A stretch of 63,979 bases of DNA, counting the filler, from Folioceros fuciformis (Eukaryota), in NCBI GenBank assembly GCA_049999805.1. It is 4 parts of 2 records of this genome, joined end to end, with 100 filler letters (N's around TTAATTAATTAA, not from the genome) between each part and the next. Parts side by side here need not be neighbours in the genome. Positions count along the whole stretch, not along the records: positions 1 to 18,022 come from JBNGIO010006373.1; 3 more parts are not named here. One strand, given 5' to 3'. The translations under genes were made by a program, and so were the position numbers. How positions within the stretch are numbered: the stretch's first letter is position 1; the number at the start of each line of letters is the position of its first letter. The notes under the pieces were generated by a model that had not been told where the DNA came from, made no database searches, and saw nothing but the letters and a program-made list of their open reading frames with translations. Shown piece after piece: positions 1 through 63,979 of this stretch.

Positions 1-265
1 CAGTCTGCGTCCGTCTGGAATCCACATCTATGTTCTTTTTCCTGGTTCTACGCGGTTGGAGGAGAGAACGCCGGAAGTGTGAATTATAACCAGGTGCGTT
101 GTAAGACAAGGAGCCCGAGAGTGGGACATCGCTAGGGGATCTCCAAGTTTTACTATCCCCAGTCGAGAGAGTTTTACTGCAGCGCAAGCAAAATCGTGGC
201 GCCATGGTTGAAGAAAAATCGTGGGCCATGGTGCTCTACAAGCTCGAAGAGACTTCTGGAGATCC

Positions 266-1307
266 CAAGTTCTCTGCTTGGAGGTCACACGGATTATAAG
301 TACCTGAGGTGGCAGGTGCTTGATACGCCTGGCATTCTGGATCACCCGCTGCAGGACCGTTATCTTATGCTGAGTGTGACAGCGCTTGCTCATCTCCGTG
401 CAGCTGTGCGTTTTGTTTGTGAGCTGTCTGGGCATGTGGGTATTCTCTAGCTGGCAGAGGGGGTGGGTGATTATCATAGCAGTAAAGAATGCGCCTTTTG
501 AGCGCTTGCTGAACAGCCAAGGGTGGAGGTGAAGATCGATGAAGGCAAAGAAACCATGAATGATTGGTTGAACATGATGCAGATGGCAATGCCCAAGGCC
601 AGAGATGCGAAGGGTAGTTCACCTTGCATTCCGCACGCTGTGCTCGACAGGTGAGGGCGATGAGGACATGGACAATTCTGAAGCAGAAGTACAGTCTGAC
701 TGATGAAGAGGAGACAGAATGTTACATTTGCTTGCCGCGAGTCGGAGGAGGAAGAAACGGTTGCTATTAGAGCATCGAGCAAAGGAAAGTGAGTCACAGC
801 AAGCCTGTCATACGATGCCCAGCACTGCAGATCGGGATGGCTTGTTTTGTCTACAGGCAGAATGATCATGAGAAGACAACTCCGCTCCCCAGTACTAGTC
901 TTGCCAGATCCAAGTCCTGCTGCTGTGGAGAGGGTTGGGCTCGGAGTATGTCTGTCTTCAGGGGAGGAACGAAGAGTCTAGATAGGTGAGTCAGCATGCC
1001 TTCTGAGGACGTGAATGCCCTGGGCATCGATCAGCTCAACAAGAGACCGAGGAAGACAAGGTCCAGATCTCGCTCAAGTCCTGTTCTTGAGGCCCAGCCT
1101 GGATGGAGAGGGCTTCGACAACACAGCTCAGAAGACCAAGGTTGGCCCATAAAGCTGAGCAGATGGCTGCTAAGCAGCTCAACAAGGATGCCACCAAGGG
1201 TGCGAGTGATATAGCTAGCTAGCTAACTAGCTGTACACAACCCCAAACCGATACATCGTTTCTCTGGCAAGCGGTCAGCAGAGCAGGTAAGGCAAGACTG
1301 AAGGTAG
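266..1307 (+). pseudogene. NOG1: NOG1 (nucleolar GTP-binding protein 1) pseudogene, heavily deleted copy
   Basis: [22 protein letters not shown]...[14 protein letters not shown] motif. Later patches (AMPKARD, RSRSRS, C-terminal FSGKR-like) are colinear with the copy at 22797-26576 but carry large deletions, frameshifts and stops. Confidence 0.88.
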
Positions 1308-1559
1308 TAAGCTGTCCGTGCCTGGATCAAACACGGGTATGAAGTGTGATACGAGACGCAGAAGCCACAGCGAGAGTCTTCTTGTCTTATGTGAAGCTCT
1401 AACTGAGTTAGAACCTGTCTTTGCGAAGGACATGAAGGTAGCTGCGCCTTCCTTGGTGACCTCAAGGGGTGGATGGGCTCACTTTCCCCATCTCTTCCTC
1501 AATCACGAAGGTAGCTAGCTACCTACGTGATTTGGGCAGTTTACAGGAGGACAGTCCTG

Positions 1560-1710
1560 ATCAACTTATGTTGAAAGGCCTGCCGTGTGAATTTCACCTT
1601 GCACATGTAGAATTCACCGAGGAACGGATATTCAGACAACAGGCCCGTGGAGAACTTTACCACCTACGTCACCGATTGTGTGACAGACAACACGAAATCG
1701 GAACCCGAGA
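1560..1710 (-). pseudogene. NOG1: Inverted fragment of NOG1 5' coding region
   Basis: Reverse complement reads gaattctacatgtgcaaggtgaaattcacacggcaggcctttca, closely matching caattctacatgcgcaaggtgaagttcactcagcagacctttca ([13 protein letters not shown]) at ~22929-22972. Confidence 0.7.
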
Positions 1711-2300
1711 CAGCGGTGATGAGTTTGCCTGGGCTTACGGAATCGTGTTGGTGTGGTGGGAGAATATTCCGTCTCCTGAATTGGGTACCGACACAGTCTG
1801 GTGTCATCAGTTAAATGAGACAGCAGGTAAAGATGAGGCGCGAGCAGGAGCAAGAAAAATCTCAAGAAAAATTCGTTACGGGACAATCACAACAGCCATG
1901 TGAGATCGACCTATGGTATCTGATGCGCGTGCTCTAGGGAGGTCGGGGGAAGAAAGCTGGATGAGGCCGAGGCGTGCTTGGCGTGCTCTCCTCTCCTCGA
2001 AAAGACAAACAGAGAGGGGATGTGGAATCCACGTTATGGGAGAGAGTTAGGGCAAGGCGGCCACCAACCAGGGAGGAACCACGGTTCGCCCTCTCGGTTT
2101 CCGGGTTCTCTCGGACCTTCTGCTATGGATGCTTCTACATATGTGTATGGCCCGACGAGCTCATGAGGCATCTTAGGGTCGGGGTAGGACCAGAACTTGA
2201 CTCTTTGCTTCGCCAGCTGCCGCGCGATCTTTCCGCTAGCATCTGGTTGTGCGTCTGGAGGCCTAGGCCGGAGGGAGAGGGGTTGGAAGGGAAGGGAGAG

Positions 2301-3740
2301 ATGTCGCCTGGCATGGCTCGGAGGAGCGGGACGTGGTTGCACCAGCTGCGGCTGCTTCTGCTGTGCTTGTCTGTGGCTGCGGCGGTGGTGGCCGAGGCGG
2401 GGCCGGCATTCTACGAGCCTTTCGACGAAACTTGGGAAGGACGCTGGGTGCCGTCCGAGAAGGCGGAGTACGAAGGAACATGGAAGCACGAGGCCAGCAA
2501 GGGGCACGAGGATTACGGCCTTCTGGCCAGCGATGTGGCCAGGAAGCACGCCATAGCCGTGGAGGTGCCGGAGAAGGTGGTGCTGGGAGAGGGGAACACG
2601 GTGGTGTTGCAGTATGACGTGCGGCTGCAGAGCGGGCTGCAATGCGGAGGCGCGTACCTGAAGTTCTTGGAGCCGCAGGCCGCGGGGTGGAAGCCCTCGG
2701 TGCTGGATAACTCTTCGCCTTACACCATCATGTTCGGGCCGGATAAGTGCGGCGCGACGAACAAGGTGCACTTCATCTTCAGGCACAAGAATCCGAAGAG
2801 CGGGGAGGTGGTGGAGCATCACCTGCTGAATCCCCCGGTGCCGGCGGGAGACAAGCTGTCGCATGTGTACACGGCGGTGTTGCATGGGAACCATAGCGTG
2901 AGCATTTTGGTGGACGGGGAGGTGAAGAAGACGGCGGATCTGTTGTCGCAGACGGACTTCAAGCCGGCTGTCATTCCGCCTGCTACGGTAGCTGATGCGG
3001 AGGACAAGAAGCCGGAGAACTGGGATGAGCGGGCCAAGATTCCAGATCCCGAGGCGCAGAAGCCGGACGACTGGGACGAGGATGCGCCTAGAGAGATTGC
3101 GGACGAGGAGGCGGTGAAGCCGGAGGGATGGCTGGATGATGAGCCCGACGAGGTGGACGATGAGAATGCCGTGAAGCCGGAGGACTGGGATGACGAGGAG
3201 GATGGCGTGTGGGAGCCGCCGAAGGTGGCTAACCCCAAGTGTGCCTCGGCACCCGGGTGCGGGCAGTGGAGGAGGCCGCTGAAGAAGAACCCTGCGTACA
3301 AGGGGAAGTGGAAGGCTCCGCTGATCGACAACCCGGCGTACAAAGGCAAGTGGTCTCCCCGGCAGATTCCCAACCCTGACTACTTCGAGCTCGAGAAGCC
3401 GGCGCTGGAGCCTATCACCGCGGTGGCAATCGAGATCTGGACGATGCAGAAGGATATCTTGTTCGACAACATCTTGATCACTGACGACGAGGAGGTGGCC
3501 AGAAAGATCAGGGACGAGAAGTGGAAGCCTAAGTTCGAGGCCGAGAAGAAGGTAGAGGAGGAAGAAGAGGCTAAGAGGAAGGCCGAGGAGGAAGCCAACA
3601 AGGACGACGACGATGAGGAGGACGATGAAGAGGATGATCTTGCGGTAGGCAAGGCCGCGGCAGCAGAGGCTGCAGCGCATGAGATTGACTCGGTTCTTGG
3701 GGAGGAGGAGTCTTTGGGCGAGGTTCACGATGAGCTGTAG
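2301..3740 (+). CDS. Calnexin-type ER lectin chaperone, intronless, no transmembrane helix, acidic tail + HDEL
   Basis: Signal peptide (LLLLCLSVAAAVVAEA), LQCGGAYLK, IMFGPDKCGATNKVHFIFRHKNPK, four KPxxW P-domain repeats, PKC..PGCG disulfide loop, IEIWTMQ..ILFDNI, ends HDEL-stop. Likely start ATG 2301 or 2313. Confidence 0.93.
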   Translation: MSPGMARRSGTWLHQLRLLLLCLSVAAAVVAEAGPAFYEPFDETWEGRWVPSEKAEYEGTWKHEASKGHEDYGLLASDVARKHAIAVEVPEKVVLGEGNTVVLQYDVRLQSGLQCGGAYLKFLEPQAAGWKPSVLDNSSPYTIMFGPDKCGATNKVHFIFRHKNPKSGEVVEHHLLNPPVPAGDKLSHVYTAVLHGNHSVSILVDGEVKKTADLLSQTDFKPAVIPPATVADAEDKKPENWDERAKIPDPEAQKPDDWDEDAPREIADEEAVKPEGWLDDEPDEVDDENAVKPEDWDDEEDGVWEPPKVANPKCASAPGCGQWRRPLKKNPAYKGKWKAPLIDNPAYKGKWSPRQIPNPDYFELEKPALEPITAVAIEIWTMQKDILFDNILITDDEEVARKIRDEKWKPKFEAEKKVEEEEEAKRKAEEEANKDDDDEEDDEEDDLAVGKAAAAEAAAHEIDSVLGEEESLGEVHDEL

Positions 3741-6312
3741 GTTCACGGCTAGACAGATGTTGTCAGTGAAGTGAGTCAGCCAGGTGTAGAAGGGGCGTTC
3801 CGGCTTGGGCAATTTTGCTATGTTACAAGTTAGGGGCTGCTCCACATTCTTTTAATGTTCTCTGTTGCCATTAATCGACCTCCATTGCCGTGTGGGTGGT
3901 TGATTCCGACAGTCCATTTGTGACCATATCTGTATCATGTGCGTAGCTGGATTGATTTCTGGTCTCCACCGGTTCCAAAGGAACGAGGGGTTGATGCGGA
4001 TCGAAGTGCCACACATTGTTTCGGGAAGAATTGTTTCAATGCTTTTGTGATGGTGGAAACAGTTGCTGGAAATTGACAGTGTCTTTTTTATGTCCAGGCG
4101 GAGCCCAGAACTCCATCCGTCCTGTCTTTGTCGCCTCGAAAGTAAGGTAGATGTAAACAGAAGTAGGTACCTCGCAATCATACACCAACGGCCAGGGAAT
4201 TTCCTCCCCTTGATCATCTTGGATGCTCTCCAGGCAGGCTTGGCTTGGAGCGGAGGCTTCCAGAACAAGACTGACGAGAGGTGGAGAGGCTTCCAGAACG
4301 AAGCTTTCAACACTCGATTGTACTCGACGGCTGTTCTTGAAGCTTGTCTCCAAGAGTGTTAGAGGCATGAAACACGTGTGAATTCGTGGTAGCCCCGGCC
4401 AGGAAATGCAGTAAATGAGAGTGGAAGCCAGACTGACACAAAGGCGTTAAGCTTTCCCGAGTTGAGTTGGTGAGACTCCGTAGTTGGTGACGGAGAAAGG
4501 AGTATCCAAAGAACCTCCATGGTCCACACAACCTGGCCCAGGGTGTCATGTCATGTCATGTTGGACACTGAATTCTTTTCATCTCGGATTCGGCCTGCTT
4601 CGGCTTCGGCTTCAGCCTGGGTCGTTACATGCTTTACATTGTGGCCTGAAGTGGTGGCGGTTGTTAGGGCGTGGCAGTGTGGACAGAGGCCACCGCACCA
4701 CCTACACGCAATCTCTTCGGGCATTCAAGCCTGGTGGCGAAGACAATAACGAGAGGCAGGCCGGCCTGTGCTGTACCAGACATGGCTGTCATGACGAACG
4801 CGCACGGCATTCACTGCCCGGGCTGCTCGGCTGTGCAAAGTAACGCTATGCTTCCGCATCTTTGATTGCCCTTGCCCTCAGCCGAATAAGGCTTGCTTGC
4901 TTGCCCGCCTTCGGATTGGAGAACCCGAGAAATGTGTGTACAGTACTCTTGCATTCCCCATCTCTGACTCCCGGGGGCCGGACCTGCATCGCTGCCAAGC
5001 AAAAGACTGACCTGGGACTGGAGTGGACTGGGACGGACTGGGAGGGGATGGAAGGAAGGACGAGGCGGGTCTCTCCTGACCGACGTGTGTAAACCCTAGA
5101 CATGAGTCCGTGAGCCGCAGATAAATACTCAATAATGTATGCGTCCGATGAGTTCGCGAATCATAGAATATACTGCAGTCAAAGTCGGAGTGTGTACAGG
5201 GACATTAGTCCCACATATCCTATCCAGTACCACACGTAGGTATGTACAGTACATAATCAGCTGCACCTGGATTATCCCCGAGCTTTATTAGGCGCAGGAA
5301 ACGGGCGTTCGGATAGGAAGATCCCGGGGAATGTGGGCGGCACTGCGCACTCATCTCAATCGGACGCGCAGGCCTGGGAACCGAGACAGACAGACAGACA
5401 TGGCACCGGCCGAGCTCACCCGGGCCCCGCCACATAGCAGTGTCGGTGTCATGTCGGCGAGGATCTGCGCCCAGACTAGCGCTCTCCCGCGGTGTGGTGC
5501 TGGGTAATGCGGGTCCGGAGCGCGTATAGCCCGGGGGCTTCCCGTTGCTGAGGGGCTCTGTGTTCGTCCCCGTCTTGTGCCGCCTGTCCCGTCCTGGGCC
5601 TGGCTCGCGGCCGGGCGTGCCTCCATCGGCCGTGATGGTCGCCTAAACTAGTCAATGAATGTACTGGACACGCAGACCTGCGTCTGCACCAGCCCCGGGT
5701 CTTCCAGTCCCGGAGAAGAGACACTGCCAGCCAGCCTCTGTGGACGCCCCGGCGGTGTGGGAACCTGGGCCTTCTCCACTGGCTGGCTCACTCTCCAGCG
5801 CTGCTCTCCCCATCGCTGTCTGCCGGATCGACACGAGGCGTCTGCTGCACTCATCCGTCCTCGCACAGCTTGCGGGGAGCGTGAGCCAGCCGGAATCGGG
5901 ATAACAACAGCAGCAGCAGCAGCAGCTGGAGGGGCAGGGTGAGGACAGGTGGGGGTGTGGAGGGGAGAGGCGGGGCGGTTGGCGGGTGTGACGGTCTGTT
6001 TCGGCTTCTGGGATTTGGTGTGGCGGGGAATTTCAATCCGGCTGCTCTCGGCTTGTGTCGCAGATTTGTGTGCTGAGGCGCGCGGGGAGGACGGGACGAA
6101 GGGAGTGCGGGAGAGGTTTTGACATGAGAACGTGGAGGGTTGCGGTGGCGAGAGTGGCTACGCGAATTGGGGAGGATGGAGGGAGCCGGACGCGGAGAGT
6201 GCTGGAAGGTGAGGGATGGGCTGGTTGTTTCGTTGGATGAGGAATTCCGGAGATGTGGCCCGCCGGCTGGCTCTGGGTTGATGTGCGTGCGTGTGGAGCA
6301 GGTGCGGCGGAG

Positions 6313-6777
6313 ATGAACCAGCGGTGCCGGTACTATAGCATGAGTGCGGCGGGGGATTGCGTGCCTCCGCACTCTGCGGTGGTGTATTTCGTGACCGGGG
6401 TGGCGGGGATGGCCTTCATCCTCACCCTCACGCTCTTCTTCATTTGCTGCCTTTGCTGGAGGAAGCGGCAACGGGACCGGGCGGAGGCGGCGTTCAGGCG
6501 TCAGCAGGCGCAGGCGCAGGCGCTGGCGATGCACTATCCCGGCACCAACCCGCTCTTCTTTCAGTCCCAGGTGCCGGAGATGGATCCCCGGCCCCGGGAC
6601 GACGACGTCGCTATGGTGCCCGTGGAGGGGAAGAGCCCCAGCGTGTGTGTCATCATGGCCGGGGAGGAGAAGCCCACCTACCTCGCCCACCCGGTGGAGA
6701 GCGGGAGCGACTTGCCTACCTCGCACCAGCCCCTGGAGGCCCACAGTACGCACCAGGCCAGCAAGCCCAGCAGCTAG
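6313..6777 (+). CDS. GDU: GLUTAMINE DUMPER-like single-pass membrane protein
   Basis: HS..Y...G..M...L TM helix ending CxWRK, and the C-terminal family signature VIMAGEEKPTYLAHP. Start ATG 6313 or 6340. Confidence 0.8.
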   Translation: MNQRCRYYSMSAAGDCVPPHSAVVYFVTGVAGMAFILTLTLFFICCLCWRKRQRDRAEAAFRRQQAQAQALAMHYPGTNPLFFQSQVPEMDPRPRDDDVAMVPVEGKSPSVCVIMAGEEKPTYLAHPVESGSDLPTSHQPLEAHSTHQASKPSS

Positions 6778-7890
6778 CTGGAACCTGGCAGGACGGCAGC
6801 GCGCTCCACAGTCCGCTGCTCGGCGGGGGGAGGGGGGGAGGGTCGCATTTTTGCAGCCTGACACCACACCATGTTTCACCCAGACCAACTTCTTCACTTC
6901 ACCGGGAGACTCTACTACTCAACCGGAGGTAGAGTCTACTTCCATCACCACGCTTGGTCTGGCAGCGGATGGGTGCAGGAGCAGGGAGTAGGGATTCAAG
7001 TGTCCGAGCAGCATGCGGATTGCCTGTTGCTCTCAGACCAGAGCGGGTTCCAAATTCCGACCACCTGCTCTCCTCTGCTCCCCTCTGCTCCCCTCAATCA
7101 TGTCTGTCTTCCGCAGTGTAAATAAGATGAGGGAAGCCACACAGGGCTTCCGTGGCTGGAATGTTGCCCTCAGTAGGAGACTGCAGTCCTCCTTCCAGCG
7201 CGTTTGGAGGCCACAGGTGCTCTCATCACCTTCACTCGATGCTGGCAGTAAGGCAAGTGCTGCATCTCAACACAGCTCACCAAAAGTCTCACCTCTCTCG
7301 GGATGTGTGGACTCTGTGTGGACTCTGGACATATCTTGTTGTTTGCTGCCTGCCCTGACCAGTAGAGGAGGTCGGGGTAGGACCCATTGCGTTACAGCTA
7401 TGTCTGTTTCTGGACGTGCGCAACGAGGACATTGCATTAGACTCATGTATCTAGACGTGTGCATTGAGGTTTACGGGACTAGGGTACAACGCATATGGCT
7501 TGAGGAACAGGAGCATAAGACGTGTGTGGGTGCATGGTTAGCTCTGCATGGATAGATATGTCACGACTCCTGATCCGGCAAAGAAGGAAGTTGGGTGTGC
7601 CTGAAATTAGTCATTCATAGCGGCATGACCGTGGACTTGGTCCCGTCGATTTCTGATCCTTGGTCGGGAGCAGCCGCTGGAATGAGATTCCTACCATATT
7701 GGAACCTCGGTTGCCAGCCTTCGGTTTGATGTAAAAACTGGGATTTACTCATTTGACTTTTCCCTCTCCGACCAGTGTATTCTTTTAAACCTACTTCCGT
7801 GATCACCGATTATTTGAGAGTTTGCCAATACCCATTGCAGTCAACATAGCACAGATTTTTGTCGTCGGTGGAAGCAAGTGACACAAAAGA

Positions 7891-7964
7891 GGAAGCCTCT
7901 AATATGCTAGATGGACCGACCTTGCTTGGAAGCCTCTAATATGCTAGATGGACCGACCTTGCTT
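7891..7964. repeat. Perfect 37-bp tandem duplication
   Basis: ggaagcctctaatatgctagatggaccgaccttgctt x2. Confidence 0.9.
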
Positions 7965-8055
7965 GGAGAAGGAATCGAAGTTTCCATTTCTTTGCATTCT
8001 CCTGGGTACTAATAGTTCACATAAAAGTACATAGCTTAGCTTTCCACCCAACCCA

Positions 8056-8420
8056 TGCAATATTAGGTTAATGAGAATACAAAGACATGGTGCAATATTA
8101 GGTTAATGAGAATACAAAGACATGGTATTGGGTTATCACTAGATCACTAAGAAGAATGAGAATACAAAGACATGGTATTGGGGAATGAGAATGCAATTCC
8201 TAGGAATGAGAATACAAAGACATGGTATTGGGGAATTGGGGAATGAGAATGCAATTCCTAGGACAAGACATGGTAGGGGGGAATGAGAATGCAATTCCTA
8301 GGACAAGACATGGTAGGAGGGAATGAGAATGCAATTCCTAAGACAAGACATGGTAGGGGGGAATGAGAATGCAATTCCTAGGACAAGACATGGTAGGGGG
8401 GAATGAGAATACAATTCCTG
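8056..8420. repeat. Minisatellite, ~40-bp unit with variant subunits
   Basis: Repeated gaatgagaatgcaattcctaggacaagacatggtaggggg and the precursor-like variant aatgagaatacaaagacatggt. Confidence 0.9.
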
Positions 8421-9990
8421 GTAGAATTCTTGGGCAAATATAGGGTGTTTTACAGTACAAGTTATTTGCAAAAGCAATGCTATGAGCAATAGTGAGATTA
8501 GAGCTATGCCTAGCTTCATCAGACACAACGCCTTTTATCAAGAAGCTCTTGAATGTCACGTAGTCAATTCCTACCAAAAGCCCATTGATCATTTCGTTTT
8601 GCTATGTGGACTTGTAAGTGATCAAGGAGAGTGGGTAATAGATAGTGATTTTGGGAATAGAAGAGGTATTCTTGCTGCTTTACTAGGGGCTGCAATTCCA
8701 TCTCGATAGATATAGAGCAAAGACATGCAATGTTCATAGAGTAGCGGATAACAAGGCATCAGTTCCATTTGACAATCAAGAGCTGTCCACAAATTTAAAG
8801 CCTCATACCAAGGCATCCAGTGTTATTTGACAAGGAGCTAGCTATAGGGCTGCCTCTAGGAAGGCCCCAGGGCATGATTCCATTATTCTTTGCCAAGGAA
8901 CCAGCTAGGGCATTCAGTGTTCTTTTCTAGCAACTAGCTATAAAGCCAAGAGCTTCAACACTACAAATGATGCAAGTTTATTGTCCTCCGCTTCATCTTG
9001 TGGAACTCATGCAAGCTTAGAGCATGAAAGAAGAAGGAAAAGGGGAAGTCCAAAAATGAAGAATTCAAAACAAAGCCCGTGTGGAAAAATCATCTACTCC
9101 AACCGCACAAGGCCCAACATGGGATTTAGAATATGTAGAGACATTTTTCCTTTGGCGCTAATCCAAGGCGTATAGCAGTAGATAATGGTGCAAAAAAAAA
9201 TAATCTCGTGCTTCGAATTCAACCCATTAGCGACGATATCAAGCTATTAGCAATGATATCATTATTCCAAGTACAAAAGGACAAGGTTCTCTAGTGTTTG
9301 CTAATTCACGAAAAATAAATAGGTTGTCATCTGGGAAGCCATCAAGTTGGTTTCTGATCATTGTTTAACTATCGTACTGCAAATGTTTATCAATGGCTGA
9401 TCCGGTCGCAAAGGAGACTCAAGCTCCAACCTATGGTTCCCTGATTGAGGCTTTCATCATGCCAATAATGAGCTGCTGTTAGGCTCCTATGGACTACGGT
9501 CAGTGTACCTCCAAAGGTCTGTTTGCTAATTTGGGGTTTCTTCCAAGCGTGTTGACCAACGACAGATAGGTGGGATGGGTTGTTGGTCGTAGCAGGTGAG
9601 GAATTGTGCCAAATGTGCAGTGTTGGGGCTTCTAACAAAAGCCAGCATTTTGTTTTTCATTGCAAATATGTACAGGTTGTTTGGAGACAGGTAGGCAAGT
9701 GGCTACAATCCCTCTTCCCTAACATCAATGTTACGATCTCGGATCAGACTACCTTCTTCGACCTCAACAACGTCTCAGGCAAACCGCTATTCCAACAACA
9801 ATGGTGGGGATTGGTGTGGAGCTCATGTCTCTCGAGACTTTGGCTTAATTGGACGGCAATGGTGTATGGGGGTAAAGAGCCAATATCTGTTCAATCCTTA
9901 TTGTGGAGGATATGGGAACATATTTTGATTGCGGCTAAAGGTGTGAGGACAGTCACACCGCATAAGTTCAAGAACAAAGAATGTCGAAAG

Positions 9991-12900
9991 TGTGGGAATA
10001 TGATAATGGTGCAAACCAATTGAGTATTTTATCAATTACATAATTGTATATATACATAAAGACATAAGTAAGTATTAATTATAGCAACTAGACTTATTCT
10101 AGTAGCCAAGAGACATGACCTTTGGCCTAGAGACGCAGCCCTAATGAAAGGGTAAGCTATTTAAATAAAGCCATATACACACACATATTATATAACCAAA
10201 TATATTAAAACTCTAAGTAATAACTCAACACCCTATCTTCAATACTCCCACTTGTTGATTATTGCATAGTGTACAGTCTTCTTCTCTGCGGGCACCTTGT
10301 GAAGACTGCAGCCGTTGAGCTCAAGTGCGTGTGTGTGAACCAGGTTGACAACCCCAGGCAACCGGCCCCAACAGAGCGTAATGGAACAGCTCTGTGTGAA
10401 AGCGGTTCCTTACAGGTGTGCCATGAGCATATTAGCTTGCTTTTACGTTCCCGTCTTCATTCTGTCACGAGTCCTAGAGCGTAGATTGAGGTGCCCAGCC
10501 AGGATGTCTTCATTTTCTGAGTCTGCGATCTGAGTTCACCTACACAACGCCGTGTCTACCAGAGGGATGCTCTAGGCAGGTTCGCACCATCGTCCTGCAC
10601 CCCAGCAGCCTGTAAGCCAGTTGTTTTCTCGAGCTACATTTGATGCCCGCAGGTGTGAGAGAGGTGAGTTTCGCTATGCCTCTGGAGAATCACACCCTCC
10701 AGCACCACCCAGATTTCCCGAGCCCAAAGGTATTTTATCGGAGACAAGAATAGTCTCCCTTGGCTCGGCTCAGTGGCCAGGAAGCCCAATCTGATACGAG
10801 TGCATAACCACAGGTCTGAAGATGATACGAGTATGTGTCCAGAATTTCCAAGGCTTTGACAATCACGTTGTCAGTTTCTACAGTAAGTTGCCTGAATCAT
10901 TTGTGGCAATCTTCCCTTTTGCCTTATTTAGCTTGAACAAGCTCATTTCTGCAGCCCCCGCTTGGATCCTTGTGTCTGTACCTAACCATGTTTGTGTGCT
11001 TGCTCCCACTCACTTCGACAGGGTTTGAGGAACGCCTTGATGATGAAGAGGGCAAGGAGACCAAGGAGAAGATCTTCTACTATGAGAGAAAGGCCAGAAA
11101 TTCACCTCGCTCTGGTGGGGAGACTTTCAGTTCAGAGTCTGTTAGACTTGTCTCATGGGAGAAAATTTCAGACTCTTCCTCTTCAGTTAGCATGAGATCA
11201 TTTGAGTCTCTTGTGGATTATGGCACTGATGGTTCAGATGATGACAGTAACGATTGGGGCTGCACCTAGCTTTATAGGCTAGGGTTTGGTAGGTAGGGCC
11301 TCTGGGTAGCCTTCATGGCTGCCCATGCCCAGACTTCTCATATGTCTGTAGTGTGCATCCCTACTGAGGGGCTTAGTGAACACATCTGCTGGATTTTCTG
11401 CAGTTGGTATATATTCCAGCGTGATTTGTCCTGACTTGATGAGGTCCCTGATAAAATGATACTCCACCTCCACGTGCTTCGTGCGAGAGTGGAATACAGG
11501 ATTTTTAGCCAAGTTCATTGACCCCTGGTTGTCCGTCTTTATCATGGTACAGGTCGGAAGTGGCAACCCAAGTTCCTTGAACATCAATTTGCACCACGCA
11601 ATCTCCTTGGCTGCAGCTGTAAGAACTCGATATTCAGCCTCGGTGCTTGATGTAGCAACGATGGGTTGCTTTTTGCTGGACCAGCGTATAGGTCCTCCTG
11701 CTACCATAACGACGTACCTTGAAACTGATCTTTGTGTATCAACATCTCCTACGTAGTCAGAATCTGTGTATACGTCCAGCTCTAGTGGCACACCAGGAAC
11801 GTGTCTGAACTTGATGCCTATGTTTGATGTTCCTTTTACGTACCTAACAACTCTCTTAACCCTTGTCCAGTGGGTCTGACCAGGATTTTCAAGATATTGC
11901 GAGAGTACGCTAGTGGTGTAGGCAACTTCAGGTCTTGTGGTGTTGGCTGCATAGATTAGTTTCCCAACACCCTTCCTGCAGGGGACTGACCTCATTTCAT
12001 CTATGTCCTTTTGTGTTTCAGGACTCATCGACTTGCTAAACTTTAGTGCACAAGGCAATGGCGTCGCTGTTGGTTTTGCATCCTTCAAGCCCAACTGTTC
12101 AGCACACTCTAACAGGTATCGAGGCTGTGTGAGAGATATAGATTTGCTTTTCCTATCCCTCTGAATAAGGATTCCCAGGCAACTCTGAAGTGCTCCAAGG
12201 TTAGTCATTTCAAACTTGGTAGATAGCAGCTTGTTAACTTTGGTGATGAATGTGGGGCTATTGCAAGATAGAATTAGATCATCAACATATACTGCGAGAT
12301 AGCACAGAACATCACCAGATCTGTAGACGTACAGGCTGCTGTCTGAAACACATTTCACAAATCCAAGTGCACACAGTTCTTCGTCCAGGACAGCATTCCA
12401 CTCTAATGCTGATTGCTTCAAGCCATAGAGGGTTTTTATAAGGCGCAAGACATGATCTTCCTTGACCTTTACTTCATATCCTGCAAGCTGCTGCATATAG
12501 ATCTCCGTGTCCAACTCGCGATGTAGAAAAGCTGTTTTCACATCAAACATATCTAACTCATAGTCTTGATGTGCTGCCAGGGCACAGATTGTGCGAAAAG
12601 TGGCCAGCTTCATCACAGGAGCATATGTTTCGAAGTAATCAAGACCAGGCACTTGCGAAAAGCCAAGAGCTACGAGGCGTGCTTTGTACCTGTCAAAAGT
12701 TCCATCAGCCTTTGTAAGCAAGAGCGTGATGCCTGAAGGGATTGGCAGCTTGACTGTGCCAACAGCAGGGCACACAAGCCTGCTATCGTCACCTAGGTAA
12801 ACAAATCTGTTTTGAACTAACCTGTATGTGACGAATGAACTTCTGTCAAAACAGATGTGCGTTGTTGCACCTGTATCAAGGAACCACTCCTGTATGGGTT

Positions 12901-15310
12901 TGCCTTGAGTATTTGCAAACAAGCATGTGGGGTTAGCAAGAGGGTGAGAAGAAAACTCCCTGGTCCCTACAGTGAGGGCTGCAGCCGAGCCTTGTTTGGT
13001 CACCACAACGTGTGTCTGTGAAGTGGAGTTGCCCTCCTTGCGAGGTACTTCGGACTGCTTCTTTCGACACTCAGTCTCCCAATGGCCTGGAATTTGGCAC
13101 AAGTGGCATTTTCCAGCCTTCTTGGGCTTCTTCTATGTAGAAGCTCCTTGTGAGCTGCTAGCACCTGAGGTATACTGTCTACCTCTGAAGTTGGGCTTTT
13201 TGCCCTTTCCTTTGTTGTTGGTGTACAAAGCTTGCTGTTTACCACAACGCTTAAACTGTCCTCTTGTTACTTCTTCCTGAAGAAGTGCGCCCACTAATTC
13301 TGCAAATATGGTTTTGGGGAGGTCAACACCTGCAGCCTTGGCGATTTTTCGCCCTTGTAGTTGCGAGGTGTTGAAAGAGGTCACGAAATGTGACCAAGAC
13401 TTTGGGAGTGACATCAGAAAATGAAAGATGAGAGCCTGGTCCTTCACACTATCTTGTGCAGCACTTTCAAACTTGGAGACTAGAGATCTAAAGGAAGTCA
13501 AGTGTTTTTCAATAGATTCTCCTTCTTTCATCTTCAAGTTATGTATGTTGTGAAGGGCAGTCATCTGACTTGTGTCATCTGTTCCAGCAAACAGGCTTTG
13601 GAGCCGCGTCCAGATATCGGCTGAGGTCTTGCAACCAGAAGTCTGTCTCAACATGTCAGTCGACAGACCACTCCGAAGGAGGAACTGTGCAGCTTCATCC
13701 TTTGTATTCCAGGCGTCGAGTGCCTTCTATTCAGCAGCTGAAGGGGTACCAATGATCACAGGGACTTTTGATGTTTCATTTACCCAAGGCCACAGCTGCT
13801 TATTTTGAAGTGCTCCCCGCATCCTAAGGACCCAGATGTCATAGTCTGTATCCCTCCGAATCTATCCTTTTCCCTACATCCCTCCCCAACTAGATTAGCG
13901 TCACCTATGTTTTGGGACATCTCTCAGTCCTCCTCATAGTGAGGATGTGATGGATGAATTACTAATGCACCTGTATGACCCTTTGCAGGTTAACAGGTGT
14001 GAGGATTCAAGGAAGAGCTATGATGCTACAAGTGCATCAAGGGTAGGCTGCAACTGCAGCTTGTTCTTCACAGAGGTAAGATGGGTTTTGTACTCTGGTC
14101 AGCCCTGTGCAGGTTGACCATCTCCCTATCTACCTTTTCCTTTATGTTATGTTTCCTAATCTCCCAGCGATTAAAGGAATAGGTCATGCATGATGAACAC
14201 GAGTTTGGATATTCAAATTTATGATGCTTGTTAGTTTTCGTAGCATGCTTACAAGCTGTCCCTTTGATTGCAGGGTTAGCAAGAAGAGCAGGCTTTAACA
14301 AAGCAAGCAATTTGAAATCCAAGTGACCAACTTGCTCCAGCAATGATTGTAAGTCCTTAGAAACAGCAGCAATTTTTCAACATATGTTTTCAAAACGTCT
14401 GTCTACATGTCGCTATTGTGATTCTAGTCTAGAACTTAAATGTGATATGCTGGTGTGCGGTGCGCTACGTTTGTGGTTAGGCAACCCCGAAGATTGCTGT
14501 TACCAACAATAGCAGGTTGCACATTTAGGAGATTTTGAGGAGTCCTCAGTGGAGGGGCAGGTGCATGTTGGTGAAGATCAGCAATTCTTCTTACAACGTT
14601 CACTTGCGCACCAGGTTGTATTTGGCGATTGTGCTATCCAGGCCACATCTGCTCGTTCTGAGGATCGGCCATTCATTTGGCCAGAATTCTTGTATTTTAG
14701 AAAATTCCAAGAAACATTTTATAATTCTATATGATTTTTATAAAGATATTTGCTGCTTCTGGCAGCCGTTCTAACGTACCTGACGACGGATTGCTTTGCA
14801 ACAATCTGGCAATAGATGCGCTAGAACGGGCTCCTAGAAATGCAAAATTCCTATAAACAAATCAAACAAAATAACTACAAAAGGGTTTCTCAAACATTTT
14901 TCTTGATTTCCTATTAGAAATTGTTTTCTAATAAAGAAACAAACACAAAGAACTTCTATGTGCACATCTATATGTGCACAATTTAATGTGCATTCTTGTG
15001 AATGCAATCTGCACCTAGCATGGCTCTGATACCATGTAGGTGCATGGCTATGATACCATGTGGGAATATGATAATGGTGCACACCAATTGAATATTTTAT
15101 TAATTACATTATTGTATATATACATAAAGACATAAGTAAGTATTAATTGTAGCAACTAGACTTATTCTAGTAGCCAAGAGACATGACCTTTGACCTAGGG
15201 ACGCAACCCTAATGAAAGGGTAAGCTATTTAAATAAAGCTATATACACACATATTAATTAACCAGATATATTAAAACTCTAAGTAATAACTCAACACCCT
15301 ATCTTCAATA
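9991..15310 (-). mobile_element. Ty1/Copia LTR retrotransposon, internally deleted (no integrase), both LTRs and TSD intact
   Basis: LTRs 9991-10244 and 15059-15310 (about a dozen differences by eye). 5-bp TSD GAAAG at 9986-9990 and 15311-15315. tRNAi-Met PBS (rc of TGGTATCAGAGC) next to the right LTR, PPT (ctcccac) at 10245. Gag, CCHC knuckle, protease, RT and RNase H on minus. Confidence 0.95.
11279..13860 (-). pseudogene. Copia gag-pol remnant (Gag, CCHC knuckle, PR fused to RT-RNase H)
   Basis: YDIWVLRM, CHLCQIPGHWETEC, WFLDTGATTH, RYKARLVA, LYGLKQ, YVDD, TEAEY, ADVFTK, all in one frame with two in-frame TAG stops in gag. Confidence 0.92.
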
Positions 15311-16163
15311 GAAAGGTGGGCATCCTGGATCTAGTGAGAGAGGGGATTTGGAATCAATCGTGCGCGTGGAGTGGGTAGGTGCTCCTGACCCTTTTTGCTC
15401 ACCGCGGCAAATGGGATACCACCTGCCCCTTCAATTGTATACAATTTAAGGACCCCCTGCTTAGCTACAGTAGGGAAGGGAGAGCCACCGGGGAGAGCTC
15501 TCTCTTCTCGTCCTATCTCGTCCCCCTATTCTCTCCACATCCTTTATAATCTGAATTTTCTTCCACAAAAAATAAATAAATAGGTTGTTTGGAGTGAAAG
15601 ACAGTAATGAGAGATCCCATTTTGCACAAATGTTGTTACAAGCTTAGAGTTTTTGACAAGTTGGTCACAAGGGTTGTGTTACATGGATGGCAATGAATGT
15701 CTTGAGTTTCGTTTGATGGAAGGAGCTATAACACTGTCTAACCTAGATGGGCGGATTCCANNNNNNNNNNNNNNNNNNNNNNNNNNNNNNNNNNNNNNNN
15801 NNNNNNNNNNNNNNNNNNNNNNNNNNNNNNNNNNNNNNNNNNNNNNNNNNNNNNNNNNNNTAACACTGTCTAACCTAGATGGGCGGATTCCATGAAGCCC
15901 GTTTTGCACATTTCAAATTTGTTGCGATCCGCGTTTATTATCTACAAATCATCTGATTTAACAAACAATGACTCCTTCGACATGTTATCTAAATTTTTGT
16001 TCCTATAAACCTCAATGAAACAAACATTTCTGAAGAAAGCTTTTTGCGTTGTCTCTGCAAAATTTGATTTTCCGCAATCAAAAGCATATGGTGCGCCGGC
16101 ACAATTTTCAAAAGTACTTTAAATTTCGTGACAACAAATTTCAAATTAAGTGAAGTCTCAACC

Positions 16164-17860
16164 TTAAACAAAAACAGGGTCATCCTGGTTCGCTTCGGAG
16201 TCCACAACCACATCCAAATCATGCAAACGATGCGCATCAGTTTCTGCAAAGTCATCAGCACCCACGCGAAGCATTGAGAAGTTCGGGTCCTCTGTAGTTT
16301 GAGGCGGTAGAGTGCAATTTTCATCCCAGATAGTGATGGCGTACAGGTCTTCCGCGGGCCTATCATCAATCTGATGTATAACCTCTCCTTTCTTGCCCAA
16401 CATACTGAAGACCATCAGCTTGCGATCGATGCTCCCATCACCGCACACTTCCTTCGCCCAAAACTTTGATGGGCCTCGCATAAAAGACTCCGTGGTTATC
16501 TTCTCATCTGCGTCCGGTAAGGACCCTAGCCCAATAATTCGTTGTATGATGTAGGATGTGCACCTCACATCCACATCAATCGCAACCGCATGCCTTCCAC
16601 CCTGCACTACACTTTGGAGCAGAGAACCAGACCCTGCGCATGCGTCCACCACCCAATCCCCCTCACACGAAAACATGTTAATCAGCATTCGCATCAAGCC
16701 CAATGGTTTTTGGTAAGGCGAGACGACATGCACATCTGTTGAATGAAACAGGTGCTTCTTCACCACCGCTCCATGCCTGATAACCCTTGGGAGCAAAAAT
16801 CCGTGATTCGCGAACAGTGCAGCCTTCGATTCTTGAGCCTCCATGTGCACTGCATTTCCAACAGTGACATACTCCATTGTTTCCACTACTCTTGCGTTCG
16901 GGGGTATATTCGTCTTCTCCCATACTAAACTCTGGATGCTCCCCTTCTTGCACCATGGCCGTAGGGCCTCCCTGGCTTCCGAAATCATGTCCACTCCGTG
17001 CATTAGGATAATCTATAAATATTGCTCAAGGTGCATTCACTGAACCCTCCGAGCATGTCTTCCAAATCCGCCACCTTCAACTACTTGTCAAACTTGTGTC
17101 GCTGTAAGCCCCGAGGCAGATCTGCAAATAGCAGGGTGTAGGGTCGCTTGACAAGGAATGCCTTCATTTCAAGCACATTCCGTTGAATTACTTGGTACTT
17201 CACCTTTGAGTTACTTGCTGGAACTCGAAAATATGACAGCCCTGTGTCCATATCTGCTGCCGCCAAAATTTTTTTCTCTTCCTCCATCCTTTTCTAGTTT
17301 TTCGCCGAATAGAAAAAATCCAAGAAAGGCTTCGGCAGGGACTCTAAGTCTGCGATTTCTGAGGGTTTCTGCAACCAGAATGATGAAAATTAGTCTGGCT
17401 ACAAATCAACCCTATTGTAGCCTGCTCGGGTCTTCAGTGCGCTGGTAGAGCGGCGCATTGCACCTGCACTCAGTAGGAGTGCGTCGGTCTACCGGCGCAT
17501 TCCTACGGTATGATGCGGATTAGTAACAAGAAAGAAGAACACAAATACTTACGACTTTGGTGAATGTAGTCTGGAATTTGAGGAGATGGCCGTCTTCTGT
17601 GTGCTTTGGGTACATCTCTTCGGCCTCTTCAAATGTGTCGCACTTCGTCGCCAATCGGAAGGCATGTTGGATGAGATGAATCTTCTTCTTCTTTCCTACT
17701 TCAGTGTCCATGTCATGCAGTTGCAGCTTCCCCTGCATCACTTTCTGAGTCACCGCTATGAGCATCTCCTCTCCCTTCTCACCTGTGGGGACCCCTTGAA
17801 ATGCTCTCCATTGCGTGCCTTGCATAGCTCCTGGCCTCCTGCTGCTATCCTCTTTTATCC
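16164..17860 (-). pseudogene. Beta-class N4-cytosine/N6-adenine DNA methyltransferase-like gene, spliced, disrupted
   Basis: Order motif IV-like FADLPRG, then LVWEK..., EYVTVG, then YQKPLGLMRMLINMFSCEGDWVVDACAGSGS...GRHAVAID (motifs X/I-II). Intron donor GTAAGT at 17552 and likely acceptor at 17369. Two TAG stops and one frameshift (~17010). Confidence 0.8.
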
Positions 17861-18022
17861 AGCATGTGATTCACACGTACGTTGGCCTTCTTCCAAGAGT
17901 TCTGTACTTGCAGCTGGACAACACGGCAAGAGAGAACAAAAACGCTTTGTTGTTTTCATATTTGAATATGTTAGGGGAGAAAGGAATCTTCAAGAAGGTG
18001 AAGGTGGGTTTTTTACTAGTGG
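17859..18022 (+). mobile_element. DDD/E transposase fragment, Sola-like (DUF7869-like)
   Basis: LPRVLYLQLDNTARENKNALLFSYLNML..KGIFKKVKVGFLLV, cut by a gap just where GHTH is expected. Superfamily assignment is from motif memory. Confidence 0.7.
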
Positions 18023-18122
18023 NNNNNNNNNNNNNNNNNNNNNNNNNNNNNNNNNNNNNNNNNNNNTTAATTAATTAANNNNNNNNNNNNNNNNNNNNNN
18101 NNNNNNNNNNNNNNNNNNNNNN

Positions 18123-19555
18123 ACGAGGTGCCGGGAAAGTGGAGTGAAGTCCCCAAATCTCATCGAAGATAATTGTGCGATGTGGTTCTTTGGGAAGTTC
18201 CAAACTTGACCTTGAAAGCTATGGTGGGTAGATACTTCAGCCAATACACGAGGAGTCGAAATGCAAGATATGTAGAGGCTGCAAGAGCATGTGCCCTGGA
18301 GGAAAAGCGCATGGGGTGTGAGCGGCCCAAGAATTTCAAGCCTTTGATGGCTGATGACAAGGTGTGGCAAGACATCTTGACATGGGCACGGGTGGAGCTA
18401 TGCCAACATGGGAACTTCCTCCCTTCCAAGGGTCAATTGGCTGCAAAGGCATAGTTGGAAAAGGCAGTCGGGAAAGGTCCTAACCACTATGGCCGTTGTG
18501 GGAGGAAGGGATGGGTGTACAAGTTCCACCACATACATGGTTGCCAACAACCTACTGATGATGAGATTGCATTCAGGGGGGATAGGAGGAGAGTGCCCGC
18601 CTTGACAGGAACCGCTCTCGAGAGCGGATAGGAGGAGAGTGCCCGCCTGGACAGGAGGAGAGTGCCTGCCAGGAGAAGAGGATTTCCACTTATGCATGCC
18701 ATCTGCATGATTGTGTAGGTAATCAACTACGATTTGCAAGCTGATACAACATGGTATATTCATCGCGTAGGTTGGACAGGGAGAGCAGGACAAAGTGATG
18801 TTGCTATCACGCTAGTGAGTGCCCGCATTGGAACTTTAGTGCTGCTCTCAATGCTCGTCATGCAGAACTTCCTCACAGCAACGATGAATTTGATAGGTTG
18901 GACCCAAAGATGAAGAGTTGTGGAATGAGATCCAATCAGCATTGAATGGTGTGGAGGAGGTCGACAATGAAGGGAAGCATATCTTGGAGTATCCCCTACT
19001 GACAAACGCTGCTGTTGAATCTTTGAGATATAGGGATGAGGTGAAAATCATAACCGTTTTTGTTGTGGCTACTAACATTATTGGCCTTCCTCATGGAGTT
19101 GCATATATCATTCTAATGTAGCTCTTGCATTTCCAGGATGTTGCTTGGAAGATCACCACGTTTGCTGTGAAAGAAGCACGAGTGAAGGAATTACGCATCG
19201 AGATCCTGAATTTAGAGAGGTAGGTTGCGAAACTTTCTACACTGCTACCATTCCTTCTCAAATCAACCAATGCAGTAGAATTGATGTTGTGTTATGTGCA
19301 GGTTGAAGGCTCATTTTGAGGACAATCCTAAGGATCTGGGTGAGTCTCAGAAGGAAGCTAAGCTTGTGTTGGATTGGGAAAGCATGGGCTAATAAGATTA
19401 CTTGCAAGGGTCTTGCAGAATTGTTACAGCACGACAAGGTGCTGAGTAAGAAAGCACCCGCTCAGCATCTTTCTACTATGCCGGAGTATTTGCAAGACCC
19501 AGCGGTCAAGGCTACTAGCAAATCTCTGAAGCTGGCTGTTGAAGCTATCGGTTAA
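18123..19555 (+). pseudogene. Degenerate multi-exon coding relic, probably transposon accessory gene
   Basis: Coding-like stretches (…YFSQYTRSRNARY…KVWQDIL…NHYGRCGRKGW) with stops, GT-AG-like junctions and a short aggagagtgcc repeat. Family not recognised with certainty. Confidence 0.3.
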
Positions 19556-20026
19556 GCCAAACAGCGCTACACCGCTGTTGAGCTGCGCAGAAGAGTGCTC
19601 GCCGAAGAGTCGAGTCCTTGACTTTGTGTGTGTTGTGTGTAGGGATCTGCCCATCGTCGCCACGCGCTTGCAGCCTTGCTGTGAGGTAATTCCAAGGTAT
19701 TCAGTGGCAATCGATTTTTTGGATGGCACAACGGGCTCTCTAAAGTTTCTGGCTGACCTTTGCTTGACCTAACAAGCTCTCTATCTCAACAGGTTTGGCA
19801 GGTTTCTAGGCTTTTAGGTTTGGCTATGGATGGGCAACAAGGTCATGGTGGTGAGTCTTCACTACAAAGACAGCCTTCCCAAACTTTTTCAAGTTATCTA
19901 TTTGGCTTAAGAGGGGAGTCGACAGTTCAAAGCTACAACTTTGAACAGTCCTCTCAGATGTAGAGCCAATCTCCAAGTCAACAAACATTACAAGGATGCT
20001 CCTTTCATGAGTAGCAAGCATTCTCA

Positions 20027-20766
20027 ATGCCTCTGCTTGGAAGTGTCATGCTAGGCTTTCGTTTCAAACGGCCTGCACCAGGCAATGTCATTGACCTAGA
20101 AACTGGTCATGAGGTTCCAATTTCACAAGACACTGGCACAGGGTCAAAGAAGTATAGGGGGAAAAGTAAAAAACACTTGGAACTTGAAGGGGAGGATTGG
20201 GTTCGAAGGACAAGTGGTGGAAGGGGTCCACAATGGACTGAAAACCATACCATCCACTTGATCCACCTTAGGGGTTCTATGGAGGAGGATTTCATCAAAG
20301 CACCCAAGCAAGGTATCGATGTGTGGAACAAGCTCTACATGAGATTGTGTGCGGTCTGCCCGGGATTTCGACAAGGATTATCAGGCATGTCGTCAGAAGC
20401 ACAAGAGCCTTATGAAGGATTATAGGAAAGACAAAGCCGAGAACGAGACAAGTGGGCATGGAAGGTTTTGATAAATGTAAGTTTTTTTTATCTCATGGAT
20501 GAATACCATGGTAAGCGTCCTATGCTCAATTGCCATGCACATGCCAGCTCCCTTCCTAGGACATTTGCTATGCCCAGGGGGGGGGGGGGAGAGAACAAGG
20601 CAAGAAAAGGAGACCCGAGACTGGCAACTATGGAATAGATGGCCAAGCACATAGAATGTTTATTACAAGAGTACAAGGCAGTTGAAGCGCAAAAGTTGAC
20701 AGCACTCCAATCCGTGAACGACACACTTGGCAACATACTTGATGCACAAACAGAACGCATGAGCTA
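20027..20766 (+). pseudogene. Harbinger Myb/SANT (trihelix) DNA-binding protein
   Basis: QWTENHTIHLIHLR...VWNKLY...ACRQKHKSL, with frameshift and stops. Confidence 0.8.
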
Positions 20767-20862
20767 GTTTTGGTAGAATTTGCATTTCTAGTTTCTATCG
20801 TTCACCTTCGGTCCCAGACTTTGAGCTAAGGGTTGGTTTTGGAAATTTAAGTGTTTAAGTTT

Positions 20863-22354
20863 TTATTGTTCACCTTCGTTCTCCATCTCAGACTCTGATC
20901 CCAAAACCTCGTTTGCCCGTCTTTTCAAGTGCAATTCATACAAGCTTTTGGCTAAAGCCCTCCGACGTGCCATACCTTGTCTATAACCAACCCTTGCATA
21001 TGGGGTTTGGTCTCCACCATTGGTATGGTCTTCCACATTCACCATATTTCGTCTTTGCCCATGCTTATCATACGCATTTTTGATTTCCTATAAAGTCTCT
21101 ACAGCTACCCTTGAAGCTTCTTGTTGCAGTGGAGTCCGCCGCTGATGATTCCTAGAAGCGGATCTTTGAAGTTCAAGAGTAGCTTGATTGAACCATTCAT
21201 CCTCAAAGCCATCATTATGCTCCACACACATGTTATGCAATACTAGGCATGCAGTAACAACAGAAGGCACATTTTTCAACTTCATATCATTTCGTTTTAG
21301 CAAACTACAAAAACCTATTTTTCAGCATGCCGTATGTCCTTTTCACCACCATTCGAGTACTAGATTGAATAAAATTCCCATTGGCTTCCTTCGGTGTAAA
21401 TCCATCTTTATGCCCACATAATGGAGTTAATAGATGTACTTGAGGCCAATAACCTGCATCTCCCTCTAAGGCAAACTCATCTAGCATACCTGCTGCACAT
21501 CTCTTTCCAATTTCTGACCGCTCCCATAAGTTCCAATCATTCATGCTACCTGTCCAACCAAAATCATAATCCCAAACCATTCCTTTTGCATTCACTACTA
21601 ATTGAAGCAAGCAACTATGAAACCTCTTCTTATAATAATAGTCAGCATGGTACTCTTTTGGTGCTATGATGGGATCCCAAACCATTCCTTTTGCATTCAC
21701 TACTAATTGAAGCAAGCAACTATGAAACCTCTTCCTATAATAATAGTCAGCATGGTACTCTTTTGGTGCTATGATGGGAATATGGCTACCATCTACTGCT
21801 CCTATAACATAAGGATTTCCTCTCAATTCCTCAAACTCAGTTGCATACATCTCCATCTTACTTTTGGATGGCCATTGGATATACACATCATGCAAGATAG
21901 CCCTAAGAGCATTGCAAAATTGTAATACGATACCTTGAACAGTAGATGTATAGTGGACAACCTATCCCCACAGCCAAGCGCATTAAACTAATGGATACTC
22001 GAGCATCCACTGGGATTGCATCTCTAGTAATTCTATCTTGTTTTTGAAGTATCGGTGCCAACTTCATACAAATGAAGTCAAAGGTAGGTCTACTTACACG
22101 CATCCTGTTCTTGAACAACTCTGCAGTGTATGTCTCCATAAGGCTGGTGTGAAAGAACGTTGAATGACCTAATGATGCCGGCTACGCCTATGTGCATGTG
22201 AACCCCTGTTAGTGCCTGCCTCATTGTTCTGCAACATATGAACGGTAGTAGAAATACTAGCTTATAAATTCAAAAGCAAAGTAGCTTCTAACGCCATATA
22301 CAACATGATGCCTATCAGAAAAACACACCACAAGTTTCGTTCATGGGGATCCAT
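20863..22354 (-). pseudogene. Harbinger transposase (HARBI1/DDE_Tnp_4)
   Basis: FKNRMRVSRPTFDFI, IGAVDGSHIPI, GDAGY, STRMVVKRTYGMLKNRF, ACLVLHNMC. Frameshifts and a 105-bp in-frame duplication. Confidence 0.9.
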
Positions 22355-22796
22355 GATAAACCCTAAGCGAAGCCCTCCACTCAAGGTCCAAGCTCCAAGC
22401 CTTAAGCCTTTGGCCGCATAAACTAGAGCCTTATTATATACACCTCTATGAGTAAAATGGTGGGTCCATGTGAAAGAGGGTGGGACCACATGTGAAAAAA
22501 TATATCGGTCTTGTGAAACGAGGAATGAGGAAAACCCCACCTTGGCCATGCCGGGGTGGTATACATTGCCCACCGTGGCGCTGATACGCGCCACATGTCA
22601 ATGACATGCGCTGAAAAATGTACCAGGCTTGTGAAACGGGCCTTAGGAGACGGGGAGTCCGACCTGTGGAGCAATGGAGGCACATTTTCTTTCACACGGA
22701 TGACAGGGTGGACCCACGGCAACAAGAGTTGTCTACTGCAGCCGTGAAGCGTGAGGCCTGAAGCTGGGAGCCCACCGTGAGAAAAATTGGGGTGCA

Positions 22797-25700
22797 ATGC
22801 TGCTCTACAACTTCAAAAAGATCACGGTGGTGCCTACGGGCAAGGATTTTGTGGATATTGTGCTCTCCCGGACCCAGCGGCAGACACCAACAGTGGTGCA
22901 CAAAGGTTACGCGAGATATCGCATCCGTCAATTCTACATGCGCAAGGTGAAGTTCACTCAGCAGACCTTTCACGATAAAGATCACTTTGGCGCAAGAGAA
23001 CACTACTTGGAATTTAGTGGACAAGATTGCCAAGGATTACGTTTGCCTGCTGAAGTATGGAGATTCTTTGTACCGGAGCAAGCAGCTGAAGAAGGCAGCG
23101 TTGGGAAGGATGTGCACACTAATGAAGAGGATCGGGCCTAGGCTAGCCTACCTGGAGCAGGTTAGGCAACATATGTCACGGCTCCCTTCCATTGACCCTA
23201 ACACGAGGACTATTCTCATCTGTGGGTATCGAAACGTGGGGAAGAGTTCCTTCATCAACAAGATGACGAGGGCCGATGTTGATGTGCAGCCGTATGCATT
23301 TACGACTAAATCCCTGTTTGTAGGTCACACGGATTATAAATATCTGAGATGGCAGGTGATTGATACGCATGGCATTCTGGATCATCCGCGGGAGGACCGT
23401 AATACTATCGAAATGCTGAGTGTGACTGCATTGGCACATCTCCGTGCGGCTATGCTTTTTGTTTGTGATCTTTCTGGGGCATGCGGCATTCTCTAGCATA
23501 GCAAGCTGCTCTGTTCCACAGCATCAAGCCCTTGTTTGCCAACAAACCTGTGTTGATTGCCTGCAACAAGATCGACTTGCAGCCCTTGGGGACGCTGTCT
23601 GAGGATGAGAGGCAGCTTCTTGGTGATATGAGGAGGGAGGCTGCTAGGTGTTCGGCAGGGGTGTTTGCCGATTCTAGCTCTCTGGATGAGGAGATTTGTT
23701 TGCTGACCATGAGCACCCTGACAGAGATGGGAGTGATAGCGGTAAGAAATGCAACTTGTGAGCGTTTGCTTCAGCAAAGAGTGGAGGTGAAGATGAAGTC
23801 AAAGAAAATGAATGATTGTCTGAACAAGATACATGTGGCAATGCCCAAGGCCAGAGATGCGAAGGATCGACCACCTTGCATTCCGCAGGCTGTGCTGGAG
23901 TTGCAGGTAGAAGGTATATCTATCTCTCAAGGCAGGGTACTTGGAAGGGGCATGGAGAACAAGCATGGTGGTGCTGGAGTGTATTCTGCCAATCTCCACA
24001 AGCACTACTTGCTGCTGGATGACAGCTGGAAGGATGACATCGTGCCTGAGATTGTCGATGGTCATAACATCGCAAACTTTTTGGATACTGACATCCTGTA
24101 GAGGCTTGATGAGTTGGAGCAGGAAGAGGCTGCCAGTGAGGTAGCTGAGGGTGGAGATGAGGTCATGGAAGAAGGAGAAGAACTCACTGAAGAGGAGAAG
24201 AAGGCTCTTGCGGCGATTCGGAGGTGGAAGAAACAGCTGCTGTTGGAGCATAGATCAAAGAAAACTATAGGTCACAGCAAGTCTGTCATGCCAAGGACAG
24301 CAGATCGGGATGGCATGTTGTCCACTAATAGAATGGGAAGACACCTTCGCTCCCTAGGCTTAGATCCAAGTGCTGCTGTTGAGAGAGCTCAAAGTAAGTC
24401 TGTCTCTAGGAGAGGAAGGAAGAGAGATAAGTCAGTGAGCATGCCTGTTGAGGATGTGGATGCCATGGACATTGATAAGCCGAGCAAGAGACTGAAGACA
24501 AGGTCCAGATCACGCTCACGTCCTGTTCTTGAAGCCCAACCTAGAAGACCAAGGCCATTAAGCTGGTGAAGAAGGCTGTCAAGCAGAGGAACAAGGATGC
24601 CTCTCATGCTGACGGATTGTGGGGAGCCCTCTTGTTACCAAGAGGCCATGTCAGTGATTGACAAGGACAAGTGGGAGAAGGCGATGCAGTCACGGATGGA
24701 TTCGCTCCATAAGAACCAAACTTGGGAGTTGGTTCGGTTGCCTAAGGGCAAGACGGCGTTGCCATGCAAATGGGTGTATAAGATGAAGGACATACCCCAT
24801 TATGGCAAACCCAAGTACAAGGCACAATTGGTTGCGAAGGGTTTTAAGCAACAGCAAGGTATTGACTTTGATGAGATTTTCTCACCGGTTGTCAAAATGA
24901 CCACCTTGCGATGTGTTCTTGGTCTGGTTGCAAGGCTCGACATGGAACTTGTCCAGATGGATGTGAAGTCGGCATTTTTGCATGGTGATCTCTAGGAAGA
25001 GTTATACATGCAGCAACCAGAGGGTTTCATTGAGAAGGGCAAAGAGAATCTGGTGTGCAGGTTAAAGAAGAGCCTTTATGGTTTGAACCAGGTACCCAGG
25101 GAGTGGTATTTCAAGCTCCACTCATTTATACTTTCTCAAGGCTACAAGCGTAGCGATGAGGATCATTGCCTCTATACGAAGCAAGCTAAGGATGAAAGCT
25201 TGCTCATTCTGGTCCTCTTTGTGGATGAGTGCTAATTGCTAGGATTAACAGTGATGAGATTTCAGCGTTGAAGTCAAAGTTGAATGGTCGCTTTGACATG
25301 ACAGACTTGGGAGAGGCAAGCCATATTTTTGGCATGCGTATTTGTCGAGACAGACAGAAGCGTTTGCTGTACTTGTCTCAGACTGAATACATTAACAAGG
25401 TGCTTCAACGCTTCAATATGGAGAGGGGGAAGGTATTAGTACTCTGTTGCCTCCATATGTGGAACTGTCGAGCAAGGATTGCTCAAGCTCTACGGAGGAC
25501 AAAGCTGAAATGGAGAAGGTTCCATACTCATCAGCTGTAGGGAGTTTGATGTATGCAATGATTGCTACACATCCTGACATTGCCTTTGCAGTGGGAGTGG
25601 TTAGCAGGTTCATGTCAAACCCTGGCAAGAAGCATTGGGAGGTAGTGGAAGGAGTTATGAGGTACTTGAATGGTACGAAAGCTTTGTGCTTATGTTTTGG

Positions 25701-26576
25701 TAGTGAAGATGCATCTGTCGTGGGATATGCGGATGTTGATTATGCAAGGGATATGGACAAAAGAAGGTCCACATCAAGTTACGTCTTCATGTGCACAGGA
25801 GGGGCAGTCTCATGGGATCTTGTTTGCAATTATGTATAACGCTATCTACCATAGAGGCCGAGTATGTTGCAGCGACTGAGGCATGCAAGGAAGCCATGTG
25901 GCTTCCTCGTCTAGTGGGAGATTTAGGGATCAAGGTTGCGCTACCAATGTTGCATTGTGATATCCAAAGTGCTATCCAATTGGCGAAGAATCCACTGTTT
26001 CATGCGAAGACCAAACATGTGGAAGTGAAGTATCACTTCATTCGAGAGGTGTTGGAAGACAAGAGGGTACAACTTGTCAAAGTTCACACTAGTCAGAACC
26101 CTGCAGATGTTCTTACCAAGGGGCTCTCTACGGAGCAATTCGCACAAGCTCGGACACTCATGGGCATGAGGTAGACCACTCTCCTATGAAGGTAAATTGG
26201 CCTTTAAGTGGTAGGTTGTAGGGTTATTAAAGCCCAATGTGCTTAGACTAATATGATTAGTCTAATTAAATTAATGTGATTAGTCTAAAATTAGCAACTA
26301 ATTAAGTATCATTAGTTTAGATTAGCTTAAGCTAATCCTTAACAAGCTTCTTGCATAGCTTCCTATGAGCTTTTCTAGAGGGTATAAATACCCTCTTGAG
26401 CTCCCTTTGTAATAGAGCTGTAAGAGACACTGTGAGACCTCTCTTTCTCCTCTCCTCTTCTCCTTCATCATGTGGCTCCCTTTCCGATCCTTCAAGGGTG
26501 ACAGAGTCGTGTACAACCCAAACCCAAACATCTATTTTCTGGCAAACGATCAATAGGCAGGACGGAACGAAGGTAA
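22797..26576 (+). pseudogene. NOG1: NOG1 pseudogene, near full length, interrupted by a Copia fragment
   Basis: [13 protein letters not shown]...[15 protein letters not shown]1 [23 protein letters not shown]. Deletion near 22980 and several stops. The final KHLFSGKRSIGRTERR* resumes after the LTR at 26495. Confidence 0.93.
24601..26494 (+). mobile_element. 5'-truncated Ty1/Copia element (RT-RNase H + 3' LTR)
   Basis: EPSCYQEAM, CKWVYK, DVKSAFLHG, LYGL, EAEY, AKTKHVEVKYHFIR, ADVLTK. PPT at ~26205-26216 and LTR TGTA(26217)...TTCA(26494). Confidence 0.92.
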
Positions 26577-27313
26577 TAAGCTTCCGTGCGTGGAAGGAAT
26601 ACGGTCGGAAGTGCGTTTTGAGGACTCCGGTAGATAGTGGGTACGGCATATTGTGGACCATGCATCTGGCATAGTCCTCCGCGAGAGTCTCTTTTTGTTT
26701 TGTGTGGCTTTATCTGAGTTAGAACGAGACTTGCCAAGGACACTTAGGTGGGCCACGCCGTAACATGAAGCGGTTAAGAGCTCATGGTAGACGGGCTCAC
26801 CCCATCGCTCCTCTTCTCAACAAATACTTCCATGTACAAGAAGCGAACATCCTTCTGATTAATGAGTTGCTGCTGCTATCTAGCTACCTAGGAGCACTAG
26901 ACCTCCAACGGCGAGGATTTCTCGTTGTATGGTGGCATGCTGTGCATAAAGTATCTGCGTGCTGACATGGAAGTGTTCGTTGACAAGACAAGGTATGTAT
27001 TGTCCGATGCCTTGTCTGAAACAGGTCCTGCTATTGTGACCGTGATCGCTGATGAAACAAATTGAACGTTCTGGCACTGATCCTTACGAGGATGTGGTTG
27101 TCCTCAACAAGAATCTTTGGCCCCCGTTAGCAAACTGTTCCGTGACCTGTACACCAAGTCTCGCAACTGGATGGAAAGGTACAGTCACCGGAGAACGCAG
27201 TTAACCAGTCAAGCAACGCCGGGCGCAAGGAGGAAGCGTCAAGCCTACCTACGGAGGACAGGCTTGTTCTCATTACGTGGCCTCCCTCTATGAGCCCCGG
27301 TTTAAATTCTGTT

Positions 27314-27600
27314 TCAATTCGGTCTACGTCGCTCTGCGCAGGCACTGGCCATGAGCACAGATGGAGACGCCCTCTGAGAATCCAGCCCAACAACCCTTTC
27401 AAAATACCACAGAGCCCTCCCTGTATCCCCGCAACTTCTGCAGGCGTTCAACAAATTCGTCAAGCTCACCACATTATTTTGGTCCTGACATGACAATAGA
27501 ATCCTCTGCGCCTCATCCAACTGGCCTGCACGACCAATCGCAAGATTTGTCATGTGATTGTAAGAGACTGGGTTTGATGCCATGCTGCTCGGCCATGGAC
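27314..27600 (-). pseudogene. PPR gene fragment (S2/E motifs)
   Basis: GRAGQLDEAQRILL...VVSLTNLLNACRSCGD...FERVVGLD...VLMAS. Confidence 0.7.
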
Positions 27601-27852
27601 TCAATTTGCTTGCGACCTTTGTGGACCAGATCCTCATGACTGCATGCTGGTGAAAGGCAAGTAGAAGTAGCATCACCAGGCTGGATACCGGCAACTCTTA
27701 CTATTTCCTCAAAACGAGTTAGTGTCTTGTGACAATCTTGCTCGGACCCTGTTTCTCAACGAAGCTGATTAAGATCAGTGCCTCTGCATTTACTTCCAAA
27801 CCCAAGGTAGTTTGTATCGACAAATGGTCTCTCCCTGCACGATAGCCTGTTC

Positions 27853-30800
27853 ATGGAGGCATGCTTGTTCGAAGGGAGCGTCCAGCGACGGGTTCTTGCA
27901 TCTGGAGGTTCAGCGCATGCTTCTGTGAGCACTGGTTGTGTGGAGCATGGCAGGGCTGGTTGGAGCGTGACTGGGGGAACCGTGAGCAACCTGTGTCATG
28001 AGGGCCGGCTTGCTGAGGCTGTGGAGGCACTGGGAGTTCTGGTGAAGGCGGACAGTTGTGTTACCGGAGCTGTCTTTTATGCGGTTCTGAGGAAATGTGT
28101 AGGCACGAAGGATGTTGTTCTGGGTCGTCGCGTCCATGCTTTCATCGTCAAGCAGGGGTTCCAGTCAGATACGTTTTTGGGCAACCACATTCTACGGATG
28201 TATGCTTCTCATGGGAGTTTAAGAGATGCAATGGATGTGTTCTTAGCGGTTGCTCAACCCGATGCCTTCACATGGTCTGCCATAATTTCTGCTCATGTTA
28301 AACATGGAGAAGAGACTCTGGGTGTAGAATTGTATCATCGGATGCGCAAGTCAAGTGTGAAGCCAGACGGCCATGTATTTGTGGCAGCCCTTCAGGCTTG
28401 TGCAAGGGGGTCGGACTTGAAAAGTGGGAAACAGGTGCATGCTCACGTGTTGGCCACTGGGGTTGGGTCTGATTTGTTTGTGTGTAACGCCTTGGTGAAC
28501 ATGTACGCCAAGTGTGGCAGTTTGGAAGATGCTCAAAGAGTGTTTGATGGGCTTGGTAAAAAGGATGTGGTGACATGGACTGCTCTGATTGCAGGGTATG
28601 CTCAGCAGGGCATGGGGCAGGAAGCTCTTCGTCTCTACAGTATCATGCACGAGGAAGGGATCGCCGTTCCGAATTCTGTGACATTTGTGGGCCTGCTGCA
28701 GGCATGTGCAGGTTTGGGCAGCCTAGCTTTGGAGATGGGAAAGCTGCTTCATGCTGAGCTTCGAGAAGCAGGACATGAAGCTGATGTGTTTGTAGGCAGC
28801 AGTCTGGTGAACATGTATGCAAAGTGTGGGAGCTTGGAAGATGCTCGAAGAGTGTTCGATGGACTTAGTGGAAAGGAGGTGGTGACCTGGACTGCTCTAA
28901 TTGCAGGGTATTCCCAACAGGGCATGGGGAAGGAAGCTCTTTCTCTCTACAGTGCAATGCAAGATGAGGGCATCGCTGTGCCCACTTCCGTGACTTTTGT
29001 GTGCCTCCTGCAGGGATGTGCAAGTGTGGGCACCGCGGCTCTGGAGATGGGAAAGGAGCTTCATGCACAAATTAGAGAAAGAGGCCTTCAAGCAGATGAG
29101 TTTGTAGCTAGCAGTTTGGTAAACATGTATGCAAAGTGCGGTAGTTTGGATGATGCTCACAGAGTCTTTGACGGACTTGGTCAGAAGGATGAGGTGACGT
29201 GGACTGCCCTGATTGCAGGGTATTCCCAGGTGGGCAAGGGTCAGGAAGCCCTTCGTCTCTACAACCTTATGCAAGAAGAGGGCATCGCTGTCCCCAATGC
29301 TGTGACGTTTGCGTGCCTACTGCAGGCATGTGCAAGTGTGGGTCCCCAAGCTCTGGAGACGGGGGAGCAGCTTGATCGGCATTCTAGAGAACAGGGACTT
29401 CAATTTGAGGCGGTTGTTGCCAATAGTTTGGTGAACATGTACGCGAAGTGCGGTAGTCTAGAAGATGCCCAGAGAGTGTTTGACAGCCTAAATCAAAAGG
29501 ATGTGGTGTCTTGGAATGTTCTGATTGGAGGATATTCCCACCAGGGCATGGGGTGGGAAGCCCTTCGTCTCTACAGTATTATGCAAGAACAAGGCGTTGC
29601 CATCCCTGATGCTGTGACGATCGCAAGTCTACTGCAGGCATGTGCAAGTGTGGGCACCCCAGCTTTGGAGAAGGGGAGGCAGCTTCATTCTCAAATCAGA
29701 GAAGGAGGACATCAAGCTGATGCGTATGTAGCCAACAGTTTGGTAAACATGTACACAAAGTGTGGCAGTCTACAAGACGCTCAGCAAGTGTTTGACAGTT
29801 TTGGTCAAAAGGATGTGGTTACGTGGACTGCTCTAATTGCAGGGTATTTGCACCAGGGCATGGGGCAAGAAGCTCTTCATCTGTACAGTATGATGCAAGA
29901 CGAAGGAATCGCTGTCCCGAATTCTGTGACATTTGTGTGCCTGCTGCAGGCCTGTGCAAGTGTGGGCCCGTCAGCTTTGGAGACGGGAAAGCAGCTTCAT
30001 TCGGAACTGAGAGAAGCAGGACATGAAGGTGATGAGTTTGTAGCCAGCAGCTTGGTGAACATGTATGCAAAGTGTGGCAGCCTGGAAGATGCTCAGAGAG
30101 TGTTCGACGGCGTCAATCAAAAGGATCTGGTGACGTGGACTGCTCTCATTGCAGGATACTCGCAACAGAGCATGGGGCAGGAAGCCCTTCGTCTCTTCGG
30201 CATCATGCAAGAAGAAGGCATGGATGTACCCAATTCCGTGACATTTGTGTGCCTCTTGCAAGCATGTGCAAGTCTGGGCACCCGAGCTCTGGAGAAGGGA
30301 AAGCAGCTTCATAAGCAGATCAGAGAACGAGGACATGAATCTGATGTGTTTGTAGCCAGCAGTTTGGTAAATATGTATGTGAAGTGTGGCAGCTTGAAAG
30401 GTGCTCACGGCATTTTCGACCGCTTGGGTCAGAAGGACGTCGTGACGTGGAATGCTATGATAGCGGGATATTCCCAACAGGGCATGGGGCAGGAAGCCCT
30501 TCGGCTCTACTCTGCTATGCAAGAAGGCTGCACGGCTGCACCTGATTCGGTGACATTTGTGTGCCTCCTCCAGGCTTGTGCAAATGTGGCAGCTTTGAAC
30601 CTGGGAAGGCAGCTGCATTCCCAGATTGAAGAAAAAGGGCTGCTTGTTGATGAGCTCGTAGCTGGCAGTTTGATAAACATGTACGGCAAGTCTGGGAGCA
30701 TGGTCGATGCACAGCGGGTGTTCGACGCACTGCACGAAAAAGGTATTGTTGCTTGGAATGCGCTGATAGCAGGCTACACCAGTCAAGGAGACAGTGAAAC

Positions 30801-31395
30801 GGTGTTTGACTTGATCCAGAGAATGCAGGATGATGGCTTACGACCCGTCGGCATAACATTCCTCAGTGTCCTCACAGTCTGCAGTCATGCTGGGCTAGTG
30901 AACAAGGGGCGCCAGTACTTTGAGGCCATGTGCAAAGACTACGGCATCACTCCCACTGCTCACCACCTCACATGCATGGTGGATGTCTTGGGTCGAGCAG
31001 GACACCTGCATGAGGCACTGTCCTTAGTCAAGACAACGCCCGTGGTATGTGATGCTGCAGTTTGGCACACTCTCATGAGTACTTGCCGGAAGTGGGGCAA
31101 CGTGGAGATCGGCCGCCGTGCCTTTGACGAAGCAATGAAGTTAGACAAGCAAGATGCCGCAGCATATGTTTTGATGTCCAACATGTACACAGGGGCTCAG
31201 ATGTGGGAGCAGGCAAGGCAGATGCAGGCCAGGAGAAAGAAAACCAGGGCATGGAAGCAGCCGGGGCAGAGCTGGTGGACAGACATGGACGGGCAGGTGC
31301 ACAGCTTTCTGGTCGGTGACGAGGATTGCCCAGAGTCAATCAAGCCTGCGACTACGACTCAAAACAGAGAAAGACCAATGTGTGCCACATCCTGA
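27853..31395 (+). CDS. PLS-class pentatricopeptide repeat protein with E domains and PG/WW box, no DYW deaminase (organellar RNA-editing factor type)
   Basis: 1180-aa intronless ORF with repeated VNMYAKCGSLEDA / DVVTWTALIAGY / VTFVCLLQAC, E1-E2, and KQPGQSWWTD..VHSFLVGD, then stop. Confidence 0.96.
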   Translation: MEACLFEGSVQRRVLASGGSAHASVSTGCVEHGRAGWSVTGGTVSNLCHEGRLAEAVEALGVLVKADSCVTGAVFYAVLRKCVGTKDVVLGRRVHAFIVKQGFQSDTFLGNHILRMYASHGSLRDAMDVFLAVAQPDAFTWSAIISAHVKHGEETLGVELYHRMRKSSVKPDGHVFVAALQACARGSDLKSGKQVHAHVLATGVGSDLFVCNALVNMYAKCGSLEDAQRVFDGLGKKDVVTWTALIAGYAQQGMGQEALRLYSIMHEEGIAVPNSVTFVGLLQACAGLGSLALEMGKLLHAELREAGHEADVFVGSSLVNMYAKCGSLEDARRVFDGLSGKEVVTWTALIAGYSQQGMGKEALSLYSAMQDEGIAVPTSVTFVCLLQGCASVGTAALEMGKELHAQIRERGLQADEFVASSLVNMYAKCGSLDDAHRVFDGLGQKDEVTWTALIAGYSQVGKGQEALRLYNLMQEEGIAVPNAVTFACLLQACASVGPQALETGEQLDRHSREQGLQFEAVVANSLVNMYAKCGSLEDAQRVFDSLNQKDVVSWNVLIGGYSHQGMGWEALRLYSIMQEQGVAIPDAVTIASLLQACASVGTPALEKGRQLHSQIREGGHQADAYVANSLVNMYTKCGSLQDAQQVFDSFGQKDVVTWTALIAGYLHQGMGQEALHLYSMMQDEGIAVPNSVTFVCLLQACASVGPSALETGKQLHSELREAGHEGDEFVASSLVNMYAKCGSLEDAQRVFDGVNQKDLVTWTALIAGYSQQSMGQEALRLFGIMQEEGMDVPNSVTFVCLLQACASLGTRALEKGKQLHKQIRERGHESDVFVASSLVNMYVKCGSLKGAHGIFDRLGQKDVVTWNAMIAGYSQQGMGQEALRLYSAMQEGCTAAPDSVTFVCLLQACANVAALNLGRQLHSQIEEKGLLVDELVAGSLINMYGKSGSMVDAQRVFDALHEKGIVAWNALIAGYTSQGDSETVFDLIQRMQDDGLRPVGITFLSVLTVCSHAGLVNKGRQYFEAMCKDYGITPTAHHLTCMVDVLGRAGHLHEALSLVKTTPVVCDAAVWHTLMSTCRKWGNVEIGRRAFDEAMKLDKQDAAAYVLMSNMYTGAQMWEQARQMQARRKKTRAWKQPGQSWWTDMDGQVHSFLVGDEDCPESIKPATTTQNRERPMCATS

Positions 31396-31823
31396 CTTGG
31401 ACTCCTTACCAGCAGACATGTGTAATCAGATAACAGGAAGTTAGATCATGTGTATGGGAACAACAAGGACTGACTCCTCATGTAGAAAACATCTTCGCAC
31501 GAAATACATACCCGACGGCGTCGTCAAGCCCACACCAAACATCTGTGCAGTCTTGGAGTCGGAGCACTCGGAATTGCTCAGGCAAGCATGTGTGCTTGAC
31601 TTCAGAATTCCTCCAGTACACATAAACAACACAACTAATCTATAGGCCGCACCAAGAACCTGACACAAACAGCAGTAAGACCTGGCGCGTGGATGCAAAT
31701 CTAAGACGGAGCAACTGTCCAACCTCTTCGACCCGTCAATCTGTACAGCTAATGAGCAGCAAAAGAGGCCCTCTAGATCTGTCATTCACACCGTACAGTC
31801 CCCAAAGGGCCCCCGGTGCCCGT

Positions 31824-32102
31824 TCACTCCTCTCCAGCGTGCTTCTTGGGTGCCTCCTCGGTGATTCCCACCTTTCCTAGGATCTTCTGAAACAGGGACG
31901 GAGAGTCATCCTCTGTAGTGTAAGACGCTTTCAAAGCGGGGGTCTCCACGGTCTGTCGTTCTTGCTCCGGAAGTTTGGGCTTCAAAGAGTAGACCGCCGC
32001 CTTCGCTCTATCCAGAAAGGAGGGTGGCTCTTCCACATCGTAGCTAGCCTTGATCCGCTCTGTCTCTCGAGTTACCTCGCCGCTCGACTTGGGGCTACCC
32101 AT
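31824..32102 (-). CDS. Small hydrophilic protein of unknown function (LEA-like?)
   Basis: 92-aa ORF with a duplicated KASY..E..PS motif and a TATA-like ttaaatag ~110 nt upstream. Confidence 0.45.
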   Translation of the reverse strand: MGSPKSSGEVTRETERIKASYDVEEPPSFLDRAKAAVYSLKPKLPEQERQTVETPALKASYTTEDDSPSLFQKILGKVGITEEAPKKHAGEE

Positions 32103-32716
32103 TCTGACGATGGCGCTGCCTTAGGAATACTGCGGAGGGCCCGGGCCAGTGTTGATTCTGAACATCCTTTTCCACCACATGAAGTGAACGTCCATCTCTG
32201 TCTGAAGCTCGTCTATTTAAAGGGTCTTCTAATCGTGGATCGTCGTGGCTTGGGGGCTCCACACGTTTCGAATATGCTGATTGTAAAAAAAGAAGAATCA
32301 TATTAGAGTGCACTGAGGACGGATGGTGTCATGGCACTTTGGTGCTTAGCAACTTGTACCATGGTATCCCTAGCCGTTAGTCATCGCATCGATTGGAAGA
32401 CAGACCTCCTGATGCCAGCCCTCCTTCCGCAGTTCTCCTCGTTGCAGGACATCGGGCATCCTTGTCCTTAGGAGGGCCTTGGCCCGCCAATGTCTGCAGA
32501 TGGAGGGGACTCGTCACCTGGGTATCCATGGCACTACACCACACGTGCCTAGCCTTGCTCTGGGTGCTGGAAGGATGAGTCGGACGGGAGCTCCAAGAAG
32601 TCACCGAAATTGGAGTTATCAGATCAGTTCGTCCACTGCCTGGTCGGGAGTCTCCAGAGGATAACAACGCCTGGACTTCTTCCGTAAGCACCTTGGACAG
32701 CAAATGCAAGGTCCAC

Positions 32717-34990
32717 CTACTTCCCTTGGTCTACGCCTTCCTCGGTCTGGACAGCCACCGGAGATAGGGACACCTCGTCCTTGAACTCCAGTAACAGAGA
32801 GGCTTCTGATCGGGAAGCTGCTACGAGAAACACCCCGAACAGGAGGGAAGGGACTAGGTAAAGCAGCGCTGGCTGTGCAGCTCCGGAAACTGAATTTGCC
32901 ACTGTCAGTTTCCACAGAACAAGGCCTCATGAGTCTCGACCACATGACTTGCTCTGAACCAAGGGCAAGAAGAAAATTGTTACATGAGGCTTACCAACAG
33001 TAAGAGTGAGTCCGAAGACGTAGGCAGAAATACAAGTGATGAAGTAGGTTTTATCGGGAGAGCTCTCCTGTTCGGATTGAAGTTCGTTGTCTTCTCCTGA
33101 CAGCTTCGCCCTCGCTCGATCGAATCGCAGCATGAGCGCAATCAAAAGCCCTGGTGCGGCGACGTCACCCAAGCCCAGAATGGCATAATCGGTTACGGCG
33201 TTGGCCTGCAAAGCGTTTGTGCCGTCAGTCAGTATACTGGCGTCATGGTCCACTGTTGCCAAAAACGAACGGCATGACTGAACGTACTCTTGGAAAGATG
33301 AGCTTCATTGGTCCATCAAAAGCGTCTGATGTCGCCACCTTCACAATGTTGAAGGCAGAGAGTTAGATCGTCCCAGTTTCACGAATGCTTGGCAAACGCA
33401 GAAAGTGCTCTGTTTTTTTTCTGTCGCCCCTGCCCTTACTTTCAGCATGACGTTGTCACCGAAAACGTGTGACGAGCCGAACACCCAGAAGACATCGTAC
33501 AGAAGCAGTCCCGAGAGCATAACCGCGGCAATGGTGAAACTGCACCCGAGCACGAAGTTCATCAGCATACCTGGACAGAAAACGAAAAATAAAGCTCAAG
33601 AGGTGTGAAGGCAACACGTTGTATCCGAATCGATTACCCACCTTCCTAGAGACAAGAGCTGGAGGACCTCAGTGGCAATGCAAACAGCCATGAGATTATT
33701 CAGAGTGAAAGGGGCCCCCGCTTGTTTGCTCCCAACAGCCACGGAAACGGCAACTGTGATCGAGAAGCGCAAGGGCATCAGTGCACGACATTGTTTCAAA
33801 ACACACTGGTAACTCTCATGACACCAGATGAGTGTGATGGACAGGAGTGCTCAGACATTGTTTCACAGCAGACTGGTGACTTTCATAAACCAGACGAAAG
33901 TGATGACAGGAGTACCCAGAGTTGCGACGATGTCTGCTTGGGTCACTGTGAAATGTACAGGCCGGCCTTCATCCACTACTAGCCATGAAGGTAGCTCTGA
34001 TATCCCACACAGCAATTAGCATCAACGTGAGGCACACGTTGAAACCTGCCGTGGAAACTGAAGTGGATAGTTCAGTTTCCACAGAGACAGAGCACAAGAG
34101 CAAGCATTCCTACCAATGCGTTGCACACGGCGGCTCCCATCAGGAAGGATGGACTGCAGAGGTCCCACAAGATTGCTCGCTACAGCCAGAGTGCCAGCGA
34201 TTCCCAGGTAAGCTGAAATGAACGCCCTCACATTCAGGTCTGGAAAAAACCGTAGCAGGCAATAGAAGCCGAACAGGGAGCAGGAGCAGAAAATTGGTAC
34301 TGCCAAGCCTTGCTTGAGGGACAGCTTTTGTGCCTTCTTCTTTGCCAGGCTGCACCACAGGCAGCCAGACGTAAGGAGGCACACAAGACAGGAAACAGCC
34401 AGAGCATGAGAGTGAGCGTGAAGCACCAACAGGCTACCTTCGATGGCTCCCTACATACACAGACCACAAGGCCAGGAAGAGGAAGTAAAAGCTCCCAGTC
34501 CATTGAAACCGAGGCAGCAGGGGCACGACAGGAACGGCCGCCAGCAACAATGCGTACGCTACCTGTTGCACCAATTCTCCTTCATCAATCCATGCTGTTG
34601 CACACAAAATAAAACCAGTAAGCACCGGCACAATACCAGCTCAGTTGGAGTGTCCCTCCACTGCCATCCGTCGAGCACCTCTTCCAGACCCTGATCCAGC
34701 TCATCCAAGCTGCCTTCCCTCTCACTCTCGGCAGGTGCATCCTTTTGCGCGCACAGCAGGGGAGCGCCAGACGGCAGCTGTATCCTTTGTGCTCCACCCA
34801 ACACAGCTGCCTTCAAAACAGGGTCATGCCACCTTCGACCAAGGACCCGGAAAATGCAGGCACCACTCGATGGCCTGTGAAGAGCACAGACTTTCCTCAC
34901 CACACCGCTCTGTGCCGCCCTTCCTGGAAATCTAGGCTGGCAGAATTGGACATGGGTGCTCCCAATCAGAACGTGGGATAGAATCTGCAT
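32717..34990 (-). CDS. Signal peptide peptidase-like intramembrane aspartyl protease (multi-exon)
   Basis: LLYDVFWVFG, ILGLGDVAAPG and QPALLYLVP motifs in successive short exons, plus a long N-terminal extension. Exon boundaries not fully resolved. Confidence 0.88.
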
Positions 34991-35500
34991 TTTGCTGGAC
35001 CCTGTCCACAGCTTATCATCAAGTCCAGCTCCACGAGAAGCCCATCTCCACAACCCAGTTTCCTCCACCCGCAAAGCGAACGGAATCCTCCAACCCGAGG
35101 GTCAGTTTCGACGGAATAAGCGTCGACGGCAGCTTGAGAATTCAGTCCAGGTGCTGCTGCAACCAGATTCAGAACCTGAATCTTACGCCAATTCAGCATG
35201 GGCCAGTCAGGTGCCCACGCCTGTCTCCATTTTGTGGTAGAGTAGGCAGTCTTATCTCATTCTGCAGTTTTCACCGCTATAAAACCGGAAGTGCAGTTTC
35301 AATGATCCAGTTCCTTGCTAAGCGGACGCAAAACCTCTCTTTCAGTTCCCGCGCGAGTTCGTGTTCGTTCCTCTGGTGCTGCGGGTGCTGTTGGTTGGGG
35401 CTTGGCCTCGGGCCATGGGGTGAGAGAACTGGAGTGCTGACAAGCAATGCTGCTTTTAGTCATCCATGTGCTTGTGAGGCCATGGTAAGGGCCATATAGG

Positions 35501-38500
35501 ATGGCGACTGACTACGGCGGCGATGACGACGACACGTGGGACTTGGACCTCCTGGATGACCTGTTGAAGAAGGCTGAGGCGGAGAATGCAGCCAGGCGGG
35601 CGTCCCAGGCCCAGTGGGTGGGGTCGTACAACAATGCTGGTCAATTCCAGACTCCCGCCATCAATCCTGATTACACGAGGAATGCGGAGTTTGTCAGCCA
35701 GCTGAGCCATCCAAACTCCTTTCAGGAAGGGGGAGGCGGGGGCGGAGCGGTTGGTAATCCTGGGTATGGGCAGCAAAGGGATGGCAGTCAGACTCGTCAT
35801 GGCTCTGTCTCAGGGCAGCTGCCGTACGGTGCAGGGGTTGGTGGGGGAAAGATTTGGCAGAATTTTCATCAGCAGGGTGGTGCAACGTCAATGGATGAGT
35901 CTAGGTCGGCAATGTATAATGTCAGTCAGCACAGGCACGAAACGGGGAGTGTGCAACAGAACCCGACAGATAGGGTCGTGGGTGGTGGAGGTTTTGCAAC
36001 TCCTCAGCCTGCGACAATGCAGAATCGTACTAACCAGAGCTATGGGAACTGGGGGAATTCTGAGCCCATGAAACAGCCAGTCTCATTTGTTGCTCGTGAC
36101 GGGTATGAGAATATGCCCCCACCACCTCCTCCGCCCACGACCAGAGCACAAGGGTTTTCGCAGGAGGCGCGTGCCTGGTCTCAAGGTGGGGGAATGCACC
36201 ACCAGACGAGCAGGGAGGGCTTTGATTCTGGTGCAAGGCTAGCTGATGAGGAGAGGAGAAAGCTACTAGAGGAGTTGGCAGAGAAGACTGGTGCTGTCTC
36301 CTTGTTGAAGTCTCGCCTTTCTCAGGTGCATCTGATGCTCTCACTCCACGAGGATATGTGATACTAGGCAAAGTTTTTCAGAATGACTTTGGTTGTTGAC
36401 TCCTATGCTTTGCCGATACCAGGCAGACAAGGAGATATATGAGCTGAAGATGCGAGGGAGGCAAAGCAACGGGCATGCAGGGCCAGATCATCAGGTATGA
36501 ACATCAGCTTGCCATTGTATAGATCAGCCTGAGAGTAAGGGCGGCATACTACAAGCTCCCCTTCCTTGAGCAGAATGAAGTGTAGCTGCTTGTCGTCCAT
36601 GTGCTGTGTCCATCGTGGACATGGCATGTGGAGTTGAATTAGATGAACACCTGATGCTAAGGTGACGCTGCAGGATGATACGTATGACCAATATTGGCAT
36701 CTGCTGACTTCGTTGCTGGAATTTTCGACCTGCAGCGGGAGTTGAATCGCATGACATCAGAGCTTCTGTTTAAGGTTGGCTGGGCACCCAATCTCTATGT
36801 TGTTCAAAATGACTGAGATTGCACTGCGCAAATGATTCTGCGCGTGGGACAGGATCAGGAGCTTTTGGAAGCAAAGAGAGCACGATCAAATAAGGAGGAA
36901 GAATTGAAGGCAACTATGGCAGCTTTGGCTGCGACGAAACAAGAACTTGAATCCTTGAAGCTAAGCAGGTTATAAAAACTACACCTGCTATCATAGGTTT
37001 CTGTTGCCGATCTTATTTTATGTTGTGAATGTGTTGCTTCTGCAGGCAAATTGAACTCGATGAACAAGAGAGACGGCAAGCTCAAATCAATGGTAATGTG
37101 AAGGAAGAAGACATGAATATGCCGGCTCATTCTAGCCCTGTGGCGCATCGAGGGGATCGCAATGCTGAGAGTAAGGTTACCTGTCCCAGTAGACCACCAC
37201 CAGACTTAGGTTCTCCATCTCAGTCAAGAAGTATTGTCATTTTGCTTAGATAGAGCTGCTCTGCTTGCCCATGGATCTGGTACCATAAGCAATGCGGCAC
37301 TGCTGTTCACAGGTGGTGTGTCTGCCAAGGGCAAAGAGAAAGTGGATTCTGATGTGCAGGTACGCTGGGATTAGGTTTCAGTGAGAAAATTGAGGCTCAA
37401 ACATCCAGCTAAAATCTCATGGTGTGTGCTTCTGGTATAGACTGAAGAAACTGTATCAGCAAGGGCTGACGTCCCCTCTGAGGCTGCAGTTGAAGAAGCT
37501 GGGGTAACAGCACCAGATCTAGCGAGTCAGAGAATATCGGAAACTAAGTACATGTTGCAACAACTATGGGGACTGCAAGTCGTAAAGGAAGACACTGTGG
37601 GCATTCTTCCGAAACTGCTAACAGCTTCTCGCCAGGAAGTTTATGTTTTGCTCAATGCAGCGGATTCAGGTGTCCAGGATGCTCCGCAGCAGCAGGACGC
37701 TGCAACTGTCATCTTTTCAGGTACCCAGAGCAGAAAACGAAAGAGTGCTGACAGTGCACAGTCAGACGCTTTGCCATCTACCTCGTCGAAACTTCACAGT
37801 GCAATCTCAAAGGTATTGACTCGCACTTCGGAGGAGCAGCTGAGCGTTGAGCTTGTTTCCTGGAGTTGATTGTCGAATTGTTTGATCAATTGTGAGAATT
37901 ATCTGAAAATGGGTCTACAATTGGTCAGCTTGCTAGCAATGCGTGGTGAAAATGATTTGCCTCTTGTTTACTGATCTGTTCTTGCCTGCTGTGTAGATAG
38001 CCAGCAGGACAGCATCGCCCGTGACCATTATTGCTCCCTTGTTGGAGTTCTGCCATGCCACGGATGTTAGTCTCTCTTGGACCTCTGTAGGATAATGTGA
38101 ACTTCTGAGAAACAGGGCTTTTAGGGCAATTAACTCCTCTTGGCTGTTTGTTGACAGCCAGAAGTGGTGTGGTGTGCGCTGCATACTCTGCGACACGTGT
38201 TGCAACAGGACAGCTTGTGCCGAGATGCAGTGCTTGACGGGTATGTTAAAGTTGGGCACACAAGCAGCATGTGAAGGTGTTTTAACGTCTTGGTGGCTAG
38301 AAATGTTTTCTCACAGATGCCTCTGTTGTGAAAAACAGCCTTTCTCACTCCAACATTGAAAGACAAACAGGCTCCCTTGGCCCTGTTGGCCTGCATGACG
38401 GTTATGCAAGACAGGGTTGGTGGATACATAAGAATGGCTCAACATCTGCTACGGGTGTTCCAGTTTTCTCCTCCCCAAGAATTTTAAGCCAAATTAAGGG

Positions 38501-40210
38501 GCAGGAGAATGTGAAGGCAGACACAGTGGTCTCAAGACAGTCATTAGCGAAGGACCAGGACCATGTAGAGGGTCGGCAAGAAAACGTAACAGAACCTCAG
38601 ATTTCAGAAGATCAAGACCCGTCGGAGACCGCAGATATGTCCGTTTGGAATAATGCTTTCATAGCCTGGATATTCAGTAGGATATCCAGTTCAACCAATC
38701 CTCAGCTTGCAGCTGAGGCGGCTGCCATTATCAAGCTTCTCGTAGCTCACACTGAAGCGCTTACCACTAGAAGACGGTTAGTTTTTGTTGCCGGATCCCT
38801 TTCTACAACTACTTCTCTAGTTAGCCCCGTCGTCATTGTGAATCCATGTGAGCCTTTGTTTTGCTTGCAGGTTTGGCATTTTGCTATTTAATGGCAGTTT
38901 AGCTTCCCTACTGCAGAAGAGGGCTGAGCCTGAGGTTCAACATTGCGCCGTTAGAATTGTTCTCCTGTTGTTGCATTGTGAGTAGCTTGCTGGTCTTTCG
39001 GTTTCGGTTTGGCATTCCACATCTTTCGCGGGGGTTCATCTTGATTGAAATCGGCGGGGAAACCTCGCATGACATGTGTGACGAGTGTCCGCCAGGTCCT
39101 GAGATCTACAAGAGCTTCTGCACAACTAGCAATGTTCGTGAAAAAACGGCGACTGGAACCATGGAAGATTGCGGCAACCTGGAAGCCAGGGCTCCGGAGG
39201 ATATGGAGGTAGACAACGGGCTCGAGGAGAGAACGGAGGGAAGAGAGGTGACAACTGAAGAGGGCAAGCATGAGGCAACTCCTGCTACAGCTCCTGCGGA
39301 CGGTGCTGAGGACATATTGGACGGCCTGTCCGCTTGCTTGACTTTCACTGGGACCAGACTGGAGGTACATCCTATTGGACGTGCATGGTTTACCCCGTGA
39401 GTGTTCCATCCCTCTCTCAGGTCTAAATACTGTGACATCCTGCAGGAGTATTCCCTTCGAAGAAGTGCTGTGCGAGTTTTAACTTTTCTGGCCTCATCCG
39501 GGGACATGGGGGCTGCAACCTTATTACATACATTGCAAGCCTCCCGTGCGTGCAAGCAGGAGTTGTCAAAGAAGATTCAAAAGGAGGGACACAATGCAAG
39601 AGACTCCCCTGATGCTGTTCCGTTGAAGAAAGGAAATGGCAGAGGTAGTGGAGTCAGAGTTAGCACCTCTAAAAGCCAAGCTAAAGCCAGTGGCACTCAG
39701 AAAACAAACTCCCTTCCATGGCAGCTTGTTTCCTTGATTGATTCAGAGCTTGATGCTGAGGAGGAGGAGGAACACAGGCTGAGGTCCACCAGATCAGAGG
39801 CCAATGCGGAAAGGTGTACGACACTGACTTTTGTCTTGGTACCTCATACAGTGCCTTCATTTGCGATGGGCTAACCATGACCTTCTCTGCCTTGCAGAAC
39901 AAGCTTGCTCCGAGAAGCTTTGGCTCTGCTGTCCCGCCTGACAGCGCTGCCAACCACGGCCTCAACAATTTTGTCATCGCTAACACTCACGAGCCATACT
40001 TTAAGACAGAGCCTGAGCGTCGCAAACAGGCTCATTAGCAGGTGTTACACCCCACATGTTACAAGATCCCAGAGACTTTCAGCTCAGTTTGCCGACATGA
40101 GCGAACTAGCCAAGGGTCTTAGGGAAAGGATATTGTCATCTGTACCTTCGCCATCAACCCAAGATCCAGCACCCAGTGGAAAGGAACTTCAAGAGGCACT
40201 AGCCTCCTAA
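35501..40210 (+). CDS. SUV2: SUV2/ATRIP-like (ATR-interacting protein), multi-exon
   Basis: Acidic N-terminus DDTWDLDLLDDL, coiled coil, RRSAVRVLTFLASSG and C-terminal LLREALALLSRL...VANRL...LAKGLRERI motifs resemble plant SUV2. Confidence 0.7.
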
Positions 40211-41192
40211 GTAACTCCGGCTGCTTTGCAACGTTCCCTGTGTCTGTCTTCGTGTGAACTCAACCCACCCCTCGGTTCCAGATCATTGAAGGGTGCAGGA
40301 AAATTTGAACAACCCAGGACAGCAGGACACAGATATGGCTGGCCAGGGATTCACAGCTCCTCAGACGCATGCATGGCTTGCAGGACGTGAGAATGGCCGT
40401 CTCTAGTACTGGACCCTGCGCTGTGCGTGTTTGGTAGGGCTGAAACGTTTATTGTCTTCACGCTCCGAGTGTCCGTGATAGCTACAGTCCAGCGGCTCAC
40501 TGCTGCTCCAGCTCCTGCTGATCTGCAGCTCGGTCCTGGAGCGCTGCCCGGCTGCTTTGCCCGCTGTTGCTGTCCCGCAAGAATGAATGCAAGGGGCGTG
40601 GATTCAGCGTCACCACAGGACTCTCCCGTTCAGCAGTTATTGCGGTTATCCAGGTGGACATGTCCCAGGTCCTGGAAACTCTGGGCCACACTGCCAGTAG
40701 TCGGTGACTGGCCTTTGTCATCCCACCCTACGGAAAGAAATTCTGAAAAGCGCGCGCCCACGAGCAAAAGTGCAAAGCAGAAGGGCAGTACTCCGACACA
40801 ACCTGGGTGGGACACCGTAGGCGGTGTAGATGAATGTGGACGAGCTCAGTTCCTCCTGCCTTTACTCTGATCCATGACCTCTCCCTTTCAGTAGCTGGTT
40901 CACTTACACAATGAGTAAAGAATGCGTCCGGAGATCTCCCTAGAGTAGATGATGGTTCACGCGCCATGGAGGAAAGAAGCCGTTCCATATTATCTCTCTA
41001 GATTAGCTATACATATACAATTATCACAATATGTCTCTCTGCATGTACATGCATTCTTTGATTAGCTATACCCTTTGATTGCTTGGAGTACTGATTGTGC
41101 ACTTTACAAAAACTTTTTCATACTCTCCTTGTGAAAGAACAATTCCATACACTCCTCATTTTGTTTCTTGTCAGCCATCAACATATTCATTT

Positions 41193-41400
41193 GGACAATG
41201 GCAGAGTCCACTTCTCTTTATGTTCGTTGTCAGCCGACAATGGCAGAGTCCACTTTTCTTTATGTTTGTTGTCTGCCGACAATGGCAAAGTCCACTTCTC
41301 ATAAGGTTTCATGTCAGATGCATATTTCATGTTATATGACAACATGTTCATGTGTCCGCTAACAACAGCAAAGTCCACTTCTCGTAAGGTTTAATGTCGA
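41193..41400. repeat. ~42-bp tandem repeat
   Basis: gacaatggcagagtccacttctctttatgttcgttgtcagcc variants x3-4. Confidence 0.85.
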
Positions 41401-41789
41401 ATGCAAGTTTCATGTCATACGCCAACATGTTCTAGACACTACAACCACCAAATCTACTTCTCTAACAACTACAGCGTCCATACATTTATTGCTTTTGAAA
41501 GGTTGCCTTGAGCTCCAAACACTTTGGCCTTCTCGTTTTTTTGGAAAGGTTCAATTGATGCTCTTCTCACCTCTTTACAATTTCCCTATGTGTATACAAA
41601 CATCTTGGCCCTCTACTTACCTTTTGAAGAATAGTTCTTCTCTTGTATACCTTTTTTGAGGACTATTCCTCTTACCTTTTGCTTTTGAGAAACATTCCTC
41701 CTCCTACCTTTCCACGTACATAAGTAAGTAAATTGTCATCAATGTGAGGTACACACAATATAGGTTTGGTAGAAAACAAGGTCTTGCAA

Positions 41790-42270
41790 ACAAATCCTTT
41801 GCACTCCCTGTTCCTCCAATGTACAAACGCATCCTCTGCACTCTTTGTTCCTCCAACGTACAAATTGCCACTTGTAGAGATGATCGATCACGTGGCATTC
41901 CTTGTTCCTTGTACTTTGCCACTTGTACAGATGATCACATTGTACTCCTTGNNNNNNNNNNTTCCTTGTACTTTGCCACTTGTACAGATGATCACATTGT
42001 ACTCCTTGTTCCTTGGAGACATCCTTTGTACTCTTATTCCTTGCACTTTGCCACTCGTACAGGTGATCACATTGCACTCCTTGTTCCTTGATGACATCCC
42101 TCGTACTCTTGTTCCTTGCACTTTCGCAATCGTACAGGTGATCACATTGCACTCCTTGTTCCTTGCCGACATCCCTTGTACTCTTGTTCCTTGCACATCA
42201 CACTTCTTGTTCTTGGGAGACATCTCTTGAACTCTTGCTCCTTGTACTTTGCCGTTGTACACATGATCAC
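41790..42270. repeat. ~81-bp degenerate minisatellite (contains a 10-N gap)
   Basis: Repeated gccacttgtacagatgatcacattgtactccttgttccttg... units. Confidence 0.85.
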
Positions 42271-42579
42271 GTCCCTCCTACTAAAAACCTCAACTGCCAT
42301 GCTCGTCAACATGTTCCTACCCAAGTTAACCCTAGGTATTGAAATGATGCTAACATGTTCAAAAGAGTCGTCACCTAATATGCAAAGGAAGCTTGGCGAG
42401 ATATTATATCTAAATCGCATTGAGTGTAGTACATGCATGGATGACAAAAGAATATTTAGTGTTCATGTAAAATGCATAGAAATATGAAATGTACATATAT
42501 GTACGTTTATGTAACTATGTGATAATGTAAAAAACTAATATGACACCATACAACCAGAAAGAGAGTAGAAAAAATCGTT

Positions 42580-42682
42580 CCGTAGTGCCTGCCGCGCGCT
42601 TTTCCCGTAGTGCATCCCACCCTGCCGCGCGCTTTTCCCGTAGTGCATCCCACCCTGCCGCGCGCATCCCCGTAGTGCATTC
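42580..42682. repeat. ~30-bp tandem repeat ending in CGTAGTG
   Basis: ccgtagtgcatcccaccctgccgcgcgcttttc x~3. Confidence 0.8.
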
Positions 42683-44022
42683 CATAACATCCCTCTTTCC
42701 CTAACGAGGGAACTCCGAGGCTATGAATTGGTTTGGACACTGACACACATGTACACAGGACAAGGCTCATCAGCGCGCGCTTGAGAAGCCGGTGCGCCAT
42801 GGACGGGCCATTCAATGGCGGCGAGAGCTGATGACAAAGCGCGGTACTGCGTTCATGCGTGCCGCCTGCCGCGAAAGCTGCAGCTACACCGGCACACATT
42901 CAATGCGAGTTCAATACGAGCCAGTACCGGAAGGCGGAGTGGAAGGATGTGTCCCGCCCTGGTTTGCCTGCCGCTGATCGCTCCATATGATGGAGATCTG
43001 CACAGATCTCTCCACCACGCCGGGTCGCTAGTTTAATGCCAGTGGGTGTCTGCTAATCTGCTTGCAACGCAGCAGCAGCATTATAAGCAGCGGCGGCTCG
43101 AACCGCAGACCTCCAGCTCCTAGAGTTAACTGCCTTAACCAGGATTTGCAGATCTCAAGGACCAAGTTGTCGCTGCATTTGTCGAGGTGAGCAGACCTCA
43201 AGTTCCTGGAGTTAACGGCTCAACCAAGGTGGTGAATGACGAACATGTTGTTGGTTAGCGCACCGCCAAGTGAAGCGCAAATACACCTGTAGGCTGTAGA
43301 CTAAGTGAGAAGCACAGCACAGCACAGCACAAAACAAAACACACCTGTAGACTGAAAAAGTGAAGCACAAACAAAAAAAAAGAGTGGACGAGAACCGGCG
43401 GTCGGATCTTGGCGTGATATTGTGTCCGTGTCAGTTACCGGAATTTCCCCCCTTCCACGGACGCCGTCTTCTTCGTCGGCTGCCCACGGTCTTTCGTTGC
43501 CTTTGGCGCGGCCTCGGGCTGGAGCCCGGAGGCCGTGAGACCTTGTTTGTGGATTGTTCAAGTTGCATGATTGAGACGGGAGAAGGCTAAAAGCAAGACC
43601 GTCACCGGGCGCTGCCTCCGTCCCTCACCAACCGTCTTTTATGCGCCTGGCCCATGAGGGGCAGAGGGGGGCGAGGCCATTCACTCCGGCTCAGCCTGCC
43701 TGCCTGCGTCGCAGGGACAAGAAGGAGCATCGACTGGCTCTATCAGCTCGACCGGTCCCTGTTGCGGGAAAGCAACTGCAGCCGCTGTACTGCTCTCGTA
43801 TGGTGCAATAAATGCTTGCCCGGCCCGGGCGGGCGTGAAATGCTTCAAAACGGCACACGCCAAGATCGTTGAGCGCCAGCTGCTTCATACGGTTTTGCTT
43901 CCTCGGTTAAGCTTCTTGGAATCGGGAGAGGAGTCCATCCCATCACCCCGCAGCCTGCAGTGGTGGGAATTTTTCTTGTGCCACGTGATCGGTGCTGGAG
44001 GTCACGTGAGGAGGAGAGCGAG

Positions 44023-46185
44023 ATGGGGAAGGAGGTCGGCAGCGGTGAGAGGCAGGTGGCGGGGCGGCCACCGCGGCCTCGGCGCCCGCCCTCCATAGTC
44101 GACTTCATCATCCAGTTCCGGTGGGTTTTTGTTATCCCGGTGCTATTGCCGGCGTCCTTCCTCTTCTACCAGTACATGCGGTGGAGGGCGGCGATCCAGG
44201 CGTTCCTGCACGGGCCGCCCACCGAGGCGGGGCACAGGCGGAAGGTGCAGCGGGTGCAAGACCGCGTGGTGGCGCGGAATCGGGTGAAGTCCCCCGGTCT
44301 CATCTGCACGGGGAGGAGACCGTGGCTTGGGGTGAGCATCCGCAATTCCGAGCACAAGCGCTGCGCGTACAAGTACCCGGTGGATCTGGGGGCACTGTCG
44401 TCCGTTGTATGGATCGACGCGGAGCGGAGGGTGATAAAATGCGAGCCCATGGTGACCATGGCGGAGGTGAGCGCCGCCACGCTCCCGCTGGGCCTGGCGC
44501 CCGAGGTGCTGCCGGAGCTGGACGACCTCACCGTGGGAGGCGTCATCAACGGATACGGCATCGAGGGGAGCAGCCACATCTACGGCTTGTTTGCGGAGTC
44601 GTGCTCCGCGTTTGAGATGGTGTTGGCGGATGGAAGGCTTGTGCGGGCTACTGCGGACAACGACTTCAGCGACCTGTTTCGGGCCGTTCCCTGGTCGCAT
44701 GGCTCACTGGGCCTGGTTGTCGCCGCGGAGTTCCGGCTCATACCGGTGAAGGATTACATGCAGGTGACTTACACACCTGTCAAGGGCAGTTTGCGGGATA
44801 TTGGGAGGGAGTACAAGAGGCTCTTCTGTCCCCCTGACATGGATCAGGATAACAAGGAGAAGGTGAGGCTTCAACTTCTGTTCCATTGTTTTCGTCGAAG
44901 GAAGGGAGGAATCGAGGCTGCTCGCCTGCTACTGTCTGTCAGTGCCGATCATGGTTCGTCGTGTCGTTTGTTTGCCAGGTGCCCGATTTCGTGGAGGGAA
45001 TCATTTTTTCTGAGAGCACGGCCGTGATCACCACTGGAAGGTATGCGACGAAGGAGGAAGCTAAGCGGAAGGGCAATGTCATCAACAACTTCGGGTGGTG
45101 GTTTAAGCCGTGGTTTCACATCCACACGGCAACTGCTCTGGAGAGGGGGCCGTTCGTGGAGTATGTTCCTGTGCGGCAGTACTATCATCGCCACACGCGC
45201 TCTCTGTACTGGGAGGGAGGGCTTGTCGTGCCCATGGGGAATCATCCATTGTTCCGTTTCTTCCTGGGCTGGCTCATGCCTCCTAAGGTGAGATCTAACT
45301 TGCAGGATGTTGTGTGTGATATGATTGGATGGGCGTAACTCACGGTTTTCGCATCATGATGGTTTAACTTGCACATGGATGATGGACTGACGAACGCCAA
45401 ACAGGTCAGCATGCTGAAGCTGACCACGAGTCCAGCTATCCAGAATTACTACCAGCAGCGGCATGCCTGTCAGGACATGCTCGTGCCAAACCACAAACTT
45501 GAAGAGTGCCTGGAATTCTGCGACATAAACTTCGAGGTGTGCAAGTTCTTGTCCTTTATCTAATTGTGCTCTGCTAGCATGCAAAGAACAGAGAAGGCAA
45601 ACTCCACAACCTCTAAATTCTATGGAGTCCTTGTTCGACTGTGTCTTTAATTGCAGACGTACCCCCTATGGCTGTGCCCTCATCGGCTGTTCAAAGGACC
45701 ACTGCCCACGATGCTACAGACGGAGCCTGGATACGAGCTCAACAAACAGCCCGGCGACACCGACAAGGCACAAATGTGGTGCGACGTTGGCATTTGGGGC
45801 GTCCCTGGACCAGTCCTGAGGCAGGAGGTGTGGGACGGCATACAAGCGACTAAGGACATGGAGAAGTGGCTACTCGATAACGGCTGTTACCAGTGTCTTT
45901 ATGCTGTTGTTGAGCAGTCTGAAGAGGACTTTTGGACCATGTTCGACCCGACTTTGTATAACCAAGTCCGTAAAAAGTAAGCACCCTCTGCTCTGCTCTC
46001 CTCGCATCAATGCACGTAGCTGACCTGTTGAAGGTTGTGCTCTTAAGACAAGCTTGCTGAGCTTATTGGGCTTCATGCTCGTTTGCAGGTATGGAGCCGA
46101 AGGTGTATTCATGTCCGCCTACTACAAAGTGTCGAGCAGCAAGAAGAGCAAGGTATCTGCCGTGACGCCCAAGAAGACAAATTGA
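44023..46185 (+). CDS. DWF1: Delta(24)-sterol reductase / DWF1(DIM)-like FAD oxidoreductase, 5 exons
   Basis: ELDDLTVGGVINGYGIEGSSHIYGLF, PWSHGSLG, WWFKPWF, YYHRHTRSLYWEG, YPLWLCPH. GT-AG introns after 44862, 45287, 45536 and ~45976. Ends KKTN-stop. Confidence 0.92.
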
Positions 46186-46450
46186 GCATAGATTAGGGAT
46201 CAGCACTTGCGGTCCTGCCCCTGTCCCCACTCGTCCCAGTCATGGAGTATAGATGAAAGTAGTCACTTCAATAGGTGTTTCAGTCGTTGATCTGAAGCAG
46301 CTTTTCTTCTCCTCCCATGCAATGTGACCTACTTCCTCTTCCACTATTATCCAGTGTGTGTGAAGAGGCAACGGTGCACTCCCCTGAGACGCTGGCCGGC
46401 AGAGCCCGGCGTTGGGAGTACTGTACATTGATCAACTTTTAGCGATGGCA

Positions 46451-47703
46451 TTAATCTGGTAGTGGCATTGGTCTCCAAGCTGACGCGAAGATGGCCGCCT
46501 GTTGCTTCCAAGTGAGGTGGAGTAGGCAGCTCTCAACAGGATCCTCTTCCGGGCCAAGAGCGGAACCCCATCCTTCCTTATGCCGCTTCAAAAGCGCGCG
46601 CACATCGTCCACTACGTCGTCATTAAACGGTAAAACCCCGAAGCCCGCAGCGGCCATCCTGGCTCCCCACTGTCTCCCCTTCTCGTACCAGAAAGAGCGC
46701 TCCGCATCATCGCACGCCAGCATACTCACCATAGCCCGCCCGCTGGATCGCTCGATCATGAGCCGCTCGTTGCTCACCCGCGGCAAGCTCTCCTCCAGCG
46801 AATCGAATAAGACGGAGTAGAACCGCAACGCCTCCCGCAGCCCCTCCAGAGGCAGGCACGCCGGCGATGGCGGCCGCGCCTGCCCATGCCCTTGCCCCTG
46901 CCCCTGCTCCGGCTCCCCATTGGACAGTGGCGCCAGAGGCTTGGATATGGGAAAATTCACTGCCGAGGACGTGGAGTCCACCTGGTGTTCGACCAGAGTC
47001 ACAATCTTAGGGTTCATCCTCCGCATGGTGGTGAGCAAGGCGTCCCGCGGACTCGCCTCCCCGCCTGCTCCTGCCTTGTGCGGCGACACTTGGTGCAAGA
47101 CGATCATGCAGTTGATGGCGAGAGCCTCCCCCTGCCGCAGATTGAGCGCCGAGGGATCCAGCTGCTCCAGCTGCGGCTGCTGCACCACCGCGAACTCGAA
47201 CGGCACACCCATCAGTCGAGCGAATTTCTCCATGCGTCCCCCGATCTGCCGCATTACCTGCATACACATCACAGTAAAATGTGAGACCTTTGTTGTTCCA
47301 GTGTTGTGCTTATGCAATTGCATTCCCGTTTCCGAGGCCAAGGACGAACCTTGTCGGGAAGAAGGTTATTTGCGTTACCTTGATGGCGGACTCCTCAGGG
47401 GAGGCGATGACGGTGGTTAGACGCAGATGCGGAGCGCCGTCAGGACGGGTAGCGAGGGCCTCGAACAGGGTGGGCCACTGTGTGCAGAAGGTGTTGCTCA
47501 CGTCCACGATGTGCACCCTGCTCTCGCCCTCGAAAGCCTCCATGAGGGCGCCGTTGGAGGCGACATGGCCGAAGGTGGTCCAGGGGCTGGCGTCCTGGAA
47601 CTTGAGTATCATGGTGCGCATAGATTCGAAGGAGTAGGTGCGGGCGGCCGTGGTGCACAGAATGCGGTAACATCTCGCTCCATTGGCCGTCACTTTACAG
47701 AAG
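46451..47703 (-). CDS. SHR: GRAS transcription factor, SHORT-ROOT-like (5' part lost in gap), one intron 47378-47258
   Basis: [52 protein letters not shown], terminal ASAW. Confidence 0.9.
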
Positions 47704-47803
47704 NNNNNNNNNNNNNNNNNNNNNNNNNNNNNNNNNNNNNNNNNNNNTTAATTAATTAANNNNNNNNNNNNNNNNNNNNNNNNNNNNNNNNNNNNNNNNN
47801 NNN

Positions 47804-49100
47804 CCTTTATATTGCCTACACTAGCCACGTATATTATTGCTCCCCATTTGCCCCATCCCCGTTTGGTATGTGTCTTGCCTCACGGATTGGCAAATCTTAC
47901 TTATTGTGAACCAACCTCTGAAGTGTCAAAATTGCCTTTCCCATTCTGGTCAGAGGGCTTGCTACTAAACCATACGTCACATGTTTCATACTACAGTGTT
48001 ATCCTTGCATGAAAGCGTGCGACCTCGACCATGGTCATTAGATCGCACAACAGGGTGTGTTCATCAGCCTCCCTTACACTTGCAACAAGTTGCTCCCATG
48101 GAAGAAAGTGTGACTATCATCCAATTGTTGGATGATGTTAACTACCATCCTTCGAAGGGTCTTGCACTTCGGCGGCCATCGGGCCTCCGAGAGCTCAGCG
48201 TGTTGGGCTGCGGCGATGTTGATGTGTCGCCAGACTTCCTCCAGGGCGACAAAAGTGCCAGTCTCTAATTCCTGGAGATGGAGAGCGGACACCGCCTCGA
48301 TATGAGCCCGGAGCATCGTAACCTCAGGTTGGTCCTCCTGGACCTCGTAGTCCGCGAGTTGCGCCTACAACTCCTCAACCTTGCTCCAAAAGCCATACGC
48401 CCAGTGCCCATGTGTGGACTCCTCAAAGACCACCAACGGTTGGTTAATCCACGACATCCTGGACCTAAGAATCCCAGGAGTAGCCAAGCTCATCGTCAAC
48501 TGGATACTCGTGACCAAAATGGATCATATCGCGGATTGAGTTCTCCTCCTCTTTTATGGGTTGGCACAGGGCAACGTTGCGGATTGGGGAAAGGTGGTGG
48601 CACATCGGCTCCAATCCGATGTTAGGAAACTTCGATAAGAGAAGCCGCCCGCCTTAGGTTTCTCTCCCTTCCTTTTCCATATCTGGGATTATTTCGGAGT
48701 CCTGACCACCTCCAAAAAGGCAGCTTTGGCTCGCCTTCCCCCTGCTCCCATACCTCCAGCCCCCACTCCCAATCCTGCCCCCAAGAAGAAGGCTCCAGCG
48801 CCAGCAGAAGGCCTTGCCTAAGGCCCTTGCCACAGCCCCAGTCTCCCTCTCGGTCTCGGAACCATCAGAGGAGAGCAACGGAGTCGAGCCAGACTCTCCT
48901 ATGGCCTCGGCACCCAACTCCTCCACCCTCGCCCCTAGAAGCTGAAGTCGGAAGCTCCACCAACTCAGGGACCCCAGCCCAAGAAACAACAGCTCCGGGC
49001 AATGTTGACTACAGGAAAGAGGATTCCCATTCGGAGCGTCCCGTGAGTGAGCGTGAGATGGTCATCATGCTACCCCCACGCTCTAGATCGTGCAGATGGT
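47804..49100 (-). mobile_element. Unclassified transposon-like coding relic
   Basis: Broken coding-like stretches with stops next to a contig junction. No catalytic motif recognised. Confidence 0.25.
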
Positions 49101-49218
49101 AAGGGAGGTTTACCGGCGACCGTCAGAGGTGCGGGGAGGTCTCTACCTCAACTAGCAAGTAAGGGAGGTTTACCGGCGACCGTCAGAGGTGCGGGGAGGT
49201 CTCTACCTCAACTAGCAA
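49099..49218. repeat. Perfect 60-bp tandem duplication
   Basis: gtaagggaggtttaccggcgaccgtcagaggtgcggggaggtctctacctcaactagcaa x2. Confidence 0.92.
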
Positions 49219-50325
49219 CGTAACAAAGACAAGGTCAAGGAGGTTGCTACAGCACTCGTGTAGATCGCCCGCGACAACACGTATGTCAAAGGTTTGGAGG
49301 GTATGGATTACCTCCCTGATATGTACTACTTGCACCTGTCCTTGACAGTGTTGTGTAGGGAGTGCAAGAGCAGTCTAGGAGCCCTTGGAGGCCTACCTAC
49401 AGCCTTGGATGGAGAAGGAGACCACTCCATGGGCATGTAGGGGCATTTGCCTGCTTTGCTCTTTGTACAAGTGAGGTGTGTACAGTGGGTAAGGAGCATG
49501 GATGGTTTTGGGTGAAACGCTTTTTACATTTGGCTTGCCCGCATGGGCTGTGGAATGAAGATGGGGATTTCATTCCCCCGTAGCCTATGCCTTTGCCTTT
49601 TGTGCTGTAGGAGAGATCCACTTGGAGTCACTTGTGTGGTGATACATGGGAATGAAAGAAGGCGCATCCCCTTAAGCTAAACCCCTCCCTCAAACCCTCA
49701 GTGTGGTGTGCTGTGGAGATGGAGAAAAACATCCCCTTCAGCTGTGCACATAACACTGTAAACGGCCAGGGGAGAAACAAGAAAGTGAGCAGTGAGGAAT
49801 ATCTCTGTGCGGTCTTCCTCGGCCTTTCAGATGTGCACATAGCAATGTAAACGGCTAGTATTGAACATGACCAGGTTTGCTAGGAACAGTAAACCCTAAA
49901 AAAACAATATATGAGAGAGAGACACAGACGTGTCAGAAACAAAACCTTAGCACACACTGCGTTGTCTCTATCAGAACGTCCAAATGGCTGCCAACTACCG
50001 ATGTTGGCAGGTTTGTGATGTCCAGACATTTGGATCGTATATGGAGGGGCAAAAAATTAAACACCCCTTGACCATATAGGTATTTGATACTCTGCGATCT
50101 GGACAAAGCACATATCGATTTCCTTATAACATCTTACCGGTTTCTTCTTGGACACATGTGTAAGAACCCTTTCTTTGTACCTAGTTGCTGCATTGAATCT
50201 ATGTAAAATCGCGGACCAGTCTTCAACTCCTTAACGTAATGATAGCAGAGGGGTTTTGTGAGTTGAATGTGGTGAACATTGGAGTTTTAGTGTTAACTTG
50301 TTTTGATCTACATATGGCATGCAAA

Positions 50326-50406
50326 GTGGACGTGCCGGAGTGGTTATCGGGCATGACTAGAAATCATGTGGGTTCGCCCGCGCAGGTTCGAATCCTGCCG
50401 TCCACG
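50326..50406 (+). tRNA. tRNA-Ser(AGA)
   Basis: GTGGACG/CGTCCAC acceptor stem, D-loop GAGTGGTTA, anticodon arm CATGA-CTAGAAA-TCATG, long variable arm, GGTTCGAATCC T-loop. Confidence 0.96.
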
Positions 50407-50793
50407 GGAAGGTCTCGCGGGCCGGATACTTCCTGGGTATCCGGCCTTCCCGGATAAATTTTTCCTGGGTACTTTTTTATGGCCAAAGTAGTGGCATCCC
50501 TACATGAACTATGCCCGCATCATCCCGCCTAGCAACATTTGACCAGGTCGAGGTGGGCAATGCACGGACACATCCTGCTCTGACCACGGCCCCAATATGG
50601 TTCCATGGGGGAGCCCGGCCTTATACCAGCAGCAAAGGAACAAGGGGCAACTATTGTCCGGGTATCACCGAACGGGTAGCGTAACCGGAGCGCAGGAATC
50701 CGTATAAGACTGCGGCGGGTCTATGGCACTCTGGAGCAGGGGCGGCAGCAGCAGCAGCAGCAGCTAGGAGGAACGACGCCTGAGAGTATCGTC

Positions 50794-52196
50794 ATGGGGG
50801 CTCGAAATGCCGCGCCCCTGGCCCTGGACTTCTCTTTCCACCCCCAGGTTTTGCTCCCGTTCCTTCCTGCTCTGTCTGCTCTGTTGCGCGCTTGCAAACG
50901 ACACAAGTTTGCTTGCCGCTCAATCAGGCAGGCCGACCGAGGAATTTGGCATTCTGGCATCCCTGGTCCGAGGTGACGAGATAGGAAAGGCCCGTGTTGT
51001 GGATCGGTGTTGGTATTGGATTCTCAGGCGGCTGAGCAGGGATGAGCCCCGGTCCGGTCCGGGCTGTACGTTCTGCATCAGCTTGTGATCGGCGTGTGAT
51101 GCGTGGGATACAATGCAGGAGGGGTTGAATGTGTAGAGTTGGAGGGAGGATTGAACTGTTTTGCGGATCTGAATGATGCCTTTTTTTTTCTCTTGTTCTC
51201 TGTATTGTTTGACGGATGTGAGAAGATGGAGGAGAAGAGATTGTGAAGTGAACGGATTTCGTGTCTGCAGGGTAAGTTGTTGGCTGACGCGGATGAGGCA
51301 GGGTCTCCCAAACCGATGCCCGTGTCCCCGTGCATATCTCCAATTGCTTCTCCGAGTCCTTCCGCCGGCTATTACCAGCTTGGCGAAGTTGGCTCAGGTT
51401 CTGAAGCTGCCGAGTTCTTTGTGGAGACCGTGGAAATTCCTCCGGTTGTAGTGATTGCGCCAGTGGTGGCCGAAAAGCCTGTGGCGAGCAATCGTTCTGT
51501 AAGAGATGATACATTGTCCCTGCCCTCTCCGAAAGCTAAGATTAATGGACGAGTTCCGTTGGAAAAGGGTTTCAGCCAGTTGGAGTGGATGAAGCGCATG
51601 CAGAATGAGGCTAACTTGGCAGGTGTGGCATGGACAGATACTTGTCTGATGTAGAAAGCATGCATGAGCTCTGTTCTCTCCTGCCTGTCTAGCTGACGAG
51701 CCTCCCTGAAACTGTCACCAGGCTTGAAGGGCCAGTCAAGATCAAGGTCAATCTCTCTCTCCGAGGTGAGAAGACACGCGAAGGAGGAGGATCTGTGGAC
51801 CATCCTTCGGGGACGTGTTTACAACGTGACGCAGTATCTGAGATTCCATCCAGGAGGTGTCCATTTTTTCAACCTCTCCTTCTTCATTTTCTGCAGGGTT
51901 TGAGAGGCTGATTGCAGGGTGTATGTCATTCAGGACGTGACATGTTGATGAAGGGGGCTGGCAAGGACTGCACTGCTTTGTTCAGTATCCTCTTCATGCT
52001 TTGTTTTCCCTTACTGACTTGTCACCAGTACCGTGTCATTTGTCCCAACATCGTTCAGTTGTTTGCAAGGTGCTCCTTGACCTTGCGCAACAGACAAGTA
52101 TCACGCCTGGGTGAACGCAGAGTTTCTTCTGGAGAAGTGTCTGGTAGGAGTCCTGGAGGTGACGGCAGAAAAATCACGGTCATGAGCCAGGTGTGA
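50794..52196 (+). CDS. RLF: Cytochrome b5-like heme-binding protein, RLF type (multi-exon)
   Basis: [62 protein letters not shown]. First exon (DFSFHPQ) inferred. Confidence 0.85.
51985..52093 (+). other. U12-type (minor spliceosome) GT-AG intron
   Basis: 5' site GTATCCT, branch site TCCTTGAC (52074-52081) 12 nt before AG. Splicing restores the conserved ALFNKYH. Confidence 0.85.
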
Positions 52197-53302
52197 GCTT
52201 GAAGGTGGAGTTTCAAAAGCACAGTTCCCACAGAACTCGGAAGATGTACAGCTGAGGTATTGTATCTTCCACACATGAGAAACGGTTGCTTTCAAATTTT
52301 TTGTTTGACCAAAAGATAGTGGCGATCGTGCTTGATTCAACGATATGCTAGGTTGTAGGTTCGGACCCATCCAATTGAAGGACCTGAGGAGCAAACTCTC
52401 GTCTCCGGGTTCCCAGAAATCTTCGGGCGCGAAGGGATTTTGGGTTGATTCCTGCGTAGATCCCTGCACTACAGCAGTGTGTACCCTTCCAGACTGTACA
52501 GTGTGTGGTGTGTATATACAGAGGTTGTTTCTGTCAGGGTTGTGTGTTGCTTTGGCGGATTTCACATTTGGCTCTTGTGGGCAATGATTGACAAGTCGGA
52601 TCAAATTTCAGGGAGGGTGGTTGATTCCGCGATGCAGTTGACTGGCGTCAACCAAGCGTCCGACGCAAAAGAAAATGGCCAATAACCTGGAACAGGACTA
52701 CGGGTCGTAACGACTGACAGCATTTGTGATGCTTGTCACCGTTCAACATAATACGGGTCGTCCCAGGCGTTTCGTGACTGACCTGCACAGGATCCAAAAG
52801 CTATGCTCACAGCACGGCGGTCTGTCAGTATGTCCACTTCCTGATCAGCCGGCATATGTACGACTCCTGATCCGTCGGCACATGGTTTTGGTGGAATCCG
52901 ACACAAGAGTGACTGGCAGTTGTGGATCACGAAGAGACGTACACTTGACTCTGAGTGTTCAACATGGTTCGTCTTGCAGGTAAAACCGACGGGTTTGGCC
53001 GCAGGAGGAGACTCACGTCGATGGCATTTCCTTTCGTCAACTTCCGACACAGACGGGGTCAGAACAAAGTCACCCGCTGTTTTAATAGATGACTGAGAAT
53101 CAGTAAATACAGTAATGACTGATCCAGTTCTTTTCATGTGCCTGAAGACAGGCATACCCAGAACCACTGTTATAATATGCCTGAAGACATGCAGGGCTAG
53201 ACTCACGGGTTTAGTATGCCCGGAAACGTGCATGGCAGTGGATAAAGAAATCCTGGACAACAAGAACTCGCACGCAAGTCACCAAAAGGACGGCAGTAGG
53301 AG

Positions 53303-53380
53303 CGTGTCAGACACGACAACAGTGTGCATCATATGCAGAGCATCGGAGGGAATCCGAACTAATGCCAATCATCATTCACG
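53303..53380 (-). ncRNA. Box C/D snoRNA, D' guide complementary to 25S rRNA GGGAAUCCGA (U37-like target)
   Basis: CGTG/CACG terminal stem, box C ATGATGA, guide TCGGATTCCC, D' CCGA, C' ATGATGC, box D CTGA. Confidence 0.75.
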
Positions 53381-54296
53381 TCCTCTTGGGCCATTCATCA
53401 GGCGGGCACAGCACGAAACAACACCGAGAAAGAACGAAAATAAGGAAAGCCACAATGCCAAGCAAACTCAAGGCATCTCACCCTCAGTGCACAGGGTCCT
53501 CGACTGCAACCGGAAGAGCGGGACGAGAAAAGCCGCCGTCACACGCTCACAAAAATCTCGCAGCAGAAGCAGAAACAAGACACCTGACTCGACCACGAAG
53601 GAGCTACGCCAGCAACTTGCTAAACCGAAGAAACCTATAAGTCACAAGCCCTCAGTCTACGCCAAGTTTGTCCACATGTAGGGAGCTACACGCTCACGCA
53701 AGCTCCGCCGGGATCTCCATCAGCTGCACTCTTTCAAAGATGCCAGTACAGGCCAATCCAACACCTCGCGGCCCTTCCCGGCCGGCGCGGGCAGCCCGAA
53801 AGCGAGCAGATGATGGAGACGCCGGGCTGACGTAGCAGGCGCTGCGCATCGCACCCCAACCTTCAGTGTGGTTAAGACAGGATCGTCATAGGGCGGACGA
53901 CTAGACCAAGAGCTGCAACACCAAAACGAAAGCATCAGAGGCAAGAACGCAGAGGAACGACCAAAGCCGCGAGCCGCGGACAAATCACACCCAGCTCGCT
54001 GTGCATGCAAAACGAGGGCTACAGTCGAGGCGTGACGGCTACCACACACACAAGCAGCCTGTAGGGCTGGCTCCCCCTTTCAAGCAAGGGGCAAACCCTA
54101 ACCCTCGTGGGCCGTCCAAATTGTTTTCGATAGGGGGTGGAATCGAAGCGAACCGAGGCGCAGACTGGCAGCCGTGGCCAGCGCCTAAACCTCACCCTAA
54201 GTTTATTACCTGCTTCTCGAGAGGCGTGCGGGATTCGTCGTTACGCGCCTGGCCACCGGCTGCGCTCCACCGGCTAGTTTTCAATCCATGGCCGGC

Positions 54297-57200
54297 TAGT
54301 TTCAATTAGTATTATGGTTTTACATTTTACTTATTTTCCATTTTACATTATCAGTATAAATTACGGTGTAAATTACTGGACCCCTTCGGAAGGGGTCGGT
54401 AAACGTGTTTTTTTTATTACATTTAAATTACAACAAAATATAAGGTTATACCTATAAAGTTGGTAAAATTATATGGCATATGTAAATTTATACATCTTTC
54501 ATAATTTAATGTGTATACATAATATAACTACAAAATATAAATATATATATGAAAGTAAATATACGTAATAGAAATTTTAAGAAAAAATCCAAGAAAATTA
54601 ACTTATAAGTTCAACATGGAGACACCTTTTCTTTTTCATTGTTTTCATTTTCCTCCTCAAATCTAGATTCTACTTCTTCATTCTCCTCCATTTCACCATG
54701 GCGGATGTCTTCTATACCAATTTCTGCAACCACCTGTATTGGTTCAAGACTTTCTAAGTACGCTATCCAATCCTCCCAATATGTTGCTTCAATAATAGTA
54801 TTATGTCGTTTTAACACTCTACTATTATAGTAAACATAGACAAGCATACCAACCTTGTCCGCCATGGTTCTAGCTCTATTATCACGCCAAACATGTTTCC
54901 AAGCACTCCAGTTTCTTTCCCCCCCTCAACAACTTCTTTACTACCTCTGCAAGTTGTGGACATTACTCTCCGTATGCTTCCCACCACTCCACATTGTTTA
55001 TACATCAACCCTTCTTGAAAATGTAGCTCCTCATCAATGCATAACTTACCAGGTCTAAGGCGATAGTAATTGAACTGCAATAAAACACAATAAGCTTCCC
55101 TAATATTAATGCCAATGCCTTCATAATACGCTCATCTTTCAACCTATGAGTTGGAGAAATGCCAGGCAGCGATTTCCTATGCTTTGGATCTACCATTGCT
55201 GCAGCAATGAAGCAATCATGCCAACCAAACTCCTTCCGTGCACTCCACAAATCTCGCAAGTGTAGACCTACTTCAGAAAACATAGTAGAGTTACTCCCCT
55301 GTTGCCTAGGATCACTGTCTTGTGTTAGCAATTGACCAAAAGTGATAGTACTTTGCTCATTAAAATGCACCCTCAAGCTTCTCTAACATCTAATAAGCAT
55401 CTCGCAAAGTAATCATTTCCCCCTCTAGATGATGTAAGATATCACATATAGGTTGAGATACAGAAATCAAGTACTTCACGTCCCGCCAAAATGTTCCAGC
55501 ACTATCTGTTACCTTCCCGAGCAATCCCAAAACTTTCATCTTGTGGAAAGGCCGAATCATCCAGACTACGAGAATGGCCTGCTTGTGAGCTATTAAGCTA
55601 TTCATACTTAAAAGGAAGCTAGCAAACCTGGTTTTCACATCCTTTTGCAACTCTTGCTTGATCTTCAGACTCCGTCGAGCCTTTTTCAACAAACCCTGTG
55701 AAGAAATGCACCACCTCCTTAGCTCCTGCTATTGTTTCTGCCACTACCTCCAATGCACCAATATCTTTCACCAATAAGTTCAACACATGTGCTAAACACC
55801 CAAATGGTATAAGACTTTGTTGATGTTCTTACAGATGCTCGCATACTGCTTTCATGTTGCTGGCATTGTTAGTAACCACTGCAACAACTTTATTTTCTAA
55901 TTCATGTTTCTTAATAACCTCCACAAATCTCTCCTTAATGTAAAGGCTAGGAACACTATCTGACTTCGTATTGACCATTTCTAAGAAGATACTTGCACCA
56001 ACAGAACTTGCTTGAAAATTCAAAATATGATCGGAACCCCTCTTGCGTAACCACCCATCATTAATAAAACTAACATATTTACAAGCTTTCATGTGCTTTA
56101 CCACATCAGCTGACACTTCCTTATATATCTGTTGCAAGTATGTATTTGTCAATTGCCAACGAGATGGTAATTGAAAGGAAGGCCTCAACAACTTAAAAAA
56201 CTCCTTACAACTCTCACTTTCCACAATATTAAAAGGCAACGCCATCTCATATAAATCTTTAGCAAAAGAGACTTGTAACTTTGCATTTTCTTCATGAGAC
56301 ATAATATCCACAATGCATTTGGTACTGTTTTCTTCCCACTCGTGGAGGCACCTGTGGAAATAGTAGTTAGAGTACCTTATTCAAATCTTGGTTGCACACC
56401 AGCCTTCACTATAGCATTTTTCACCTCCGTCACCACATTTTGTAACTCCTGGGCATGGTCACTTGCTAAAAAACTAGGACGTAAACCAAGAAAATGGAAC
56501 TTCAAGCGAGAAATTTTTTTATTTGATAGGACTTGGGAGCAAAAGTTGCATTGTTATTTAACTTCATTGCCAACCTGGATTATCTGAAACAAGTCTCTAG
56601 CCCAACGTTTCTTGGTATTACATGGCCTTTTTCCAGAAACAATACTTAGTGGAAGGGCACTAGGTCCCCTTTTAGCACGTCGTCTACTATGCTCCATCAC
56701 AAAACAAAGCATTCAGATACCTTTAGATATCTTCAGATAAAACATCACAAAACAAAGCATTCANNNNNNNNNNATACCTTTAGATATCTTCAGATAAAAC
56801 ATCACAAAACAAAGCATTCAAATACCTTTAGATATCTTCAGATAAAACATCACAAAACAAAGCATTCATATACCTTTAGATATCTTTAGATAAAACATCA
56901 CAAAATAGAGCATTCTCATAGCATGTGTGAGAACAGCATGGCTGCTGTTCTTTCAGTAGGTGAGAACAGCATGCATGCGAGAAAACTGTGAATAGCATGC
57001 TTGCGAGAAAATCTGCGAGAAAATTGCAAAAACATGCATGCGAGAAAACTACGAACAAAATGCCTACGAGAAAACTGCAAATAGCATGCCTGTGAGAAAA
57101 TTGCGAATAGCAGCACGTTGGTCTACGCACTGTAGGTACTCTAGGTAGGGTTTGTAGACGGGCAATGCTTCTTCGGGCTCAAAGCTACGCGGCAAAGTGG

Positions 57201-57477
57201 GCGAGAACGAATAGTTCTCGTCAAGAAAGATGGCCAAACGTGCTACCAAGATCGGAGAAAGTGCACCAAGAAACTGAGTGTGTTTGCACGCATCGGATTG
57301 TATTTCACGGTAATTACAGAGTTGAAAATTATCGTAAACTGTATTTTTATTTTACATACATATGTAATTTTACAATATAGGGTATAATTATATGATATGT
57401 AATTATATTTTTCTTTACTGTAAAATATAAGTGTAAAATAAGATTTTGCCTTATAATAGTAATTATGATAGTAACTA
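54297..57477 (-). mobile_element. hAT DNA transposon, degenerate (transposase relic ~54611-56690)
   Basis: BED finger (CNFC...LKFHF), DGW, CLAHVLNLLVKDI, TRFAS, and dimerisation tail LVYVYYNSRVL. AT-rich subterminal flanks, boundaries approximate. Confidence 0.88.
56695..56905. repeat. 48-bp tandem repeat inside the hAT 5' region (contains a 10-N gap)
   Basis: catcacaaaacaaagcattcagatacctttagatatcttcagataaaa x~4. Confidence 0.9.
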
Positions 57478-58023
57478 CCACAAAAAATGGGTCTTCCCGA
57501 ATACCCACAAGCCTATTTTCAATCCATCGCCGGTTGTTGGCCAGGTTCGCACCAAACTCGTCCCCTATATTCTTGTGGTATAAGTATGTCGAGGTCTATA
57601 TACATTTGTTTGAATACTTTCATATTCTTGAAGCTGCACTTCGGCGGCAAAGTGCATTCACGGGTTATGGAGATTCACAGGCCTTTGCTCTTCAGACTTT
57701 TGATCGACTTTTGGGTTATCTTTCCTTCCTTTAGGCTGGATTCACATAATGTTACGGTGACAGGTCGGTCCTCGCACGTTTGCTCGGGCCAAGTCTTTCC
57801 ATGATCGGCCGCACCGTTTCACATATAGGGTGATGGAATGGTTTCACCATCGTGATGATGTGGTTAATTACTCATATTATTTAATATAATGAGATGTAGG
57901 TATTATCATTATTAGGTAATATAATAAGAGACATAAAAGTGTACTTATCTCCTGGCTTCGTTCATCGCTTGGTTTCATTCGCGCATCATGGCACTGCCAC
58001 ATTCCCTTGACTACCTATGAGCT

Positions 58024-59466
58024 ATGATTGCAATGGAACCTAAGTACATGTCCTTCTTGCAAGCAATCATATTGGGTGTCCTTGTGCACAAAGCCATTGA
58101 AGCAGCTGATTCATCATCATTAGCATTGGTGTTGGGTTCTTGGGGCATTGTTTTGCAGTTGCAAGTTCAAGATAGTTGGCCTTTCAAGATAGTTGGCCTT
58201 TTTTGATATATAGACATATGTGAGAAGCCAGTCATTTTTTGACCAACAGCTCATGGGCTCATATAGTGATGCAATGTTCAAGAGAAGAATCCGCATTTCA
58301 AAGGCCACATTCCACACCATCTGTGCCAAGCTCAATCCTATCCTCACAACTCGAGATACTTCATATATAGGAAAGCTGTGCCACTTGAACATAAAGTTGC
58401 TATGTCCTTACTCAAGCTTGCAGGAGGTGATAGATTGCAGGTAATTGGGGATCTCTTCGCATACGGAACATTTACTGTCTGTGTATGTGTTCACCAATTT
58501 TGTGCATCTTTGGTGCAAACCTTACATGATATATATATTTCATGGCCATCGGTGGCTCGTATGCAGAGGTATGCTAGCCAGTTTGAAGCCATTAGAGGCA
58601 TTCCATTTGTTGTAGGGGTTGTGGAAGGGAACCACATACCAATCATAGGACCTTCTATAAACAAGGCAGACTATTATAACCGCAAGGGCTTTTACTCTCA
58701 GTTGCTACAACTTATGGTTTCTACCCCTTGCTATGTATGTGATTATGATTTCGGTTGAGTAGGTAGCCTTAATGATTGGAACTTGTTCAAGCATACCACA
58801 CTTGGGCAAATGTGTGATCGTAGTAAGCTAGGACAATATAGTTTGGTGGGTGATGCAGGGTACTGGCCCCGTATTTACATGTTGACACCATACCTAGGAC
58901 GGATTTTCACCAATACAGCAGAATTGGAACTTTGTCTAGAGTAGTACTCGCATGGTTGTAGAGCGTGCATTTGGCATGTTAAAAACTCGTTTCATGTGCC
59001 TTCTTTATGGCTGGACATGAAACAGAAATATGTCCCTAGAGTGGTGCAAGCATGTCTTATCCTACATAATATGTATGTCATGTCTTATCCTACATAATAT
59101 GTACATACAGGAAAGGGATAGTTTTGATAATGCATGGCTTGAAGAGACAATTCATGATTGTGAAAGTTGTGTACTTGTGATATGGAGACAGAGGCGAGTA
59201 ACATAGCAAGGGAATCTTTATTTGAAATCAATGGAGTAAGAGCTCGCAATGCCATGCCCTTAGTTCATAGTGGTGGTACTTATGACCACGGGGATAGAAA
59301 CGAGCTCGAGCTTCCCGGGTATGCAGAACGCGTTCGAAGAATTTCTGCCATCGCACATGCCCTGTACAGTGCAAAGACACACGTAGTAATCCGGAACACA
59401 TTTCCGAATGATAATGAAATGACCGAAAGCATGAGTGAGAGTGAATGGAGTGTAAGTGAGAGTTAA
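58024..59466 (+). pseudogene. Harbinger transposase
   Basis: FKRRIRISKATF, VVGVVEGNHIPI, YNRKGFYS, GDAGY, RMVVERAFGMLKTRF, CLILHN. Frameshifts and stops. Confidence 0.9.
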
Positions 59467-59502
59467 TACAATTTAAGGCTAGGAAGATGCTATCATTTCA
59501 TA

Positions 59503-60552
59503 TCACTTGTTTCCTAGAGCACTTGCCAAGACAGTGATGGCTTGAGTCAAGCTCTGTAATAAAGTAATTTTTTGGCCTTCACTATTTTCTACGTTCCTTA
59601 TAAGGCTTTCTAAGAGCTGCACAGATAACATATGATTATCTACGTCTCCATCACTACGAGACCTTGACCGCTTCTTCACTTCCGTGTTTTGCCTACCTTG
59701 AGAAGTAGGTGTACTTGAATGCCTATCAACACCACTTGGCTCTTGTGGTTGTGAACAACATGAGGGATCAGGTGATGGGCCTCCATGGTCTTCCTCCTGT
59801 GAACCAGCACTTGTCTGTGAGTCGGAATGTGAATCCACATGGCTTCCTAGGAGACAAACCACATGAGCTCTTTCTCCTATGTACCTGTCTATAAGATCAA
59901 ACCAAAGACACTTATCAGACTTGGCATTCCCTGAAATATCATTTAGGGCCTTATCGTGCTTATAGTCATTGTAGATTGTTTTCCATTTTTGTCGGCATGC
60001 TTCTCCATTCTTGTCAAAGTCGGGACAAATGAAAGACAGCTTGATTACCATCTTATTCTATACGTCAATGCCTGTACAGTGCGAGGAGAACGGGTGAGAA
60101 GGAAGTACGATCAGAAATGAGAAGCACAATCACTGTAGGGTGATGAGGAACCATACCTTGTTTGGGAGTGTTGTCAAACTCCACTTGTAATCTTCCTCAA
60201 ACATGAATGAGGTTGACGACATAATGGTCCTTCCACAATTCCCCTCGCAAGCGCCCAGTTGTTGTTTGTGTGGTGGTGGCATTATCCAACTCCTTTGGCA
60301 CAAGCTTCCCACGTGGCTTCTTGGTAGTAGGTGGTGGTGGTGTAGCGGATGGCAAGCTTGCAATAGTGGAAGGAGGGGAGGTAGAGGAGAAGAGGAAAAG
60401 AGTGGTGGAGAAGAGAAAAATGATTGTTTTTTGTACGAGGGGAAAAAGGCATAGCTTGACCCAACTTGCGACGCAAAAGTGGGAGGAGAAACATCTATAA
60501 GTTGTGGTGCAAAAGGTGAAAAGGTAGCATCTCCTTGAGTGAGGTACGCCAT
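59503..60552 (-). pseudogene. Harbinger Myb/SANT protein
   Basis: WKDHYVVNLIH...ACRQKWKTIYNDYK...CLWFDLID, similar to the Myb gene at 20027. Confidence 0.8.
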
Positions 60553-61006
60553 GAAAGTCTCGTCAAAGTACGCGGTGCAGGAGAGCTCATAGCAACGAAT
60601 GATTGACCCCTACTCAACAAAGAATGAAATTTTGTGTCTTTTCCATCCTTATGTAAGGATATTTGAGCGGGCAAGATTCAAGTTGTGAGGCAACCATGGC
60701 AGGCAAACTTGAGCGAGCGCCAAGGTTTGAGTTTCGAACACGCTCGCACACATGCCATGGCGAGCGGGGGCACTTGCTATGAGTTTACAGCATCGTAATT
60801 TGAACAAGTAAATATGCCATGAGGCAACACATCATTGTACGTAAAAACTCAATCGGTGTGTGTCAGTTTCGACCGGCCTCATGAGGCCGGTCGAAACTGG
60901 CATAATTTCATGCGGTATTCTCGAGTGACCGAGCTCTTTGTGTGAAAGGTAGGAAATGATCTCGACCAATAAAAACGTCTGGATTTGTCCACCATCACCA
61001 TATGTG

Positions 61007-61201
61007 ATTTTTGATTAAATGAATATGCAGATTAAATCAACATGTTGATCAATTACATCTGAAATGTATATTAAAGAAAATTAATTAATAATTTCTAAAA
61101 GTGAGTTTTTTAAAATAAACTCAAAAGACACGTCTAATAGGCGTAACCCTAACCAAGCGTTGTGACCTTATTAATCTCACTTAAGCTAACCAAACGTGCC
61201 C
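61007..61201. mobile_element. Tourist-like MITE right end
   Basis: AT-rich segment ending ccaaacgtgccc followed by TAA. No matching left end seen. Confidence 0.4.
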
Positions 61202-61644
61202 TAAATATAATCAGCATATGTATNNNNNNNNNNNNNNNNNNNNNNNNNNNNNNNNNNNNNNNNNNNNTTAATTAATTAANNNNNNNNNNNNNNNNNNNNN
61301 NNNNNNNNNNNNNNNNNNNNNNNTACTTGCGCACCTCCTGCCAAAGAGGTCTGTGTCTCATCTGATGGATTTGCGCTCTCTAGTGGGCTGTTTGCAATTT
61401 CCTGCACATTCTCACTCGACAGGTTTGATCAGTGTGCACCCCTCAGATCTCTGAGACTCAGCCTACTGTAGAAAAGAATCTAGAGCGACAGACCGAGGTC
61501 AAGTTACACTGATATCCCAGTGTCTAATCACACACCAGGGCACTAGCGTAGCCAACCCGGTCCGTCGCTCACACAACGGTCAGTCCGTAGATTTGCACAA
61601 AGCATGTCAAAAATTCATACTCAAAATTCAGACTCTCTAAAACA

Positions 61645-62235
61645 ATGCCTCGCAATGGTCGCACAAAGCGCACGCTCACTCCACATAGGGAAACAGCATC
61701 TTCACTTCTCCCAGCGACGAGTTCCTGCAACAACTGTGGAAGGAGTGGACACCCGCGCCCATCTGTGAGCACATCTGCCTCTGCACCTGCCCAGACAGAG
61801 CTGGTATTGAAGGCTGTTCGGGGCCTGTTTGTTGAAGAACGCCGTCATACCCACGCAACTCTGTGCGATTTCCGTCGCATGCGCGAAGTGCAAGAAGAAC
61901 ACCTCCGCTGCAAGATTGACAACATCAATCGCAGGTGCAGACAACTCTCAAAGGACTTGAACACACTCTTCTCACAGGTCGCACACCTGGAGAGAGCGTC
62001 AAAACAACAAGACTCAAAGTCAGCACCAAGCCGAAATTTGCCAACTTACTCTCCGAATTCGTCAGAGAGAGTATCTGAAGGAAGAACTAAGGACGATATC
62101 ATTTCTGAAGTGGCTGCAGCGCTAACACGCATGTCACTCGAGGCCAAATCCGGGAAGATGGTGCTAGAGCATGTCGGCACCTTGGGATTCCAGCCCAGCG
62201 GGACGTCCTCCTCGCAGGATTCCTGCCAGATCTGA
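61645..62235 (+). CDS. Extra ORF upstream of Copia gag (coiled coil, CxxCxxxGH)
   Basis: Intact 196-aa ORF overlapping the start of the gag frame. Confidence 0.45.
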   Translation: MPRNGRTKRTLTPHRETASSLLPATSSCNNCGRSGHPRPSVSTSASAPAQTELVLKAVRGLFVEERRHTHATLCDFRRMREVQEEHLRCKIDNINRRCRQLSKDLNTLFSQVAHLERASKQQDSKSAPSRNLPTYSPNSSERVSEGRTKDDIISEVAAALTRMSLEAKSGKMVLEHVGTLGFQPSGTSSSQDSCQI

Positions 62236-63979
62236 AAGGACTTCTCCAGGGACGAGACCTGAAACATCAACTGCTGCCACCGGATCTGAAGAGACACGTG
62301 AATCGTCACCAGTTGAAGAGGCACTTGAAGCACCGTTTGCATTCTTTGCACCTGAAACATCGCTTGCATCTGTCCTTCCAGAAGACCCCTTTGGTGTCTC
62401 AGAACTAGAAGACTACACGGTCTCAGATCCTCCACCAAATCCTTCTCATACAGCAGACACATTGGCATCACCAGTAATTGCTCCTGAGCGGGATCATCAG
62501 CAGTCAGAGTCTCCCCCTAGTAGTCCGTCCCTGTCATATAAGTCTTCCTCCAGCAGTTCAGAGTCTTCGTTAGGATCCTTTGATAGTGCATCCTTGTTTT
62601 CCCTCAATAGATTATTTGACCTCAGTCAAACACAATTCGGTCAGCATACTGTCATGGGTACCAATCCTCCTACAAACGTCACTGTCAACAATTTCAAGTA
62701 TGACTTTAAAGATAGAGACAGGTTCAATGGTCAGCACTTTGACATCTGGATGATTAGAGTTCGTACCATTCTACAAGAGCAGGAACTTTGGGATTTTGTT
62801 ACTGGCGCAACTCCAAGGCCAGCAACACCTGCTGGAGGTGCAACTGCTGCAAGTCGAGCAGACCAGCATGCCTGGAAGCTCAAGGATCTTCGGGCACAAA
62901 ATGTGATCCAGTCAGCACTGGACTTAAGCATGATGTCTCATGCTCGAGAGGCCTCAAGTTCCAAGGCAATCTGGGACTCTCTCTGCCAAGTTCACCAAAA
63001 GAAAAGCGTGACATCACTGGTTCATGCTACACGTGACTTCTACAATTTAAGAATGCGTGATAATGACACAGTTGAGAATCATGTCAGCTGGTTTCGGATG
63101 CTACGCACCAAACTTATTACTGCTGGCACAACTGTGGATGAGCTCCAAGCAGCAGTGGCTCTCCTTATGTCGCTCCCAGAAAAGTACAACAGCTTTGTGA
63201 GTACACAAAATCAGCACATTACCACTGCCCAAGCAGCAGTGGCAGCAGGGACACAACCGACAATCACATTGTCAGACATCATTGGTGCTCTACTAAATGA
63301 GGAAGCCACTCACATTCGGGGTCGAGGCTCCTCCTCTCACAATCCGGCACGAGCCATGTTCATCTCCAGAGGACGAGGACGGCGTGCTCCAGGTGGACAA
63401 CGACCACCTTACAAGCCCAGCACTCCTCGTGCACCTTCATGGCCTGCTTCGAAATCAAGCACATCAAAGAAGGGTCCCTGCACTTGGTGCAGAATTCCTG
63501 GCCACACAGAGCCAGAATGCCGTAAGAAACAAAACGGCGAACCAAAACGAGAAGCTCCACCTTCAGCCCATGTATCCTCAAAGAAAAGCACAGGGGCCAT
63601 ACTTACTGTATGCATGGTTTCCTCGTCACAAGACATGCATGGTTGGTATCTAGATTCAGGTGCCACTACACATGTCTGTAATACACGTACAGCATTCACC
63701 ACCTTTACTCCTTCTCCTAAGGGACAGTTCGTCCTTCTAGGTGATGACAGTGGTCTATGCATTGAGGGCACGGGTACAGTGGTCCTCTCTCCCATACATG
63801 GACAGCCAATCACACTAGTAGACGTCATCTATGTTCCACAAATGGCAAAGAACTTAGTGTCTCTTAGACGTCTCTCACCTCCACTGCTTCGGCTTGAGAT
63901 GACAACAGAGGGCCTTGCTCTCCGAGAGGCACCTGCCCCAAATAAGCTGCTGGCTACCTGTACTCTTCACAATGAGCTG
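62171..63979 (+). mobile_element. Ty1/Copia gag-pol, open to window end
   Basis: Frame open from ATG 62171 (second ATG 62654) to the end: RFNGQHFDIW, LLMSLPEKY, CTWCRIPGHTEPEC, WYLDSGATTH, YVPQMAKNLVS. Absent from the ORF track because no stop occurs in the window. Confidence 0.92.

Follow-up and report, generated by a model that had tools for sequence, protein, structure and literature searches.

Gene content of the locus

The window, by which we mean the whole 63,979-nucleotide stretch of Folioceros fuciformis DNA that was analysed (four joined parts, filler included), carries at the end of its first contig the remains of two genes that meet head to head: a minus-strand methylase gene interrupted by an intron, and a plus-strand piece of a putative transposase gene of the DUF7869 family. 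The features are as follows.

8425..8709, plus strand: second methylase-family fragment on the same contig, older and degenerate (tblastn E 6e-7, HMM E 1.8e-5)
16164..17341, minus strand: exon 2 of the methylase gene, with the beta-class methyltransferase domain and an acidic C-terminal tail (PF01555, family HMM, reading frames)
16626..16715, minus strand: YQKP (16715-16704) and the SAM-binding motif I, D-x3-G-S-G (16646-16626), from alignments A1 and A2
17108..17122, minus strand: motif IV variant D-L-P-R-G, its five residues identical in the relatives P0001, P0002 and P0004
17342..17552, minus strand: spliceosomal intron, with donor GTAAGT at 17552-17547 and acceptor AG at 17343-17342, the acceptor being placed from the reading phase
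17473..17506, no strand: imperfect palindrome of 34 nt within the intron, with a degenerate direct copy at 17436-17459
17553..17853, minus strand: exon 1 remnant of the methylase gene, the end of a predicted HTH/helical region of ParB type, without the ParB-like N-domain that would precede it
17851..18022, plus strand: inner piece of a putative transposase gene of the DUF7869 family (predicted RNase H-like, DDE-type), holding the middle acidic motif only
18023..18122, no strand: artificial contig linker, N44 + TTAATTAATTAA + N44, with another contig beyond

The minus-strand ORF at 16164-17012 (282 aa) matched the Pfam model PF01555, N6_N4_Mtase, with E 2.5e-9 and a score of 37.8 bits where the gathering cut-off is 26.7, and it also matched two beta-class enzymes of known structure, 2zie and M.RsrI (1eg2), with E 0.0016-0.0068. 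A family HMM built from long relatives of the methylase found the gene in three pieces on the minus strand, at 17870-17523 (E 5e-11), 17293-17084 (E 9e-4) and 17012-16167 (E 3e-30); beyond these it detected in the 64-kb window only the relic at 8425-8709, whose ORF text retains YQKP and has lost motif I. The order of the motifs is permuted, as had been claimed, with DLPRG at 17122-17108 followed on the minus strand by YQKP and then by D-x3-GSG, so that motif IV precedes motif I. Residues Y100, Q101, K102, P103, D123, G127 and G129 occupy invariant or nearly invariant columns of A1 and A2 and, within motif I, G129 is invariant and G127 nearly invariant in A1. This bears out the original prediction of an intron-bearing gene on this strand for a beta-class amino-methyltransferase of prokaryote/phage type; we classify it as a pseudogene of such an enzyme, for which methyl transfer to N6-A or N4-C is predicted.

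The copy is dead, and the two stops and one frameshift that had been reported in it could all be located in the reading frames. In-frame stops lie at 17294-17296 and 17081-17083 (three-frame reading), while the frameshift near 17011-17015 is a 1-nt deletion at a point where other copies in the same organism have one extra C; the gene cannot be translated whole. It is also truncated. The exon 1 remnant corresponds to positions 307-395 of the family HMM (E 5e-11), with support from alignment A3, and by tblastn to residues 405-477 of P0013 and 1321-1408 of P0019. Measured on the 789-aa relative P0013, methylase homology in the window begins near residue 405, the 5' part being missing, and only the last ~100 residues of the ParB-like/HTH part are kept.

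On the plus strand, 17800-18022 matched PF25273 (DUF7869) with E 8.3e-16 and 58.6 bits against a cut-off of 26, over profile positions 44-100 of 192. The piece is 56-75% identical to the relatives P0151-P0164 (HMM E 1.6e-30); in the 867-aa relative P0162 the homology begins near residue 395, so that the 5' part of this gene is missing as well, and it stops at 18022 because the contig ends there. The same linker construct recurs at 47704-47803 and 61224-61323, giving three linkers in the window, and a DUF7869 HMM run over the 64-kb window found no further piece. For the DUF7869 protein an RNase H-like fold is predicted, together with a C-terminal part that is BAH-like: for a model of the relative P0158 (mean pLDDT 67.4) the best Foldseek matches were NurA, PIWI, retroviral integrase, IstA transposase and RNase HI, with 0 of 500 at E <= 0.001. 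In alignment A4, D135 and D177 (P0158 numbering) are invariant or nearly so and the consensus contains DGMDQ; a profile of this alignment gave no match by sequence to solved structures. We infer that the protein is a transposase. DUF7869 is named in no paper of the literature searched, and Sola, to which the transposase had been likened, had no Pfam model in 2017 according to the text available of PMC5751038.

A repeated methylase family in eukaryotes

An exhaustive HMMER search found 205 relatives of the methylase at E <= 1e-3, and word-indexed protein searches with the 282-aa ORF as the query returned nothing at near or longer lengths. Of 20 relatives scanned with PF01555, 18 passed, P0017 (25.0 bits) and P0066 (20.6 bits) falling below the cut-off. 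The named members come from Chara braunii, Ginkgo biloba, Adiantum nelumboides and Riccia sorocarpa. In a tree made by a quick search, with a midpoint root only, a eukaryotic 'PYQKP' group of 31 rows was set apart (SH-aLRT 100) from 15 bacterial/phage-like rows, and the window sequence fell with P0001-P0005 in a subgroup of six rows (SH-aLRT 97).

The consensus of motif IV is (D/N/S)-P-P-(Y/F/W/H), and the family departs from it: the window has D-L-P-R, the whole family is without the second proline and the window's clade is without the aromatic residue. Among the 17 rows of A1 that cover the region, 12 read D-x-P-Y-G, three DLPRG, one DIPHG and one DIPST, and P-P occurs in none. The suggestion that DLPR had arisen from DLPW by a transition does not survive this comparison, with DLPRG present in all three clade relatives that cover the region (P0001, P0002 and P0004); DLPW is ruled out as the ancestor, the wider family being D-x-P-Y-G. 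As judged from the alignment, the arginine of DLPRG is a conserved trait of the clade and not a product of decay. The clade has arginine in place of the stacking tyrosine of motif IV, and therefore catalysis may have been altered or lost in it, with SAM and DNA binding kept.

Long forms of the family are predicted to have a ParB-like N-domain and an HTH before the methylase. Three comparisons point to ParB: a match to Pfam HTH_ParB (E 8.6e-4, 19.9 bits, under the cut-off of 22.6), a match of the ParB part to Spo0J 6sdk at E 0.13, and a model of the N-terminal exon (mean pLDDT 59.6) whose 11 best Foldseek matches were all ParB/Noc/Spo0J proteins, at E 2e-3 to 3e-2, with 0 of 384 at E <= 0.001. 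Among large Atlas clusters, those nearest to P0002 consist of phage methylases (score 0.94), which we treat as a lead only. Viral contigs scanned with the methylase alignment gave just four weak C-terminal matches and, scanned with the DUF7869 protein P0155, no match. A pattern scan of prokaryote genomes yielded 32 loci, all matching only residues 99-190 (the C-terminal SAM-binding part), and no full-length relative.

The methylase family is repeated in the genome of F. fuciformis. At a likeness of at least 85%, 362, 338 and 166 contigs from the runs X1, X2 and X3 matched 15861-18022; all three runs derive from a single sample and may be the very data from which the assembly was made. A fourth run, X4, whose RNA label is a guess, had no contig on 15861-18022 and is uninformative on expression. 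It could be argued that the methylase is a present or past domesticated host gene and not a mobile-element gene, as the annotated single genes in Chara, Ginkgo, Adiantum and Riccia might suggest. We hold this to be extremely improbable: each named genome has several paralogues, hundreds of contigs in F. fuciformis resemble the window piece at 85-99%, internal-deletion derivatives occur in the same organism (with joins at 16589-17719 and 16967-17364), and the window itself has two decayed methylase copies within 8 kb of each other.

Linkage to DUF7869 genes and the origin of the junction

The methylase is linked to DUF7869 genes in one other eukaryote. We found six diverged contigs from a single metagenome in which the methylase exon is open (6/6), and in all four of those that extend more than 370 bp beyond the methylase stop the methylase lies tail to tail with a DUF7869 gene. 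When five DUF7869 proteins were compared by tblastn with 36 loci, matches appeared only in L006, L007, L008 and L010, on the opposite strand and 317-470 bp past the methylase stop, and L010 has an uninterrupted DUF7869 frame of 672 aa. The four linkage contigs are 67-81% identical to each other at the DNA level, and the association of methylase and transposase that had been predicted to recur outside the window does so in each of them. The whole case for linkage depends on a single organism or community, since the six synteny contigs share one metagenome. In F. fuciformis itself, neither gene was readable in a second copy together with its neighbour.

Where intact relatives are readable the gene order is ORF1, ParB-methylase and convergent DUF7869 gene, ORF1 being conserved between L007 and L005. 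The methylase is under purifying selection in the six contigs, with a dN/dS of 0.12 for L008 against L009; the other contig pairs have pN of 0.15-0.27 and a pS that is saturated at 0.75-0.85. These methylases are only ~32% identical to that of the window, and in L006 and L007 an intron interrupts the gene at the domain boundary where the window's intron lies. Terminal inverted repeats and target-site duplications were not found for any element, since no contig examined spans a whole one.

The junction in the window differs from this arrangement, being head to head where the conserved order is tail to tail. The original prediction of a head-to-head abutment with both 5' ends missing agrees with the tblastn alignments to P0013 and P0162, although the breakpoint is at 17851-17853 and not at ~17860, and the loose ends of other copies fall at 17851. 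Three X1 contigs that match from 17851 rightwards have a different sequence to its left, which when read by hand in the transposase frame matches the relative P0151 at 9 of 10 residues, and a 376-nt contig that matches 17604-17853 continues for 129 nt in sequence that departs from the window's. Other copies in this organism thus continue past 17851-17853 on both sides in a manner unlike the window, and for this reason we regard the head-to-head junction as a private breakpoint. A simple inversion of a convergent pair does not explain it, by our own reasoning, since strand and order misfit that geometry. Our best explanation, which we consider about 70% probable, is that a mobile-element gene present in many copies has here died and been truncated, and that a secondary breakpoint (17851-17853) joins it to a truncated gene for its usual companion transposase. 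The claim that the methylase is carried by a transposon is therefore upheld in part: the family is repeated and adjoins a DUF7869 gene elsewhere in 4/4 contigs, but the window junction from which the claim was drawn is not in the family's order.

Internal-deletion derivatives are a frequent outcome of abortive gap repair in DNA transposons, and they offer another route to the junction. The two genes could be natively divergent in the window's lineage, with this copy having lost both 5' parts and a shared promoter region by internal deletion. The cut in both genes falls at a single point where no filler separates them, the two deletion joins described above come from the same organism, and in the window no piece of a DUF7869 gene follows the methylase stop. 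On the other hand, an N100 gap begins 400 bp beyond that stop and a downstream gene could therefore be hidden or lost, while the sole arrangement seen elsewhere, in 4/4 informative contigs, is convergent; native divergence is accordingly unlikely.

Less probable still is that nesting or rearrangement brought two unrelated repeats together by chance, in which case the methylase would not be borne by a DUF7869 element in this organism. The region is rich in repeats, with a copia-type polyprotein at 11279-13132 in addition to the relic at 8425-8709, and no element end lies on either side of the junction, where other copies diverge. The same two families nevertheless adjoin in four diverged contigs of another eukaryote, which makes a chance meeting of exactly these families unlikely.

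An assembly chimera of two collapsed repeats at 17852 is very improbable. Both sides are high-copy, 15861-18022 is a short segment between an N100 gap and the contig end, and a 32-nt duplication lies at the gap edges; set against these points, one listed X3 contig (118 nt, 17818-17929, with 10 other letters) bridges the junction and depth is nonzero in the bin 17832-17904 in X1-X3, which are one sample and possibly the assembly's own data. The dead, truncated mobile-element copy with a secondary breakpoint remains our preferred reading of the locus.

Palindrome arrays

The non-coding parts of the metagenome contigs all hold arrays of palindromes of 16-38 bp that are lineage-specific. We counted 59 sites of each lineage's own type, 58 of them outside the marked coding parts, against a mean of at most 0.2 sites per locus in shuffled sequences. 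An intron with palindromes separates the HTH/helical exon from the methylase exon both in the window and in L005-L009. The dyad at 17473-17506 is the only one in 15861-18022 of at least 22 nt with at least 80% symmetry, and a 24-nt palindrome motif occurs twice in the window against an expectation of 0. The metagenome palindrome types A and B are absent from 13200-18022 of the window.

Relation to known systems

A precedent is in print from red algae, and the window family is its plant counterpart. The text available of bioRxiv 10.1101/2025.02.11.637652 describes a 'Plavaka accessory gene' cassette (PAG1-3) in Bostrychia moritziana and other Florideophyceae, in which DNA transposons carry a PF01555 methylase of the N6-adenine type, a ParB-like protein and inverted-repeat arrays; its authors suggest binding and modification of the element by its own ParB-like protein, and they report that the cassette moves between superfamilies, with Plavaka, Mutator, Zisupton and Fanzor as carriers. 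By that description the two systems share a PF01555 methylase, a ParB-like part (here weakly supported), inverted-repeat arrays and an accompanying first ORF (here ORF1). In the red-algal cassette the methylase is fused to SET and ParB to a 2OG oxygenase, whereas in the streptophyte family the predicted ParB-like part is joined to the methylase itself; Pfam scans of 25 relatives and translated exons gave no match to a SET domain. The carriers differ too, being those four in red algae and a DUF7869 neighbour in streptophyte hosts here, the methylases themselves being compared by description only. A streptophyte counterpart was not seen in the literature searched, whose reach ended short of the supplements of PMC4738411 and bioRxiv 10.1101/2025.02.11.637652.

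Beta-class N6_N4 methylases of phages and bacteria, among them those of ParB-terminase loci, have been described, ParB association being typical of the phage versions in the account of Iyer et al. (2016, PMC4738411). With these the window family has in common the Pfam family, the permuted motif order and the SAM-binding motif; it differs from the enzymes as described there, which have DPPY, in its D-x-P-Y-G or DLPRG, its spliceosomal intron, its eukaryotic hosts and its separate tree group. Mobile DNA with a prokaryote-derived DNA methyltransferase, presumably managing its own chromatin state, is also represented by the retrotransposon-borne DNMTs (de Mendoza et al. 2018, PMC5890265) and by Dam-type DAMs in retrotransposons, DAM-LTR elements being absent from Streptophyta according to the text available of bioRxiv 10.64898/2026.05.21.726589. 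Those enzymes, as the two reports describe them, are C5 or Dam (NPPY, D12-class) and reside in LTR/DIRS retrotransposons, whereas here a beta-class PF01555 enzyme lies beside a putative DDE-type gene.

The eukaryotic 4mC writers, Marchantia MpDN4MT1a/b with TSPPY (bioRxiv 2021.02.12.428880) and bdelloid N4CMT (PMC8885841), are likewise bacterial-type amino-methyltransferases in eukaryotic nuclei, one of them from a plant. As those sources portray them, they have TSPPY/SPPY and are host genes with known roles, in contrast to the Asp-first motif IV and the multi-copy, mobile-element-linked state found here. Membership of the DN4MT1/N4CMT type was considered and set aside, the window having DLPRG and the family D-x-P-Y-G in place of S-P-P-Y. 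The family is not of the TSPPY type of Marchantia DN4MT1 (bioRxiv 2021.02.12.428880).

A possible self-addressed methylation module

An intact gene product would consist of a ParB-like N-domain with an HTH, a helical linker and a phage/bacterial-type beta-class SAM-dependent amino-DNA-methyltransferase. By analogy with the binding of parS by ParB, the ParB-HTH part would bind the palindromes, and the methylase, once bound, would reach the element's own DNA and mark it; such a mark could counter host silencing or time transposition. We put this forward tentatively as the likeliest mechanism, possible but short of probable. Since the first residue of motif IV is Asp, the marked base would probably be N6 of adenine. 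A wider proposal is slightly more doubtful: that in Chara, liverworts, ferns and Ginkgo, DUF7869 transposons with a phage-derived ParB-methylase and parS-like palindromes write 6mA/4mC on themselves, while the window's clade, with its Tyr-to-Arg change, has taken up a new or non-catalytic role.

In plants, amino-methylation (6mA, 4mC) is contested or restricted to particular settings, of which Marchantia sperm is one. If the proposal is true, it would place a self-addressed epigenetic module in lineages that are thought to be poor in this modification, and it would provide a source of 6mA/4mC marks, and of confusing signals in surveys, in charophytes, liverworts, ferns and a gymnosperm. It would also make these elements a plausible reservoir for domesticated writers, and supply a compact, naturally targeted methylase together with its binding sites for laboratory testing. 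Transposons with their own DNA-modifying enzymes show mobile DNA manipulating host chromatin, and DUF7869, a domain of unknown function, gains a function-linked context from its place beside the methylase.

Methylase pseudogene and DUF7869 fragment

The methylase locus of the window is a dead, rearranged relic. It is of value as a lead to a ParB-methylase family that spans streptophytes and that, at least in one further eukaryote, is linked with palindrome arrays and a DUF7869 transposase-like gene. A methylase pseudogene abutting a transposase-like piece is indeed present, as the original prediction held. Its class is also upheld, in that the minus-strand ORF at 16164-17012 matches Pfam N6_N4_Mtase above the curated cut-off (37.8 versus 26.7 bits; E 2.5e-9), as well as the solved beta-class enzymes 2zie and M.RsrI. 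An HMM built from long relatives found three collinear minus-strand pieces.

Features of the methylase pseudogene
17870-17523, minus strand: HMM piece 1 (E 5e-11)
17293-17084, minus strand: HMM piece 2 (E 9e-4)
17012-16167, minus strand: HMM piece 3 (E 3e-30)
17552, minus strand: intron donor GTAAGT (three-frame reading)
17343-17342, minus strand: in-phase AG of the intron (three-frame reading)
17294-17296, minus strand: in-frame TAG, where P0002, a protein of the window's clade, has Trp (read by eye)
17081-17083, minus strand: second stop (three-frame reading)
near 17012, minus strand: frame change (three-frame reading)

Contigs of other copies from the same organism carry one additional C at the frame change which, with the three-frame reading, bears out the predicted two stops, one frameshift and one intron. 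The long end branch of this methylase in the tree (1.38) fits a pseudogene. Both genes are cut at their 5' side, as had been proposed: homology begins near residue 405 in a methylase relative of 789 aa and near residue 395 in a DUF7869 relative of 867 aa. The helical domain ahead of the methylase is present too, and it aligns with the end of the family's weakly ParB-matching N-terminal part.

The arginine codon of motif IV (CGG) had been noted to be one transition from TGG (DLPW). Among the 17 aligned relatives that include this region the motif is D-x-P-Y-G in 12, DLPRG in three and DIPHG in one, and it is lost in one. The three DLPRG proteins form a single subgroup with the window's copy (SH-aLRT 97); the arginine is thus an old, retained trait of this clade and did not arise by decay of a Trp codon.

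The neighbour at 17800-18022 (plus strand) matches DUF7869 (PF25273; 58.6 bits, cut-off 26) and shares 56-75% identity with 14 unnamed proteins, the longest of 867 aa; neither tblastn nor an HMM search found further DUF7869 pieces in the 64-kb window. The earlier term 'transposase core' draws support from this match, from three acidic motifs common to the relatives and from a protein model (P0158, a DUF7869 protein; pLDDT 67) that most resembles RNase H-like nucleases and integrases. The best matches are NurA, PIWI, foamy-virus integrase, IstA and RNase HI, but none reaches E 0.001, so 'transposase' is a reasonable reading, short of fact. The beta-rich C-terminal module (P0158 residues about 420-530; also in the DUF7869 proteins P0162 and P0159 and at the metagenome loci L006 and L010) resembles in the model a BAH domain (6vil_D, probability 0.97 over 98 columns, above E 0.001); such a chromatin-reader-like module hints at chromatin-guided targeting.

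The junction at 17851-17853

Three sequencing runs of one sample of the organism (X1, X2 and X3) yielded 362, 338 and 166 contigs, respectively, that match 15861-18022 with a likeness of at least 85%. As many as 17 distinct contigs cover a single position, and deletion derivatives occur among them; the methylase family is therefore multi-copy in this organism. Contigs of other copies leave the window sequence at 17851-17853 from either side. On the DUF7869 side the differing sequence continues the transposase frame, with 9 of 10 residues equal to the DUF7869 protein P0151 (read by hand), and a 376-nt contig from the methylase side extends for 129 nt unlike the window. The junction, bridged by one 118-nt contig from runs that may be the assembly's own data, is therefore a private rearrangement between truncated copies. 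The head-to-head arrangement is present in the window, but it is not the conserved order, which is convergent in metagenome contigs. In X3, C>T (56) and G>A (84) differences were strongly in excess, the pattern that a base-conversion (bisulfite-like) library would give.

The ParB-methylase family and its linkage

An exhaustive search returned 205 relatives at E <= 1e-3; 14 of them reach E <= 1e-10, and no relative reaches E <= 1e-30. The nearer ones form a eukaryotic group in the tree (31 rows, SH-aLRT 100) against 15 bacterial or phage-like rows; the named members are three proteins from Chara braunii, one from Ginkgo biloba, three from Adiantum nelumboides and one from Riccia sorocarpa. The long-form N-terminal part matches ParB weakly (Pfam HTH_ParB, E 8.6e-4, under the cut-off; Spo0J, E 0.13), and with a low-confidence model all of the top 11 Foldseek matches were ParB, Noc or Spo0J (E 2e-3 to 3e-2). 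The Chara protein P0019 (GBG86584.1, 1825 aa) comprises two complete ParB-methylase units one after the other, with a low-complexity acidic stretch between them; its annotated gene model may have merged two neighbouring element copies.

A pattern scan of metagenome contigs gave 32 loci, six of which (L005-L010, all from one metagenome) carry long-form relatives. The six contigs are mutually just 67-81% identical; the methylase exon is open in all of them, dN/dS is 0.12 for the single unsaturated pair (L008 versus L009), and the intron lies at the same domain boundary as the window's. A DUF7869 gene lies tail-to-tail with the methylase, on the opposite strand, in each of the four contigs that continue beyond the stop codon for over 370 bp; L007 ends after 28 residues of it, and L010 has it as an uninterrupted frame of 672 aa. 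The proposal that a transposon carries the methylase is thus partly supported by linkage in one other eukaryote, although the window's copy is rearranged, in an order unlike the conserved one. An ORF upstream of the ParB-methylase (L007 138-1238; L005 655-1266) is the third conserved frame, at 38% identity over 212 aa; it has no Pfam match and no counterpart in the window. In two copies the ParB-like exon has a single stop or frame change (L005 2468-2470; L008 about 1151-1163), with the methylase exon open.

The non-coding stretches of all six contigs (upstream, intron and intergenic spacer) are filled with a lineage-specific palindrome, one type at 39 sites across L005, L006, L008, L009 and L010 and a second at 20 sites in L007. 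Of these 59 sites 58 lie outside the marked coding parts, and a shuffled control gave a mean of at most 0.2 per locus. The sole strong dyad in 15861-18022 is in the intron (17473-17506), with a degenerate copy adjacent. A ParB-type HTH encoded beside palindrome arrays suggests self-addressed binding.

The closest known system is the transposon cassette of the red alga Bostrychia. A 2025 preprint describes Plavaka and further DNA transposons there with two fusion proteins, a PF01555 methylase joined to SET and a ParB-like protein joined to a 2OG oxygenase, together with tandem inverted repeats for which its authors proposed self-binding (bioRxiv 10.1101/2025.02.11.637652). The ParB-methylase family differs from this system in how its domains are fused, in its transposase-like partner gene and in host lineage. 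DNMTs and Dam-type enzymes borne by retrotransposons are a looser parallel; DAM-LTR elements are reported to be absent from Streptophyta (bioRxiv 10.64898/2026.05.21.726589). Marchantia DN4MT1 has TSPPY and is of a different type (bioRxiv 2021.02.12.428880). No description of this ParB-methylase family in streptophytes was found in the literature, supplements apart.

Layout of the window

The window consists of separate contigs, not a single molecule, joined by three linkers.

Linkers and gap
18023-18122: linker, N44 + TTAATTAATTAA + N44
47704-47803: linker, same composition
61224-61323: linker, same composition
15761-15860: N100 gap with an identical 32 nt at either edge

Since the first linker joins separate contigs, the locus lies at an extreme contig end, and this end is the sole reason that the plus-strand DUF7869 piece stops at 18022. 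The identical 32-nt edges of the N100 gap indicate that its flanking pieces probably overlap, with no sequence missing. A 617-aa open frame at 11279-13132 (minus strand) is read, from the ORF text alone, as a putative Ty1/copia-type retrotransposon polyprotein (reverse transcriptase and RNase H part). The methylase family has left a second, more decayed relic 7.5 kb away in the opposite orientation (8425-8709, plus strand), adjoining short tandem-like repeats at about 8140-8600.
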